DNA of 64,000 nt from an uncultured Acidimicrobiales bacterium. Its GTDB lineage: Bacteria; Actinomycetota; Acidimicrobiia; Acidimicrobiales; Bin134. A model generated the notes under the pieces. That model ran no database searches. It was not told where the DNA came from and saw only the letters and a list, made by a program, of their open reading frames with translations. A program made the translations under genes and the position numbers. This document shows, piece after piece, positions 1 to 64,000 of the stretch (position 1 is the first letter of the stretch; the number at the start of each line of letters is the position of its first letter). The stretch spans positions 1,901,954 through 1,965,953 of the forward strand of contig OX638350.1 in NCBI GenBank assembly GCA_951813325.1, in the 5' to 3' direction.

Positions 1-165
1 GCACCGGTGGGGCTCCTGCTGTCGACGGAGACACCGTCTGAGGAGTTGGCGGCCCGGGGCCGTCGACACCTGGAAGCAGCCCGCGTGCTCGGCCGCATTG
101 CCCTGGGACACTCCCCTGTACCGCCTGATTCCCGCGCCGATCCTGCCGATCCGAAGCCGGGTTGA
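1..165 (+). CDS. C-terminal fragment of an upstream gene (partial at window edge), unknown function
   Basis: Open frame 1 from the window edge to TGA at 163-165; no recognisable domain. Confidence 0.25.
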   Translation, partial: APVGLLLSTETPSEELAARGRRHLEAARVLGRIALGHSPVPPDSRADPADPKPG

Positions 166-168
166 ACA

Positions 169-669
169 ATGAGCGAGCGGCCCAAAGACGGTTTGGCCCG
201 ACCAGCCCGCCCCGATGAGATCGGCGCGGCGGCTGAATTGGCCCGGGAGGCCCGTCGCGAGGCCCTTGCGTACCGGGGTGGAAAGCGGTGGATGGCCACC
301 GAGGCCGCTCCTGAGCCGCTGGAGGAGTATCTCGCCGGGCTTGTCGCTGACCCGAACGCCGTTTTGGTGACCGGCATTTGGGCTGACTCGGTCGTAGGGT
401 ATGGATGGGCGCGGCGGATTGTCCGTCTGGACGGATCGCTGATCGCTCGGATCGAGGAACTGTTCGTCACCCCCGAGGCTCGGTCGGTCGGAGTGGGGGA
501 GTCGCTGTTTGACGCCCTGAAGCAGTGGGCCCGAGATCGAGACCTGGTGGCGATCGACGCCTTCGTGCTGCCGGGCCACCGCGAGGCCAAGAACTTCTTC
601 GAGACGTTCAAGATGACGGCCCATGCTCTGATCGTGCACACCGAGCTCGACCAAGACCGGCAAGCATGA
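169..669 (+). CDS. GNAT-family N-acetyltransferase-like protein
   Basis: ORF track; GNAT motif-A-like segment 'RSVGVGESLFDALKQWARD' and overall size/pattern. Confidence 0.5.
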   Translation: MSERPKDGLARPARPDEIGAAAELAREARREALAYRGGKRWMATEAAPEPLEEYLAGLVADPNAVLVTGIWADSVVGYGWARRIVRLDGSLIARIEELFVTPEARSVGVGESLFDALKQWARDRDLVAIDAFVLPGHREAKNFFETFKMTAHALIVHTELDQDRQA

Positions 670-705
670 GCGGGGATCGGCGGATATGAGCAGAGATCCA
701 AACCC

Positions 706-1116
706 ATGACCGGACCGGAACTGTGCGTGGGCGCCGTGGTGGTACACGACGGCGCCATACTGCTCATCCGCCGGGGTAGCCCGCCGGGGGAGGGGCTGTG
801 GTCGGTGCCCGGCGGTCGGGTGCAGCGGGGAGAAACTCTGGCCGAGGCTGCCCGCCGTGAGCTGCGAGAGGAGACCTCCTTGGACGGGGAGGTGGGCGAG
901 GCCGTGGGCTGGACCGAGCTCATCGGCCGACGGCGCCACTACGTGATAGTGGATTTCTGGGTGACCGTGGCACCCGACGCGCTACCAAGGGCGGGCACCG
1001 ATGCCTCCGATGCGGCGTGGGTGGCCATCGGCGATTTAGAGAACTGGGACTTGGTGGGCGGCCTGCATCAGTTTCTGACCGACCACCAGGTGATACCTAG
1101 AGAGAAGCCCGACTAG
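706..1116 (+). CDS. NUDIX hydrolase
   Basis: Nudix box '[24 protein letters not shown]' (GX5EX7REUXEEXGU). Confidence 0.8.
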
Positions 1117-2614
1117 GAGTCGGGGCGCCGGAACCCCGTCGGGGGCGCTTCGGAGGAGGGGTGGGCTCTATGCCGAACAGGGCGGCAATATGGGGAACGC
1201 GCTCGGACAGCTTTGTGACCTCGGCCAGCAGCTCCTTGTCAGGATTCTCCGGGACACCCTGAGGCTGCACGGTTCGGCGTACCGGCGAGAACGCCACGGC
1301 AGCCAGCACCGCGATCCAGCGCTTGGTCGGCGTGTCACTGGCCAAGGCCGCGTTGGCCGCCTCGGTCAGCCGGGTGACCATGTCTTGGGGAAGGGGCACG
1401 CCGGCCTTCGGGGGACGGGAACTGAGCCTCAGGGCCCGGATCATTCGGCCGTCGGCCAGCGTGGCGGCCACCTCGGCCAGCCATCCGGCGTGCTCCCGAT
1501 CGACCCGCTCGGCGAGTTTGGCGCGCAGCTCTTCGGCCATGGCCTTGGCCTCGTCGTCGCCGGCTCCGGCCTCGGCAGCCACCACCACCGATCGAAGATC
1601 GCGCAGATCGATCTCGTCGACCTCGGCCAGTGCGGCCTCGACTCGGTCTCGCCATTCTGCGGCTCGCACCCGGGAAAGGAGTTTGCCCGCCGCTACCAGA
1701 AAGTCGTCGCCTGCCTCTTTTGAATCGGATTTCTCTTGCTCTTCGGCTTTGGGGCTGTCTGTGTCGGTTTGGACGGGGTCCTTTTCGGCATTAGCGGCGT
1801 CTGATTGGGACTTGGCCGCGTCCCTTTCGGCATTGGCGGCGTCTGATTGGGACCTGGCCGCGTCCCTTTCGGCATTGGCGGCGTCTGATTGGGACTTGGC
1901 CGCGTCCCTTTCGGCATTGGCGGCGTCTGATTGGGACTTGGCCGCGTCCTTTTCGGCATTGGCGGCGTCTGATTGGGACTTGGCCGCGTCCCTTTCGGCA
2001 TTGGCGGCGTCTGATTGGGACTTGGCCGCGTCCCTTTCGGCTTTCGCGGCGTCGCGGGCCTTCTTGCGCTGGATTTGGAGGGTCTTTTCCACCGAGCTGA
2101 TGCCGTCTCGAACCATCTTCTCGGCCACGGGCTTCTGCTCCTCGGGCAGGCTGTCTATCAACGCCTGACGGTGAGTTCGGCCGGGGCGCAGGCGCTTGGC
2201 TTTGGGGCGGTCGTCCTCGCGGCGAGGCTCCTGGCGATCACGGTCCTTTTGATCGCCTCGGCCGCGGCGATCCTGACGGCCCCTTCGGTCGTCCCGATCT
2301 CGATCCCGGCTTCCTTGCCGGTTCTTGCGGTTGGACACCAGCTGGGTGGTGACCAGCGGTTGATCCCGACCGGAGCCCAAAATCTCCAGCGTCTCGGGCA
2401 TGGGGCGCTTCTTTTTGGATTCAAAGGCCTCGATGATCTCGATACCGTCGATGTGGAACTCGGCCTCAACGGTCAACTCGTCGCCCACGCTGGCATCGAA
2501 GGCGATCAGGTCGCCGCCCATCTCGCCCTTCGGCTCTCGCGCACCGGCGGCTCTCCACGTCCAAGAGCCGTCGGGCCGCTGGCTGGTCAGCTCAATCTCA
2601 ATCCTGCGAGACAC
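1097..2614 (-). CDS. Conserved actinobacterial hypothetical protein with Arg/Asp-rich low-complexity region and 14-aa tandem repeats ([14 protein letters not shown])n
   Basis: Long ORF; structured N- and C-terminal domains with a central repeat array; no enzyme motif recognised. Confidence 0.6.
1780..2040. repeat. Intragenic 42-nt tandem repeat, ~6 near-identical copies (encodes [14 protein letters not shown] units)
   Basis: Unit 'ggcattggcggcgtctgattgggacttggccgcgtccctttc' visibly reiterated with single-nt variants. Confidence 0.85.
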
Positions 2615-2665
2615 CGGCGGTCACGCTACCGCATCAGGGCCCGAGTGCAGAACTGCAAGAACCCT

Positions 2666-3037
2666 TCAGCACCCTCCGAGTTCGGCGGCTGCGGAATGCC
2701 CGAAGCCGCCGAGCTCGACGGCAACCGCCCCCGTGGCCGGGGTGAGGTTGGTGAACACACGGGGCTGCCAGGCAAAGCTGGCGTCCACCCGAAGTACAGG
2801 ACCGCCTCCGGTTTGGTCGACGCAACCGGACAGCTTCGTCCCGTCAATTCGGATGGCATTCACCGTGCTTCGGTCACACCCCTGGCTGCCGCAACCGTCG
2901 ATGAACTTTGCCGCGGCCCTCTCGGCCCGGTCAGCCGCCAGATTGCTGTTGGTGATCAACTCGGCGTGGTCACCCAACGAGCCGGCCGTCACGGCCACCG
3001 CCAGACCCAGAGACAGCAGAACGATGGCGGTGTGCAT
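2666..3037 (-). CDS. TadE/TadG-like pilus assembly protein (N-terminal hydrophobic segment)
   Basis: Small protein with N-terminal TM segment immediately downstream of the other tadE-like genes in the same operon. Confidence 0.45.
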   Translation of the reverse strand: MHTAIVLLSLGLAVAVTAGSLGDHAELITNSNLAADRAERAAAKFIDGCGSQGCDRSTVNAIRIDGTKLSGCVDQTGGGPVLRVDASFAWQPRVFTNLTPATGAVAVELGGFGHSAAAELGGC

Positions 3038-3041
3038 CCGC

Positions 3042-3461
3042 CTAGCCCACCGGCTCGACGCTGGCGGCGACTATCCGGGTGGCTTTGAGCAGCCGGCCCA
3101 GCTCAACCGGGCAAATGACGACTGCGGCCACCGAAGGCGAAAACCTGGGATCATGGGAAGGGCGGGGCTGGGAGACCAAGCTGACATTGAAGGCGGCGTC
3201 GGTTTGGCTGCATACCCCAGCGGTGGCGGCCAAGCCGGACTGCTCCACCGCGGCAACCGCCTCAGCCCACCGAACCCGGTCCGAAGGCTCGGCACTGGCC
3301 GCGGGGGACCGGGTCAGAGTCTTGGCCGCGTTCACCGCGGCTGCTTCGGCGAACGTGGAGGTGCGATAGCGAGCCGTGCCCAGCGTCCCGGCGGCGTCGA
3401 GCACAACCACACCGAGCAGCAACCCGGGCAAAACCAACAGGAACGCGATGGCGTCGCTCAT
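3042..3461 (-). CDS. TadE/TadG-like Flp pilus assembly protein
   Basis: N-terminal hydrophobic helix 'AFLLVLPGLLLGVVVL'; position within the tad operon. Confidence 0.5.
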   Translation of the reverse strand: MSDAIAFLLVLPGLLLGVVVLDAAGTLGTARYRTSTFAEAAAVNAAKTLTRSPAASAEPSDRVRWAEAVAAVEQSGLAATAGVCSQTDAAFNVSLVSQPRPSHDPRFSPSVAAVVICPVELGRLLKATRIVAASVEPVG

Positions 3462-3471
3462 GGGAGTGCCA

Positions 3472-3873
3472 TCAACACGAGCTGGGGATGCTGAGTGCCG
3501 CTGCGCCGGCGGCCGATCGGCAGGCGACAGAGGTGGTGTGCAACGCCGATACCCGGGTATCCGACACCGCAGCGGTAACCGATACGATCAAGTTGCAGGC
3601 GTCGGCTCTCACCTCGACCGCCACCGGCTGCACCGCTAGATGCTGGATCTGGCTCAGCGCCGCTCGAGCCGCAGCCGCCTCGGCCTCTGATGGGGGAGGG
3701 GACTGGCACCGCCATCCCACCGCAGCAGCAGCCTGCGCGGCCGCGGCCGCGGCTGACTGGGCCGCAGCGTCCGCCGACAATCGAGTGATGTGGCGAACGT
3801 ACAGTCCGGTGATCAAAGCCAATAGGAGCATCAGCAGCATCGCAGTGCGCAGCACCACGAGAGAGGTGGCCAT
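3472..3873 (-). CDS. TadE-like Flp pilus assembly protein
   Basis: N-terminal hydrophobic helix then Ala-rich region; position right after the pilin-like gene in the tad operon. Confidence 0.5.
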   Translation of the reverse strand: MATSLVVLRTAMLLMLLLALITGLYVRHITRLSADAAAQSAAAAAAQAAAAVGWRCQSPPPSEAEAAAARAALSQIQHLAVQPVAVEVRADACNLIVSVTAAVSDTRVSALHTTSVACRSAAGAAALSIPSSC

Positions 3874-3879
3874 GGGCGG

Positions 3880-4047
3880 CTAGTGGTGTGTCGTGGGTTT
3901 AGCGCCGTGGATTGCGACGGCAGCGGCGTTCCTCGCAAGGCGCACTGACGCAGCCATACTTCCAGCGTACGGCAAGGAGGGGCAACGCCGCGAGGGGCGT
4001 CGATGCCTAGCAGGACACGCGCGAATAAACCCACGACACACCACTAG
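3880..4047. mobile_element. MITE-like element copy 1 (~160 bp, 22-bp perfect TIR ctagtggtgtgtcgtgggttta/taaacccacgacacaccactag, flanked by CTAG)
   Basis: Near-identical copies at 31131-31298 (same orientation, 1 mismatch) and 41901-42068 (inverted); terminal inverted repeats read directly. Confidence 0.8.
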
Positions 4048-4244
4048 CCGCAAGTACTCGTGCTCACTGTCCAGCTGCCCCCCACTGCCTCGCACAGCGT
4101 CTCGCTGGTGATCCGGGATTTGTCGATGTTGTCCCCTGTTTCAGGGGCGTTGTCGCTGAGTTGGGCGTAGACGATGATGGCCACGATGGCAGCAGCGGCG
4201 ATGCCAACCACGATCAAGATCATCTGGACGATTGCTGATTGCAT
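4044..4244 (-). CDS. Small hydrophobic membrane protein, candidate atypical Flp-type pilin
   Basis: 66 aa, TM helix, good RBS (gaggaag) right after tadC; lacks the canonical G/xxxxEY prepilin motif, so the pilin call is positional. Confidence 0.4.
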   Translation of the reverse strand: MQSAIVQMILIVVGIAAAAIVAIIVYAQLSDNAPETGDNIDKSRITSETLCEAVGGSWTVSTSTCG

Positions 4245-4277
4245 GTTTGTTCTTCCTCGGAGAAGCTGCCGATGGCC

Positions 4278-5030
4278 TCAGATCACGAAGATCACGGCAG
4301 CCATGACGACGAGACCAGCGATTCCAGCCACCAGAGTGACTGTGGTTCCGATAGCCCGGCTGAGCTGGTCGATCGCCAGGCGTCTTTCGGACTCCAAGGT
4401 CCGAACTGATCGGGACAGGGACTTGTCCAGCAAGTCCGATGACGCGGCTCCGGCCCTTTCGGCGGCCACCACCGACGCCAGCAGCGGCGCGGCGGGGGAA
4501 CCGGCGATGGCCTCGGTGACCGCGGGCAGCGGGTCTCGTCCAGCGTCCAGGGCCGCCCCAATGGCGCCCTGAGCCACGGAGAAAGCCTGGCCCGATACCT
4601 TCAGCGCGGCGTTGACCGCAGCGGCGTTGATGGGTTGGCCCGCCGAGGTCAACAGCCTCAGCTTCCGCATCCACTCGAGCATCTTCTGGTCCCGCTCACT
4701 GCGGTAGGCCGTGGCGACAAACGCCTGAATGGCGGCTGGCACCAGCCGGGGAAGCCACGTTCCGGCTATCACCGCCAGGGCCAATCCCGCGGCCCTCCCG
4801 GACATTGAAAGCCCCGTCAAACCACCGATAGCTGCCCCTGCGCCGGCCAGAAGCCAGCCTGTCAAAGAAATCCGACTGGGCGGCCATCCCATCGCAGCAG
4901 CTTGAATCGCGGTCCGGCTGTTGGTCTTGGGCGGGGTGAGCAGTAGAACGGCCACCACAGCCACCCCCGAAAACCCGGACAGCAAGATCATCGCCCCATC
5001 CGCCACGCGGGGGCCAGCACTCGGGCGCAC
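4278..5030 (-). CDS. tadC: Tad pilus assembly membrane protein TadC (T2SS-F domain)
   Basis: Polytopic membrane protein with GspF-like cytoplasmic domain; operon position. Confidence 0.7.
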   Translation of the reverse strand: MRPSAGPRVADGAMILLSGFSGVAVVAVLLLTPPKTNSRTAIQAAAMGWPPSRISLTGWLLAGAGAAIGGLTGLSMSGRAAGLALAVIAGTWLPRLVPAAIQAFVATAYRSERDQKMLEWMRKLRLLTSAGQPINAAAVNAALKVSGQAFSVAQGAIGAALDAGRDPLPAVTEAIAGSPAAPLLASVVAAERAGAASSDLLDKSLSRSVRTLESERRLAIDQLSRAIGTTVTLVAGIAGLVVMAAVIFVI

Positions 5031-5803
5031 AGCGCGGCGGTCAGCACCGCGACAAGAAGCATCAATTGCTGCCCCACCGGCGACGTCAGCCAGCGCCCCA
5101 CGTCTTTGGCAGCAAATCCGGCAATGGCCAGCATGCCGACGGCCATTGCCACAGTGACCGCGACTTGGGGCATGAGCGCGGCCACGTAGCGGTGGAAGTG
5201 GCGGGCAGTCTCGGCCGCCTCGGTGGCTTCATCAGCCAGCACGCCGGCCAAGCCCACCCACTGCGAACCACCCCGGAATGCCTCAGCCAGCACGGTGGCC
5301 AGCATCTCGGCAATCGGCCGCCCGATAGTGGCGGAAAAGCGGTTGGCCGCCTCCACAAGGCCGCCGGTCTCGCATTCAGAGGCCATCAGCCGGGCAGCGG
5401 CCCCGACCCGGCCGGGAATCAACGGGGCGGCTTGACGTACAGCTTCCACCACGGTGGGGGCCACCAATGCCTGGTTGGCCAATCCGTTGGTCAGCTGGGC
5501 AAGTTCGTCAGCCTCCCGCAGACTGCGAGAAGACCGGATCTGAACCGCCATGGCCCACACGCCTACGCCGCTCAGTACCATCACAGCCACACCGGTGGTC
5601 GCTCCCACCAGCACGAGCCCCGCGGTGAATACCGAAGCCGCCACAACGGCGGCCAGAAGCGGGCCGGCTGGAAGTGAGCGTCGCTGGGCCAGAACCAGGC
5701 TGCCCATCAGTAGAACTGAGGGACTCCCGGCCGACGTCGGCCACCAGACGATGGCCATCAATGCGAGCCCAGCGGCCAAGGCCACCGCGACCTGCGCACT
5801 CAC
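4988..5803 (-). CDS. tadB: Tad pilus assembly membrane protein TadB (T2SS-F domain)
   Basis: T2SS-F-like membrane protein; GTG start overlaps tadA stop (GTGA). Confidence 0.65.
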   Translation of the reverse strand: MSAQVAVALAAGLALMAIVWWPTSAGSPSVLLMGSLVLAQRRSLPAGPLLAAVVAASVFTAGLVLVGATTGVAVMVLSGVGVWAMAVQIRSSRSLREADELAQLTNGLANQALVAPTVVEAVRQAAPLIPGRVGAAARLMASECETGGLVEAANRFSATIGRPIAEMLATVLAEAFRGGSQWVGLAGVLADEATEAAETARHFHRYVAALMPQVAVTVAMAVGMLAIAGFAAKDVGRWLTSPVGQQLMLLVAVLTAALCARVLAPAWRMGR

Positions 5804-7428
5804 AGGATCCTCGCTGAAGAGGCCGCGCCCGATGAGAACGAAGCTGTCGACCCCCTGTCGGCGATCGCGTGCAGGTCCTCAGCTGAACAGGGATCGATCC
5901 CTACCGATTGGTACAACCGCTCGACCTGGCCGACTGGCCGGCTCATGGGAGTGGCCCACCGCTGGCCGGGGCGAAGCGTCCACAGGCACTCGGTGTCGAT
6001 GGTGTCATTGCGGTCGTCGTAGCTGACGATCTGGGTGACATCGGAGATCACCCGCTCTCCGTGCTCGTTGCGGCCCAGCCACACCAGCAGATGGACGGCG
6101 ATAGCGGTCTGCTGGCGGGCGAACCGGGGATCAGCACCCTCGCTGCACGCGTATGACAGCAGTTTGGCCAGCACCCCGGTCCCAGGCTGGCTGTGCAGGG
6201 TGACCAGGCAGCCGTTGAGCCCGCTGCTCATGGCGTCGAGCAGCGCGAGGGTGCCTTCGCCCCTGGTTTCGCCGATAACCAGCTTGGAGGAGTTGGCCCG
6301 CTTGGCGTCGCGGATGTGGTCGCTCATGGTGAGCTTGCCCACGCCGTCGTTGTTGGCATCCCGGGTGAGGCGCTCGTAGCTGTTGAAGTGGATGCCGTAC
6401 TGGGCCAACCGGAGCTCGGGGGTGTCCTCGATGGTGTCGATCCTCTCCGAGCCATCGACGGAGGCCAAGAGGGCCTGGCAGAGCGTCGTCTTGCCGCCCC
6501 CCATGGCCGCGGCAACCACGATGTTGGCCCGGATCGGTCCCGACACCGCTCCGAGGAGGATCTTCTGCAAACGCGGCCCGGCCACATGGAGGTCGTTCAA
6601 GGTGGCCTTTCCGGCCATATTCGACCTGAGCACCATGGTAGGCGGATGGCACATGAACGCCTCGGCATGGAGCCGCCACCGGTCGCCGAGTCGGATGTCC
6701 AGGCGACTGTCGAGCACATCGAATCGTTGAGGCTGTCCGCCGGAGAAGCTGGCCAGGTGCCGGGCTGTCTCGATCAGCTCGTCGTTGGACGAGAACGGTG
6801 AGTTGCGACGCTCCCGCTGACCCTCCGCTCGGTGGACGATCATGCACTCTCCCCCTCGAATCTGAAACTCCTCAACCCCGGTTTCATCCAGCAGGTCGGC
6901 TAGTCGGGTTTGAGCAGCTTGCGATGCCGACCACAGATGGGTCTCGCGGTCGAGCGGATCGAGCCGGCGGGGCGCGACCGCGGTCCACGCCAGCCTGCGC
7001 CCGAGCCGGTGCAGTCGGCGAAGGTGGTTTCGAGCCGGTTCGGGCGGCACCCAGAGGGTGAAGACCCTTTGGCGGCGCGAGCGTCCCGTGTCCGGCTGGT
7101 CGTCCGACACGACCACCGACACAATCGGGGTCGAGCGGCGCGATCCGGTGTCCATCCGCAGCAAGGAGCGCACGTCGGTGCTGTCGGAGATGGTGATCCA
7201 TAGCACCGCAGCGGCTGATGCGACCGCCGATTCCAGACGGAGCTCCGGCTCGTCGTCGCGCATAGACAGCACCGTGGGATGGCCGGCGGCCGACGCCTGG
7301 TCTACCTCAGCGGGAGAAGTGGCCAAGACCACGCCAGGGGCAGTGCTGGAGATCCCGTCCAACACCCCGTTCATCACCTGCTCAACAGCCTTGGCGTCGA
7401 GCCAGCGGTCTCCAATAGCCAAAAGCAT
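5800..7428 (-). CDS. tadA: Tad secretion ATPase TadA/CpaF with ~150-aa N-terminal extension
   Basis: Walker A 'AAAMGGGKTTLCQAL', VirB11/CpaF-like C-terminal half; start chosen at the ATG (7428) that overlaps the upstream gene stop (ATGA). The ORF track shows a longer 612-aa frame. Confidence 0.85.
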   Translation of the reverse strand: MLLAIGDRWLDAKAVEQVMNGVLDGISSTAPGVVLATSPAEVDQASAAGHPTVLSMRDDEPELRLESAVASAAAVLWITISDSTDVRSLLRMDTGSRRSTPIVSVVVSDDQPDTGRSRRQRVFTLWVPPEPARNHLRRLHRLGRRLAWTAVAPRRLDPLDRETHLWSASQAAQTRLADLLDETGVEEFQIRGGECMIVHRAEGQRERRNSPFSSNDELIETARHLASFSGGQPQRFDVLDSRLDIRLGDRWRLHAEAFMCHPPTMVLRSNMAGKATLNDLHVAGPRLQKILLGAVSGPIRANIVVAAAMGGGKTTLCQALLASVDGSERIDTIEDTPELRLAQYGIHFNSYERLTRDANNDGVGKLTMSDHIRDAKRANSSKLVIGETRGEGTLALLDAMSSGLNGCLVTLHSQPGTGVLAKLLSYACSEGADPRFARQQTAIAVHLLVWLGRNEHGERVISDVTQIVSYDDRNDTIDTECLWTLRPGQRWATPMSRPVGQVERLYQSVGIDPCSAEDLHAIADRGSTASFSSGAASSARIL

Positions 7429-8132
7429 CAGCTGGCCGTCGGGTCTTCGCGATCGCCGACAAGGGCGCCAGCGGTAGATCTGGGGTCGCATGGGGGCCAA
7501 CCGGCAGGCGGCGACTCCCAAATCCACCACTGCTGATCTGACAGCACGGCGGCCAGTTCGGAGCCGGCCTCTACGGTCACACTCGCTGTGGCGCCTTCGC
7601 CGGCCACCGACACCAAAGTCACAAGAGCGGCCGCACATCCCCCGGGCGAGGGAGAGAATACGGCTCGGTCACCTGCGACTGGACCGGGATCAGACCACAT
7701 CTCATCGCTCACCGTGACACTCATCAGCGTTGTCGTGCGGCGGTCATCACCGCTTTGGCGGCTGCGCAGCATCATGGGAGAGATCAGGGTTCCCTCGGGC
7801 ACGTCAACGGCCGCCACGGTTTCGGCCAGATCTAATGGATGGACAAAAAGAGCTGCCAAGTGGGCGGGAATGTGGACAACGGAGTGACCGCCCGGTGGAT
7901 GTCCCTCAGGCCAACGCTGGGCCGCGGCCACCACGGGCACTTCCACCGCAGCATCGCCGCCGCGGGACAACGCAGCAATCGCCGCGGCGGTGGCGACCAA
8001 GACTATGGCCGCGGCCAGCAAGCGCCACCGCAAGCTCACCGGCCAGGAGGTGGGCGACCACTGTTCGCTGCTGGGGCGGCTCACCACAGGGTTGCCTGCG
8101 GGCCGAGATACCCAGTCGGCTCGCGGAACCAA
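7428..8132 (-). CDS. CpaB/RcpC-like Flp pilus assembly protein (N-terminal TM, SAF-like domain)
   Basis: TM anchor 'LLAAAIVLVATAAAIAAL' followed by a soluble domain; translationally coupled to tadA. Confidence 0.45.
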   Translation of the reverse strand: MVPRADWVSRPAGNPVVSRPSSEQWSPTSWPVSLRWRLLAAAIVLVATAAAIAALSRGGDAAVEVPVVAAAQRWPEGHPPGGHSVVHIPAHLAALFVHPLDLAETVAAVDVPEGTLISPMMLRSRQSGDDRRTTTLMSVTVSDEMWSDPGPVAGDRAVFSPSPGGCAAALVTLVSVAGEGATASVTVEAGSELAAVLSDQQWWIWESPPAGWPPCDPRSTAGALVGDREDPTAS

Positions 8133-9424
8133 GACAGGTCAGAGGCGAGCACCTCGGTGTGCCGGCCACCCTGCCCAGAGGTGTACTTGACCTGCAACTG
8201 CCATTCCCAGAAGCCGCGGCGAGGGATCGCCCAGCGGCATCTTCCGTAGCGGTCCTCCCAGTCGGCGGTCAAAGAGAGCACCCTGTCGGCCGGAATGGTC
8301 CACGGTGGCAGATCAGCGGGCGAGCACCAGACAACCGGGGGGTCTGTGCGGGGAAAGGCCGCTTGGAACCACTGTTTGCGCTGCACGTCCAACCGATCCC
8401 ACAATGCGGCGGCTTGCTGAGCAGGTCCGGCGGCCGCCGAACTGCCGGGAGATCGGAGTTTGGCCAGATCAGAAGGCTCGTAGGGGAGCAGCTCTCGGAA
8501 CAACACGCCCACGGCTTTCGCCGTCCACCGGCAACCGCTCGCCGCGGCATCCACCACGTCGAGCGACTGCCCCGGCCGCTGAGCAATCCAATGTCGGACC
8601 GGGCTGCCAGCCGCCGAGGCCGCCGTCAAGAAGATCTGCCCTCCGGGAGTCTCCGGGTGGTGGTAGCCCGTGAACCCGCGTTCATAGGGAACGATCGACT
8701 CCCATCGCAGACTGCTCAGCAGCCTCTGGCGGGTGGCATCGCTCCACGCGGTGGTGCACACCTTGGGCTCGGGATTCGGATCGGACTCCCAAGGGCAGTT
8801 GCCGGGAATGCGGTCGGTCATGCACGGGGGCAGACAACCGCCGTTGGCGCACGGATTGGAGACGGGGGTGGGCTTGGGTTTCGGGGTGGCAGATGGCGTC
8901 GATTCCGGGGTCGGGGTTGCCGGGGTCGGGGTTGCCGGAGTCGAAGTCGGAGTCGAAGTCGGAGTCGCCGGGGGAGGGCTCTGTTGGCGGTGGTCGTGGT
9001 TGACGGGCACCCGCCGTTGCCCCGACCACCGGTAGTTGATATTCCGATGGCCGTTCCATCTGGTCCAAGTGCCTGGGCCAGTAGGCCGGGGCGTGCTGTC
9101 GTGGGGTCCGTGGGCGCAGTTGTCCGTATTCCGGCACCGACTCTTCGCCGCCGTGGCAATCACGGTTATTCCGCACTGGTCAATGATCTCCACCGTGCAG
9201 TTTGCAGGCACGCGGGCGCGGTAGTGGGTCCAGTAGTTGACGTGGGTCCACGTCTCTGTGCATCCCCGCACGCCGGAAGGGCACCTCCCAGCCCCGCTGG
9301 CGGGAACATCCGTGGTTTTGTCGTGGGCCAGAGCGGGCCGGGAGTCGGGGACCGAAAGCGCAATGCCGACAATGAGCAACACGGCAAGCGCCATCCCGAT
9401 CGCCGTCCGCAGTACCGCCGTCAT
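8081..9424 (-). CDS. Secreted Cys-rich protein with Pro/Thr-rich linker; unknown function, tad-operon associated
   Basis: Internal start at ATG 9424 (MTAVLRTAIGMALAVLLIVGIALS signal/TM) overlapping the upstream stop (ATGA); PT-repeat linker; many Cys. Confidence 0.5.
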   Translation of the reverse strand: MTAVLRTAIGMALAVLLIVGIALSVPDSRPALAHDKTTDVPASGAGRCPSGVRGCTETWTHVNYWTHYRARVPANCTVEIIDQCGITVIATAAKSRCRNTDNCAHGPHDSTPRPTGPGTWTRWNGHRNINYRWSGQRRVPVNHDHRQQSPPPATPTSTPTSTPATPTPATPTPESTPSATPKPKPTPVSNPCANGGCLPPCMTDRIPGNCPWESDPNPEPKVCTTAWSDATRQRLLSSLRWESIVPYERGFTGYHHPETPGGQIFLTAASAAGSPVRHWIAQRPGQSLDVVDAAASGCRWTAKAVGVLFRELLPYEPSDLAKLRSPGSSAAAGPAQQAAALWDRLDVQRKQWFQAAFPRTDPPVVWCSPADLPPWTIPADRVLSLTADWEDRYGRCRWAIPRRGFWEWQLQVKYTSGQGGRHTEVLASDLSWFREPTGYLGPQATLW

Positions 9425-10536
9425 CGGATCGCCTCGAAAGCCCGATAGCCACAGCCGGTGGCTGAATCGCTGGGCGGACGGCTTTCCCGTCCGGTCTGGC
9501 GGGCCCACACATAGCCCAAGAACGCGTGATAGCAGTCGTGGGGGCTGTCGGGGAGGCCGATACCGGCGCTCTCCGCGGCGTGAGCCTCCACGATTCCGAT
9601 GAGGGGTTCCCAGCACGAGGGAAGCGGGTTGCCGGATTCTTCCGAGTCGGTCGGATACCTCGGGTTGGGGTTGGCGGCCACAACCTCTGCGCAGCGATGC
9701 GCCAGCCAACCCGGCGGGCGGGGTGCTGCCGGGTCGTAGCCGACCGACGGGCACACGGCCAAGGGGCGGGCACGGGCATCTCCCTGGAGGGAGTGGGCCG
9801 TTACTGCATCGGCCACGCAGGCCACACCGTCATCGGTCCACCAGTACCGGGCAAAGATCTCGAAGAGGTGGGCGAGTCCGCCCAGACAGGAGTACACGCT
9901 TTGGGCGGACACTGCCCCGTACACCGCATCAGACGTGCTGAGAGCTGGTTCGACGTGGCGGCGAGCGCACCGCTGCACCCAGGAGCGGGATTCTGGGGTG
10001 TTCTCGATGTTCCCGTCCCAATGCCCCTGGAGATCCCTGACTTCATCCAGAGCCGGGTGGTCGACTGGCACCTTGAGGATGACGACTTTGCGGTTGCCGT
10101 CCCAGGTATACACATCGTCGCCGAACTGGTGGAACGTGCTGTTTTGGGCAGCCTCCAGGAGCGAGGCCGCTTCTGCCGGGACCACTTTGTCGGCCTCAGC
10201 GGACACGGCCTTCGGGGTCGCAGGCGGCGGCACGGGCGCAACGCCAGAGCCATTCCGATTTGCCCCAGCATTTGCCAGTGGAACCTCAACGGCATCTGGG
10301 ACCGCGGCCAACGAGGTGGCCGGGACAGGTGTGAGGGCAAGAGTCGGTTCGGATCGGTTGGCGGGCAGCCCCGCGGCGCCGGGCAGACGTGTGCCCGGGT
10401 CGACGGAGAACTCGCGGGGCACACCGCTGGGTGCAGTATTCGGCTCCGAACTCGACCCATTGGAGGCAGGACCGCAGCCCGTGTTGATCAGCAAGAGTGG
10501 GACAACCAAGAATTTGGCTCGCCAAAGGGCACCCAT
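9421..10536 (-). CDS. Putative secreted/lipoprotein, Cys-rich; unknown function, first gene of the tad operon
   Basis: Signal peptide 'FLVVPLLLINTGCG' with possible lipobox Cys; AT-rich promoter-like region upstream (10560-10680). Confidence 0.5.
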   Translation of the reverse strand: MGALWRAKFLVVPLLLINTGCGPASNGSSSEPNTAPSGVPREFSVDPGTRLPGAAGLPANRSEPTLALTPVPATSLAAVPDAVEVPLANAGANRNGSGVAPVPPPATPKAVSAEADKVVPAEAASLLEAAQNSTFHQFGDDVYTWDGNRKVVILKVPVDHPALDEVRDLQGHWDGNIENTPESRSWVQRCARRHVEPALSTSDAVYGAVSAQSVYSCLGGLAHLFEIFARYWWTDDGVACVADAVTAHSLQGDARARPLAVCPSVGYDPAAPRPPGWLAHRCAEVVAANPNPRYPTDSEESGNPLPSCWEPLIGIVEAHAAESAGIGLPDSPHDCYHAFLGYVWARQTGRESRPPSDSATGCGYRAFEAIR

Positions 10537-10674
10537 TTGCCCTCCGTTCGAAATGTCTCGATGGGGGCCTATGAGGCCGATAATCCTGGCTGCCGCACCA
10601 GTGGAGGTGACTTTACTTCATATCCACTCATATGTCTATAGCTAATTTTGATAATTATCATTCCCAACACCCAA

Positions 10675-10698
10675 GAAAAGCGTTGAGAATACATGAAC
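10675..10698. repeat. Left copy of an 18-bp direct repeat (aagcgttgagaatacatg) bounding a ~7.4-kb island
   Basis: Exact 18-nt match with 18089-18110; AT-rich motif in a high-GC background. Confidence 0.7.
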
Positions 10699-11216
10699 CG
10701 TGCTGTCGCTATCCCCGATGGGTTCCAGCGGGCTCAGCGGCTTCGGGATGTTCGTCGGTTTCGCCACTTTCTCACTGGTCATGGGGGTCGGCTCCATCAC
10801 GCGCCGACACTCAAACTAGTTAGAGCAACCGCCCCACTGCTCTGAAATCGCGGTCCTCACACCGTGGAGCGCGTCGTCTCTTGGGCGCGCAATACGGAAA
10901 TCTGCTGCCTGCTGCCTCTAGCTGAACAGCACCCAGGCGACCACGAGGAAGCTCGCCGCCTGGAACATCGTCTCTAAGTTGTCTAGCGCAAACCCGAGCA
11001 CCTGCATTTGCCTGCCTCTAGCGCTGGATGGGTGTTACAGCACCATTGTCCCCAACGCTGTGACAGTTCCCCGATGCCAGTGGCAGCGCCCTTCGAGGAC
11101 CGCGCCGCGGTCCAGAGGTGGATTTGGCGGCTGCTGGAATACTGCGTGCGACGTAGCGGGCACCCGCTGACGGCCTTGGTGAGGGGGTGCCCAGAGACGA
11201 GCAGGATTGACGGACC

Positions 11217-12706
11217 ATGGTCGAGTTGCGGGACTACCAGGTGAAGGCCATAGCCGACATCAACGCACTTTGGCCGTCTGCCAGATCGATCATCCTGCAG
11301 ATGGCGACCGGCGCCGGCAAGACGATCACGGCCTCGGCTTTGCTCAGGGGGAGTTCGAGTCCATTCCCAACCTTGTGGTCGGGTGGATGGTGCATACGGG
11401 CCACCTGCGGAAACAGGCAGCCGAGGCTTTAGATCTGCTCGGTGTGCAATGGGTTGACTGGTCCACTGTTCGTGCCTCACAGCGCCGTTGGGAACCAGGG
11501 CAAGCGCATTGCTTCGGCTCCACGATGTCCCTGCCGCCTGGCCCTGCCACCCGCGACGCATTGCTGATCGTGGACGAATGCCATCGCTCGGCGAGCGACA
11601 CCTACGCCAAGCAGATGAACCGGCGCGGCGGCAGGAACCGTCACCGCATATGGGGCCGGTGCCTGGGGCTGTCGGCGACTCCGGCCCGATACGGCTGGCC
11701 CGATGCAATCAGCCGCTCTCAGGGGTTGTTCGCGCGGCAGTGGGATGCGATGGTCTGCGGCCCGTCGCCCGCCGAACTGGTCGAGGCGGGCCACCTGGCC
11801 GACATTGTGGTGAAGTCCATAGACGAAGCGGGCGGCGACTGGGAGGTGCTGAGACCTGACCCGATGCGCGCCAGCGGGTTCTCGTCGGCATCGGAACAGA
11901 GATGGGAGCGCACGCTGTCGGTCGACGCGGCTGCGGCCATCATCAAGCGCGTGGAGCCGCGCCCGACCATTTGGTTCTGCGCGCCAACAGCGGCAGCAGC
12001 TCAAGTGGTGAAGCTGCTGGGGCGCAGCAGCGCCAAGATCCTCGCCGAAACGTCCTACAGCGAACGTCTGGACCTCTTCGACGCGTTCAGGGAAGGCAGC
12101 ATCGAGCACCTGGTGACCGTGCGGGCACTGCTGGAGGGTACCGATATCCCCGCAGCGAAGCGGATCGTCCAGCTAGCTCCGTCGCGCTCTCGGGTGCTGC
12201 TGTCTCAGGCGGCAGGCCGCGGAAGCCGACCGCCAGGCGTGATGGAGCTATGCGACTTCTCCCAAAGCTGGTCCCACATCGGAGCGCACCCGCTAGACGA
12301 CGTGCCATGGCACCTCTCCCTCGATCCGACTGCCGACTCTGAGCATGTCCATTCGGCCACAGCGCGCACCCGCACCTGCCCCACGCCAGGCTGCGGAACA
12401 GTCATATCGCCGCGCACGCAGCGCCTCTGCCCCACATGCAATTTTGAGGTAGTCCGCCGATGTACGGCGTGCTGGCAGCCCATGTCCGAGGACGCTGAGG
12501 ACGGCACTCACCGCCGCTGCCGCAAATGCGCCGCCGACGAGCGCTCCCTGCACACTGAATGGGCACGGCGCCACGGAACCGAGCCGCTGCCAGATCGCGA
12601 CATCACCGAGGATTCCGGCGGCGAGACGATCGCCGCTAGTTTGGAGGCCCTTGAATCTCTCCGAGCGGCGGCAGCGGTCCTTGAACAGCACACAGGACAG
12701 AGATGA
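11217..12706 (+). pseudogene. SF2 DEAD/DEAH-box helicase with C-terminal double Zn-ribbon, disrupted by a frameshift at a G5 run (~11346-11350)
   Basis: N-terminal motifs 'DYQ' and Walker A 'MATGAGKT' lie in frame 0 (ORF 11217-11432). DEAH 'DECH', 'SAT', 'QAAGRGSR' and a CxxC..CxxC tail lie in the frame of ORF 11207-12706. One extra G would restore ...ALLRGEFESIP... Confidence 0.7.
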
Positions 12707-12894
12707 CTCGCCAAACCGACTCTAAGAGAGGGGAGCAGCGCGTCTTGACCCAGGTCCGACTGCCGGTCGATCTTTGGGAGCAGCTCCGCTACGAGGCCGA
12801 CCAGCGGGACGTGTCGATGAATTTCCTGGTCGTGCGCGCCATCACCCGGTACCTGCCGACCTTGACCCCAGTGGAGGATTTCGTCGATGGCTGA
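12703..12894 (+). CDS. Ribbon-helix-helix (CopG/Arc/ParD-like) DNA-binding protein
   Basis: 'RVLTQVRLPVDLWEQLRYEADQRDVSMNFLVVRAI' RHH pattern; ATG overlaps helicase stop (ATGA). Confidence 0.5.
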   Translation: MTRQTDSKRGEQRVLTQVRLPVDLWEQLRYEADQRDVSMNFLVVRAITRYLPTLTPVEDFVDG

Positions 12895-12927
12895 CGTGCG
12901 CCGACACCGGGTGAATGCCGCGATCTG

Positions 12928-13113
12928 ATGCCCGGAGACCGCTTGGTGTCCCGCTGGCAGAACGGCAAGCGGGTGGCCATCCGAGAGAAGCGCAAAATCG
13001 TGGTGGCAGAGGTGAAGCCGTTGAACGGGAGGACACTCGTCGAACTGGACACAGGCGAGCAGTTCAACTGCCCGTCGGGGTTGATGTTCGGCGTGGACAG
13101 GGAAACGCCATGA
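12928..13113 (+). CDS. Small hypothetical protein
   Basis: ORF track only; basic N-terminus, no recognisable domain. Confidence 0.25.
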   Translation: MPGDRLVSRWQNGKRVAIREKRKIVVAEVKPLNGRTLVELDTGEQFNCPSGLMFGVDRETP

Positions 13114-13250
13114 GCAAACCGCTGGTCAGAGCATCCATCTCACGGGCGGCGCGCTGGTAGTTGAGCCCGAGGACGAGAACCCTCGCCGCCAGTACGCGGG
13201 AACACCACGAGGGAGGAATGCAGCCTTCGGCCAGTGGATGCTCGACACGT

Positions 13251-14711
13251 TCAGTATTTGTGCCATTGGTCGCCGTGAGGAGGTCGGGTACACCTTTTTT
13301 TGCTCTTGACGCCGATGTGCTGACAGCGGCCTGTGCTCGCCGCAGATGGTGGCGGTGCTATCGGCTTGATCTGGTCTGGCAAGTCGGAATCGAACGAATT
13401 GGGAGGCAGCGGGGGGACGCCGGCCATCTGCGACAGGCCAGCGCAATGGGACGCGCGGTATTCGATCCGGTCCGCCAGCTTCCGAATCACCTCGCTGCCA
13501 GCGAATTCAGCGGAAAGCGACTGGAGCGCCTGGTCTAAGGCAGATGGAGTCTGCCTGGCCATGTCCTCTGCCCTGGCAACGGCCTCCTCGCCGTCGCAAC
13601 CCATCGACTCCGCCGTCTCGTGCCATGCCGAATGCCTGTCGGCTTTGGCCACCGTGTACTTCTTCCCGATCTTCATGGCCAGCTTCGTCCTGTTGACCGA
13701 ATGCCAGTCAGGCTCGTAGGGGAGCACAGAGGTGATGTCGTACAGGGGGGCGAACCGCACCGTGCCCCCCCTCAACAGGAAAGAATAGTTCTTGGCGTGG
13801 GCATCGGTCCCGACGATGATCCAGTTGTAAATCAGAGCATCCAGGAACCTGTGGGCATCGCTGTCGGGTTGGGAGCTGTGCTTTCTGATCGACTCCGCGA
13901 TCTGTTGCGGCGAGGGGCCGCCGTCGCCTTGGTATTTGTCGTCGGGGTGGACCCCCAGTGCCTGGCACATGTCCTCTTGGTGGATTCTGGCCGTTTGCCC
14001 GTCCGCGCCAGCAAAGCGGTCGAAGCGACTGATGACGATGCTCTGGATCGGCCCGAAGCTGGCTATCTGGGTTTGAACCGCCAGCAGCCCCAGGTTCGAT
14101 GCTGTTTGCAGGCATACATGCTCATTCAACGCCTGGTCCGGCAAGTCCGGGTCATTCATCGTCGGCTTGATGATGTGCGTGCTCGGCTCCGCACCCATTG
14201 GAATTCCGTACTTCCCCCCAGAGAACACGACGGCCGTTTTCGCTTGAGCCCCAGAGAGGGAGAAACGCCCAAAGTTGCTGCTTTCTGGCCCGTGCCAAGT
14301 CGTTCTGTGGTCCCTGAGGCTCTTGATCAGAGTGACGAGCCGCTCCTCCGTCAGCCAGTCAACGCTGCCTCCTCGCCCCATCAGGCCACCGACTTCATCT
14401 GCTGAGCAGAACTGCACAGCGCCAGCGCAATCATGCCCCACTGGGCTGGCCAGTATCGCTATCGCGCTGCTGCCCTTGATGCCGAACTTGCGTCGCCACT
14501 CTCTCCGCACTTCCAGGTTGTCGGGCAACAGACCCTCCAGCCAGGAGTCAACATCGTGCTGGCCCGCCACAAGCGGAATGCTCACGGAGAGCGGGGTGGA
14601 GAGCGGGTCGGCCAGGTACTCGTCAAAGTAGGAGAACGTAGCTCGGCCCGCACGACCTCCGACTGCTGCGCCTGCGGGCTTGCCATGCACGATGACTTCA
14701 AGACGGGTCAT
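13251..14711 (-). CDS. hipA: HipA-family serine/threonine kinase toxin
   Basis: HipA N-terminal domain, 'SLSGAQAK' and catalytic 'GTDAHAKNYSFLL' motifs. Confidence 0.85.
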   Translation of the reverse strand: MTRLEVIVHGKPAGAAVGGRAGRATFSYFDEYLADPLSTPLSVSIPLVAGQHDVDSWLEGLLPDNLEVRREWRRKFGIKGSSAIAILASPVGHDCAGAVQFCSADEVGGLMGRGGSVDWLTEERLVTLIKSLRDHRTTWHGPESSNFGRFSLSGAQAKTAVVFSGGKYGIPMGAEPSTHIIKPTMNDPDLPDQALNEHVCLQTASNLGLLAVQTQIASFGPIQSIVISRFDRFAGADGQTARIHQEDMCQALGVHPDDKYQGDGGPSPQQIAESIRKHSSQPDSDAHRFLDALIYNWIIVGTDAHAKNYSFLLRGGTVRFAPLYDITSVLPYEPDWHSVNRTKLAMKIGKKYTVAKADRHSAWHETAESMGCDGEEAVARAEDMARQTPSALDQALQSLSAEFAGSEVIRKLADRIEYRASHCAGLSQMAGVPPLPPNSFDSDLPDQIKPIAPPPSAASTGRCQHIGVKSKKRCTRPPHGDQWHKY

Positions 14712-14997
14712 CTGGGCCCTTTGCGAATTGGTCCAGGTGGTCGTCCAGCTGGAACCCAGATCGGTCTATCGGGTGTATGGCTAGGTCGCAGTCAAGAGCC
14801 TTCAGCAGCTTCAGCAGCGTGGATGCCTTGAGGTCGGCCCTTGCAGACTCGACCGCGGAAATTTGCGGGCGGGAAACGCCGGACCTGTCTGACAGCTCTG
14901 CCTGATTCCACCCCAACTCCTTCCGCGCCTGCCTGAGGGCAGCGCCGAGCCGAGCCGCAGAACTAAGCCCAAGTTGCACACGACGAACAGGTGTCAT
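14698..14997 (-). CDS. hipB: HipB-like XRE-family HTH antitoxin
   Basis: HTH 'LRQARKELGWNQAELSDRSGVSRPQISAVE'; overlaps hipA start by 14 nt. Confidence 0.8.
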   Translation of the reverse strand: MTPVRRVQLGLSSAARLGAALRQARKELGWNQAELSDRSGVSRPQISAVESARADLKASTLLKLLKALDCDLAIHPIDRSGFQLDDHLDQFAKGPDDPS

Positions 14998-15197
14998 TGC
15001 TGTTCCTGCCCCCTTTGTCCCCTAAGGACTACATTTCACCATTCAACATGTTTTGTAGTCTGCACATTACAATACTGTCTGAACCGCAGAATGTAAAGAG
15101 AAAGCTACAACAGCGGCTTTGCCGCGCTCACCCTGTTCGTGCGAGATTGCCCGAGCCTGCTCTCTTGATTGCCCCGACAACAGCCGGGTACCCGCAA

Positions 15198-15380
15198 TCA
15201 CCTCGTCAGCCTCTTCCCGCTCAGCGCCAAAACCAGCCCGCACACGGCATTCTCCAAGCGGGCGTTAAATTCCTGGCCTTCTTCAGTTTCCTCGCCCTTC
15301 AACGGGATGTTGCAACTGTCCCGGTCCCACTGACCCACGATCACCTCTAGATCTTCAGGGTCTATTTTCAACTCGAACAT
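15198..15380 (-). CDS. Small acidic hypothetical protein (60 aa, MFELKIDPEDLEVIVGQWDRD...)
   Basis: Internal ATG of ORF 15198-15821 located in a lower-GC patch; speculative. Confidence 0.2.
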   Translation of the reverse strand: MFELKIDPEDLEVIVGQWDRDSCNIPLKGEETEEGQEFNARLENAVCGLVLALSGKRLTR

Positions 15381-15871
15381 TGTCCTCCTCCTTCGGTCAG
15401 GGCGGCTTCCCGCCATTGTCCCGACCGATCCCCCCACCACTCCGTCTCCCGACCCCTTTGCCGTCTCCGAGCCTCCGCCGCGGCTTTGCCCGCCGGACCA
15501 GATCGGCGTGGACGGCGACGGCGACGGGAAGATCGACGCCTGCCAGGACAGAGACGAAGAAACCGCCGAGCTGCTCGACGCCGGAGCGGGTCCCGGGACA
15601 CGACAGCGAGCACCCGCCATCCACCCCAGAGCCCGTCGAGCCCGGGAACCGCACCGTGTGGACCATAGACGCGGCGACGGGCGCGCCGGTCGTGTCGCGG
15701 CTGTCGCCGCAGGGCTCGACGATACTGGCGGGAACTCAGCCCGTCGACTACATACCCGCTGCCGACCCGGTGTGTTGCGTCTGACTTCGCGCGACGGTTT
15801 CCCGGTTTTTTCAGGCCGCATGTGGCAGGGTTGAGTCGCAGGCCAAGAATGTCGCCGTCGAGGCCGAGAGG

Positions 15872-17647
15872 GTGATGGGCTGCAGCAAGGAGATGTGGCA
15901 GATGTCGTGCCTGGCCCGCCAGGGCGACCTGGGCAGATTCTCCGAGCTGTCTCCTTCGCAGCGCCGCTCGGAGCTTGTCGACCCGCTGGTGGGGGACATG
16001 TTCGACGACCTCGTGTGCGAGGTGGACGAGCTTGTCGCCGAGGAGCGCGGGGCCAGCCTCGAAGCGGCGAGCAAGCTGGCGGACGCCGAGTCCGGTGCCG
16101 ACGACCGCGCTGACGCCGAGGCCGCGCTCAAGTCTGCTGCCGCCGAGGCGAAGAAGGCGGAATCGGACCTGGCGGAGATAATCGCTTTGAACGCCCGCGT
16201 AGCCGAGCACGAGGCGGACATCTGCAGGCTGGCCGAGGCCGAGCGGGCCGAAGATGAGCTGGCCGAGACAGCAGCCCGCAGAGAGCGGCGCAAGCGGGAA
16301 GCCGAGGAATTGGAGTAGTGCATCGAGGAGCGCACGGCGCTTCTGGCCGCGTCGGAGTCCGACGTGGAGAGGCTGGCCGAGGCCGAGCGCACAGCTGGCG
16401 AAGCCCATGCTTCCGCTGCCGCCGCCAGCGAGAAGGCTCTGCGGAGGGCTGCTGAGGCAGCGAGCCCTGCCGCGGCGGCCAAGCGGCGGCTGAAAGCGCT
16501 CGTGGCCGAAGACGGGTCTGAGTGCTGGGTGTGCGGGTCGGACCTGTCCGACGACCGCAAGGACGAGCTGGTGCGCGGGATGAAGCGGGACATCCTGGTG
16601 GCGAGGAAGCGGGACGAAGCGGCGAAAGCCGCCAGGCGCAGCGACCTCTCAGAAGCGGAGCGCGCCAGGTCTCGGAAGGAGCGGTCCGCACGCGATCTGG
16701 AGAGCGAGATCGCCGCAGCGGAGGCGAAGCTGGGCGCGCTGGCCGACGAGTCGGGCGAGGCGACTGTCGCATCCGAGCTGGCCGCGGGCGCGCCCGCGCT
16801 GCGCGAGAAGGTCTCGGCGATCCCCGAGGAGGTCCGGCGTGTGATCGGCGACGGGGGAGTGGACGACAAGGAACTAGAAGCGGCCCGCCGCCGCGCCGCT
16901 TCGGCCCAGCAGTGGGTGGGGCAGGCCAAGTCGGGGGTTTCGAAGGCGAGAGCTTCCGAGAAGTCCCTGCCCGCCCTGGGCGAGGCTGCGGACGAGGCCG
17001 GGGTGTCGGAGAAGGCGGCCGACCTGTTGAAGGACTTTCTGAGGCCCGCGGGGATACCCCACCTGCTGATGTCGCGCCGCACCGCCGAGATCGAGCGGAA
17101 AGTCAACGCAGTGCTCGCTTCGCTGAGGACGGCGGGGGAGGGACGGTCCCTGGAGATGCGGTTCCGCACGTCGATGCCGAACTCGGGGAACCCCGCGCTC
17201 GGCATCGAAGTCGATCTGGGCGACGACGGGTGGAGGGACTACGCGCAGATGTCGGGCGGGATGCGGGCGAGGGTGGACATCTCGCTGAGGGTCGGGCTGT
17301 CCCAGGCGGCCGGGGTCCGGTGCAGGATGTTGATCATCGACGAGGGCGCGGCCATGCTCGACGAGGAGGGAGTCGACTCGCTGCTGGAGGTGGTCAGGGT
17401 GCTCATCGACTCGGGTTTGGTGGACTTGGTGTTCCTGGTCACCCACGACGAGCGGTTGAAGGGGACTCTGCCTGCGACGGTGGAGGTCGGCACCGACGAG
17501 GGCGCGGCGGGCACGGCCGCCTGGTGGCCACGCACACGGAGGTCCCCCGCAGGAAGGCAGCAGCATGACGCGCAGCCGCCGCCCCGCGAAGTTCACCGCT
17601 CCCCGGCGCACAGAGCGCCGAATCTGTCGGTGGCGACAACGTGGTAG
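15872..17647 (+). pseudogene. SMC/SbcC/Rad50-like ATPase remnant: coiled-coil plus C-terminal ABC signature/Walker B/D-loop/H-loop only; N-terminal Walker A head absent; internal stop at 16316
   Basis: 'MSGGMRARVDISLRVGLSQAAGVRCRMLIIDEGAAMLD...VFLVTHDERL' in ORF 16364-17647; the upstream coiled-coil ORF 15872-16318 is separated by a TAG; no Walker A in any frame upstream. Confidence 0.55.
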
Positions 17648-18030
17648 AAGCTCCGCCACTTTCGACCATCTTGAGTCGCCACCTCGACTTCGAGCCCGCG
17701 GTCCAGCTTGAGGCCCTTGTCGTTCACGCGCACACCCCACTCCCCGTTGTCCAGCCGGGCGGTGGATCCATGCCAGAGGGCCATTCCAACACGGTAGATG
17801 CGGGCGCGGACCTCTTCGCCTGACGCCCTCTGAGCGACGCGTCGTGGACGCCGCCAGCAGCGCTGTGTCGAAGCAATCACAAGCACTCCGCTGTTATCCC
17901 AGGTCAGCGGCTCGCGCGCCGCCATCGTTTGACCGCTCGTGGACACCTGGTGGACAGGCTCCAAAACTGATGTGTGCTGCATCCTCACCTGAGTCGGCTG
18001 TAGTCCCCTGCTGCCGGGCTCTTCGCACAT
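17593..18030 (-). CDS. Hypothetical protein
   Basis: ORF track only. Confidence 0.25.
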   Translation of the reverse strand: MCEEPGSRGLQPTQVRMQHTSVLEPVHQVSTSGQTMAAREPLTWDNSGVLVIASTQRCWRRPRRVAQRASGEEVRARIYRVGMALWHGSTARLDNGEWGVRVNDKGLKLDRGLEVEVATQDGRKWRSFYHVVATDRFGALCAGER

Positions 18031-18088
18031 CCGAAACCGCGTTCAGAAGAGGAAAGGCCCGGGCCGCTGATGACTGCCGTAACGCCCG

Positions 18089-18110
18089 AGAGAAGCGTTG
18101 AGAATACATG
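18089..18110. repeat. Right copy of the 18-bp direct repeat (aagcgttgagaatacatg)
   Basis: Exact match to 10677-10694. Confidence 0.7.
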
Positions 18111-18208
18111 TTATGTAAAGTTAATGGGAAGTTTCATGGCGCAATCGGCTTCGTCTGGTGTCCGATCTCGTCGTAGTTGGCGAAATCTCACACCCTTGGC
18201 GAATCGTC

Positions 18209-18553
18209 TCAGACGAGTGTCGAGTTGTCGAATGTCGGCTCGTACTTGCACGACGAGTCGGCGTAGTAGATCACCACGTCGAACCCGAGCGCATGCGGCA
18301 ACACGAAAGACGGGCAACCGGCGTCTCCGGTGCGGATCAGGTGCTGGATGTCGTCGTCGATGATCTGGGCACAGTCAAAGGCGACGAACTCGCGAATTGT
18401 CACCGGGGGGTCGGCCGATGAGAGGTGTTCCACAAGAGGCTGGAACTCTTTAAGCTCTTCTGGTGGGACGTCCTCCATCGACTCAACCCATCCAACGGCT
18501 TCCCCAACGAGCCGCTGGCCGCCCTTGCAACCCCGGACCAAAAAGACGGCCAA
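18209..18553 (-). CDS. Hypothetical protein (acidic, Cys-containing)
   Basis: ORF track; lower-GC surroundings. Confidence 0.3.
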   Translation of the reverse strand: MAVFLVRGCKGGQRLVGEAVGWVESMEDVPPEELKEFQPLVEHLSSADPPVTIREFVAFDCAQIIDDDIQHLIRTGDAGCPSFVLPHALGFDVVIYYADSSCKYEPTFDNSTLV

Positions 18554-18617
18554 CTGATCCTCTCGCTATTTTGATACCGGCCATCATGGCCGATCTGTCG
18601 CGACACTCATACTGTTT

Positions 18618-19334
18618 GTGTTCTCCCGTCGGGGCGGGTCTGACCCGAGTCGCGACCGGCCTTTTGTGCCTTTCGGCGGAGTTCACCGACCCTTGGGAGG
18701 TTCTATGACACCGAGGGGGTATCCCGCAGAGTTCCGAAAGCGTGTGGTCGATCTGGTAGAGGCGGGCCGTCCGGTCGCCCAGGTCGCGGCGGAACTGGGG
18801 ATCAGCGATCAGTCGATCTACACGTGGCGGCGGCAGGCGCGTTTCGACGCCGGCGTTGAGCCGGGCATGAGCACGGAGGAGCATGCGGAGTCAGCGGCGC
18901 TGCGAAAGCGGGCTCGCGAGCTTGAGTGTGAGTTGGCGATTCACCGGCGGGCGACTGAGCTGTTGAAGGCCGATGTCGATTCAAAATGGTCCGCAGCCAT
19001 CCGAGTGATGGCCGCGGAAGGGCTTCCGATCGAGAAGGCATGTTCCGTGTTGGGAGTGTCGGTGTCTGGCTACTACAGCTGGCTGAGGCGCCCACCGTCG
19101 GCGCGATCGATCAGACATGCGTGGTTGAGTGAGGTGGTTGGGCAGGTCCACGCCAGCTCCCGTGAGACCAACGGGGCAAAGCGAGTTCACGCGGAGTTGA
19201 CCCCTGGCCTGGGGAGGGGCCGGAACGCCGACCTGGCTACCTACGATGACACAAATGGGGGTCAAACTGTCTCAAGAACGTGGCGAACCCCAGGACGCAT
19301 TCGCCAAGTGCCCGAGAGCGGACAATTTGGCTGA
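18618..19334 (+). mobile_element. IS3-family transposase remnant: OrfA (HTH) fused in-frame to the first ~65 aa of OrfB, DDE catalytic domain missing
   Basis: 'MTPRGYPAEFRKRVVDLVEAGRPVAQVAAELGISDQSIYTWRRQ' (IS3 OrfA) then 'CSVLGVSVSGYYSWLRR...GAKRVHAEL' (OrfB N-terminus), then unrelated tail and stop. Confidence 0.7.
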
Positions 19335-19460
19335 CCGGGTCTCGCCATCGCGCTTATCGACCTGTCGCCCTTGCATGACTGCTGCCGACGCGATCAGAGT
19401 TAGACTAGGCCCCGAATTCCGCTACCGTTGTCCGCTTGGCGGACAGATCATCGACAATTG

Positions 19461-20639
19461 ATGAAGACTCCCACCGACTACGACAACCCTGGCTACGCGC
19501 GAGCCCGTGCTCTCGAACCTAATATGGCCGAGAACTACGTCGCGCACACCATGATCGGCGACCCCCTGGCTGATGCAGCGGTCGAGGTTCTCGCCACACT
19601 GAAGCGTTCGGAATCCAGCCGGATTTTCTCGGCCTACATGAGCGTCCCCGACGGGAAAGAGCTTCCTGACGCGCCACCAGAGGTCCACGCGCTCATTGAC
19701 GATGTCATCACTCCACCAGACTGGCTCGATCTTCCCGCTTTGACTGCCGGCATTCACATGTTCCATCGGAATCGAAAGATGGTTGTGGCCGGGATGCTGG
19801 CCGGAGTTCTCGTGGAGGGCTTCTCCACCAACATCAGTGAGTCGTTCTTTATTACCGGCCGTCTGCGCGACCAGGGTGTGCGGCGCCTTCAGCAAAACAA
19901 CCGCCATATGGTGGATATCTTCCTTCCCGGCGGTATGGGCCCATACGGTGACGGGTGGAGGCTCTCCTTTCGGATCCGCCTCATCCATGCCCAGGTCAGG
20001 TACCTGCTCAAGAACTCAGAGGACTGGGACGTGGATGCTCTTGGCGTTCCTTTGAGCGCAGCCCATTGCGGCTACGCGATCACCGCGTTTTCCGCTCGGC
20101 TGCTCAAGCACATGAGGAGTCTGGGAGCAGTTTTCAGCGAGGAAGAGGCCGCGAGCTTCATGGCGACGTGGCGCTATTCGGGGCTTCTCATGGGGATTCC
20201 TGAGTCGATCCTCTTCCACGGCGAAGAAGACGCTCTGAAGCTCTACGAGATCGGCACCATGTGCGAGCCAGAGCCCGGCGCTTCCTCTGTCGTTCTGGCC
20301 AACTCGCTGGTCAACTCGGCGCCCCTCGTCGTTGGCATCAACGACTCTGCCAAGGGACAGAAACTCTCGCAGTACGTCTATAAGGTGTCGCGAGCGCTCA
20401 TCGGAGACACACTGGCCAATCAGTTGAACTATCCCAAGCAGTCCACCTTCGGCGTACTCCCTTGGTTCCGCGTACAGGCCAGGTACGACCGCTTCACTCT
20501 TCGGTTCTTCCCCAAGATGGCCCGCAAGAGCAACGTTTCCAACTTCACTACGCTTTTGTCAGGATCGTGGTTCCACGACGAGGGCATCACCTACCACTTG
20601 CCCGACCATGTCTACGCCGAGGAGTCCAGCGAATGGTGA
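19461..20639 (+). CDS. DUF2236 (MpaB/Lcp-like) oxygenase family protein
   Basis: Conserved 'FFITGRLRDQGVRRLQQNNRHMVDIFLPGGMGPYGDGWRLSFRIRLIHAQVR' block shared with its paralog at 23197-24366. Confidence 0.7.
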   Translation: MKTPTDYDNPGYARARALEPNMAENYVAHTMIGDPLADAAVEVLATLKRSESSRIFSAYMSVPDGKELPDAPPEVHALIDDVITPPDWLDLPALTAGIHMFHRNRKMVVAGMLAGVLVEGFSTNISESFFITGRLRDQGVRRLQQNNRHMVDIFLPGGMGPYGDGWRLSFRIRLIHAQVRYLLKNSEDWDVDALGVPLSAAHCGYAITAFSARLLKHMRSLGAVFSEEEAASFMATWRYSGLLMGIPESILFHGEEDALKLYEIGTMCEPEPGASSVVLANSLVNSAPLVVGINDSAKGQKLSQYVYKVSRALIGDTLANQLNYPKQSTFGVLPWFRVQARYDRFTLRFFPKMARKSNVSNFTTLLSGSWFHDEGITYHLPDHVYAEESSEW

Positions 20640-20707
20640 GCGCAATCTTCTCGGGGCGACCGACCCATTGGACCGGTCGCAAGGCGGGCTCGCACTAAGG
20701 TCAATTC

Positions 20708-23155
20708 ATGTTCCGCTGGCAGGCCCGCAGAATTCAGAAGTCTCCGAGACTTGCACTCGCGAGCATCATCGCTGTGACAATCCTTCTTCTCGCCGGTTTC
20801 CTCGTCCAGGAAGCCCCCGAGGTGCCCGACCCCCTTGGTGCCTTCCTACCGTCCGGCAGCGAGTTGGCTGTAGCCGTTGACGCCGTCCAGGAGAGCTTCC
20901 CGGCATCAGGTGACACCAGGACTGTCCAAGTTCTCGCCAAAGGGCGCATTCTCGACGCCGAGGCCATTCAGGAGATGAGGGAGCTTCAGGACAGGATTTT
21001 CAGCGATCCCGAAGTCGCTCCGTTCCTCGCCGACCATCCCGTGACGGGGTACGTCCAGATCATCGAGGGGGTACTGCTCTTACAGGGCCTCAACCCGGCC
21101 TCTGCTTCCGATGCCGATATTGGGGCAGCCCTCGACCTGATGGCCAGTTCGCCAGAACTTGCCGCCCCGAGCGATTTGTTCAACAGCATCGTCAACCGGG
21201 ATGCCGCCGGTGGGCAGTACTCCGGCCTTTCTCTGATCACCCTCAAATACACCGGCGACGACGTCGGTCTGCGAGACGCACAGCTGAGGATCCACGACAT
21301 AGCGGATGCTGCAAGCTCGACTTCATTGGAATTGGCGGTTGTCAGCACAGCGGGAAACGAAGACGAGATCAACGACGTCAACCGGGTAAGCACACCTGTG
21401 CTCACACTCGGCGCTCTGGCGCTGATCGCCCTTTTGCTCACAGCCTTCTACCGCACGCAGTCAGATGTCCACATCACGATGATTGGGCTAGGCATCACCC
21501 TGGCATGGACCCTCGGTGCTCAAGCATGGCTGTCGCCCGGTGGTGCGGGCATTCTCGACCCCGACAACATCTTCATTGCGATTGTGCTGGTCCTCCTCAT
21601 CAGCTTGAGTGTGGACTATGCGCTACAGATCACGAGCCGTTATCGAGAGGCGCTGGCGCTCGAAGCAGATGAGGACGCGCCCACCCGGTCCATCGGCCAC
21701 GCGGTCAGGGAATCGGGCGTGCCGGTACTGCTCGCGGCAGGCACGACCGCTGTCAGCCTCCTCATTAACCTCACCAGCAAGTTCAGGCCGATAGCCGAAT
21801 TCGGCATACTCGCCTCCATCGGAGTCATTTCGGGCTGGATCGTGATGACCACCTTCGTACCGGCTGCCCGGTTGCTGTTGGATCGCAAGCGCGCGGCCGA
21901 TGGCCGGGAGCTGATCACTAGGCCCGTCGCAGATACCGTCCCCGGTACCGCTGCGACCCTGTCCCGGACCGCAGCGGTGATTGTGCGCCGCCCGTGGTCG
22001 ATTTTGGGCGGCGCCGTCGTGGTGACGATCCTGGCTATCTTCGCGGCGACAAGCGTCGACACAACCACCACTCCCACTGATTTCCTCCCCCGCGACTCCG
22101 ACGCGCTCGAGAACATTACTTTCATCGAAGACAGCTTCGGAGCAGGCGCCTCCACGCTCACGGTTCTCATCGAGGCCGATCTCGACACTGCTCACTCCAC
22201 CCGTGATTTACTCGATTACTCTGCGTCCCTCTCCGCTCCCGAAACGCGCCCCGAGAGTATGGTGGGCCCTCCCATCAACTCAGCGGTGATGCTGCTCTCC
22301 GACTGGGCCGATGACAGCGGGCAACCGGGTGACAAGTACGACCCAGCCATCGCGGCGGCATTCGCCGATTTGAACTCCGGCTCATCGATACCTGACGACC
22401 GGGCCCTTAGTACCTGGACACTCCTGGAGGACATCGACCCCGCGAGCTTCGCATCGGTTGTCGATCTGCGTTCCGACGGCCCTGATCGCACCATTCTCCA
22501 GATCCCAGTGGCGGCCGACAGCGCCACGCTCCTTCCTCAGCTGCTCGACGAACTCGACGATCTATGGGGTGGCGATCCCGGGCAGACTACCGCAACAGGC
22601 GGCGACACTTTGGCCGCTCTAATCAACTCAGAGCTCGGTCGCAGCCAAACCCTGACCGTTCCCCTCACCATCGCTGCGGCCATGGCAATCCTATTGCTCT
22701 ACTTCGGCATCAGCGAACGCCGTCCCTCCCTTGGAGTGATCAGCGTTCTGCCCATAGCGATGGTGGTGTTTTGGCTGTTGGCCACCATGTGGGTATTTGG
22801 GATCTCATACAACTTGGCGACAGCCCTGGTGGTGGCACTGACGATCGGTATCGGTGTGGACTACACCATCCATCTCACGCACCGGTTCATCGAGGCTGAA
22901 AAGGAACTCCGTGATTCCTCCCTTGCGCTCAGGCGCGCTATGACGACGACGGGGGGAGCGCTCGTAGCAAGTGCTCTAACCACCGCCCTTGGACTCCTGG
23001 TCCTGCTCTTCTCCCCGCTCCGGCCGATTCAGGAACTGGGGGCACTCACCTCGGCCACCATCCTATTGACGCTCATTTCCACGTTCACCGTGCTGCCTCC
23101 GTTGCTGATCCTGTGGTCTAGGTACCACCACCGCAAGGCTGCGGCGTACCAATGA
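20708..23155 (+). CDS. MMPL-family RND-type membrane transporter
   Basis: 815 aa; two 6-TM bundles each followed by a large extracytoplasmic domain; MMPL-like sequence pattern. Confidence 0.8.
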   Translation: MFRWQARRIQKSPRLALASIIAVTILLLAGFLVQEAPEVPDPLGAFLPSGSELAVAVDAVQESFPASGDTRTVQVLAKGRILDAEAIQEMRELQDRIFSDPEVAPFLADHPVTGYVQIIEGVLLLQGLNPASASDADIGAALDLMASSPELAAPSDLFNSIVNRDAAGGQYSGLSLITLKYTGDDVGLRDAQLRIHDIADAASSTSLELAVVSTAGNEDEINDVNRVSTPVLTLGALALIALLLTAFYRTQSDVHITMIGLGITLAWTLGAQAWLSPGGAGILDPDNIFIAIVLVLLISLSVDYALQITSRYREALALEADEDAPTRSIGHAVRESGVPVLLAAGTTAVSLLINLTSKFRPIAEFGILASIGVISGWIVMTTFVPAARLLLDRKRAADGRELITRPVADTVPGTAATLSRTAAVIVRRPWSILGGAVVVTILAIFAATSVDTTTTPTDFLPRDSDALENITFIEDSFGAGASTLTVLIEADLDTAHSTRDLLDYSASLSAPETRPESMVGPPINSAVMLLSDWADDSGQPGDKYDPAIAAAFADLNSGSSIPDDRALSTWTLLEDIDPASFASVVDLRSDGPDRTILQIPVAADSATLLPQLLDELDDLWGGDPGQTTATGGDTLAALINSELGRSQTLTVPLTIAAAMAILLLYFGISERRPSLGVISVLPIAMVVFWLLATMWVFGISYNLATALVVALTIGIGVDYTIHLTHRFIEAEKELRDSSLALRRAMTTTGGALVASALTTALGLLVLLFSPLRPIQELGALTSATILLTLISTFTVLPPLLILWSRYHHRKAAAYQ

Positions 23156-23196
23156 CCCTGTTTCGGCACAACGCGTCCGCCCGAGACCTCAGCGGC

Positions 23197-24366
23197 TCAC
23201 CACGGAGTCGATGCTGTGTCCTTGACTGCGTCCGGCACGCGGTAGCTGATGCCGGTGTCATCGTACACCGATCGTTGCAGCAATCCAGCGAAGTTGTTGA
23301 AGTCATGCGATGAGGCTCCCGGCATGACTCTCGAGTAGAGGATCTTGGCCTTCCGCTGCGTCCGCACAAGTGCTAGGGCACCGAGTGTCGACTGTTTCGG
23401 ATAGCCGAGCCTGTCGGCCAACTCGTTTCCGATCAACGCTCGAGAGGTCCGGTACAGAGCGCTTACCAGCCTTTTCTGTTTTGCCGGTTCGGAGATCTCA
23501 AGCAGTTCGGGAACAGAGCCAATGAGCCCGTGGGCCACTTCAGCAGACGGCTTGTCAGGCAGCGGTTCCAACAGACTGGCAACCCCTCGCATGTTCATGG
23601 CGTCCTCTTCGGTCTCGCACAGCAACACCTCGGGCACACCGAACAGCCAGGAGACATACTGCCAGATGTGCATGAAGCCATCGCTCTCCTCCTCGGTCAG
23701 CGGAACCCCCAACTTGCGCACAGATTGGAGCTGTATGCCGGACAATGCGGTTGAAGCCAGCGCCAAGTGCGCCTTGTGAATTGGCGGTCCCTCCACTGGA
23801 ACATCCCATTCATTCGAATCGAGCAGCAACCGCCGCATCTGTGCATGGATCAACCGGATGCGAATCGTCAGCTTCCAACCGTCGCCCTGGCGATCCAACC
23901 CACCGGGCAAAGTCACCTCCACGAGGTGCCTGGTGGTCTGTTTGAGCCTGCGGAGGTTTCCTGCCGTACGCCCCGTGATCCAGAACGCTTTGCCTATTCC
24001 TCCTCCCAGTCCGGTGATGAGCGAGTCCAGCACAAGCCCAACGAAGAACAAATCCGAATACTTGTAGAAAACGCGGGAACCCGCCGCGGCCCTCTCCGGG
24101 TCGTACCCGAAAGGCGGCGGACGGCTGACTTCACTGAAGAACTCTCGCAGAGCATCCGGCGCCTCTCGCATCGTCTCCTCATCGCCATTCATCCCCGCCT
24201 CAATCAGACGATGTGACTGCCCTTGACTGAAATCGGCCAGAGCTGCCATGGCTGCATCCGCCGGAGGATCGCCAGCAAGGGTGTTCTCGACATAGGCCTC
24301 GGTGAGGTCTGGATCCACTGCCTTGGCTCTCTCATAGCCTTCGACGTACAAAGACGGCATCTCCAT
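23197..24366 (-). CDS. DUF2236 (MpaB/Lcp-like) oxygenase family protein, paralog of 19461-20639
   Basis: Shares 'WITGRTAGNLRRLKQTTRHLVEVTLPGGLDRQGDGWKLTIRIRLIHAQMR' and 'GYPKQST' blocks with the paralog. Confidence 0.7.
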   Translation of the reverse strand: MEMPSLYVEGYERAKAVDPDLTEAYVENTLAGDPPADAAMAALADFSQGQSHRLIEAGMNGDEETMREAPDALREFFSEVSRPPPFGYDPERAAAGSRVFYKYSDLFFVGLVLDSLITGLGGGIGKAFWITGRTAGNLRRLKQTTRHLVEVTLPGGLDRQGDGWKLTIRIRLIHAQMRRLLLDSNEWDVPVEGPPIHKAHLALASTALSGIQLQSVRKLGVPLTEEESDGFMHIWQYVSWLFGVPEVLLCETEEDAMNMRGVASLLEPLPDKPSAEVAHGLIGSVPELLEISEPAKQKRLVSALYRTSRALIGNELADRLGYPKQSTLGALALVRTQRKAKILYSRVMPGASSHDFNNFAGLLQRSVYDDTGISYRVPDAVKDTASTPW

Positions 24367-24490
24367 GAATCAGATCTTTCTGACAGATGTTGTTCTTCGC
24401 GCCCGATCACGAGGCACGATTCCAATGTTGGGACTCTCAACATTCTACAGCGATCCGGTGATCACTGCAGCTTAGAGCCACGTCGCGTGT

Positions 24491-25204
24491 TTACAGCGCG
24501 GCTCGGCCAGCGCTGAGGCCTCCGTCAACGTAGATGACTTGGCCGGTTACGTAGCGGGCGTCGTTGGAGGCCAAGAAACCCACCACATCGGCAATGTCTT
24601 CGGGGCGGCCAGTTCGGCCTAGGGGCACAGCGCGAGCCCGCAGCTCCCCCTTGTCGCCCTCGTAGTTCACCTGGGTGCCCTCGGTTTGGATCATTCCCGG
24701 GCCAACGGCGTTGGCCCGAATACCCCGAGAGGCCAACTCAAGGGCCGTCTGCTTGGTGAAGCTCTCCACTGCGGCTTTGGACGGCGGGTAGATGCCCACT
24801 CCCGGGGAGTTGGAATAGGCCGCATTCGACGAGAGGTTGACTATGGCCGAACCCGGCCCCATCAGCGGCGCCAATGCCTGCGTGCAGTTGAATACCCCCA
24901 TCACGTTCACCTCCAGCACTCGGCGCACATCGTGGGGCGTCATAGCGTCTAGCTTGGCGAAGATCCAGATGCCGGCGTTGTTCACCAGGACGTCCACATG
25001 ATCCAGCGACTGGGCCAGGGCGGCCACTGATTCGGGATCGGAAACATCGCACTGCCGCCATTGGCCGCCGAGCATTTCCGCGGTGGCCGCGGCGGTGTTC
25101 GGACTCTGATCCACCGCCACGATCTGGTGTCCATCGGCGGTCAGGCGCTTGGAGATCGCCCGCCCGAGCCCCTGTCCCGCACCGGTTACAACTGCTAATC
25201 CCAT
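24491..25204 (-). CDS. Short-chain dehydrogenase/reductase (SDR)
   Basis: 'VVTGAGQGLGRAIS' Rossmann motif, 'NNAGI', catalytic 'YPPSKAA'; start at the internal ATG (25204). Confidence 0.8.
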   Translation of the reverse strand: MGLAVVTGAGQGLGRAISKRLTADGHQIVAVDQSPNTAAATAEMLGGQWRQCDVSDPESVAALAQSLDHVDVLVNNAGIWIFAKLDAMTPHDVRRVLEVNVMGVFNCTQALAPLMGPGSAIVNLSSNAAYSNSPGVGIYPPSKAAVESFTKQTALELASRGIRANAVGPGMIQTEGTQVNYEGDKGELRARAVPLGRTGRPEDIADVVGFLASNDARYVTGQVIYVDGGLSAGRAAL

Positions 25205-25251
25205 CGAGCCAGCATGACAGATCGACTGCGGCAGGTTGATACGTTGCCGAC

Positions 25252-26466
25252 GTGCTCCACCACCGCCATCCCTACCGCTGGGTGATGCTGGGGGCACTGT
25301 GGCTGGTGTACTTCTCCTTCGGAATAGCGGTTTTCGGCATGACTCCGCTGGTGAACGTGATCCGAGAAGACTTGGATCTGAGCAAAGGGGCCATGGGAAC
25401 GATTCTGGGGGCTTGGCCTCTGGTGTTTCTCGTTGCGGCGATGCCAGCTGGAGCACTCGTCGATCGGCTCGGACTGCGCCGCTCTCTGGGAATCGCCACC
25501 GTGATCATCTCCGCCTCCGCGCTGTTGCGTCCGGTGGTCACCAACTTCATCGGCATGTTTGGCTCGGTGGCATTGTTTGGCCTCGGCGGGCCGCTGGTTT
25601 CGGTGGGGGCCCCAAAACTGATCAGCGTCTGGTTCGACGAGGAAGAGCGAGCGCTGGCCATGGGGATCACCATGTCTGCACCGGCCATCGGCGGAGTCTT
25701 GCCCCTGGTTACCGCCAACAGCCTCCTCATGCCGGCATTCGACCAGAGCTGGCGGGCGACGCTCATGGTTTACGCCCTCATCACCGTGGCGATCATCGCT
25801 GTCTGGTTGGTTGCTGCTTCCGCCGGAGAGAAGCTCGCTCCTGGAGTGGACCGCGATGCCAATCCCGACCACGGCTTCTCCGGTGCCAGGGGCCTGTTGC
25901 GCCATCGAGCCGTCCAGCTCATGCTGATCGTGGCCCTTGGCATGTTCTTCTTCAACCACGCCCTCAATGGATGGCTGCCAACCGTGATCGAAGACCGGGG
26001 ATTCTCCAGCTCAGCGGCGGGCTACCTCGCCGGTGCGGTCACTGCCCTCAGCATCGTCGGCGCGCTGCTGGGGCCGCGCCTGATCCCAGAAAGCAGCCGG
26101 ATTGCGGTTATGGCCGGGGTTTATGCCGTGTTCGCCGCCGCCTCCATTCTGCTGTATGTGGACGTCAAGGCAGCCACCTTGGCCGGGTTGGCCATAATCG
26201 GCATGAGCAGAGGGCTGGCTGTACCGATTGCCCTTGTGGTGATGATGCAGCTCCCCGGCGTTGCGCAGCGCAATATGGGAGCGGCCGGTGGATTGTTCTT
26301 CACAGTTGGTGAAGCCGGTGGCGTAACCGGACCGATCTTGTTCGGCGTTCTCGCCGACATCGGTGGTTTCGGTGCCGGGCTCGTGCTGCTTACTGGGGTA
26401 GCCGGCCTAACCGGAATCCTGACCCTGGGCCTTCGCTCGGCAATGGCCCGCGTGAGGGACTACTAG
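25252..26466 (+). CDS. MFS transporter
   Basis: 12 predicted TM helices; MFS-like loop motifs. Confidence 0.7.
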
Positions 26467-28733
26467 GCGCCCCGACCCTGGATGAGCTCCTGCAAGGCCT
26501 CGTCATCGCTCACCAGTTTGGTCACCACTGCCTCGTCGACGTCGGCGACGACGATCTCGCCCACCTCGTCGGACACCGACGCGAAGAAGCCCAGCTCCTT
26601 CATGCCCACGGCCTGGCGATAGTTGTCCTCGGTTGGTGTGAGGTATTGGATCGACACCGCGTTGTAGCGGCGGATGAGGTACAGGTGCATGAGGGCCATA
26701 AGCCGCTTGCGGCGCAGAGCGGGGCTGTGGGTGTTCTGGTCCCGCACGGAGAGGATGGCCCGGCCACGCCGGTCGTTCAGGACTCCGAAAACCACGTTGG
26801 CCAGGTCGTTCGTGCCGCTGTAGACCACCAACTCGAGGATCTCCGAACCGGCGGTGTAGGGCCGCAGCCGGACCTTCAACTCGGCGTCGACGCTGTTGTG
26901 GGCCGCCCAGCGCTCCAGCCAGGCCTCCAGCTCGCGGGTGGGAACCTCGGTCTGCACCAGGTGCTGGAACTGGGTTGAGCCCTTGCCCATGGCTCGGGTG
27001 GTGGCGGTGCGCCCCGAGCTGGCCATGAGCGCGGCGTCCAGGCGGGGTCCGCCCACCAGGGTTTGCGGTGTCCTGTAGGGAGAGTCCACCAGGCGGAACC
27101 TGCGCTGGAGCCGGGCCAGGGCCAGCATCCCGTCCTGTTGGAGGGACGCAGCGAACTCCTCCCCCGCCATGCCGTCCACCTGGTGGCCGCCGTAGGTGAT
27201 GAAGTTGAACACGAACCCCAGGCGCCCCAACTCGGCGGGGAATTGCCGCATCTCATCCTCGGTCATTCCGGTGGTGTCCCAGTTGAACGACGGCGACAGG
27301 TTGTAGGCCAGCATCTTGCCGGGATACACCGCGTGAACAGCCTCGGCGAACTCCCGGGCATCCTCCAGGTCGGCGGTCTTGGTCTCCATCCACAAGAGGT
27401 CGCAGTACGGGGCCACGGCCAAAGACTTGGCCACCGCATAGGGGATGCCTCCCTGCACCTGGTAGTACCCCTCAGTGGTGCGGGCCACCTCAGGATCCCA
27501 GGCCACGTCCAGGCCCATCTCGACAGCCCGTTCCCGGGCGGTGTCGGTGTCGACCGAGCGGGCGAAGCCGAGCCACTCGGCGGTGTGCATTCCGAAGCTC
27601 TCCCCCTCCGATGACCGCATCGCAATCTGGTCGGCTACCGCTTGGGCATAGGTGGCCAGCCCCGATGCCCGGTGCCATGCCTCGGCCAGCGCATCAGACA
27701 CCCGGTCTACCGCGTCGTCGGCCCGGGGATCCGGCGAGGAATGGTAGGTGACCGCCGTCTTCTCGATGATCTGGTTGACGCCGGTCTGATCGAGCCATCC
27801 CATGGCCCGCTTGTAGCGGCTCTCGGGCACCGCGTAGAGCAGGTGCCCGTTCACCCCCTCCACACCGACTTCGGCGAGCCGCCGCAAAACCGCCAGGTAG
27901 GCGTCCTTGTAGGAGGGGACCGACAGCTGGGTGGCGCCCATTATGAACGGCTGGTCGCGCTCGTCGGCGCCGCCGTCCAGCAAGTTGGCCGCCTCGGCGT
28001 CGGTGCGGGCCACGATGATGCCCGACACCCCCATCACGTCGAGCTGGAATCGAGCGGCGTTCAACCGCTTGATCTGCTCATCGCACGCCACCAGCACCTT
28101 TCCCCCTTGGTGGCCGCACTTTTTGACACCGGGCTTTTGGTCCTCGATGTGGTAGCCGGGAACCCCGGCCTCCACGAAGCGGCGGACCAGATTGCGAACG
28201 TGGGGATCGCCGCCGTGGCCGGTGTCGGCGTCGGCGATGATGCTGGGAGTGAAATCCACCTCCGGAATGAACTGGCGCTCCGATGGGCTCATCCGGGATC
28301 GGGCGAACCGCTGGTTGCGATCGGCGGTCAACAGTGCCCGCACCAGGCCGGCAGCCTCGTCGGGGACCATGCTCAACGGGTAGCTGGCCAAATCGGGGCC
28401 GGGATCCTCGTGCAAAGAGCCCTTGGCCGATGTGGCCCAGCCGCCCAGATAGATGCCCTCGATCCCCGCCCGCTTCATGGCCACGGCCTGGCCCGGCGAA
28501 TAGGGGCCGAACGTGGAAATGCACCGTCGCTGGTCGAACAGCTCCCGCAACCGGGTATAGAACCGCTCGGCCGCCATCCGGGCCACCGTGTAGTCCTGGT
28601 CGATCAGCCCGCGCTGCTCCACTACTTGGCGAGCCGAGTACAGGCGGGTCACCCCCTCGAAGCGGGGCGAGGCCATCCACGCGTGGGTGGATCGAACCTC
28701 GGCATCGAATGAACCGACAACGTTGGCGGCCAT
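26463..28733 (-). CDS. aceA: Isocitrate lyase, long (ICL2/AceAb-type) form
   Basis: 756 aa; ICL signature 'KKCGHQGGK', strong similarity pattern to mycobacterial ICL2. Confidence 0.85.
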
Positions 28734-28870
28734 GGTGATACCTCTTTGGTGATGCGAAAGCGGTTGACCGGGGACACTAGCAACCGCGCGGCGGCTAACT
28801 GCACCATTATTCGCGGGAATTGCGATCCTGCTTGAGAAAACAGGCTTTTGCGGCCCTACTCTGGCGGCGC

Positions 28871-31039
28871 GTGACCTACCAGACGTTTGGAAGTGTTGAG
28901 GTGGCCGGCCCTTTGGCCGAATTGGCCACCCGCCGGCTGGCGCCGGGCACCGGTGTGGACCCTGAAAGCTTTTGGGCGGCGTTTGCCGACATGGTCCACA
29001 GAACTCGGCCGCGAATTCAGGCCTGCCGCGACGTGCGGGACGACCTCCAAGCCCGCATCGACGCCTGGCACCAAGACCCCGAGAGCCAGCCCGAGGAGGC
29101 GGCCGCCTTTTTGCGGGCCATCGGCTATCTGGTCGACGAACCCGATCCGGTGCCGGTGGCCACCGCGGGGGTCGATCCCGAGATTGCCTCGCTGTCGGGG
29201 CCGCAGCTCGTGGTTCCGGTGGACAATGCCCGCTATGCCCTCAATGCGGCCAACGCCCGCTGGGGCAGCCTCTACGACGCCTTGTACGGCACCGACGCCA
29301 TCGACGAGTCCGAGGGCGCGGGGCGGGCCGGACCGTACAACCCGGTGCGGGGACAACGGGTGATCGACCGAGTCCGGGCCTTGTTGGACCGCCATTTTCC
29401 GCTGGCCTCAGGATCGCACGCCGACGCTGGGGCCTATGCGGTGTCCGACAGCGGATTGCGGGTGGAGCTGTCCGGCAACGCATCCAGCGGGCTAGCCGAT
29501 CCTGGGCAGTTCGCCGGCTACACCGGCGAGGCATCGGCCCCCGCCACCGTGCTGCTGCGCAAGCACGGACTCCACATGGAGCTGGCCATCGATCGCGGCC
29601 ACCGGATCGGCCGGAACGATCCCGCCGGAGTGGCCGACGTGATGATGGAGTCGGCTCTCACCACCATCATGGACTTGGAGGACTCGGTGGCCGCGGTGGA
29701 CGCCGACGACAAGACCTTGGCCTACAGCAACTGGCTGGGCCTGATGCAGGGCAACCTCGCGGCGTCTTTTGCCAAAGGCGGCCGGGCCACAACCCGTCGT
29801 TTGAACCCCGACACCGCGGCGATTTCCCCATCGGGGATGCCCATGACGGTGCGGCGGCGCAGCGTCATGCTGATCCGCAGCGTCGGCCTCCATATGGACA
29901 CCGACATCGTGCGGGTGGACGCCCAGCCCGTTCCCGAGACTCTCATCGATGTGGCGATGGCCGCCTGGTGCGCCATGCACGATCTCGTCGGAAGCGGCCC
30001 CCATCGAAACAGCCGTGCCGGGTCGGTCTACATCGTGATGCCGAAGCTGCACGGTCCCCGCGAGACCGCGCTGGTGAACGAGCTGTTCACGGCAATGGAG
30101 GACATTTTGGGAATGGCTCCCAACACGCTGAAGATGGGAATCATGGACGAGGAGCGCCGCACGTCGCTGAACTTGGCTGCCTGCATCGCCGAGGCCTCCG
30201 AGCGGGTGGTGTTCATCAACACCGGGTTCTTGGACCGCACCGGCGACGACATCCACACCAGCATGGACGCCGGCCCCATGATCCCCAAAGCGGAGATCAA
30301 GACCTCGGAGTGGCTGACCGCCTACGAACAGGCCAACGTGGCTGTCGGGCTGGCCTTGGGATTGCCGGGGCACGCGCAGATCGGCAAGGGCATGTGGGCC
30401 CGGCCCGACGACATGGCCGCCATGTTGGACGAGAAGATCGGCCATCCCCAAGCGGGGGCGTCCACCGCATGGGTCCCCTCCCCCACTGCGGCCACCCTTC
30501 ACTCGCTGCACTATCTCGAGACCGACGTGGCTGCTCGCCAGGCCGAGTTGGCGGCAACGCCATGCGACCGCGACGCCGCCGTGCAGGCCATGCTGACGCC
30601 GGCGGTGCTCCCGCCCGACCGCGAGCTGTCCCCCGCGGCGATCCAGCGGGAATTGGACAACAACGCCCAGGGCATTCTGGGCTACGTGACCCGGTGGGTG
30701 GGCCAAGGGGTGGGCTGCTCCAAGGTGCCCGACATCGACGACGTCGCCCTGATGGAAGACCGGGCCACGCTGAGGATCTCCTCCCAGCACATCGCCAACT
30801 GGCTCCACCACGGCCTGCTGTCCGAAGAGCAAGTTGTCGAGGCCATGCGGCGAATGGCCGCCGTGGTTGACGGCCAGAACGCCGACGACCCCGACTATGA
30901 CCCCATGAGCCGCGATTTCGCCGCCAGCATCCCGTTTCGCGCCGCCGTGGCCCTCGTGATCGAGGGCCGCGACCAGCCCAACGGCTACACCGAGCCCATC
31001 CTCACCGCGCACCGCCGCCGCCAGAAGGCTGCCGGCTAG
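28871..31039 (+). CDS. glcB: Malate synthase G
   Basis: '[24 protein letters not shown]' and overall GlcB pattern; likely GTG start ~28871 (the ORF track frame opens at 28820). Confidence 0.85.
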
Positions 31040-31130
31040 CAGAGCGCGCCAATGGGGAACACCACATGCCTTCCAGCCATTGGCTCCTCAACAGATTCGG
31101 CGATCCAGAGTTCACCTATCGGCCCGGGCC

Positions 31131-31298
31131 CTAGTGGTGTGTCGTGGGTTTAGCGCCGTGGATTGCGACGGCAGCGGCGTTCCTCGCAAGGCGCACCGAC
31201 GCAGCCATACTTCCAGCGTACGGCAAGGAGGGGCAACGCCGCGAGGGGCGTCGATGCCTAGCAGGACACGCGCGAATAAACCCACGACACACCACTAG
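31131..31298. mobile_element. MITE-like element copy 2 (same orientation as copy 1)
   Basis: One mismatch versus copy 1; CTAG at both ends; lies between convergent glcB and the flotillin gene. Confidence 0.8.
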
Positions 31299-31315
31299 TC
31301 GACGACCGGGATTTG

Positions 31316-32686
31316 TCAGTCCTCGCCTTTGACGGTGGCTTCATCATCGAGCTCACCGAGGTAGGCGGGCAGTTTGATTCCCACCTGAGCGGCCAAGTCG
31401 TGGATGGGGGGCAGGGAGCTGGCCAGGCCGGACAGGAAGTCAGCGGTGCTGCCGCCCTTGCCGGTGCTGCCGCTCCCCGAGTCCCATACCGTCACTTGGT
31501 CGATCTTCAGATTCGAGATGGCCTTGACCTGCTCGGCCACCAATGCCGGCATCTGCTCGGCGATCAACAGCAGGGCAGCCAGCTGGGGCTCGCCTCCAGC
31601 ATTGTCCACCATCGCCCCAAGGCCCTCGGCTCGGCGGCTCAGCAGAGCCAGCAACCCCAGCGCCTCGGCTTCCATGAGCAGGCGCTGACCGTCGGCCTCG
31701 CCGCCCTTTACCAGCCTGATCCGGTCGGCCTCGGCCTCGGCCAGAGTGCGGACCCGCTCCCGCTCCACTTCGGCGGGCACCACAATGTCGGCCTCCTGTG
31801 TGGCCTTGTCCCGGGAGGCCCGAGCCTGCTCGGCGCCGGCCTCGGCCGCGAATGAATCCTGGGCCGCTCGGGCTTGGGTGACTCGCTCGGCGGTGACGGC
31901 GGCCCGCTCAGCCTCGGCCTCCTGCTGGCGGCGCTCGCCGTCGGACTGGGCGATCACCACCTGAGATTCGTTCTCTCCCTCGGTGGCGGTGGCGTTGGCC
32001 TGGGCCACCTTGATACGCCGCTCCCGTTGGGCCTCGGCGGCCCCGATGTCGCCGTCGCGCTCCTGCTCGGCCACCTTGATCTTGGCCTCGTTGATGGCCC
32101 GGGCGGCCGCTTCCCGCCCCAACGCGTCGATATACCCCGACTCGTCGGTGATGTCCTGGATGTTCACGTTGATGAGCCGCAGCCCGACTTTGCGCAGCTC
32201 GATCTCCAGCGACTCGGTGATGTTGGTGATCAGCTTCTCCCGGTCGGCGTTGATCTCCTCGATGGGCATGGTGGCGATAACCACCCGCATCTGGCCGAAG
32301 ATGATGTCGCGGGCCAGGTTCTCGATTTCCACCAGGCTCAGCCCCAGCAGCCGTTCGGCGGCGTTCTGCATGACGCCGGGCTCGGTGGAGATCCCCACGG
32401 TGAACGTAGCCGGGGTATTCACCCTGATGTTCTGCTGGGAAAGCGCCCCTTGGAGCTTGATCTCGATGGGAATGGGGGTGAGATCCAAAAAGGCGTGGCC
32501 CTGGATGACCGGCCAAACCAGGGCGCCGCCGCCGTGGAGGCACCGGGCCGACTGGCCCTGCCCGCCTATCCGGCCGTAGATGACCAGCACGCGGTCGGAG
32601 GGGCAGCGCTTGTAGCGGGAAGAGATCCACAGCAGCGCGATGAGAAGTATGACAATGAGGCCGGCAACGAGGGCTATAACAGCCAT
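31316..32686 (-). CDS. Flotillin-like SPFH/band-7 protein
   Basis: N-terminal TM plus SPFH domain, long Ala/Glu-rich coiled coil. Confidence 0.8.
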   Translation of the reverse strand: MAVIALVAGLIVILLIALLWISSRYKRCPSDRVLVIYGRIGGQGQSARCLHGGGALVWPVIQGHAFLDLTPIPIEIKLQGALSQQNIRVNTPATFTVGISTEPGVMQNAAERLLGLSLVEIENLARDIIFGQMRVVIATMPIEEINADREKLITNITESLEIELRKVGLRLINVNIQDITDESGYIDALGREAAARAINEAKIKVAEQERDGDIGAAEAQRERRIKVAQANATATEGENESQVVIAQSDGERRQQEAEAERAAVTAERVTQARAAQDSFAAEAGAEQARASRDKATQEADIVVPAEVERERVRTLAEAEADRIRLVKGGEADGQRLLMEAEALGLLALLSRRAEGLGAMVDNAGGEPQLAALLLIAEQMPALVAEQVKAISNLKIDQVTVWDSGSGSTGKGGSTADFLSGLASSLPPIHDLAAQVGIKLPAYLGELDDEATVKGED

Positions 32687-32719
32687 TGGCGAGTCCTTTC
32701 GGGTCTATCTGGATATGGG

Positions 32720-33274
32720 TTACAGGGGTTTGACCAGGACGGTGGACCGATTCACCACCGACACCACGGTGACGCGGGTCTGAGCCGGCAGGTCGGCGTC
32801 CGAGCTGGTATAGGCGTCGACCACCCGGAGCCGCCCCTGGATGAGGATTTCGACTTTGCCGGGCATGGATCGGTTGGCCGGGATCGGCAGGTACACGGTG
32901 CCGATGATGCCGACCGCGCTCTGGTAGTCGACCGAGCCGCTCTCCTCCATCCGCGCGAATTTGTGCCACATGTAGGCCACGGCGAAGAACACCGCCAGCC
33001 CCACCGCGATGGCCACGATCACCGAGACCGGGGTGGAGCTGTCCGCCTCCTTCATCAAAACGCCGGTCCAGCCGAAGGCGAAGAAGAACGCCGTCAGGCT
33101 TCGCAGGGACAGAAATCCCGTTCCTGCTCCCTCGTCATCGAGGTCGATGTCGAGGTCGGATCCGACGCCGAAGCCCAAGAGCAGGAGCTGGAGAACGAGG
33201 AAGACGCCGGCGATGATGCCGATCAGATAGAACACCTGGAGGTCGCCGGTCAGGCCTTCCCACCAGTCGCCCAT
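32720..33274 (-). CDS. NfeD-family membrane protein (flotillin partner, C-terminal OB fold)
   Basis: TM helices plus C-terminal beta-rich domain; directly upstream of the flotillin gene. Confidence 0.65.
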   Translation of the reverse strand: MGDWWEGLTGDLQVFYLIGIIAGVFLVLQLLLLGFGVGSDLDIDLDDEGAGTGFLSLRSLTAFFFAFGWTGVLMKEADSSTPVSVIVAIAVGLAVFFAVAYMWHKFARMEESGSVDYQSAVGIIGTVYLPIPANRSMPGKVEILIQGRLRVVDAYTSSDADLPAQTRVTVVSVVNRSTVLVKPL

Positions 33275-33460
33275 CTATCGGTCCTCCCTGTCTTGTCTTC
33301 CTATGCGCAGTCCGACACTGGTACGGCGCTTCGAGCCTTCACAAGAGCCATCCTACCGGGTTCGCCGTCCATCTCCTCCTCGCCCCTTCTCCATGGCCTC
33401 TTGCTGGTGACATGGAGTTTGAATGACCACAGCCCGTGCTCGGCGTGGCAAAGTCTCCCC

Positions 33461-34591
33461 ATGGTCGAAGCCAAAGTTCGCTGGACCCACCAGTGGAAGG
33501 AGCTCTACGAGGAGGTCATCGACTCGGGGCTCTGCACCGGCTGCGCCGGCTGTGTGATCGCCTGTCCCCACGATGTGATCGGCTACAAGCACGAGCCCGG
33601 CCAGTACAAGCCCTTCCACCTCGAAGAGGATCTGGGCCTGTCCGACTGCATCCACGGCCAGAAGGGGTGCACCTCCTGCACCCGGGCGTGCCCCCGGTTT
33701 CGCACCTGGGAGGCCGAAGCCGACGAGCACCTGTTCGGCCGCATCCGCGCCGAGGACGAGGTGTCGGGCATCTACCGCGACATCTTGTTGGTGCGGGCCT
33801 CAGACGACTACGTCTACGAGGTGGGCCAAGACGGCGGACTGGTGTCGGCCATCTTGATCTGGTGTCTGGAGAACGAGGTGATCGACGGCGCCCTCACGTC
33901 ATTTCTGGAGAGGGGTGACGCCGACGGCTGGAAGGCGGTGCCCGGTCTGGCCGTCAATCGGGAGGAGGTGTTGCGGGGCGCAGGCAGCCGCTACACCTAC
34001 TCGGCCAATCCGCTGGCCTATCGGGAGGCCAAGGAGCAGGGACTGGAGCGCCTGGCCCTGGTGGGGATGAGCTGCCAGACCTCCATCGGCCCAGTGATGT
34101 GGAACCGCAAGGTGGGCAAGGTGGGCCGTCCCATAAAGCTGAACATCGGGCTGTTGTGCTCCAAGAGCTTCGACGACTCCATGTTCGAAGAGCTGTTCTG
34201 GGTGAAGTACGGGCTGCCCACCGACCAGATCGCCAAGATGAACATCAAGGGCGTGTTCCAGGTGTGGATGAAGAACGGCGACTACCACGAGATCAACCTC
34301 AAGGAGTGCCACGCCTGGACCCGGGAAGGCTGCACCCTCTGCCCCGACTTCGCCGCCGAGCACGCCGACATCTCCACCGGAGGCATCGGCGACGCCACCG
34401 ACTGGACCCTCACCGTGGTACGCACCGAGCTGGGCCGGGCTGTCATCAACGCCATGTTGGAAGACGGCGTGATCGAGGCCCGGCCGGGAGACGACGACCC
34501 CGGAGCAGTGGCCCTCATGCACAAGCTGGCCGCCAAGAGCCGCCAGCGCTGGCCCGACTGGGCCGAGAGCGCGGTCCGGGTGGGGGTCTGA
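33461..34591 (+). CDS. Coenzyme F420 hydrogenase/dehydrogenase beta-subunit family protein (FrhB/FdhB-like, 4Fe-4S)
   Basis: 'CTGCAGCVIACPHDVI' ferredoxin Cys cluster plus FrhB_FdhB-like N- and C-terminal blocks; internal ATG of the long ORF 31874-34591. Confidence 0.65.
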   Translation: MVEAKVRWTHQWKELYEEVIDSGLCTGCAGCVIACPHDVIGYKHEPGQYKPFHLEEDLGLSDCIHGQKGCTSCTRACPRFRTWEAEADEHLFGRIRAEDEVSGIYRDILLVRASDDYVYEVGQDGGLVSAILIWCLENEVIDGALTSFLERGDADGWKAVPGLAVNREEVLRGAGSRYTYSANPLAYREAKEQGLERLALVGMSCQTSIGPVMWNRKVGKVGRPIKLNIGLLCSKSFDDSMFEELFWVKYGLPTDQIAKMNIKGVFQVWMKNGDYHEINLKECHAWTREGCTLCPDFAAEHADISTGGIGDATDWTLTVVRTELGRAVINAMLEDGVIEARPGDDDPGAVALMHKLAAKSRQRWPDWAESAVRVGV

Positions 34592-34613
34592 GGGAGGCTC
34601 TGCGGCCTCTTGA

Positions 34614-35057
34614 TCACACCCCGGACAAATCCCGGATGCACTGGCGCAAAATCAGCTCCACCTCTTCGGGAAACCCGGCGTTGATGTCGCTGCGCAGGTC
34701 GTCGTCGAGCTCTTTGAATTCCTCGAATGTGAGCTCATCTTTGATCCTGTCGAAGCTGCACTTGCACACCGCAGCCAGATTTGCTTCCTCGCGCAGTCGC
34801 TCATCCAATCTCTCCGGATGCTCCTTGCCCACTTCCCAACAGCCACTGCGGTAGTTCCGCTCGGCTTGACCAACGTTTTCTTCTCTGATGTCCAGCTCTG
34901 GTATCTCAAAATCGGCGCGGTTGTCGTCATAGGAGGTGGGTGCGCCGGAATTGCCGCACGCGGCGGCCACCACTACCAGAGCAGCCACCACCGCCAGCAC
35001 ACGGGCCTTCGTCACGGCCCCAACGGTACCGCCCGATTCCCCTCGGTCGCGAACCAT
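34614..35057 (-). CDS. Putative lipoprotein
   Basis: Signal peptide 'VLAVVAALVVVAAACGN'. Confidence 0.45.
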   Translation of the reverse strand: MVRDRGESGGTVGAVTKARVLAVVAALVVVAAACGNSGAPTSYDDNRADFEIPELDIREENVGQAERNYRSGCWEVGKEHPERLDERLREEANLAAVCKCSFDRIKDELTFEEFKELDDDLRSDINAGFPEEVELILRQCIRDLSGV

Positions 35058-35065
35058 CCCCAGTC

Positions 35066-35734
35066 CTACGCCGAGTCGGCCAGCCCCAGCGCCCGGGCGA
35101 ACACTTCGTCGATCATGTCAGGGGTGAGCCGACCGGTGAACGTGTTCTGCTGGCTCACGTGGTACGAGCACACCACTGTGCGCCCGCCGGGTGCGGCTGC
35201 CTCCAGGCCATGGGCGAACTTCGGCCGGGGCCGCATCCCCAGCTCGGCGGCCACCGCCCCGTAGCCGATGGCCCCCAGAGCCACAAACACCCGGGCCCTG
35301 GTCAACAGGGCCAGCTCCCGCACCAAAAACGGGCGGCAGGCATCCCGCTCGGCTGGGGTCGGCTTGTTCTGGGGCGGGGCGCATCGCACCGGGGCGGTGA
35401 TGTACACATCGTTCAGTACCAGGCCGTCGTCCACATCGGTGGCCGTGGACTGGTTGGCCAGGCCCGTCCGGTGCAGCGAGGCATACAGGAAGTCGCCCGA
35501 CCGGTCGCCGGTGAACATGCGCCCGGTGCGGTTGGCCCCGTGGGCGGCCGGGGCCAGGCCCACCACCACGATGCGGGCCCCGGGGTCGCCGAACCCCGGC
35601 ACCGGCCGGCCCCAGTATGTCCAGTCCCGGTATGCTGCCCGCTTGACCGCGGCCACCTCCTCCCGCCAGGCCACCAGCCGGGGGCAGGCCCGACAGCCGA
35701 TAACATCGGCGGCCAACTCGTCAAATGAATCCAT
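35066..35734 (-). CDS. Uracil-DNA glycosylase family 5 (UdgB)
   Basis: 'GLAPAAHGANRTGRMFTGD' family-5 motif; start at the internal ATG. Confidence 0.75.
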   Translation of the reverse strand: MDSFDELAADVIGCRACPRLVAWREEVAAVKRAAYRDWTYWGRPVPGFGDPGARIVVVGLAPAAHGANRTGRMFTGDRSGDFLYASLHRTGLANQSTATDVDDGLVLNDVYITAPVRCAPPQNKPTPAERDACRPFLVRELALLTRARVFVALGAIGYGAVAAELGMRPRPKFAHGLEAAAPGGRTVVCSYHVSQQNTFTGRLTPDMIDEVFARALGLADSA

Positions 35735-35764
35735 CGCGGGCAAGCTAGAGGACGAGCGAAAGAG

Positions 35765-36430
35765 TTGCCTGCGAGTAAGAGAGCGATGGCTGGAAATCCC
35801 CGCAAACCCACCATGGTGTTGTTCGTGCGCCACGGTCAGACTCCCACCACCGGCGCGGTGCTGCCCGGGCGGGCGCCGGGGCTGCACCTCAGCGACCGGG
35901 GCCGGGAGCAGGCCGACCAGGCGGCGGCCCGCATCGCCGCTTTGGGCGCGGAGCGCATCGGAGCGGTGTACGCGTCTCCCATGGAGCGGGCCCGGGAGAC
36001 CGCCGCACCCATCGCCCGGGCCGTGGGACGGCGTGTGCGGGTGCTGGACAGCCTCAACGAGTGCGATTTCGGACAATGGACCGGACGCCGTCTCAGCGAC
36101 CTGCGCCGCCGCCGCGATTGGCGGCAGGTGCAACGCAGCCCCAGCAGCTTCCGCTTCCCCGATGGTGAGTCGTTCGCAGAAATGCAGACCAGGATTACCG
36201 GCGCGGCGCAGTCTCTGACCGCACGCCATCCCGGCTCAACGGTGGTGGCAGTGTCGCATGCCGACACCATCAAGGCCGCGGTGTCGCACGCCTCGGGCGC
36301 CCACTTGGACATGTTCCAGCGGATCGCGGTGTCGCCCTGCTCGATCACCGCCATCCTCTACAGCGTCGAAGGTCCGCTTGTGCTGGCCGTCAACAGCACC
36401 TCTGACCTCAAATCCCTGGTTCCATCATGA
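35765..36430 (+). CDS. Histidine phosphatase family protein (phosphoglycerate mutase-like)
   Basis: 'LVRHGQT' catalytic motif. Confidence 0.7.
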   Translation: MPASKRAMAGNPRKPTMVLFVRHGQTPTTGAVLPGRAPGLHLSDRGREQADQAAARIAALGAERIGAVYASPMERARETAAPIARAVGRRVRVLDSLNECDFGQWTGRRLSDLRRRRDWRQVQRSPSSFRFPDGESFAEMQTRITGAAQSLTARHPGSTVVAVSHADTIKAAVSHASGAHLDMFQRIAVSPCSITAILYSVEGPLVLAVNSTSDLKSLVPS

Positions 36431-36918
36431 GCGCCTCCTACGACCTCAACGACCTCGAGCACTTCACGGTGGGAACCATCGGCCCGACCGGCCAACGGGT
36501 TTTCTATCTCCAGGCAGGGGTCACCGGAACGCTGGTGTCGCTGAAGCTGGAGAAGCAGCAGGTGGCCGCGCTGGCCGAGTACCTGGCTGGGGCGCTCGGG
36601 GAGATCACCGACGATCCTGATGCCATCGTTCCTGAAGCCGATATCGGGCTGATCGAGCCGGTGGAAGCCGAGTGGACCGTGGGCGACATTGGCATCGGCT
36701 ACGACGCAGACGCCGATCTGATGCTGATCATGGCAACCGAGGCGCCGTCCCAAGACGACCCCGATGATCCAGCCACCGCCCGGTTCCACATCACCCGGGG
36801 CCAGGTTGCCGGGTTCGTGGCCCGGGCCCGAGAGGTAGTGGCCGCCGGTCGGCCGCCGTGCCGCTACTGCGGAGCCCCGCTCAACGACGACGGCACATGG
36901 TGCCCTTGCTCCAATTAG
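36427..36918 (+). CDS. DUF3090 domain protein
   Basis: Conserved actinobacterial family with C-terminal CxxC...CPC. Confidence 0.65.
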   Translation: MSASYDLNDLEHFTVGTIGPTGQRVFYLQAGVTGTLVSLKLEKQQVAALAEYLAGALGEITDDPDAIVPEADIGLIEPVEAEWTVGDIGIGYDADADLMLIMATEAPSQDDPDDPATARFHITRGQVAGFVARAREVVAAGRPPCRYCGAPLNDDGTWCPCSN

Positions 36919-36952
36919 CCGCGTGAGCACCTCCGAGCCCGACACCGGATCG

Positions 36953-37088
36953 CCGATACGAGCCATTCCCATGGTCGTTCCCCTGAAAACGTGAGCGCGA
37001 AAATGCCCCGAGGCGAGTCACCGATACGAGCCATTCCCATGGTCCTTCCCCTGAAAGCATGAGCGCGAAAGTGCCCCGAGGCGAGTCC
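36953..37088. repeat. 68-bp tandem duplication (2 copies, ~94% identical) spanning the start of the downstream gene
   Basis: ccgatacgagccattcccatggtc[g/c]ttcccctgaaa[ac/gc][g/a]tgagcgcgaaa[a/g]tgccccgaggcgagtc[a/c] repeated head-to-tail. Confidence 0.85.
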
Positions 37089-37814
37089 CCGTTCCGGGAG
37101 CGGCCCCCGCTTTGCGACAATCTGGCCGTCGATCTGCTGCAAGCAGGAGAGCTGGACGTACTGGGGAGGATGCCGTGGAGCTCCAATATGACTTTCTTGG
37201 TCGACGTTCACTCCCCCGACGCTTCCACCGTCCAGGGGGTGTACAAGCCAGTGCGGGGCGAGCGGCCCCTTTGGGACTTCCCAGCCGGGCTGCACAAGCG
37301 GGAGATCGCCGCCTTCGAGCTGTCGCTCGCGTTGGGCTGGAACCTGGTCCCGCCCACCGTCCTTCGGGATGGACCGCTGGGCGAGGGGTCGGTACAGCTC
37401 TACGTCCCCACCGACTACGACGAGCACTACTTCACCTTGCGGGAGGAGCCCGTCCACCATCGGTGGTTTCAGCGGCTGTGCGCGTTCGACTTCATCATCA
37501 ACAGCACCGACCGCAAGGGCGGCCACATCCTGCTCGGCGACGACGGGAGGCTCTACGCTATCGACAACGGGTTGTCATTCCACTGCGAGTTCAAGTTGCG
37601 CACCGTGATCTGGGAGTGGGCCGGCAATCGCCTGCCCGATGACCTGGCCGCCGACGTAGACCGACTGTTGGATGAGGGCCTGCCTCCCGGCGTGGCCAAC
37701 ATGCTGTCTTTGCTGGAACGAGACGCCCTGTTGACCCGGGCCGGCGCCCTGGTGGGCGAAGGCCGCTTCCCCACCGACCCCAGCGGCCGCCGCCACCCCT
37801 GGCCCTTGGTCTGA
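37059..37814 (+). CDS. SCO1664-family (PI3/4-kinase-like fold) protein
   Basis: 'IINSTDRKGGHILL...YAIDNGLSF' kinase-like motifs; conserved cluster with DUF3090 and the histidine phosphatase. Confidence 0.6.
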   Translation: MSAKVPRGESPFRERPPLCDNLAVDLLQAGELDVLGRMPWSSNMTFLVDVHSPDASTVQGVYKPVRGERPLWDFPAGLHKREIAAFELSLALGWNLVPPTVLRDGPLGEGSVQLYVPTDYDEHYFTLREEPVHHRWFQRLCAFDFIINSTDRKGGHILLGDDGRLYAIDNGLSFHCEFKLRTVIWEWAGNRLPDDLAADVDRLLDEGLPPGVANMLSLLERDALLTRAGALVGEGRFPTDPSGRRHPWPLV

Positions 37815-37821
37815 GACCGGC

Positions 37822-38784
37822 CTAGCTCCGGGCTTGCAGCGCCTCGATCAGCTTGGGGAGCACCTTGTGGACGTCGCCCACCACACCAAGATCGGCGATT
37901 CCGAAGATGGGGGCCTCGGCATCCTTGTTGATGGCAATGATGTTCTTGGAGCCCTTCATGCCCACCATGTGCTGGGTGGCTCCGGAGATGCCGCACGCCA
38001 CATAGACGTCGGGCTTGACCACCTTGCCGGTCTGGCCCACCTGGTGGGAGTAGGGAACCCAGCCCGCATCCACGATGGCTCGCGACGCGCCGGCCGCACC
38101 CCTGAGGAGTCTGGCCAAGTCCTCGATCATCGAGTACTTCCCGGCCTCGCCCAAGCCTCGCCCGCCGGAGACCACCACCCCGGCCTCGTCCAACTTGGGA
38201 CCGCTGGACTCCTCGGCGAAGCGGTCCACCACCCGGGCCGCCCCGGTTGCCCCCAAATCGGGCACCGGCAGGGCCGACACCGCCGCCGGTGCCCCGCCGG
38301 ACTCCTCGGCGGCGAACGACTTGGGGCGGACCAGGAACAGGCCGGCGCCCGAACCGCTGAACCGGGTGCTGACGTTGACCGTCCCGCCGAATACCGGCTC
38401 AGTCCCCACCAACGAGCCGTTGGCCTGCTCCAGTTCGACAATGTTGGTGATGACCGGCGCGCCCAGCTTGACCGAGAGCCGCCCAGCCACGTCGCGGCCG
38501 TCGTAGGTGGTGCCGAACAGCACTGCGTCGGGAGCGGCCCCGCCCTCGAGGGCCGCGGCTATGGCTGAGGCCACCGCCGGGCCGGCCAGACCGTCGCCCA
38601 GATCACCGGTGGCGTGGACCACGGTCGCCCCGTGGGCCCCGAGCTCGGCGGCCAGCGGCTCGCCGTCTGTGCCCACCACTGCTTCCACGGTGTCGGCCAG
38701 CTCTCGGGCCCTGGTCAACAACTCGAGGCTGATCGAGGCGACCTTGCCGCCCGAGGCTTCAGCAAACACCCAAATGGTTCCCAT
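37822..38784 (-). CDS. etfA: Electron transfer flavoprotein alpha subunit
   Basis: 'MGTIWVFAE...' start plus FAD-binding C-terminal domain; internal ATG start. Confidence 0.85.
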
Positions 38785-38792
38785 GGCGCCTC

Positions 38793-39572
38793 CTAAACGA
38801 TCCTCAGCTCTTCGAGCAGGGCGATGATGCGCTCGTGGGCGTCGCCCTCGTCGGTGATGATCTCGCCCGCCTCCCGCTCGGGTGCGGGGCTGACATCGGT
38901 AATCTGCTGGCCGCCGCCGGCCCAGCCCACCTGGTCGGCGCCGATGCCCAGATCGCCGATCCCCACCTGGTCCATGGGCTTGGACTTGGCTGCCATGATG
39001 CCCTTGAACGACGGGTAGCGGGGCTCGACCACCCCGGCGGTGACCGATACCACCGCGGGCATCGGGCATCGGACCTCGTCATAGCCGGCCTCGGTCTGGC
39101 GCTTCACGACCACCTCGCCGCCCTCGGCCTGGATCTCCTTGGCGAAGGTGACCGAGGGAAGCTCCAGCAGCTCGGCCACCTGCTCGGGAACCGTGCCGGT
39201 GTAGCCGTCGGACGACTCGGTGGCGGCCAAAATCAGATCCGCTTGGGCTCGGCCGATGGCCGCGGCCAGAACTCGGGCGGTGCCCAGGGCGTCGGTTCCG
39301 GCCAATGCCTCGTCGCTCACCAGTATGGCCTTGTCGGCCCCCATGGCCAGCGCGGAGCGCAGCCCGTTCACCTCTTCGTGAGGGGCCATCGACACCAGGG
39401 TCACCTCGCCCTCGCCGGCGGCATCGCGCAGCTGGAGGGCCATCTCCACCCCATAGGAGTCCGACTCGTCCATGATGAGCTTCATGTCCCGCTTGAGGGT
39501 GTTGGTCTCCGGATCGAGCTCCCCGGGATCGGCCGGATCGGGGATTTGCTTCACGCAGACGACAATGTCCAT
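38793..39572 (-). CDS. etfB: Electron transfer flavoprotein beta subunit
   Basis: 'MDIVVCVKQIPD' start; internal ATG start. Confidence 0.85.
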   Translation of the reverse strand: MDIVVCVKQIPDPADPGELDPETNTLKRDMKLIMDESDSYGVEMALQLRDAAGEGEVTLVSMAPHEEVNGLRSALAMGADKAILVSDEALAGTDALGTARVLAAAIGRAQADLILAATESSDGYTGTVPEQVAELLELPSVTFAKEIQAEGGEVVVKRQTEAGYDEVRCPMPAVVSVTAGVVEPRYPSFKGIMAAKSKPMDQVGIGDLGIGADQVGWAGGGQQITDVSPAPEREAGEIITDEGDAHERIIALLEELRIV

Positions 39573-39748
39573 AGCGCACAAGTCTCCCACCACGCTCCGG
39601 GCTCGCAAAACCAAACGAGGGGGAACTGAGGGCAATTGCCGACAGCCGCGTTTCTTTCCTCAAACAGGCAAGCGGTAGCGTAGAAAGCCTGAAAGTCCTG
39701 CTTCTCGTCAACCCCCACGCATCCTCGGTCACCGCCCGGACCCAGGTC

Positions 39749-40606
39749 GTGATTCAAAAGGCACTGTCAGCTGACCACGAGGTGACCCTCGCGGCCACCC
39801 ACCGGAGGGGACACGCCTCGCGCCTGGCCCACGGAGCGGTGGCCGATGGCTGCGACGTGGTGGCGGTGCTGGGCGGCGACGGCACGCTCAACGAGGCAGT
39901 CAACGGGCTGGCTGCCTCCAACGTTGCGCTGGCTCCGCTTCCCGGAGGGTCGACCAACGTGTTCGCCCGAACCATCGGTCTGCCCGACGACCCCGTAGAG
40001 GCGGCCGCCATGCTGCTGGAAACGCTGGCCGTCGGCAATATCCGGCGTGTGGGGCTGGGACAGGTGAACGGACGGTATTTCATCTTCCACACCGGGGTGG
40101 GATATGACGCCGCCGTGGTGCAACAGGTGGAGCGACGGGCCGGGCTGAAGCGATACGCCAACCACGCCCTGTTCGCCTTCGCAGCCGTGGACACTTGGAT
40201 GCGCCAATACGACCGGTCGCGCCCCCGGTTCACCGTCTATCACGCCGACGGCGAGGCGGTGACCGGCCAGTTCGCCATCTGCCTCAACACCGATCCCTAC
40301 ACCTATCTGGGGTCGCGCCCGTTCACCGTCATTCCCGAGACCACCTTGGATGGGCCCCTGTCCTTGGTGACCCTGCGGTCGCTGCGGGCCAACCGGCTCC
40401 TGCGGGTGGCGGCCAGCGCCCTCGGCTACGGCCCTCCGGTGACCGCTCACCGCCACGTCCACTCCCGCACCGAGGTGGCCAGCGCCGTGGTGGCCAGCGA
40501 CACCTCCTTCCCCTATCAACTCGACGGCGACTACCTCGGCGAAACCACCCGCCTAGAGTTCCACCACGCCCCCGACGCTCTCGCCCTCGCCCTGCCTGTC
40601 CTGTGA
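39749..40606 (+). CDS. Diacylglycerol kinase catalytic-domain lipid kinase (YegS-like)
   Basis: 'GGDGTLNEAVNGL...PLPGGSTNVFAR'; true start probably upstream. Confidence 0.7.
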   Translation: MIQKALSADHEVTLAATHRRGHASRLAHGAVADGCDVVAVLGGDGTLNEAVNGLAASNVALAPLPGGSTNVFARTIGLPDDPVEAAAMLLETLAVGNIRRVGLGQVNGRYFIFHTGVGYDAAVVQQVERRAGLKRYANHALFAFAAVDTWMRQYDRSRPRFTVYHADGEAVTGQFAICLNTDPYTYLGSRPFTVIPETTLDGPLSLVTLRSLRANRLLRVAASALGYGPPVTAHRHVHSRTEVASAVVASDTSFPYQLDGDYLGETTRLEFHHAPDALALALPVL

Positions 40607-40757
40607 ATCCTGCCGCCATCCAGGACTCTGCGGCATCGAGCCCAAGCCCGGCTCGGTGAGATCCGATGACGGGCACACCTGGCTCATGCTCTTCGAAACG
40701 CCGCTGGCCGACGGGCTGTTCGAGGCCCATTGGCGAGTGGCAGCAGTCAAGTGTCCC

Positions 40758-41471
40758 TCAGTCTTTTTCATGCAACACCGAACGAGCCACATCGGGCACG
40801 TCGGTGATCACCGCATCAACGCCCATAGCGGCCAGTTGGGCGATTTGGCCGGGGTCGTTGACGGTCCAGACGTTGACCTCGAGACCGGCGGCGTGGGCGG
40901 TGTCGATGAGGGTTCGGCTGGTGGAGGCAAAGTAGGGGTGGATGGCGGTGTGGCCGGCGGCGACAACCCGGCCCACCAGCAGATCGGAGGCCAGCACCTC
41001 GAAGGTCAGATACGCCGTTGCAATCCCGGGATCGATAGCCCGGATCCGGTTGAGGGCTTCCATGTCGAACGACGAGATGATCACCTCTTTTCCGATCTCA
41101 TCGATACCCCAGCCCAGAACCAGCCCGGCCACCGCGGCCGAAACCTGGTGCTCGGCGTCGTAGTCGGGATCCCCGGGCGCGCTCTTGATCTCGATGTTGA
41201 TCACAAACTCCCGGCCCACCGCCGGGTCCCGACACACGTCCATGACCTCGGCCAGTGTCGGAACCCAGTCGGGCAGCTCGTCATCCTGCATATCGACGAT
41301 GGCCCGACCGTCGGGCAGATGGGCGTCGTGGTGAACCACCAGCACGTCGTTGGCCGTACGCCTCACGTCCAGTTCCACGCCGTCGGCATTCAACCGCACC
41401 GCGGCACGGAACGCATCCAGGGTGTTTTCCCGCTCGGCCGCCGATGCCCCCCGATGGGCGATAACCCTCAC
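40758..41471 (-). CDS. Glycerophosphodiester phosphodiesterase
   Basis: 'VIAHRGAS...ENTL.AF...GVELDV' GDPD motifs. Confidence 0.8.
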   Translation of the reverse strand: MRVIAHRGASAAERENTLDAFRAAVRLNADGVELDVRRTANDVLVVHHDAHLPDGRAIVDMQDDELPDWVPTLAEVMDVCRDPAVGREFVINIEIKSAPGDPDYDAEHQVSAAVAGLVLGWGIDEIGKEVIISSFDMEALNRIRAIDPGIATAYLTFEVLASDLLVGRVVAAGHTAIHPYFASTSRTLIDTAHAAGLEVNVWTVNDPGQIAQLAAMGVDAVITDVPDVARSVLHEKD

Positions 41472-41598
41472 GGGACCAATCTTGCCTTTCCGCTTACAAG
41501 ACCCATACTCACAGGACTAACAGCATTATCAACAATAGACACATTCACCACTAGCCCCTCTTGCCACACCACTTGAGCACCTCTATCCTTATCCCCAC

Positions 41599-41904
41599 GT
41601 GATTTCCAAAAGCTTGCTAGAAAAACTCGAGAACGCGGCGGATGATTGGCGGTGCCAGGCGGCCTGCCGCGATACCGACCCAGATCTCTTCTTCCCCGTA
41701 GGCAGCACAGGCTTGGCTCTAGAGCAGATCGAGTCGGCCAAGGTGGTGTGCCAGACCTGCCTCGCCCTGGACGATTGCCTGGAGTTCGCCTTGGCCACCA
41801 ACCAGGACTCCGGCATCTGGGGCGGCACATCAGAAGAAGAGCGACGCATGCTCCGCCGCCGACGGGTGGCAGAGCAGCGCGAAGCCGCTATCATCTCGGC
41901 CTAG
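41599..41904 (+). CDS. whiB1: WhiB-family transcriptional regulator (WhiB1-like)
   Basis: 4-Cys cluster 'CQAAC...C..C' plus 'GIWGG' turn; convergent with pdtaS as in M. tuberculosis. Confidence 0.8.
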   Translation: MISKSLLEKLENAADDWRCQAACRDTDPDLFFPVGSTGLALEQIESAKVVCQTCLALDDCLEFALATNQDSGIWGGTSEEERRMLRRRRVAEQREAAIISA

Positions 41905-42068
41905 TGGTGTGTCGTGGGTTTATTCGCGCGTGTCCTGCTAGGCAGCGACGCCCCTCGCGGCGTTGCCCCTCCTTGCCGTACGCTGGAAGTATGGCTGCGT
42001 CGGTGCGCCTTGCGAGGAACGCCGCTGCCGTCGCAATCCACGGCGCTAAACCCACGACACACCACTAG
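41901..42068. mobile_element. MITE-like element copy 3 (inverted orientation)
   Basis: Reverse complement of copy 2; its terminal CTAGs supply the TAG stops of whiB1 (41902-41904) and pdtaS (42065-42067). Confidence 0.8.
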
Positions 42069-43552
42069 CTGCCGGTAGGGGCGCGGCCCCCAAGAAGAGG
42101 GATCGCCACCTCCACCACGGTCCCGGGGCGGGGCGGATCCCCCTCGCCGTCGCTCATAGTGATGCTCCCCCGAAGGTCGGCGCCCACCAGATTCCCTACG
42201 ATGGCGATTCCCAGCCCATTGGCGTTGTCCACGTTGAACCCGGGCGGCAGTCCAACCCCATCGTCGGTCACCCGCACCTCCAACCAGTCGCCGTCGTTGT
42301 CCAATTCGATCAGCACCTGCCCGCCGGGCGGCTCGGGATAGGCATGGTCCATGACGTTTTGCAGGCATTCGTTGAGCACCACTGCCAGGGGCGTGGCCAC
42401 ATCGGCAGCCAGTTCCCCGGCATCGCCGGTCACTTTGAACTCCACCGGCCGGTCGGGACCAGTCAGCCCCTCCTCCACCATCCGCACCAGCGACCGCACG
42501 ATCTCCACGAACGGCACGTCGCTGCTGGCGTCGCGCGACAAGATCTCGTGAACGATGGCGATCGCCCGAATGCGCCTCACCGACTCCTCGATGGCGTCCC
42601 GAGCCTCCGCGGCAACGGCCCGGCGACCTTGCAGGCGCAGCAGCGAGGACACCGTCTGAAGGTTGTTCTTCACCCGGTGGTGTATCTCGGCGATGGTGGC
42701 GTCCTTGGACATCAGCAGGCGATCCCGGCGGCGAAGCTCGGAGATGTCCCGCACCAACACCAACGCGCCGGTCAGCTCTCCCCTGCCGATCAGGGGCAGA
42801 CAGCGCAGCACCACCGTGCCCCGATCGCCGTGCTGGATCTCCTCGGTCTGGGGCAGTCGAGAGGCGAACGCGGCCCGGATGGCCCGCTGCTCCAGGCCGA
42901 TCTCCGCCAGTCGGCGGCCCTCCACGTCGCTGTGGAGACCGATGCGGTGCAGGGCCGAGGCGGCATTGGGAGAAATCAGCCGAACTCGGCCTGATGCGTC
43001 CAACAGCATCAAACCGTCGCCCACCCGGGGAGACTCCTCTGTCTCGATGTCATCCACTGGGAAGGGGTACTCCCCTTCGGCAATCATGGCCGCCAGCCGC
43101 CGGAACAGCTTGAAGTAGCTCATCTCCAACTCGCCGGGGTTGCGCTGGATATCGGGATCGAACTCCCGAGCCATCACCGCGATCACCTCCCCGTGACAGC
43201 TGACCGGCACGGTGAGCGTGCGGATGCGGGGTTGGTCGGCGTGGCCGATGCGCCCGCCGTCGATGATGCGGCCCTCCCGGTAGGCCACGTCCACGAGCGG
43301 ACGCTGGTCAGGGGTGAAGCGAGCCCCCACCAAGTTGTTGCGATGGACAGACCGAGCTGTGGTGGGCCGGATCTGCCCCGCAATGGCATAGCTCTCCGGA
43401 CTGCGAATCCTGCGGCCGGCGGGCACGTACAGGAGCAAGTCGGCAAAGGAAATGTCGGCCAGCGGGGCCCACGTCCGCATGAGCCTCTGGAGATGGTTCA
43501 GGCGCGACTTGGGAAGGCCGGGTGCCAATTCCTCCAGGCTCGCCATCGTCAA
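42065..43552 (-). CDS. pdtaS: PdtaS-type sensor histidine kinase (GAF/PAS plus HisKA_2)
   Basis: H-box 'EIHHRVKNNLQTVSSLLRLQ', C-terminal HATPase; synteny with whiB1. Confidence 0.8.
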   Translation of the reverse strand: MTMASLEELAPGLPKSRLNHLQRLMRTWAPLADISFADLLLYVPAGRRIRSPESYAIAGQIRPTTARSVHRNNLVGARFTPDQRPLVDVAYREGRIIDGGRIGHADQPRIRTLTVPVSCHGEVIAVMAREFDPDIQRNPGELEMSYFKLFRRLAAMIAEGEYPFPVDDIETEESPRVGDGLMLLDASGRVRLISPNAASALHRIGLHSDVEGRRLAEIGLEQRAIRAAFASRLPQTEEIQHGDRGTVVLRCLPLIGRGELTGALVLVRDISELRRRDRLLMSKDATIAEIHHRVKNNLQTVSSLLRLQGRRAVAAEARDAIEESVRRIRAIAIVHEILSRDASSDVPFVEIVRSLVRMVEEGLTGPDRPVEFKVTGDAGELAADVATPLAVVLNECLQNVMDHAYPEPPGGQVLIELDNDGDWLEVRVTDDGVGLPPGFNVDNANGLGIAIVGNLVGADLRGSITMSDGEGDPPRPGTVVEVAIPLLGGRAPTGS

Positions 43553-43613
43553 AGTCTACGGGGTTCGGATCTGCCCCTTGGAGGCTGATCCAAGGGGATA
43601 GCCAGGGAGCGGC

Positions 43614-43844
43614 TCAGCTTCCGAATCCGATGGAACGACCGGCTGATGAGGGGTCCAACTCCACATAGGCCACGCTGGAGGCCGGAACCCCCACCTCGCG
43701 CCCTCGATTGTCGGTCAGCCACAGCATTTCGCCAGAGGCCAGACCCGAGGTGATGGCCTTCTTCACCGTCCCCACATCAGATTCGGGATCCAATTCCACC
43801 TCGATCTCCTTTTGGCTTCGGATTACGCCGATTCGGACGTGCAT
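43614..43844 (-). CDS. DUF3107-family protein
   Basis: 76-aa conserved actinobacterial protein pattern. Confidence 0.55.
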   Translation of the reverse strand: MHVRIGVIRSQKEIEVELDPESDVGTVKKAITSGLASGEMLWLTDNRGREVGVPASSVAYVELDPSSAGRSIGFGS

Positions 43845-43870
43845 GCATTGTCTCCTTGGGGTCGAGCTTG

Positions 43871-44713
43871 CTAGTTGATTTTGAGCTCGGGGCTGTAGAT
43901 CCGCCGGGGCGGGGGGTTGTCCACCAGGTGGGCGGCCATCGCCGAGAATGCCCGGCCGGCCTCAGAGTCAGGGGCCTCTGCTGCGATGGGGCGGCCTTGG
44001 TCAGCCCCCTCACGGAGGGCGGGCAGCAGCGGCACCTGCCCGATCAGGGGCACCTCCAGCCGGTCGGCCAGCTCCTGTCCTCCCCCGGCGCCGAACAGCT
44101 CATACCGCTTGCCGTCGTCGCCGGTGAACCAGCTCATGTTCTCGATCACTCCGCGAACGGTGAGGTTTACCTTCTCGGCCATGAACGCGGCCCGCTGGGC
44201 CACCCGCTGGGCGGCGGGCTGGGGGGTGGTCACCACATACACCTCAGAGCGAGGCAGGAACTGGGCCAGAGAAATGGAGATGTCCCCGGTGCCCGGCGGC
44301 AGGTCCACCAACAAGAAGTCGGGGTCGTCCCAGGCCACATCGGTAAGGAACTGCTCCAGCGCCTTGTGGAGCATCGGACCCCGCCAGATCACAGCCTGGT
44401 CCTCCTCGGCGAAGAACCCCATGGAAATGCACCGCACACCGTGGGCCTCAGGGGGAACGATCATCTCGTCGACCATCTGCGGGAGCTGGTTGATCCCCAG
44501 CATTTTGGGGACGGAGAAGCCCCAAACGTCAGCGTCCACCACCGCGGCGCGATGCCCAGCCGCGGCGAGGGCCACTCCCAGGTTCACTGTGACCGACGAC
44601 TTGCCCACGCCGCCCTTGCCGGAGGCGATCAGCATCACCCGCGTCGAGGAGCCGGGATCGGCGAAGGAGATGGTCCGGCCCGGCGGTGCGGGTGTGTCGC
44701 CTGCGGGAGCCAT
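43871..44713 (-). CDS. mrp: Mrp/ApbC-family Fe-S cluster carrier ATPase
   Basis: Deviant Walker A 'SGKGGVGKSSVTVNLG' plus CxxC. Confidence 0.8.
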   Translation of the reverse strand: MAPAGDTPAPPGRTISFADPGSSTRVMLIASGKGGVGKSSVTVNLGVALAAAGHRAAVVDADVWGFSVPKMLGINQLPQMVDEMIVPPEAHGVRCISMGFFAEEDQAVIWRGPMLHKALEQFLTDVAWDDPDFLLVDLPPGTGDISISLAQFLPRSEVYVVTTPQPAAQRVAQRAAFMAEKVNLTVRGVIENMSWFTGDDGKRYELFGAGGGQELADRLEVPLIGQVPLLPALREGADQGRPIAAEAPDSEAGRAFSAMAAHLVDNPPPRRIYSPELKIN

Positions 44714-44752
44714 GCCGGTAGATTACGGCATCGACTCAGAAATCCCTGTGCC

Positions 44753-45904
44753 GTGACCGGTCGCCACTATCTCGACCATGCCTCTACCTCGCCCATCCGG
44801 CCGGAGGCGGTGGCGGCCATGGACCGCTGGTGGGCCGCGGGCCACGGCGACCCCTCCCGGATGCACACTGAGGCGATGGCGGCCCGCTACGAGATCGAGG
44901 AAGCCCGTCAACAGGTGGCCGACTGCTTCGGCGCCCGGTCCCGCGAGGTTGTTTTCACCAGCGGGGCCACCGAGTCGATCGCCGCCGCGGTTCGAGGGGC
45001 GTCTCACCGGGGCGCCCACCAGGTGCTCAGCGCGGTGGAGCACTCCGCAGTGCGCCTGTCGGCGCAACGGCTCGGGGGTCGAAGCTCCTCTGGCCAAAGA
45101 CATCAGAGCACCGTGGTCGGGGTGGACAGCACCGGGCGGGTGGACCCCGACGAGATGGCGGCGGCCATCCAAGCTGACACCGCCGCGGTCCACTGCCAGT
45201 GGGCCAACCACGAGGTGGGCACAGTGCAGCCGGTGGCCGAAGTGGTCGCCGCCTGCCGAGAGCGGTTCCCCGATGTGCTAATCCATGTGGACGCGGCGGC
45301 AGCCGCGGGCCGGGTCCCAATCGACTTTGCCGAGACCGGTGCTGATCTGATGTCGATCAGCGCCCACAAATTCGGCGGCCCTCCGGGCATCGGCGCCCTT
45401 TTGGTGCGCCGGGGACTGCGCCTAGTGCCGCTGCTGGAGGGCGGTGACCAAGAACGGGCCCGGCGGGCGGGACTGGAGAACGGCGCGGCCATCGCCGGTT
45501 TCGCCGCGGCCTGCGCGGTGCTTGATGACGACGGATCGGAACAAGAGGCCAGCCGAGCTCAAACTCAAACCAACACGCTCCGCGACCGGGCTCAACGCCT
45601 CGAGGGCGTCGTGCTCTACGGCCATCGCACCCATCGCCTGCCCCACCTGGTGTGCCTGGGCATCAGCGACGTGGAGCCCCAAGCCGTGTTGATCGCCCTG
45701 GATCGGGCCGGCGTGGCCGCCCACTCCGGCAGTTCCTGCGCCTCTGAGTCGCTGGAGCCGTCCCCGGTGCTAGAGGCCATGGGGCTCGACGCCCACCACT
45801 CGCTGCGTCTCTCGGTGGGCTGGTCCACTGTCGACGAAGACGTGGATGCCGCCGCCCAGGCCTTGGAAGAAGCGCTGGCTGACCTGCGGCGCCTGCGGGC
45901 TTAG
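44753..45904 (+). CDS. Cysteine desulfurase (class V aminotransferase)
   Basis: PLP-lysine motif 'SISAHKFGGP', catalytic Cys 'HSGSSCAS'; GTG start. Confidence 0.8.
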   Translation: MTGRHYLDHASTSPIRPEAVAAMDRWWAAGHGDPSRMHTEAMAARYEIEEARQQVADCFGARSREVVFTSGATESIAAAVRGASHRGAHQVLSAVEHSAVRLSAQRLGGRSSSGQRHQSTVVGVDSTGRVDPDEMAAAIQADTAAVHCQWANHEVGTVQPVAEVVAACRERFPDVLIHVDAAAAAGRVPIDFAETGADLMSISAHKFGGPPGIGALLVRRGLRLVPLLEGGDQERARRAGLENGAAIAGFAAACAVLDDDGSEQEASRAQTQTNTLRDRAQRLEGVVLYGHRTHRLPHLVCLGISDVEPQAVLIALDRAGVAAHSGSSCASESLEPSPVLEAMGLDAHHSLRLSVGWSTVDEDVDAAAQALEEALADLRRLRA

Positions 45905-46266
45905 CCCAGCCAGTCGAAGAAGTCAGTACCGGCCAACGCGTTGGACATGCCCTGCAATTCCTCCACATGCAAGAACTCGAAGCCGGCAGCTTCGGCGTAG
46001 TAGCGGTCGACATCGGTGTCGCCGATGTGGATATAGCGGGTGGCCTCAAACTGGTTCCGCACCTCGTCCAAATGGTGCTTGCCCCCAACGAAATCAACGT
46101 CGATCCCGTGGATGTCCCAGAGGCGCTGCTGATCGGAGCGCACCCGGTCAGAGCCGCTGCCCACCACATAGCCCCTGGCCTTGGCCTGCCGCATGGCCTC
46201 CAGCAAGATCGGCCCCGGCGGATCCCCGCACTCCAGCGTGCCATCGATGTCGAACGAGATCAGGAT
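45901..46266 (-). CDS. Small HAD-like hydrolase, non-canonical start
   Basis: HAD motif I 'FDIDGTL' lies just upstream of the ORF-track TTG start, with no ATG in frame after the preceding stop. Confidence 0.4.
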   Translation of the reverse strand: MLISFDIDGTLECGDPPGPILLEAMRQAKARGYVVGSGSDRVRSDQQRLWDIHGIDVDFVGGKHHLDEVRNQFEATRYIHIGDTDVDRYYAEAAGFEFLHVEELQGMSNALAGTDFFDWLG

Positions 46267-46280
46267 TTAGGCAGGTTAGT

Positions 46281-46355
46281 TGGCTCGGGAGGGAGGACTC
46301 GAACCCCCAATGACGGGACCAGAACCCGGTGTGTTGCCAATTACACCACTCCCGA
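46281..46355 (-). tRNA. tRNA-Gln (anticodon CTG, inferred)
   Basis: Cloverleaf folded by hand: acceptor TCGGGAG/CTCCCGA, D arm GTGT-AATTGGCA-ACAC, anticodon loop TTCTGGT, T-loop GGTTCGAGTCC, encoded CCA; sits beside gltX. Confidence 0.65.
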
Positions 46356-46584
46356 AGGCAGGGGCCAGTGTACTCCCCTGTTCTCACAGGGGGGCAACGC
46401 TTTCTTAGCACCGGATCAGCACGTCGCCCGTCGCTTCCACCAACCTGACGGTTTGGCTCAGATCAGGTGGACCAACCTCAGGGGGTCACGCCACTTGCTC
46501 TATTGACAACTTCGGCTCGCCTCTACGGGCTGTTTCGCAACCACAAGGCGCGAATGCGAGGCAACGAAAGGCTTCTGGCCAGGC

Positions 46585-47937
46585 TCAGAGCTGCGAGCGG
46601 GCGTCTCGCAGCCGGCGGAGCACCTCTTCGCGGCTGAGATGCTGCACCATGGGCTCGAACAGCGGGGGGCCTACTGATCGGCCGGTGACGGCGACTCGGA
46701 CGGGGGCCTGGGATTTGGAGCGGTTGACGCCGTTGGCCTCGCCCACTGCGAACACGGCGTCTTTGACTGATTCGGAGTCCCAGGGGCAGTCGGCCAGTGC
46801 GGCGATGGCGCCGTCGAGGATCTCGGCTGAGGCCCTGCCCCGGACCACTGCCTTGTCCCACGATGCCTCGTCCATGGGGGGGTCGGGGCAGAACAGCCAG
46901 TCCACTTGGCGCTCGATGTCCGACAGGGTGCGAAGTTTCTCCTGCACGAGCGGGGCCATGGCGGCGACGACTTCGGGGCGATAGCGCTCTGTCGGCCAGG
47001 GCATCTGGTCGGATTCCAGATAGGGGGTTAGGGCCTCCAGCAGCTCCTCCGGGCTCAGCTCCCGGATGTACACCCCGTTGAAGTGCTCCAGCTTGGCTCG
47101 GTCGAAAAAGGCCGGTGCCTTGTTCACGTCCTCCAACCGGAACTGCTCGATGATCTCGGCCATGGGCCGAATCTCCACCCCGTCGCGCGGCCCCCAGCCC
47201 AGAAGGGCTAGGTAGTTGGCCATCGCCGGAGCCAAGAATCCCCGCTGCTGGTAGCTCTCCAACGACACGTCGTCGCGACGCTTGGACAACTTCTTGCGCT
47301 GCTCGTTCACCAGCAGCGGCAGATGGGCATAGATCGGAGGCGTCGCGCTCAATGCCTCGGACACCAATACCGCCCGGGGGGTGCTCGACAGCAGGTCCTC
47401 GCCCCGGATGGCGTGGGTGATGGCCATGTCGGCATCGTCGGCCGCATTGGCCAGCACGAAGGTGGGCGAGCCGTCAGAGCGCCAGATCACGAAGTCGCCC
47501 AGTTGGGCGTGGTCCACGGCGACCTCGCCCCGGATCACGTCGTCGATCACCGTGGTCCCCTCCGGGGTCCGGAACCGCACTGCCCGACCGTCGGCCATCT
47601 CGGTGCCGGGAATCTCGTTGTCGTCAGCATCGCACAGATAGGCCCGGCCGTCTCCCAACAACTGCTGGACTGCCTCGCGGTGTCGCTCACGGCGCTCCGA
47701 CTGGTACAGCGGCCCCTCGTCGTAGTCGATGCCTAGCCACTCCAGGTATTCGAAGATGGCTTGGGTCAGCTCCGGGCGGTTGCGGCTCTCATCGGTGTCT
47801 TCGATCCGCAGCACCATGGTCCCGCCAGTGGAGCGGGCGTACAGCCAGTTGAACAGGGCCGTTCGCGCCGAGCCGACATGGAGGTAGCCGGTAGGCGACG
47901 GTGCGAACCGCACCCGCGGCTGGTGAGTCGGGCTCAC
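46585..47937 (-). CDS. gltX: Glutamyl-tRNA synthetase
   Basis: 'SPTGYLHVGSARTALFNWLYAR' HIGH-region and 'KLSKR' class I motifs. Confidence 0.9.
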   Translation of the reverse strand: MSPTHQPRVRFAPSPTGYLHVGSARTALFNWLYARSTGGTMVLRIEDTDESRNRPELTQAIFEYLEWLGIDYDEGPLYQSERRERHREAVQQLLGDGRAYLCDADDNEIPGTEMADGRAVRFRTPEGTTVIDDVIRGEVAVDHAQLGDFVIWRSDGSPTFVLANAADDADMAITHAIRGEDLLSSTPRAVLVSEALSATPPIYAHLPLLVNEQRKKLSKRRDDVSLESYQQRGFLAPAMANYLALLGWGPRDGVEIRPMAEIIEQFRLEDVNKAPAFFDRAKLEHFNGVYIRELSPEELLEALTPYLESDQMPWPTERYRPEVVAAMAPLVQEKLRTLSDIERQVDWLFCPDPPMDEASWDKAVVRGRASAEILDGAIAALADCPWDSESVKDAVFAVGEANGVNRSKSQAPVRVAVTGRSVGPPLFEPMVQHLSREEVLRRLRDARSQL

Positions 47938-48482
47938 TGGTGAGTCAGCAGCTTGGATCTGTCCGCGGCGCAGGCGGTCTCAACCTCGCTGGGCGCCATC
48001 CGCAGAACCGCTTCCGGAACCAGGCCCACCAGGTGCCGGGCCTCGGCATAATGGTGGGGATGGCTGACGCCGGCGAACAAATCCTTGCGCCAGCCCACCA
48101 GCATCTCGTCGGGAACAGGGGGAAGAAAGCCGAATACCCGGAAAGCCACCTCTAGATCGGCGGTCACCGGAGCCCGACCGAAGCAGGCCGCCCGCTTCAA
48201 AGCCACTCCCAAGCAGCCGGCAATGGCATCGGCGGCGTGCTCTCCCGGACCCAGCAGCAACTGGCCTTCAAATCGCCGGGCCAGCCGCAGGGCATACCCC
48301 TGATCGGGTCCGGGCACGCCCCGCCCGGCACCCGTGGGCTGCCCTTCAGTCAGCTCCGCCGGCCGGTCAGCCAACCATGGTTGGGGCCGCCGCGGCGGCG
48401 AGACGTAGTGGCGGTCGGCTACCGCGGTGTCGTTGGGGACATAGTCAGGCGCGGCCATCACTGTCCTCCGAATCTCTGACAT
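47934..48482 (-). CDS. Conserved hypothetical protein
   Basis: ORF track; start region tandemly duplicated. Confidence 0.4.
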   Translation of the reverse strand: MSEIRRTVMAAPDYVPNDTAVADRHYVSPPRRPQPWLADRPAELTEGQPTGAGRGVPGPDQGYALRLARRFEGQLLLGPGEHAADAIAGCLGVALKRAACFGRAPVTADLEVAFRVFGFLPPVPDEMLVGWRKDLFAGVSHPHHYAEARHLVGLVPEAVLRMAPSEVETACAADRSKLLTHQ

Positions 48483-48506
48483 AGTCAGGCGCGGCCATCA
48501 CTGTTC
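48443..48506. repeat. 26-bp unit 'acatagtcaggcgcggccatcactgt' duplicated with 38-bp period over the start codon of 47934-48482
   Basis: Two exact copies read directly. Confidence 0.8.
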
Positions 48507-50174
48507 TCAGCTTTCCTTGTCGCCGTGATCGCCGTGGAGCAGGCCGTAGACCAGGCTGTCCACCAAGGCCTGCCAGCTGGCTTCCACGATGTTGGCGGAC
48601 ACGCCGATTGTGGTCCAGACCCGGTCGCCGTTGGTGGAGTCGATGATCACCCGAGTCACCGCCGCGGTACCCGCGGCGGTGTCCAATACCCGCACCTTGT
48701 AGTCGATGAGACCGATCGACCGGAAGGCCGGATAGCGGTCGCCCAATGCCATCATCAGGGCCGCATGCAGGGCGTTGACCGGGCCGTTGCCCTCGCCGGT
48801 GGCCACTTTGCGCTCGCCCCCCACCTGGAGCTTCACGGTGGCCTCGGTGTCCATTTCCACCGCCACCTCGTTCCAGGCCCGGGCCCCGGTGCCCGACCGG
48901 TGCTCGGTGGACACCTTGAACGACTCCAGCTCAAAGAATGGCTGCGTCCACCCCGAAGCCCCCCGCATCAGCAGCTCCAAAGAGGCATCGGCCACCTCGA
49001 AGTGGTACCCGGCGTGCTCCAACTTCTTCAGGGTGTCCACGATCTCGCCGACAGCCTTGCCGTCGAGGTCGAGCCCCAATTCCCGGGCCTTTATCTCCAC
49101 CGTCGAGCGTCCGGCCATCTCCGACACCACGAATCGGGTGCCGTTGCCCACCGCGGCCGGATTGATGTGCTCGTAGGCGTCGGGGCGCCGGGCGATGGCG
49201 CTGATGTGGAGGCCGGCCTTGTGGGCGAAAGCCGACGAGCCCACATAGGCCTGCTGGGGATCGGGCGTGAAGTTCACCAACTCCGCCACGTGGTGCGACA
49301 CCGCGGTGAGCCGCTCCAACCGATCGGGGGGAACGGTCTGCACCCCCATCTTCAAGCTGAGGTTGGCGATGATGGGCACGAGGTTGCAGTTGCCGGTGCG
49401 CTCGCCGTAGCCGTTGATGGTGCCCTGCACCTGGATGGCTCCTCCCCGCACCCCGGCCAGGGCATTGGCCACTCCGCACCCGGTGTCGTCGTGGAGGTGG
49501 ACCCCCACCGGGGTGTCCAGGTAGTCCACCACCGCGCCCACGATGTCCTCCACCCGGGCAGGCAGCGAGCCCCCGTTGGTGTCGCACAGCACCAGCCGGT
49601 CGGCTCCGGCCACCGCAGCCGCTTCCAGCACCGCCAGGCTGTACTCAGAGTTGTCCTGGTAGCCGTCAAAGAAGTGCTCGGCGTCGAAGAACACCCGCAT
49701 GCCGTTATCCTTCAAGAACTTCACCGAGTCGGCCACCATGGCCACCCCTTCGTCCAGGGTGGTCCGTAGGGCCTCGAGGACGTGGTAGTCCCAGCACTTG
49801 CCCACAATGCACGCCACCTCGGTGCCCGAGGCCACCAGATTGGCCAGCGTGAGATCCACATCGGTTTGCCCCTTGACCCGGCGGGTGGAGCCGAAAGCCA
49901 CCAGGGTGCTCGTCTCCAAAGCGAGTTCGTCGCGGGCTCGGGAGAAAAACTCGTCGTCTTTGGGATTGGAACCGGGCCAGCCGCCCTCGATGTAGTGGAC
50001 GCCGAGAGAATCGAGCTGGCGGGCGATGCGCAGCTTGTCCTCCACCGTGAGGGATATCCCCTCGAGCTGGCTCCCGTCGCGAAGCGTGGTGTCGTAGATC
50101 TCCACCGAAGCGGGGAGGGGTCGCCTTTTCCCCGGGTCAGCAGGGCCGGCCGGCCCTGCCTCAGCGGTCGACAT
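48507..50174 (-). CDS. 2-isopropylmalate/citramalate synthase family protein (CimA/LeuA-like, second paralog)
   Basis: 'IYDTTLRDGSQ' plus TIM-barrel DRE-TIM motifs and LeuA-dimer-like C-terminus. Confidence 0.75.
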   Translation of the reverse strand: MSTAEAGPAGPADPGKRRPLPASVEIYDTTLRDGSQLEGISLTVEDKLRIARQLDSLGVHYIEGGWPGSNPKDDEFFSRARDELALETSTLVAFGSTRRVKGQTDVDLTLANLVASGTEVACIVGKCWDYHVLEALRTTLDEGVAMVADSVKFLKDNGMRVFFDAEHFFDGYQDNSEYSLAVLEAAAVAGADRLVLCDTNGGSLPARVEDIVGAVVDYLDTPVGVHLHDDTGCGVANALAGVRGGAIQVQGTINGYGERTGNCNLVPIIANLSLKMGVQTVPPDRLERLTAVSHHVAELVNFTPDPQQAYVGSSAFAHKAGLHISAIARRPDAYEHINPAAVGNGTRFVVSEMAGRSTVEIKARELGLDLDGKAVGEIVDTLKKLEHAGYHFEVADASLELLMRGASGWTQPFFELESFKVSTEHRSGTGARAWNEVAVEMDTEATVKLQVGGERKVATGEGNGPVNALHAALMMALGDRYPAFRSIGLIDYKVRVLDTAAGTAAVTRVIIDSTNGDRVWTTIGVSANIVEASWQALVDSLVYGLLHGDHGDKES

Positions 50175-51081
50175 GCTCGTTCCAGTGCCGGTACTGGGCT
50201 TGGCGGCCCCTCACCGCGTCCTGGAACACCTCTTGGATCTTGCGGGTGATCGGGCCGGGATCGCCGATCTCGCGGTCGTCCACCGATCGGATGGGAACCA
50301 CCTCGGCCGCAGTCCCCGACAAAAAGGCCTCGTCGGCCAGGTATAGATCGCTGCGCAAGAGGTTGTCGGCCACATACGGGATGCCCAGGTCGGAGGCCAT
50401 AGTGCGGATGGCGTCTTGGGTTATGCCCTCCAATGCCCCCACTGAGGTGGGCGGGGTGATGATGGTGCCGTCGCGCACCACGAACAGGTTCTCTCCGGTG
50501 CACTCGCTGACATAGCCCTGGGACGACAACAAGATGGCCTCGTCGTAGCCGGCCTTTACCGCCTGCACCTTGGCCAGCTGGCTGTTGATGTAGTGCCCGC
50601 AACCCTTGGCCGCAGTGGGCATCGAGTTGGGATCGTGGCGCTGCCAAGAGCTGACCATCAGCCGCACACCGCGGCTGACTCCCTCGTCGCCCAGGTAGGT
50701 GCCCCACGGCCACACCGCGATGGCCACGTTCACCGTACACGGCAAGGGGTTCAGCCCCATCTCGCCGTAGCCCAGATAGGCCAGCGGGCGGATGTAGCAG
50801 CTCTTCATGCCGTTCACCCGCACGGTCTGCTTGGTGGCGGCCACCAACTCTTCCACCGTGTAGGGAATATCGATCTGGAGGATCTTGGCGCTGGCGAACA
50901 GCCGGCGGATGTGGGGGGTTAGCCGGAACACCGCGGCGCCCTCGTCGGTCTCATATGCCCTGATGCCCTCGAAAACGCCGTTGCCATAGTGGAGCGTGTG
51001 GGTGAGCACGTGCACGGTGGCGTCGGCCCAATCCACCAGCTCGCCGTCCATCCACACCTTCTGAGTGGTCTCGATTGGCAT
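50161..51081 (-). CDS. ilvE: Branched-chain amino acid aminotransferase
   Basis: Class IV aminotransferase pattern; internal ATG start. Confidence 0.85.
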   Translation of the reverse strand: MPIETTQKVWMDGELVDWADATVHVLTHTLHYGNGVFEGIRAYETDEGAAVFRLTPHIRRLFASAKILQIDIPYTVEELVAATKQTVRVNGMKSCYIRPLAYLGYGEMGLNPLPCTVNVAIAVWPWGTYLGDEGVSRGVRLMVSSWQRHDPNSMPTAAKGCGHYINSQLAKVQAVKAGYDEAILLSSQGYVSECTGENLFVVRDGTIITPPTSVGALEGITQDAIRTMASDLGIPYVADNLLRSDLYLADEAFLSGTAAEVVPIRSVDDREIGDPGPITRKIQEVFQDAVRGRQAQYRHWNEHVDR

Positions 51082-51127
51082 CGTGCTCAGTTCCTTTCTG
51101 GAATCGCAGCTGTGCTCTTGACCGGGC

Positions 51128-52111
51128 TCACACTCGCTCAGCGATGGCGTCGCCGATGTCGGTGGTCGTCCCGTATTGGGTTGTCGGGTCGGCGCAGGCA
51201 GACCGAATCCGGTTGGCGGCTTCGGTTTCGCCCAGAAATTCAACCATCATGGCAGCCGACAAGATAGCGGCCGTGGGATTGGCCCGGCCGGTCCCCACAA
51301 TATCGGGCGCCGAGCCGTGCACCGGCTCGAACATCGACGGACCGGTGCGATCGGGGTTCAAGTTGGCCGAGGCGGCCAGCCCGATGCCGCCGGAGACCGC
51401 CCCACCCAAGTCGGTGAGAATGTCGCCGAACAGGTTGTCGGTCACGATCACGTCGAAGCCCTTGGGGTCTTCCACGAAGTAGATGCACGCGGCGTCCACA
51501 TGGTTGTAGGCCGTGGCCACATCGGGATACTCCTCGGCCACCTCGTTGAACGTCCGCTCCCAGAGGTCTCCGGCAAAAGTCAAGACGTTGGTCTTGTGCA
51601 CCAAGGTGAGGTGGCGGCCTGCACGGCTGCGGGCCAGCTCGAAGGCATAGCGGACACAGCGCTCCACCCCGAAGCGGGTGTTTACCGATCCCTGGGTGGC
51701 CACCTCCGCGGGGGTGTGGCGCCGAAGGAACCCGCCCTCACCCGCATAGGCGCCCTCGGTGTTCTCCCGGATCACCTCGAAATCATGAGATCCGTCGGGA
51801 GCGCGGAACGGCCGGCGGTTCACGTACAAGTCGAGCTCGAAGCGCATCCGCAGCAACAGCCCTCGCTCGATGACGCCGGGGGGCACGTCGGGACTCCCCA
51901 CCGCCCCCAGGTAGAGAGCGTCCAGCCCCCGCCACTCTTCCAGGATCTCGTCGGTCAAAACCGTGCCGTCGCGCTGGTAGCGGGCGCCCCCGAGGTCGTA
52001 TGAAACCGTGTCAAGCTCCACGCCGGCCGCGCCCATTGCTTTCAATCCCTCGGCGACAACCTCGGGGCCGATGCCGTCGCCGCCTATGACTCCGATGACG
52101 TGGTGTGACAT
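51128..52111 (-). CDS. leuB: 3-isopropylmalate dehydrogenase
   Basis: '[13 protein letters not shown]' plus isocitrate/IPMDH signature. Confidence 0.85.
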
Positions 52112-52203
52112 AGATCGCAGCCAGTGTGAACGCTGGACCCCATAGGAGTCAATGCAGATACCAATTCCGATGGGCAGATGCCAGAGCACTAAAATGACCT
52201 GCT

Positions 52204-52677
52204 ATGCCAGAAACCCATGAGCTGTCCCAGACGGCGCACGATCGGCTGAGGTCCGAGTTCGAGCAGCTCACCACGGTCGGACGGGTGGATATCGCCCGCA
52301 AGATCGAAGCAGCTCGCGAGTTGGGTGATCTGAGCGAGAACGGCGATTACCACGCGGCCAAAGACGAGCAGGGGAAGATGGAGACTCGAATCGCCCAGCT
52401 CAGCGCACTTCTGAACAACTGTCGGATCGTGGAAGCGGGCGACGGATCGTCGGTGGCCGTGGGCTCGGTGGTGACCGTGGCCCACGGCGGCGACCCCGAC
52501 GACGTCGAGACCTACCTGGTGGGATCGATCGAGGAGCGCCATGACGGCCTCGACGTGATCTCCCCGGCCTCGCCGATGGGGACAGCCATCATGGGGGCGA
52601 GGATCGGAGACACCCTGTCGTTTGAGAGTCCCGCCGGCGGGACGTTGACCGTCCAAATCGTGTCCCTTGAGCAATAG
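52204..52677 (+). CDS. greA: Transcription elongation factor GreA
   Basis: Coiled-coil N-terminus with 'DLSENGDY' acidic tip motif plus FKBP-like C-terminus. Confidence 0.85.
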   Translation: MPETHELSQTAHDRLRSEFEQLTTVGRVDIARKIEAARELGDLSENGDYHAAKDEQGKMETRIAQLSALLNNCRIVEAGDGSSVAVGSVVTVAHGGDPDDVETYLVGSIEERHDGLDVISPASPMGTAIMGARIGDTLSFESPAGGTLTVQIVSLEQ

Positions 52678-53575
52678 CGGGGCGCCGGTTGGCCCCAGCC
52701 TTCCGCCGGGAGAGTTCATCGATCTGCCCGGACGGGGTCAGCTGTTCGTGCGCCGGACCGTCGGACCCCCGGGATCACCCACGGTCGTCCTGCTGCACGG
52801 TTGGACGGTTACCGCCGATTTGAACTGGTATCCGGCCTTCGAGCCGCTGTCACAGCGGGCATCAGTCGTGGCGTTCGACCACCGGGGCCACGGCCAGGGC
52901 CTACCCACCCGGCGGTTCAAGTTCTCCGACTGCGCGTCCGACGTGCTGGCCGTGGCCGACGCCCTGGGCATCGACCGCTTCGTGTGCGCGGGCTACTCCA
53001 TGGGCGGCGCCATCGCCCAGCTGACCGCCCGGGCCGCGCCCGACCGGATCGCCGGCCTGGTCCTGGGGGCCACCTCCACCAGCTTTCGGGGCCGGGGACT
53101 GCGAGCCGTCCGCTTCGCGCTGCTTCCCGTGGTCGCCGCCGCCTCCCGTCTCGCCCCGGTCAAGCTGCGGTACTGGGGCTGGGAGCAGACCGTATTCAAC
53201 GTTATCGGCACCAACATCGGAAGGTGGGCGCAGACAGAGATCCTCAAGGGCGACCCCCAGGCGCTGCTGGACGCCGGCACCGAGTTGTTCAACTTCGACT
53301 CGTCGCCTTGGCTCGCCAATTTGTCCATGCCGATCGCCCAGGTGCGCACGGTCGGCGACCTGGTGGTGCCCGACGATCTCCAGCAGAATCTGACTGACGC
53401 CATCGATGACATGGGCGCCTACTCCTATCGGGGGGGCCACGCGTCGGTGGTTACCGACTTCGACAGCTTCTGGGACTGCATGAGCAAGGCTTTGGACTCG
53501 GTTGGGGTGCCCGCCCATTCCCAGCCGGAGAGCAGAGTTGCCCCCGACCAATCCCCGACAGAGGCCACCAGATAG
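52667..53575 (+). CDS. Alpha/beta-fold hydrolase
   Basis: Nucleophile elbow 'GYSMGG'. Confidence 0.65.
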
Positions 53576-53607
53576 CCTCAGTTCCACCACGAGAAATCGG
53601 AGCGCAA

Positions 53608-55008
53608 ATGGGCCGAACCCTCAGTGAGAAAGTCTGGGACCGCCACGTCGCACACCAAGCCGACGGCGAGCCCGATCTGCTGTATATCGATCTGCACCTC
53701 ATCCACGAGGTCACGTCGCCGCAGGCCTTCGACGGTCTCCGCATGAACGGCCGGCCGGTGCGTCGACCCGACCTCACCGTGGCCACCGAGGATCACAACG
53801 TCCCCACTGACGACATCTCCTGGCCCATCGCCGATCCTGTCTCACGCCAGCAGGTGGAGACGCTGCGGTCCAACTGCGAGGAGTTTGGCATCACCCTTTT
53901 CCCAATGGGCCGCCCCGGCCAGGGCATCGTGCACGTGATCGGACCGGAGATGGGCCTCACCCAGCCGGGCATGACCATCGTGTGCGGCGACAGCCACACC
54001 TCCACCCACGGGGCGTTCGGGGCGTTGGCCTTCGGCATCGGCACCAGCGAGGTGGAGCACGTGCTGGCCACCCAGACTCTGCCTCAGCAACGGCCCGGCA
54101 CCATGTCGGTAACCGTGGACGGCGCTCTGCCGGTGAGCTGCACCGCCAAAGACGTGATTCTGGCCATCATCGGGCGCATCGGCACCGGCGGGGGCATCGG
54201 CTCGGTCATCGAGTACCGGGGGTCGATCATCCGATCGCTGTCTGTGGAGGGGCGGATGACGGTGTGCAACATGTCCATCGAAGCCGGGGCCCGGGCCGGT
54301 TTGATCGCCCCCGACGACACCACCTTCGAGTACCTCGAGGGGCGGCCCTATGCCCCCACGGGAGCGGAGTGGGACGCCGCACTGGACGACTGGCGCAAGC
54401 TCTACAGCGACGGCAACGCCGCTTTCGACAAAGAGGTGGTGATCGACGGATCGGAGCTGGTGCCCCATGTCTCGTGGGGCACGAACCCATCTCAAGTGGC
54501 CCCTATCAACGGCACCGTGCCCCATCCCGACAGCTTTGCCGAGAGCAGCGGGCGGGAGTCGGCCGCCCGAGCCCTCGACTACATGGATCTGACGCCGGGT
54601 ACCCCGCTCAAAGAGGTCCCCGTGGACGCCGTGTTCATCGGCTCCTGCACCAACAGCCGCATCGAGGATCTGCGTATTGCCGCCACCGTGGTGGAGGGTC
54701 GCCGGGTGCGCCCCGGCGTCCGCACCTTCGTGGTCCCCGGCTCCGGCGCGGTCAAGGCCCAAGCCGAATCTGAAGGACTTCACGAGATTTTCAAGACCGC
54801 CGGGTTCGACTGGCGGGAACCGGGCTGCTCCATGTGTTTGGCCATGAACCCCGACAAGCTGGCCCCCGGCGAGCGGTGTGCCAGCACCTCCAACCGCAAC
54901 TTCGAAGGCCGCCAGGGCAAAGGGGGCCGAACCCACTTGGTATCGCCCGCGGTGGCCGCCGCCACCGCGGTGGCCGGCACCTTCGCCACTCCGGGGGATT
55001 TGTCATGA
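53608..55008 (+). CDS. leuC: 3-isopropylmalate dehydratase large subunit
   Basis: Aconitase-family Cys motifs 'GSCTNS', 'CGPC-like'. Confidence 0.9.
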
Positions 55009-55598
55009 AGCCGGTTCGGACTATCACCGCCACGGCACTGCCGTTGGACCGCAGCGACGTGGACACCGATCAAATCATCCCCAGCGACTGGCTCAAGCGG
55101 GTGGAGCGCACCGGTTTCGAACAGGGGTTGTTCTCGGAGTGGCGCGAAGATCCCGACTTTGTGCTGAACGATCCCCGCTTCGCTGAAGCCCGTATCCTGG
55201 TGGCCGGCCCCAACTTCGGCACCGGCTCCTCCCGGGAGCATGCGGTGTGGGCCATACAGCAGTACGGTTTCGAGGCGGTCATCTCCCCCCGCTTCGGCGA
55301 TATCTTCCGCAACAACTCCGCCAAGAACGGACTGGTGCCGGTACAGGTGAGTGAGCAGGTAGCCCGCTCCCTGCTGAAATGGGTGGCCAGCTATCCCGAC
55401 ATTGAGATCATCATTGATGTCGAAGAACTGATCGTTGTGTGCCCCGTCGCCGGCATCAAGGCCGACTTCCCTCTCGACCGCGCCGTTCAGCACCGTCTTC
55501 TGGGGGGCCTCGACGACATCGGCCTCACCCTGGCCCACTCCGACGCTATCGCCTCCTTCGAAGCCATCCGCCCCGATTGGATGCCGTCTTTGGCGTAG
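55005..55598 (+). CDS. leuD: 3-isopropylmalate dehydratase small subunit
   Basis: Aconitase swivel domain; ATGA overlap with leuC. Confidence 0.9.
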
Positions 55599-55613
55599 TG
55601 GCTCCTCGGCAAT

Positions 55614-56192
55614 TCAGGCCAGGCCGACGGCCAGGATGGTGCCCAAGATCGGCACTGCGAGCCCTATCAGCGTGAACACCGTGGTGCGCATCTGCTTGGC
55701 GAGCTGAAGCGCTATCTCACCCTGAAATTCCTTGTTCTCGGCGCGAAGCGTCTTGAACTCGGCGGTCATCTCGGTACGGATATTGGCGAACTCGGCATAG
55801 ACCTTGGCGAACTCGGCATGCACCTTGGCGAACTCGGCGTGCACCTTGGAGAATTTGCTGTTCATCTCGGTGCGGAGGCGGTCTTCGCCGGCTCTGACAT
55901 CGTCTTTGGTGGCGAGATCGTGCCAGTAAACGGGGGGCAGGCTCTCCATGAGGGTTCTGGCCTCCTCTTTTCCCAGCACCTCGCTCAAACGGTTTATGAG
56001 CACCACGCGCCGTTCCTCGCCGATTGGCTCACTCGCGGGCATTGCCAGCCTCCTCGGATGATCTTGTCTCTTGGAGGAGGACTGATCCACGTCCCCGAGT
56101 GGCTTGCCCAGCACTCTACCGTTCGCCTTCTTGCCCTGCAACAGCTTCGTGTCGGTAGTAGCTATCGTCAGGTTCAGCAGGGTACCGGGCAT
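55614..56192 (-). CDS. DUF1640-like coiled-coil membrane protein with 7-aa tandem repeats (AEFAKVH)
   Basis: 21-nt tandem repeats at ~55786-55860; C-terminal TM helix. Confidence 0.45.
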   Translation of the reverse strand: MPGTLLNLTIATTDTKLLQGKKANGRVLGKPLGDVDQSSSKRQDHPRRLAMPASEPIGEERRVVLINRLSEVLGKEEARTLMESLPPVYWHDLATKDDVRAGEDRLRTEMNSKFSKVHAEFAKVHAEFAKVYAEFANIRTEMTAEFKTLRAENKEFQGEIALQLAKQMRTTVFTLIGLAVPILGTILAVGLA

Positions 56193-56246
56193 GAATTTCT
56201 TTGCCGAATGGGAACCGGGCGGCGCTGTGCCGTCGTCATAAGGGCC

Positions 56247-58541
56247 ATGATGAAGCTCTTGAAAGCCGCCCTCGTTGCGCTGGCATTGCTAGCTGGGGCC
56301 TGCTCGTCCGATTCCGCTGATTCGCCGGGAATCACTGGGGGACCTTCGGGCCAACCAGCAGGAGAGGCCACCGGAGAGCAAGGCGGTGAGGCAGCTGGTG
56401 AGCCAGATGGCACGTCGGTACCGACGGTGGTGCTCGACGACATCGAGCTGTTGTCGGCGCTGCGGAGCTTTGGGGATTGCGCCATGCTGCTCGACTATCT
56501 GCGAACCGAGACCGTCGCCCGGGTGGGCCCCTACGGGCTTGATGACGGACCTCGCTTCGGCATTCCCGAGCGAATGATGGTGGAAGAACCCGAGATGATG
56601 GCCGACGATTCCGCGGCCCAGTCGGCCCCGACCGCCGGCAGCGACGGCGATTTCTCCAGCACCAACGTGCAGGTGGCCGGGGTGGACGAGCCCGACATCA
56701 TCAAAACCGACGGCAACCGCATCCTGGCCGTGGCCCAGGGCCGGCTCCACTACGTGGACGTATCCGGCGACCAGCCTCGGTACCTTGGCAGCGTCGATTT
56801 GGTGGGCGAGTCGGGCTCAGGCTGGGGCCAGGAGATCTTTATCCGGGGCGACCGGGCCATGGTGTTCTCCACCAGCTACGCCGACTGGCTGGAACCGGTG
56901 GCGGCCAGCGATCTTGAAGGCGACAACGTGATCGCCGAGGACATCATGTTCCGAGGCATCCCGGTGTCGCTGATCCAAGAGGTGGACCTGTCCAACCCGG
57001 CATCCATGGACGTGGTGTCCGAGCTTCGGGTGGAGGGCAACTACCTGAGCGCCCGGGCGGTGGGCGACGTGGTGTGGATGTCGATGTCCAGCCATCCCGC
57101 ACAGTTCCAGTTCGTGTACCCCAGCGGCCCCGCTGCCGAAGCCGCCGCCGAAGCAGCCAACAAGCAGATCGCGGCCACCGCCAACTTGGGCGCCTGGCTG
57201 CCGGCTTACCGCTTCGACGGTCCCGACGGCACCCGAGCCGGACTGCTGCTGGAGTGCGAACAGCTCTACACCCCCGCCGAGTTCGACGGCTTCACCGTGC
57301 TGTCGGTGCTGAGCTTCAACTTGGACGAGCCGCTGGGCACCGGCGACGCCGCCTCGGTGCTGGCTGATGGCCACACTCTCTACGGCTCCGGCCAATCGCT
57401 CTACCTGGCCTCCAGCACGCCGGTGTGGGCCGAGCCCGTGGACGACGGAGACTCAGTCAGCATCCCAGCACCGACGGAGTGGACCACCGTCGTACACAAG
57501 TTCTCGGTGTCGACCGACGGCCCGGCCCGCTACGAGGCCACCGGTACGGTGGAGGGCCACCTGCTCAACCAATTCTCCATGGACGAGCACAACGGCTACT
57601 TCCGAGTGGCCACCACCATAGGCGAGCCGTGGGACAGCGAAACCTCCGAGAGTCAGGTGGTGGTGCTTGAACAGCAGGGCCGGCGGCTCACCGAGGTGGG
57701 AAAGGTCGGCAACTTGGGCCGAGGCGAGCGCATCTTCTCGGTCCGTTTCGCCGGCGACACCGGCTATGTGGTCACCTTCCGCCAGGTCGACCCCCTCTAC
57801 GTGCTCGATCTTTCCGATCCCGTTGCGCCGACAGTGGCCGGCGAGCTGAAGATTCCCGGCTTCTCCACCTACCTGCACCCCATAGGCGATGGCCTGCTAA
57901 TCGGAGTGGGCCAAGACGCCGACGACACCGGCCGCACCCGCGGCACCAAGGTGTCGCTGTTCGACGTGAGCGACCCAGCCGACCCAACCGAGCTAGACGT
58001 GATCGTGTTCCCCAACGCCCACAGCGAAGCCGAATGGGACCACCGGGCCTTCCTCTACTGGGCCCCCGAGGAGATGGTGGCCATCCCCTTAACCCGCTAT
58101 GACTACGACGACAGCGAGGAGAGCTTTTTCGGTGCAGTGGCCCTACGGGTGAACCGCGACGGCGTGGCCGAGCTCGGCCGGGTGTCACACCGAGAGCAGC
58201 AGATCACCTTCGAGGGCTGCCGCCCGGTGGACACCGACGAGCTCGACCGAGCCTTCAGCGGCGAGAGCGAGATCCGTATCTGCCCCCTCGACGCCCCCGA
58301 CCGCTACGGCAATCAAGACTGCGAGCCCATGAAGCCGGAATGGGCTCGGGAAGAATGGCCCTCCATCGACATCGCCGACGACGAGAAACTGATCATCTGC
58401 TGGATCTGGACCCCACCCATCCAACGCCTACTGGTAATCGGCGAAACCCTCTGGACCATGTCCGAACACGCCCTCCAAGCGAATCACCTAACGACATTCG
58501 CCTACAAGGACCGGTTCACCCTCACTTCTTCTTCAAACTAA
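56247..58541 (+). CDS. Beta-propeller domain lipoprotein
   Basis: Lipobox 'LLAGACSS'; large beta-rich secreted domain; internal ATG of ORF 55818-58541. Confidence 0.6.
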   Translation: MMKLLKAALVALALLAGACSSDSADSPGITGGPSGQPAGEATGEQGGEAAGEPDGTSVPTVVLDDIELLSALRSFGDCAMLLDYLRTETVARVGPYGLDDGPRFGIPERMMVEEPEMMADDSAAQSAPTAGSDGDFSSTNVQVAGVDEPDIIKTDGNRILAVAQGRLHYVDVSGDQPRYLGSVDLVGESGSGWGQEIFIRGDRAMVFSTSYADWLEPVAASDLEGDNVIAEDIMFRGIPVSLIQEVDLSNPASMDVVSELRVEGNYLSARAVGDVVWMSMSSHPAQFQFVYPSGPAAEAAAEAANKQIAATANLGAWLPAYRFDGPDGTRAGLLLECEQLYTPAEFDGFTVLSVLSFNLDEPLGTGDAASVLADGHTLYGSGQSLYLASSTPVWAEPVDDGDSVSIPAPTEWTTVVHKFSVSTDGPARYEATGTVEGHLLNQFSMDEHNGYFRVATTIGEPWDSETSESQVVVLEQQGRRLTEVGKVGNLGRGERIFSVRFAGDTGYVVTFRQVDPLYVLDLSDPVAPTVAGELKIPGFSTYLHPIGDGLLIGVGQDADDTGRTRGTKVSLFDVSDPADPTELDVIVFPNAHSEAEWDHRAFLYWAPEEMVAIPLTRYDYDDSEESFFGAVALRVNRDGVAELGRVSHREQQITFEGCRPVDTDELDRAFSGESEIRICPLDAPDRYGNQDCEPMKPEWAREEWPSIDIADDEKLIICWIWTPPIQRLLVIGETLWTMSEHALQANHLTTFAYKDRFTLTSSSN

Positions 58542-58738
58542 GAGAGGGGCCCAAGATAGGCGGGGCGGCGGGCCACAAAATTGGGTCGTGGTGGGGGGTG
58601 GCCCGGCTCAGGGCGCCCGCCGCCCGGAGCTTGTCGAGGACGGCGGGCTGGGCCGGGACAGGACCCGCCACCACGACCCCATCAAAACAGCCCGCCGCCC
58701 CGCCGGAGGCTGGTAACGACCGAATCCGCCAATAGAAG

Positions 58739-60448
58739 TCAGCCCAACCCCGCGCAAGCCCGGTTCAAAGCACTAACGATGGCCCGCATAGAGGCTGTCG
58801 TTATGTCGGTGTGGATACCGCACCCCCATAACTCCCGCCCGTCAACCAGCAGCTCGATGTAGGCCACCGCTTCGGCGTCGGTCCCCCCGCCCCGGGCGTG
58901 CTCGCTGTAGTCCACCACCTTGACCGGGGAGTCGATGATCTCGTTTAGCCCGCTCACAAAGGCATCCAGGGAACCAGCCCCCTCGCCGTGGACCACCACT
59001 TGGTCGTTGCCGGTGGTCAGCCGGGCCGTCACCACAGTGCGGTCGGCCCCCCGGGCGTTCTGGGCTGACTCGTAGCCGTTCAGCCGGTAGGGCTCGTCCA
59101 GGTCGAGGTACTCGGTGGCGAACTCGTTGTAGATCTGGTCGGCGGTGATCTCCTCGCCGGTCTCGTCGGCGATCTGCTGGATGACCCGGCTGAACTCGAT
59201 CTGCATGCGCCGGGGCAGGTCGAGCTGCACTTCATTTTGGAGCAGATACGACACTCCTCCCTTGCCCGACTGACTGTTCACCCGTACCACGTCCTGGTAG
59301 CTGCGGCCCACGTCTTTGGGGTCGATGGGGATATAGGGCACCTCGAACAGGGTCTGGCCCGTCTCCTCCATGGCCTCGAACCCCTTCTTGATGGCATCCT
59401 GATGAGACCCGGAGAAGGCGGTGTACACCAGATCGCCCACATACGGGTGGCGGGGGTGGATGGGAAGCTGGTTGCAGTCCTCGGCCACCCGGCGCAGCCC
59501 GTTGATGTCGGATATGTCCAGCTCGGGATCCACCCCCTGGCTGAACAGGTTCATGGCCAGGTTCACCACATCCACGTTGCCGGTGCGCTCCCCGTTGCCG
59601 AACAGGGTGCCCTCCACCCGGTCGGCGCCGGCCATGAGCCCGAACTCGGCCGCGGCCACCGCGGTCCCCCGGTCGTTGTGGGGGTGCAGGCTCAACACGA
59701 TCCGGTCCCGGCGGGCCAGGTTGCGGTGCATCCACTCGATCATGTCGCCGTAGATGTTGGCGGTGGACATCTCCACGGTGGCCGGCAGGTTGATGATCAC
59801 CGGCTTGTCATGGCCGTCGGCCAAGATATCGGTCACCTCGTCGCACACCCGCTTGGCAAACGGCAGCTCGGTGCCGGTGAACGACTCGGGCGAGTACTCG
59901 TAGAACACCTCCGTGGCAGGAACCTGCGACTCCAGCGACCGGCACCACTCCGATGCCTGGGTGGCGATCTTGGTGATCCCGTCCATGTCGAGACCGAACA
60001 CCACCCGGCGCTGGACGGTAGAAGTGGAGTTGTACAGGTGGACGATGGCGTCGGCCGCCCCGTCGATGGCCTCGTAGGTGCGCTCGATGAGCTCCCTGCG
60101 GGCCTGGGTGAGCACCTGGATGCGGACATCGGAGGGGATGGCCTTCTGCTCGATGATCTCCCGCACGAACCCGAAGTCGGTCTCCGACGCCGAGGGGAAG
60201 CCCACCTCGATCTCTTTGAATCCGGCCTCCACCAGCGCGGTGAACATCTTCCACTTCCGCTCGGAGTTCATGGGCTCGATAAGGGCCTGGTTGCCGTCCC
60301 GCAGGTCTACCGAGCACCACCGGGGGGCACCGGTCAGCACCGCGTTGGGCCAGGTCCGGTCAACCAGCTCGATCGGCTCGAACGGCTGGTACTTGTGGAT
60401 CGGCATTCCCGACGGCTGTTGGGGGTGTAGTCCGGTTTTCATGGGCAT
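58739..60448 (-). CDS. leuA: 2-isopropylmalate synthase (actinobacterial long form)
   Basis: 'CSVDLRDGNQ' plus full-length LeuA pattern. Confidence 0.9.
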   Translation of the reverse strand: MPMKTGLHPQQPSGMPIHKYQPFEPIELVDRTWPNAVLTGAPRWCSVDLRDGNQALIEPMNSERKWKMFTALVEAGFKEIEVGFPSASETDFGFVREIIEQKAIPSDVRIQVLTQARRELIERTYEAIDGAADAIVHLYNSTSTVQRRVVFGLDMDGITKIATQASEWCRSLESQVPATEVFYEYSPESFTGTELPFAKRVCDEVTDILADGHDKPVIINLPATVEMSTANIYGDMIEWMHRNLARRDRIVLSLHPHNDRGTAVAAAEFGLMAGADRVEGTLFGNGERTGNVDVVNLAMNLFSQGVDPELDISDINGLRRVAEDCNQLPIHPRHPYVGDLVYTAFSGSHQDAIKKGFEAMEETGQTLFEVPYIPIDPKDVGRSYQDVVRVNSQSGKGGVSYLLQNEVQLDLPRRMQIEFSRVIQQIADETGEEITADQIYNEFATEYLDLDEPYRLNGYESAQNARGADRTVVTARLTTGNDQVVVHGEGAGSLDAFVSGLNEIIDSPVKVVDYSEHARGGGTDAEAVAYIELLVDGRELWGCGIHTDITTASMRAIVSALNRACAGLG

Positions 60449-60473
60449 GGCCTCTATTGGAATTGACTCACGA

Positions 60474-60568
60474 AAAAACCCCCTGCCCTTGCGGGTTCAG
60501 GGGGTCGGGGCGAGCACCTCTGGGTGCTCGCCCTACAAGAGCAGCAGGTGGGTGTGGATGCGGCTCAT
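60474..60568 (-). promoter_or_regulatory. leuA transcription attenuator: 11-aa Leu-rich leader peptide (MSRIHTHLLLL), 10-bp hairpin, then a Rho-independent terminator with T6
   Basis: Leader ORF atgagccgcatccacacccacctgctgctcttgtag (60568 to 60533), hairpin ggcgagcacc-caga-ggtgctcgcc, terminator ccccctg..cagggggtttttt ending ~25 nt before the leuA start. Confidence 0.6.
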
Positions 60569-60622
60569 CGGGTTAATCCTACGCAGAGTTCATAGCAGTT
60601 ACAAAACACCGGGCCGTATCGA

Positions 60623-62203
60623 TCAAGCCTCAGCCCGGGCCAGTCCCAGATAGCGGGCGGCCTGCACGCCGTCGAGGGCCACCAGGGCATCGGCCACTGC
60701 TTTGGGCACCGGCTGGGACGTGGCGATCACCATAGAGGCCCCCTCTCCGGAGGGCGACTGGCCCACGTCCATGTCGTCGATGTTGATACCGGCGTTGCCC
60801 AGCAGGGTGCCCACCGCGCCGATCACGCCGGGACGGTCTTCGTTGGCGAGCAAGATCATGTGCTGGGCGGGCGGCATGTGCAGGCTGTGGTCATCGGCCA
60901 GCACCAGTACCGGCTCTTGGCGCGCCCCGGTCAGCCGCCCACCGAGGCTGTGTCCTCCGCCCCGCACCGTGAGCAGGTTCACGTGGTCTTTCGAGGTGGG
61001 CGTGCTGATCGCCCGCACTTCCATCCCCCGCTCGGTGGCCATTGTCAGGGCGTTCACATAGCTGACCTGCATGTCCGACACCGCGCTCAGCAAGCCCTTG
61101 ACCACCGACATCACCGCCACCGTGTTGTCGGGCTTGCCGATCTCGCCGATGAGCTCCACTTCCAATACCTCGGGCAGGCGGTCGCACAGGTTCCCGAACA
61201 GGCGTCCGAGCTGTTCGGCCAGCGGCAGATAGGGCCGCAGCACGTCGGGAACGTTCTTGGCCGGAACGTTCACCGCGGCGGGCACGAACTCCCCGGCCAA
61301 CGCCAACAGCACCTGCTCGGCAATGGCGTCGCCCGCCTTGCTCTGAGCCTCTTCGGTACTGGCCCCCAGATGGGGGGTGACCACCACCGAGTCGAGGTCG
61401 AACAGCGGCGATTCGGTGATGGGCTCGCCGTCGAACACGTCCAAGGCGGCGCCGGCGATACGCCCCGAGGCCACTGCTTCGGCCAAATCGGCCTCGTCCA
61501 CGATCCCGCCTCGCGACACGTTGACGATCCGCAAGTTGGGTTTGGCCAGCTCGAGCAGCTCGGAGTTGATCAGCCCAATGGTCTCGGGGGTGCGGGCCAC
61601 ATGGATGGTGATGAAGTCGGACTGGGCTATCAGCTCCTCCAGCGATACCAGCGCCATCACGCTGTGGAGGGCCACCTCCTCGGACACATAGGGATCGCTG
61701 GCAATCACGCGCATGGCGAAGCCCATCGCCCGTTCGGCCACCAGCCGGCCGATGCGGCCCAGCCCGATGATGCCCAGGGTCTTGTCGCTCAGCTCGATCC
61801 CCTCCCAGCGACCGCGCTCCCAGCGACCATCGGTCAGCGCGGCATGGGCCTGGGGAATGTTGCGAGCCTGGGACAAGATCAGGGCCATGGTGTGCTCGGC
61901 GGCCGAGATGATGTTGGACAAGGTGTCGTTCACCACCAGCACCCCGTGCTCGGTGGCGGTGTCCACGTCCACGTTGTCCAAGCCCACTCCGGCTCGGCCC
62001 ACGATCACCAGATCGCGGCCCGCGTCAAACACCTCGGCGGTCACTTGGGTGGCCGACCGGATGATCAGCCCGTGGACCCCCGAGACCGCCTCCAACAGCT
62101 CGCCCGGAGACATCCCGGTGCGGACCTCCACGTCATGGCCCGCGTGGCGGAGTTTGGCCACCCCGATGTCGGCGATCTTCTCTGCAACAAGGACCCTGGC
62201 CAT
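60623..62203 (-). CDS. serA: D-3-phosphoglycerate dehydrogenase (with ACT domain)
   Basis: NAD-binding 'GLGRIG', catalytic His/Glu, C-terminal ACT. Confidence 0.9.
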   Translation of the reverse strand: MARVLVAEKIADIGVAKLRHAGHDVEVRTGMSPGELLEAVSGVHGLIIRSATQVTAEVFDAGRDLVIVGRAGVGLDNVDVDTATEHGVLVVNDTLSNIISAAEHTMALILSQARNIPQAHAALTDGRWERGRWEGIELSDKTLGIIGLGRIGRLVAERAMGFAMRVIASDPYVSEEVALHSVMALVSLEELIAQSDFITIHVARTPETIGLINSELLELAKPNLRIVNVSRGGIVDEADLAEAVASGRIAGAALDVFDGEPITESPLFDLDSVVVTPHLGASTEEAQSKAGDAIAEQVLLALAGEFVPAAVNVPAKNVPDVLRPYLPLAEQLGRLFGNLCDRLPEVLEVELIGEIGKPDNTVAVMSVVKGLLSAVSDMQVSYVNALTMATERGMEVRAISTPTSKDHVNLLTVRGGGHSLGGRLTGARQEPVLVLADDHSLHMPPAQHMILLANEDRPGVIGAVGTLLGNAGINIDDMDVGQSPSGEGASMVIATSQPVPKAVADALVALDGVQAARYLGLARAEA

Positions 62204-62281
62204 CGGGCCTCACGATAGACCGCGCTCTGGGGCCAGGATGGGACCAATTTGCAACGGGAAAGTTAATTCCGGCGATGCCTC

Positions 62282-63988
62282 TCAGCGGCGTATGTCTAAA
62301 GCCGGTATGTCATCGGCCAGTTCAAAACCCAATATTTCCGCAAAGAAGGCCAATTCCGCCTCCAATGCGGCCACGATGTTCTCAGCCCGGCGGAATCCGT
62401 GCTGTTCGCCCTCGAATAGCAGGTAGGCCACGGGGATCGACCGCTGCTGGAGGGCGGCCACGATCATCTCAGCCTGGTTGGGGGGCACCACCACGTCTTC
62501 GGAGCCTTGGAGCACGATCATGGGGGCCTCGAAATCGTCCACGAAGTGGATAGGCGAACGGGCCCTGTACACCTCTTCGTCTTCGGGGAACAGCCCCACC
62601 AGGCTGTCCATGTAGCGGGCTTCGAACTTGTGGGTATCGATGGCCAGGGCGGCCAGATCGGCGATGCCGTAGCGGCTGGCCCCGGCCGCGAACACCTTGT
62701 GGAAGGCCAGCGCGCACAAGGTGGTGTAGCCGCCGGCGCTGGAGCCCCGGATGATGAGCCGGTCGCCGTCCACCTCTCCGGTGCGCACCAAGTGGCGGGC
62801 CGCGGCCACGCAGTCGTCCACGTCGCTCACCCCCCAAAGTCCCTGGAGCGCCTCCCGGTAGGCGGTGCCGTAGCCGGTGCTGCCCCGGTAGTTCACGTCC
62901 ACCACTGCGATTCCCCGGCTGGTCCAGTACTGGATGCCGAGCTGGAGCTGGCTGCGAGCCGCACCGGTGGGCCCGCCGTGGCCCAGAACTAGCAGCGGCG
63001 GGCGCTCGCCGGGCGGAGCTTGAACGGTGGGGTGAGTGGGCGGGTAATACAGCCCGTGGGCCTCGGCTCCATCTGTGGTGGGGAAGCTGATCGGTCGAGG
63101 ACTCGACAGATACGCCGGATCAACCGCAGCCCGACCTGGTGGGCGGATGACCTCGAACGACCCGTCGGCCACGTCGATGCGTACGGCAGTGGGCTCTTGG
63201 GACGGCGAGGCGGCAATGGCGCACACAGTATGGGGCCCGACAGGACGGACGCTGGCGTACGACGTCCAAGGCAGATCCAAGTGCTGGGGATCCGATCCGT
63301 CGGGGGGAACAGCCCAAAGCTCGGCCAGCGATCCCCGCATGGCCGCCACCACCACCGTGTTGTCGCCGCATACCGCGTAGCTGGGGTCGTCGAAAACCCA
63401 GGCCGGGCGGTGCATCTCGGCGTCGAGCTCTAGAACCGGAACGAGGTCGCCGCCGTCCAGCCAATAGAGGTTCCACCAGCCGTTGTGGTCGCTCACCACG
63501 TAGAGGCGGCCGTCGGGACCCCACTGGGGCTCCACGACCGAGCCGATGCCCGATATCGCGCACTGGCCGTCTACCCACAGCTCGGTGTGGTCCCAGGGCA
63601 TGTTGGGGTGGTTCCACTGCACCCACGCCAGCCGCTGGCCATCGGGGCTAGGTCGGGGCCAAGCGTAGAAGTCAGCCCTGGTGGCCACGATCTCGGGCTC
63701 GACCGATCCGTCGCCGCTCAGCCGCACGATTTGATTGGCCTCTTCCAAGATGCGGCCCTCTTGTTGGGCCGCCCGGGCCGCGTGGTGGTCTTCCCCAACG
63801 CACACCGTGGCATCGCCGAGGGCCCGACCGTCGGCGTAGCGCCAGCCGTGGGCGAAGGCGGGCTCGGGGGTTACCGGGCGGGCTGCACCGTCGGCCGACA
63901 CATGCCACAGGCGGCCGTCGGCGTCGTCGCAGGCGTAAACCCCGTCGGCGCCGTCGGGCCACCAGGCGCCGCCGCCGTAGCTGTGCAC
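62282..63988 (-). CDS. S9-family serine peptidase (prolyl oligopeptidase/DPP-like), N-terminus may extend past the window
   Basis: Beta-propeller N-terminal domain plus catalytic 'GSSAGG'. Confidence 0.7.
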   Translation of the reverse strand: MHSYGGGAWWPDGADGVYACDDADGRLWHVSADGAARPVTPEPAFAHGWRYADGRALGDATVCVGEDHHAARAAQQEGRILEEANQIVRLSGDGSVEPEIVATRADFYAWPRPSPDGQRLAWVQWNHPNMPWDHTELWVDGQCAISGIGSVVEPQWGPDGRLYVVSDHNGWWNLYWLDGGDLVPVLELDAEMHRPAWVFDDPSYAVCGDNTVVVAAMRGSLAELWAVPPDGSDPQHLDLPWTSYASVRPVGPHTVCAIAASPSQEPTAVRIDVADGSFEVIRPPGRAAVDPAYLSSPRPISFPTTDGAEAHGLYYPPTHPTVQAPPGERPPLLVLGHGGPTGAARSQLQLGIQYWTSRGIAVVDVNYRGSTGYGTAYREALQGLWGVSDVDDCVAAARHLVRTGEVDGDRLIIRGSSAGGYTTLCALAFHKVFAAGASRYGIADLAALAIDTHKFEARYMDSLVGLFPEDEEVYRARSPIHFVDDFEAPMIVLQGSEDVVVPPNQAEMIVAALQQRSIPVAYLLFEGEQHGFRRAENIVAALEAELAFFAEILGFELADDIPALDIRR

Positions 63989-64000
63989 CCGGGTCCGAAC

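Follow-up and report, generated by a model that had tools for sequence, protein, structure and literature searches.

A leucine-codon leader peptide and an intrinsic terminator without an overlapping antiterminator precede leuA in Ca. Poriferisocius

The window (the whole 64-kb stretch of DNA that was analysed) carries serA and leuA on its minus strand, separated by a 180-nt gap that contains the leader element described here. By a LeuA-based scan of single genomes per species, the window falls in Ca. Poriferisocius, a genus of the family Ca. Hopanoidivoransaceae (Acidimicrobiales) known from sponge-associated MAGs. The same element is carried by 16 genomes with 93-99% LeuA identity and by two metagenome contigs, giving 18 related members. 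RNA positions count from window position 60568 (nt 1), which is the A of the leader ORF's ATG.

60623..62203, minus strand: serA (D-3-phosphoglycerate dehydrogenase; TIGR01327, 542 bits), the gene upstream of the leader, on the same strand
58739..60442, minus strand: leuA (2-isopropylmalate synthase; TIGR00970, 764 bits against a cutoff of 697)
60454-60451 (nt 115-118), minus strand: leuA Shine-Dalgarno (SD) sequence GAGG, kept 7-8 nt ahead of the conserved ATG in every member but L011

A conserved ATGAAAACCGGA motif sets the leuA start at the second ATG, position 60442 (RNA nt 127). Only in the window genome and one close relative can the ATG at 60448 be read in frame with leuA; in relatives it falls out of frame and is thus not the conserved start. 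An earlier note on this DNA, made from the letters alone, had placed a terminator about 25 nt before the leuA ATG: the terminator does lie directly upstream of the true leuA, but the conserved AUG is 30 nt beyond its U-tract, and the distance from the U-tract to the SD is 18 nt. Neither a generic scanner nor a T-run scan found a terminator-like site between serA and the leader.

Within the gap we observed a short open reading frame (ORF) preceded by two promoter-like blocks.

60599..60605, minus strand: -35-like box TTTGTAA (conserved TTxG..AA), with columns -37 and -36 (T), -34 (G), and -32 and -31 (A) conserved in 17-19 of 19 sequences while the flanking columns vary freely
60576..60581 (-13..-8), minus strand: -10 box TAGGAT, in the form TAnnnT in 19 of 19 sequences
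60568 (ATG)-60533 (TAG), nt 1-36, minus strand: leader ORF MSRIHTHLLLL*, 11 codons, conserved in 18 of the 18 related members recovered

This is the leader ORF that the earlier note had described, with four consecutive Leu codons (CTG CTG CTC TTG, at 60547-60536); its RNA reads AUG AGC CGC AUC CAC ACC CAC CUG CUG CUC UUG UAG. The 64-kb window has 923 short ORFs (5-25 amino acids, beginning with ATG or GTG, counted in six frames), and no other contains LLLL. The AGGA that had been taken for its ribosome-binding site (RBS) lies at 60580-60577, inside the -10 box TAGGAT, and AGGA itself occurs in 8 of the 19 sequences, against 19 of 19 for TAnnnT (variants TAGGAT, TAGAAT, TAGAGT, TAGACT and TACACT). 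The start codon is always 7 nt from this box, the conserved TTxG..AA block stands 17-18 nt upstream of it, and G occupies -1 in 18 of the 19 sequences. The conserved signal is therefore best read as a promoter, which would set the RNA start at or 1 nt before the AUG. Judged from the position of the conserved -10 box, translation of the leader ORF probably begins on a leaderless RNA, as it does for leuL1 and other leader peptides of actinobacteria (PMC8079986); PMC4046766 also cites a Corynebacterium glutamicum ilvB leader without an RBS.

The generic promoter/terminator scanner made no call at the leader promoter or terminator. The terminator stem is bulged and the promoter matches 8 of 12 consensus positions; we relied instead on folding, the T-run scan and conservation. 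Two further coding possibilities downstream were considered. The GUG at nt 98 was rejected as the start of a second small ORF, its frame and stop not being conserved (it is in frame with leuA only in L011), and frameshifting or stop-codon read-through across the terminator is unlikely: both alternative frames are open there, but there is no slippery context.

The leader ORF runs directly into two adjacent hairpins, the second of which is an intrinsic terminator; we call them A and T.

60539..60566, minus strand: weak 5' hairpin between nt 3-10 and a section of the Leu run (nt 23-30), present in the minimum-energy fold, to which it adds about -7.7 kcal/mol
60533-60508 (nt 36-61), minus strand: hairpin A, 11 bp, loop CAGA, arms GGGCGAGCACC/GGTGCTCGCCC, -24.3 kcal/mol
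60507 (nt 62), minus strand: single-nucleotide spacer C62 between A and T, an invariant C in 8 distinct sequences representing 19 members
60506-60477 (nt 63-92; with U6 to 60473), minus strand: intrinsic terminator T, 12-bp stem, AA bulge and GCAA loop, GACCCCCUG-AA-CCC GCAA GGG CAGGGGGUU, -21.5 kcal/mol
60478-60473 (nt 91-96), minus strand: U6 tract following the -21.5 kcal/mol hairpin

The hairpin that the earlier note gave as a perfect 10-bp stem is present, with 11 bp instead, the first of which (G36-C61) uses the G that is the last base of the TAG stop codon. The terminator hairpin with T6 was found as it had been described (60506-60473, -21.5 kcal/mol), beginning 27 nt after the end of the ORF. 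The tract after T is the only run of at least six T on the minus strand of the window, which has 65% G+C. The 96-nt RNA folds at -53.5 kcal/mol; dinucleotide shuffles reach -32.2 ± 3.1 kcal/mol (z = -6.87), and none of 200 folds as well. The LLLL ORF, the fold z-score and the single T-run place the element beyond chance.

Across 15 Ca. Poriferisocius genomes, nt 1-96 have an average identity of 99.1%; in the same genomes identity is 82.4% at third and 98.1% at second codon positions of leuA, 61.8% in the 60 nt upstream of the leader and 86.7% in the interval between T and leuA. The earlier note had staked its reading on conservation of the leader ORF in relatives, and the ORF is kept in all 18 related members: residues 5 (H/R/P) and 7 (H/S) of the peptide vary, GTG can replace ATG as the start, and no member departs from the four Leu codons and the TAG. 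All seven pairs of the weak 5' hairpin are invariant, with substitutions in the ORF, except those at the start codon, confined to its loop (nt 12-22). The stem of hairpin A has only two substitutions, both giving G-U pairs. In T, the GCAA loop changes to GUAA or a UUC(G)-type loop among members, the bulge is AA, AU or GU, and the basal G63-U92 pair becomes A-U in L011; the structure of T is kept throughout, and pairing is retained at each substituted stem position of A and T. No double-sided covariation was found in A, T or the alternative helix described below among the members recovered, because the clade is too uniform; the substitutions observed show only preserved pairing.

A metagenome scan with a degenerate pattern of Leu run plus hairpin returned two further true members and six chance matches, too little diversity for a covariation analysis. 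The element is absent from three genomes with 84-86% LeuA identity (L013, L015 and L016), in which the end of serA is 18-50 nt from the leuA start. An Rfam cmscan of 59500-61500, with E up to 10, gave only unrelated weak matches, the best being anti-hemB, a two-hairpin sRNA model, at E = 0.33. It matched no known leader family, and no T-box or riboswitch was among the matches, so that the earlier judgement against a T-box stands.

Leader peptides ahead of leuA in actinobacteria have been on record since the 1990s. The comparison took in 64 further leuA loci, 61 of them with sufficient upstream sequence. A Leu-run leader precedes leuA in 43 of these 61, and none of the 43 is followed by a T-run terminator. 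Other Acidimicrobiia, Frankia and Nocardioides have a different leader type, M..LLL(D/A)LRLxxPAx (for example MRALLLLRCRGGA), which folding and RNAalifold show as a base stem between the Leu-codon region and AAGUYGAGAGGA, including the leuA SD; the stem encloses an apical hairpin, and it is in this hairpin that three pairs have compensatory changes. These folds match the published LEU element (Seliverstov et al. 2005, PMC1262725), for which those authors proposed a protein-binding role. Published actinobacterial leuA leaders, both the LEU element and leuL1, are described in the literature as non-classical and without a typical terminator (PMC1262725, PMC8079986), and PMC1262725 reports paradoxical results for leuA leader mutants of S. 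coelicolor, unlike those of a classical attenuator. The claim that a classical attenuator is what is predicted for actinobacterial leuA leaders thus does not hold.

The Poriferisocius element shares several parts with these leaders. Like leuL1 of Streptomyces lividans, cg4015 of C. glutamicum (a four-Leu leader before leuA; PMC4046766) and the LEU element, it is a short Leu-run ORF directly upstream of an actinobacterial leuA, and probably leaderless; like the LEU element, its Leu run is complementary to a downstream purine-rich strand, in a base stem that encloses a stable hairpin. LEU-type leaders, however, continue past the Leu run (...LLLDLRLxxPAx), whereas the ORF here stops right after it. 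In addition, LEU and leuL1 leaders reportedly lack a typical terminator (PMC8079986), whereas a U6 terminator is present here. The partner strand differs as well: it is the leuA SD in the LEU element and the 3' arm of the canonical U6 terminator here, not the GAGG at nt 115-118. Pairing of the Leu run with the leuA SD, found in the LEU-type relatives, amounts in this clade to only 3+3 bp around a variable 2-nt bulge, with a partner that varies among relatives, and we rejected it. Sequestration of the SD by other leader segments was also rejected, the candidates (for example GGGCA:UGCCC) being weak and in non-conserved sequence.

The pairing that takes the place of the LEU base stem is the following.

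60535..60549 (nt 20-34), minus strand: 5' strand of the alternative helix, the Leu run ACCUGCUGCUCUUGU, which pairs with nt 77-91 in 14 bp with one mismatch and encloses A
60478..60492 (nt 77-91), minus strand: 3' strand of the alternative helix, T loop and T 3' arm GCAAGGGCAGGGGGU, with 98% of cells paired across sequences

Hairpin A together with this helix has -44.5 kcal/mol, nearly isoenergetic with A together with T (-45.8 kcal/mol), and the 10-bp core of the helix (-14.2 kcal/mol) is the third strongest contiguous helix in nt 1-168. The native codons rank 59th of 10,368 synonymous recodings for stability of the helix (top 0.6%); with the Leu codons alone recoded, the native choice ranks 24th of 1,296. 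Three one-sided changes among the members retain the pair, and only the loop replacement in L011 breaks two pairs. Inside the helix lies only the simple hairpin A, as seen with folding tools that do not predict pseudoknots. By analogy, the helix looks like the LEU base stem with its SD strand swapped for a terminator arm.

To examine how translation could act on these folds, we placed a stalled ribosome at each position in turn, masked the RNA as far as its assumed front edge, and refolded. With the mask at nt 34, which we assume to correspond to Leu8 or Leu9 in the A site, A and T both form; masks of 43-52 nt (A site at Leu11 or the stop codon) melt A and leave T folded. Under every ribosome mask tested, T is the minimum-energy fold. 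A (nt 36-61) has no nucleotide in common with T (nt 63-92), the gap between them being 1 nt, and hence T is never displaced. The earlier note had called for a check of alternative terminator/antiterminator folds, and its result goes against the classical scheme: the fold calculations gave no 2:3-type antiterminator overlapping T, and candidates drawn from A's 3' arm, loop or 5' arm reach at best -6.2 to -9.3 kcal/mol, compared with -21.5 kcal/mol for T. The sole strong competitor of T in these calculations is the Leu run itself, and it cannot serve as a starvation-induced antiterminator because a stalled ribosome covers the Leu run.

We consider it likely that the element is a leucine-responsive leader-peptide transcription attenuator of leuA. 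The best explanation of its parts as a whole is such an attenuator with non-classical wiring, working by the steps set out below, an account whose overall chance we put slightly short of even. A sigma-70-type promoter would place the 5' end of the RNA on the leader AUG or 1 nt ahead of it, giving a leaderless transcript on which a 70S ribosome would translate MSRIHTHLLLL. With Leu-tRNA plentiful, the ribosome would reach Leu11 or the UAG and cover the Leu run and A's 5' arm; with A melted, A's 3' arm would be a slack single strand, T would fold fully, and transcription would stop at U6, with leuA OFF. With Leu-tRNA scarce, the A site of the stalled ribosome would hold Leu8 or Leu9, the front edge of the ribosome would lie just short of A, and A would fold. 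With the base of T only 1 nt away and the stalled ribosome at its back, A would add bulk that competes for the RNA polymerase (RNAP) exit channel, and the basal pairs of T would be blocked in a 'tug-of-war' without sequence overlap, allowing read-through, with leuA ON. In ribosome-free RNA the Leu run could pair instead with the loop and 3' arm of T, as a LEU-like base stem enclosing A, which would be a second way to withhold T's 3' arm. T would thus complete only if a ribosome decodes the Leu run in time, covering the Leu run and melting A, and it would be withheld by different routes in stalled-ribosome and ribosome-free RNAs.

The step on which this scheme turns is the action of A on T. The presence of A is the only difference in cis between a stalled (Leu8/9) and a finished (Leu11/stop) ribosome; for leuA to be ON at low leucine, A must therefore inhibit T without pairing with it. 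If A does not inhibit T, the predicted regulatory sign is wrong or absent. A mechanism of this kind has been described for tug-of-war (TOW) riboswitches, in which structures 0-4 nt upstream of an intrinsic terminator suppress termination through competition in the RNAP exit channel, in a spacer-dependent manner (Bushhouse, Fu and Lucks, bioRxiv 2026, 10.64898/2026.06.17.733018). In that preprint, a 1-nt spacer was best for strong terminators, and the natural examples have spacers below 5 nt and a terminator dG below -15 kcal/mol. The element here has no overlap between its conditional structure and its terminator, a single-stranded spacer of 1 nt (C62; 3 nt if T is counted from C65-G90) and a stable U-tract terminator (-21.5 kcal/mol, U6). 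The stability of A (-24.3 kcal/mol), the invariant 1-nt spacer and T therefore fit the published tug-of-war rules.

Two differences temper the comparison, and we judge the tug-of-war wiring itself to be possible but clearly below an even chance. Reports of TOW are confined to ZTP riboswitches and synthetic constructs, and simple hairpins placed upstream did little or nothing to strong terminators (10.64898/2026.06.17.733018); instead of a ligand-bound aptamer, the structure proposed here is a plain hairpin gated by a translating ribosome. We infer, by analogy, that a 70S ribosome stalled behind A supplies the bulk that a plain hairpin lacks. Our search of the literature found no direct precedent for bulk from an abutting stalled ribosome.

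A ribosome that acts by physical proximity is familiar from the E. coli pyrBI and pyrE attenuators, in which it blocks the terminator by translating up to or into it. The proposal here shares with these the steric action of the ribosome instead of an alternative RNA hairpin, but 27 nt separate the end of the leader ORF from T, a stretch that A would need to absorb. That the element is a natural ribosome-gated tug-of-war attenuator and also contains an ancestral LEU base stem, rewired from hiding the leuA RBS to withholding T's 3' arm, is a conjunction that we regard as doubtful.

In an alternative that we think unlikely, the alternative helix is the only antiterminator and T is dependent on translation as such: ribosome-free RNA would read through, and any ribosome on the Leu run, stalled or terminating, would free T's 3' arm. 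Its structural support is the best among the rivals, in that the helix is strong (10 contiguous bp, -14.2 kcal/mol), near-isoenergetic with T, favoured by the codon choice, conserved, and analogous to the LEU base stem of relatives. The helix also begins at the loop of T and can therefore start to form before T nucleates. The weak 5' hairpin, which holds the Leu run, would be an anti-antiterminator, comparable to that in the three-hairpin model of the C. glutamicum ilvBNC attenuator (PMC11857589), whose terminator, antiterminator and anti-antiterminator would correspond to T, the helix of the Leu run with T's 3' arm, and the 5' hairpin; in ilvBNC, however, terminator and antiterminator overlap conventionally, whereas the antiterminator strand here is the regulatory codon run itself. 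The difficulty lies in the sign of the response. At face value this model terminates during leucine starvation, which is wrong for leuA unless the stalled ribosome leaves before the decision is made. Leucine dependence would need something extra, such as loss of the stalled ribosome (peptidyl-tRNA drop-off) during an A-induced RNAP pause, or depletion of free ribosomes in starvation. Moreover, the helix ends at the U-tract (A20-U91) and might therefore itself be a terminator stem, and the exact abutment of A and T is left without a role.

Also improbable, in our view, is a LEU-like site bound in trans by a protein or RNA factor, or regulation of translation or of mRNA stability, with the Leu ORF kept for reasons other than stalling. 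The near-total nucleotide conservation, which includes loops and synonymous sites, exceeds what simple hairpins need and would be explained by such a site, and protein binding has been proposed for LEU elements (PMC1262725). Against this, no conserved pairing hides the leuA SD, whose candidate partners are weak and of variable sequence; the Leu run alone among coding features is invariant in leader types that otherwise differ greatly; and a canonical terminator suggests regulation of transcription.

The classical trp/leu-type scheme, which the earlier note preferred and in which A would be a 2:3 antiterminator that sequesters part of T upon a stall at the Leu codons, is very unlikely in the light of the folds above. 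Its broader claim survives: this is probably attenuation of the leader-peptide kind, with a Leu ORF and an intrinsic terminator before leuA. The position of A relative to the Leu codons and the stop also matches a 2:3 antiterminator, A being intact with the RNA masked to nt 34 and melted with nt 43-46 masked. But the overlapping antiterminator is absent: A and T share no nucleotide, T survives all masks as the minimum-energy fold, and with the arms of T blocked A's 3' arm is still not a stable partner, at -9.3 kcal/mol at best. Nor does the element match any Rfam leader family. It resembles the E. coli trp, leu and his leaders (Rfam Leu_leader and others) in its consecutive cognate codons, its terminator before a biosynthetic gene and a hairpin that depends on where the ribosome stops; it differs from them in having no antiterminator overlapping T, a probably leaderless start in place of an SD, and a much shorter ORF of 11 codons that ends at the hairpin.

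We give equally little weight to a constitutively made small transcript, whether from a small-RNA or a micropeptide gene, or to tandem hairpins that terminate serA, with leuA expressed by unregulated leak-through: the promoter-like element, 96-nt unit and strong terminator do resemble an independent small gene, and two adjacent hairpins could merely reinforce termination, but the 18 nt from U-tract to SD leave no room for a separate leuA promoter, the unit is always directly before leuA with a cognate Leu run as in leuA leaders across Actinomycetota, and in the element-free L013, L015 and L016 serA lies 18-50 nt from the leuA start.

The element is thus of a known kind, leader-peptide attenuation, with variant parts: the idea of a Leu run in a base stem is coupled, in this clade specifically, to a textbook intrinsic terminator. 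Because a canonical terminator is coupled to the Leu run, the logic of the element could be readable by simple in vitro transcription or by coupled transcription-translation. If the abutting hairpin does block termination, tug-of-war antitermination would extend from riboswitches to ribosome-mediated attenuation; this would be the first tug-of-war device outside riboswitches and a tractable handle on the mechanism of LEU elements. Searches for attenuators that demand overlap of terminator and antiterminator will miss or misclassify elements of this type. Should the wiring prove conventional after all, the locus would be one more amino-acid leader in an uncultured sponge symbiont.

One member bears on the relation between the two leader types. 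In L011, the exception to the conserved GAGG, an ATG in frame with leuA lies 7 nt after the nt 77-91 strand; to judge from its sequence, the strand that forms T's 3' arm may in this member still act as an SD, as in the LEU element.

The leader, hairpin and terminator were all absent from ~2300-2510 of the leuA locus in three Acidimicrobiia genomes (L013, L015 and L016; LeuA identity 84-86%); the attenuator is therefore clade-specific, reflecting either gain in Ca. Poriferisocius or loss in these three relatives. Since 18-50 nt separate the end of serA from the leuA start in these loci, leuA is apparently co-transcribed with serA there.

At ~2464-2620 of L011, the most divergent attenuator-bearing locus, an ATG in frame with leuA (MSQPEMVNPVTTSSPPQQPSGMP...) lies 7 nt 3' of the AGGGGG strand of the terminator, and the later candidate leuA starts have no GAGG Shine-Dalgarno sequence ahead of them. 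The 3' arm of this terminator may double as the leuA Shine-Dalgarno sequence, which would make L011 a possible intermediate between the Ca. Poriferisocius variant and the LEU element, the published actinobacterial leuA leader type in which the Leu-codon run pairs with that sequence.

Upstream of leuA in other Acidimicrobiia (loci L017-L069), the peptide core of LEU-type leaders, LLL(D/A)LRL(M/L/T)xP(A/V), is strikingly conserved; the inner stems are built from codons 3' of the Leu run, and the stop codon lies within or adjoining the apical hairpin loop. This peptide conservation probably reflects RNA structure. One related locus, L018, carries a ~70-nt unit, CCTGTA(A/G)GGCGGAGGGCGCTAGCCCGGAGCCTGAGCCCAGCGGCCTCCGTGGCCGGGGAACGGAA, twice directly upstream of leuA (~2270-2500); the two copies, flanked by repeated 'CAACAATGAGCAAGATACC', suggest that a short stretch was inserted or duplicated at the leuA start.

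The terminator of the window locus is also complementary to the leuA coding region (-10.8 kcal/mol), through two minus-strand segments (window positions, with RNA nt counted from the A of the leader ATG):

60478-60483 (RNA nt 86-91), minus strand, GGGGGU of the terminator
60421-60426 (RNA nt 143-148), minus strand, ACCCCC in leuA codons 6-8

This complementarity could provide an additional alternative pairing in the read-through mRNA. The two loci compared for it, L082 and L088, share 'CACCCCCAACA' with the window.

Two other features of the window were recorded:

55818-58541, plus strand, 907-aa ORF convergent with leuA, for which NCBIfam gave no match (E up to 0.001)
32487-32535, minus strand, candidate intrinsic terminator, a strong hairpin with a T5 run (-23.3 kcal/mol)

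On the minus strand of the window, no strong hairpin apart from this candidate and the leuA terminator precedes a T5 run.
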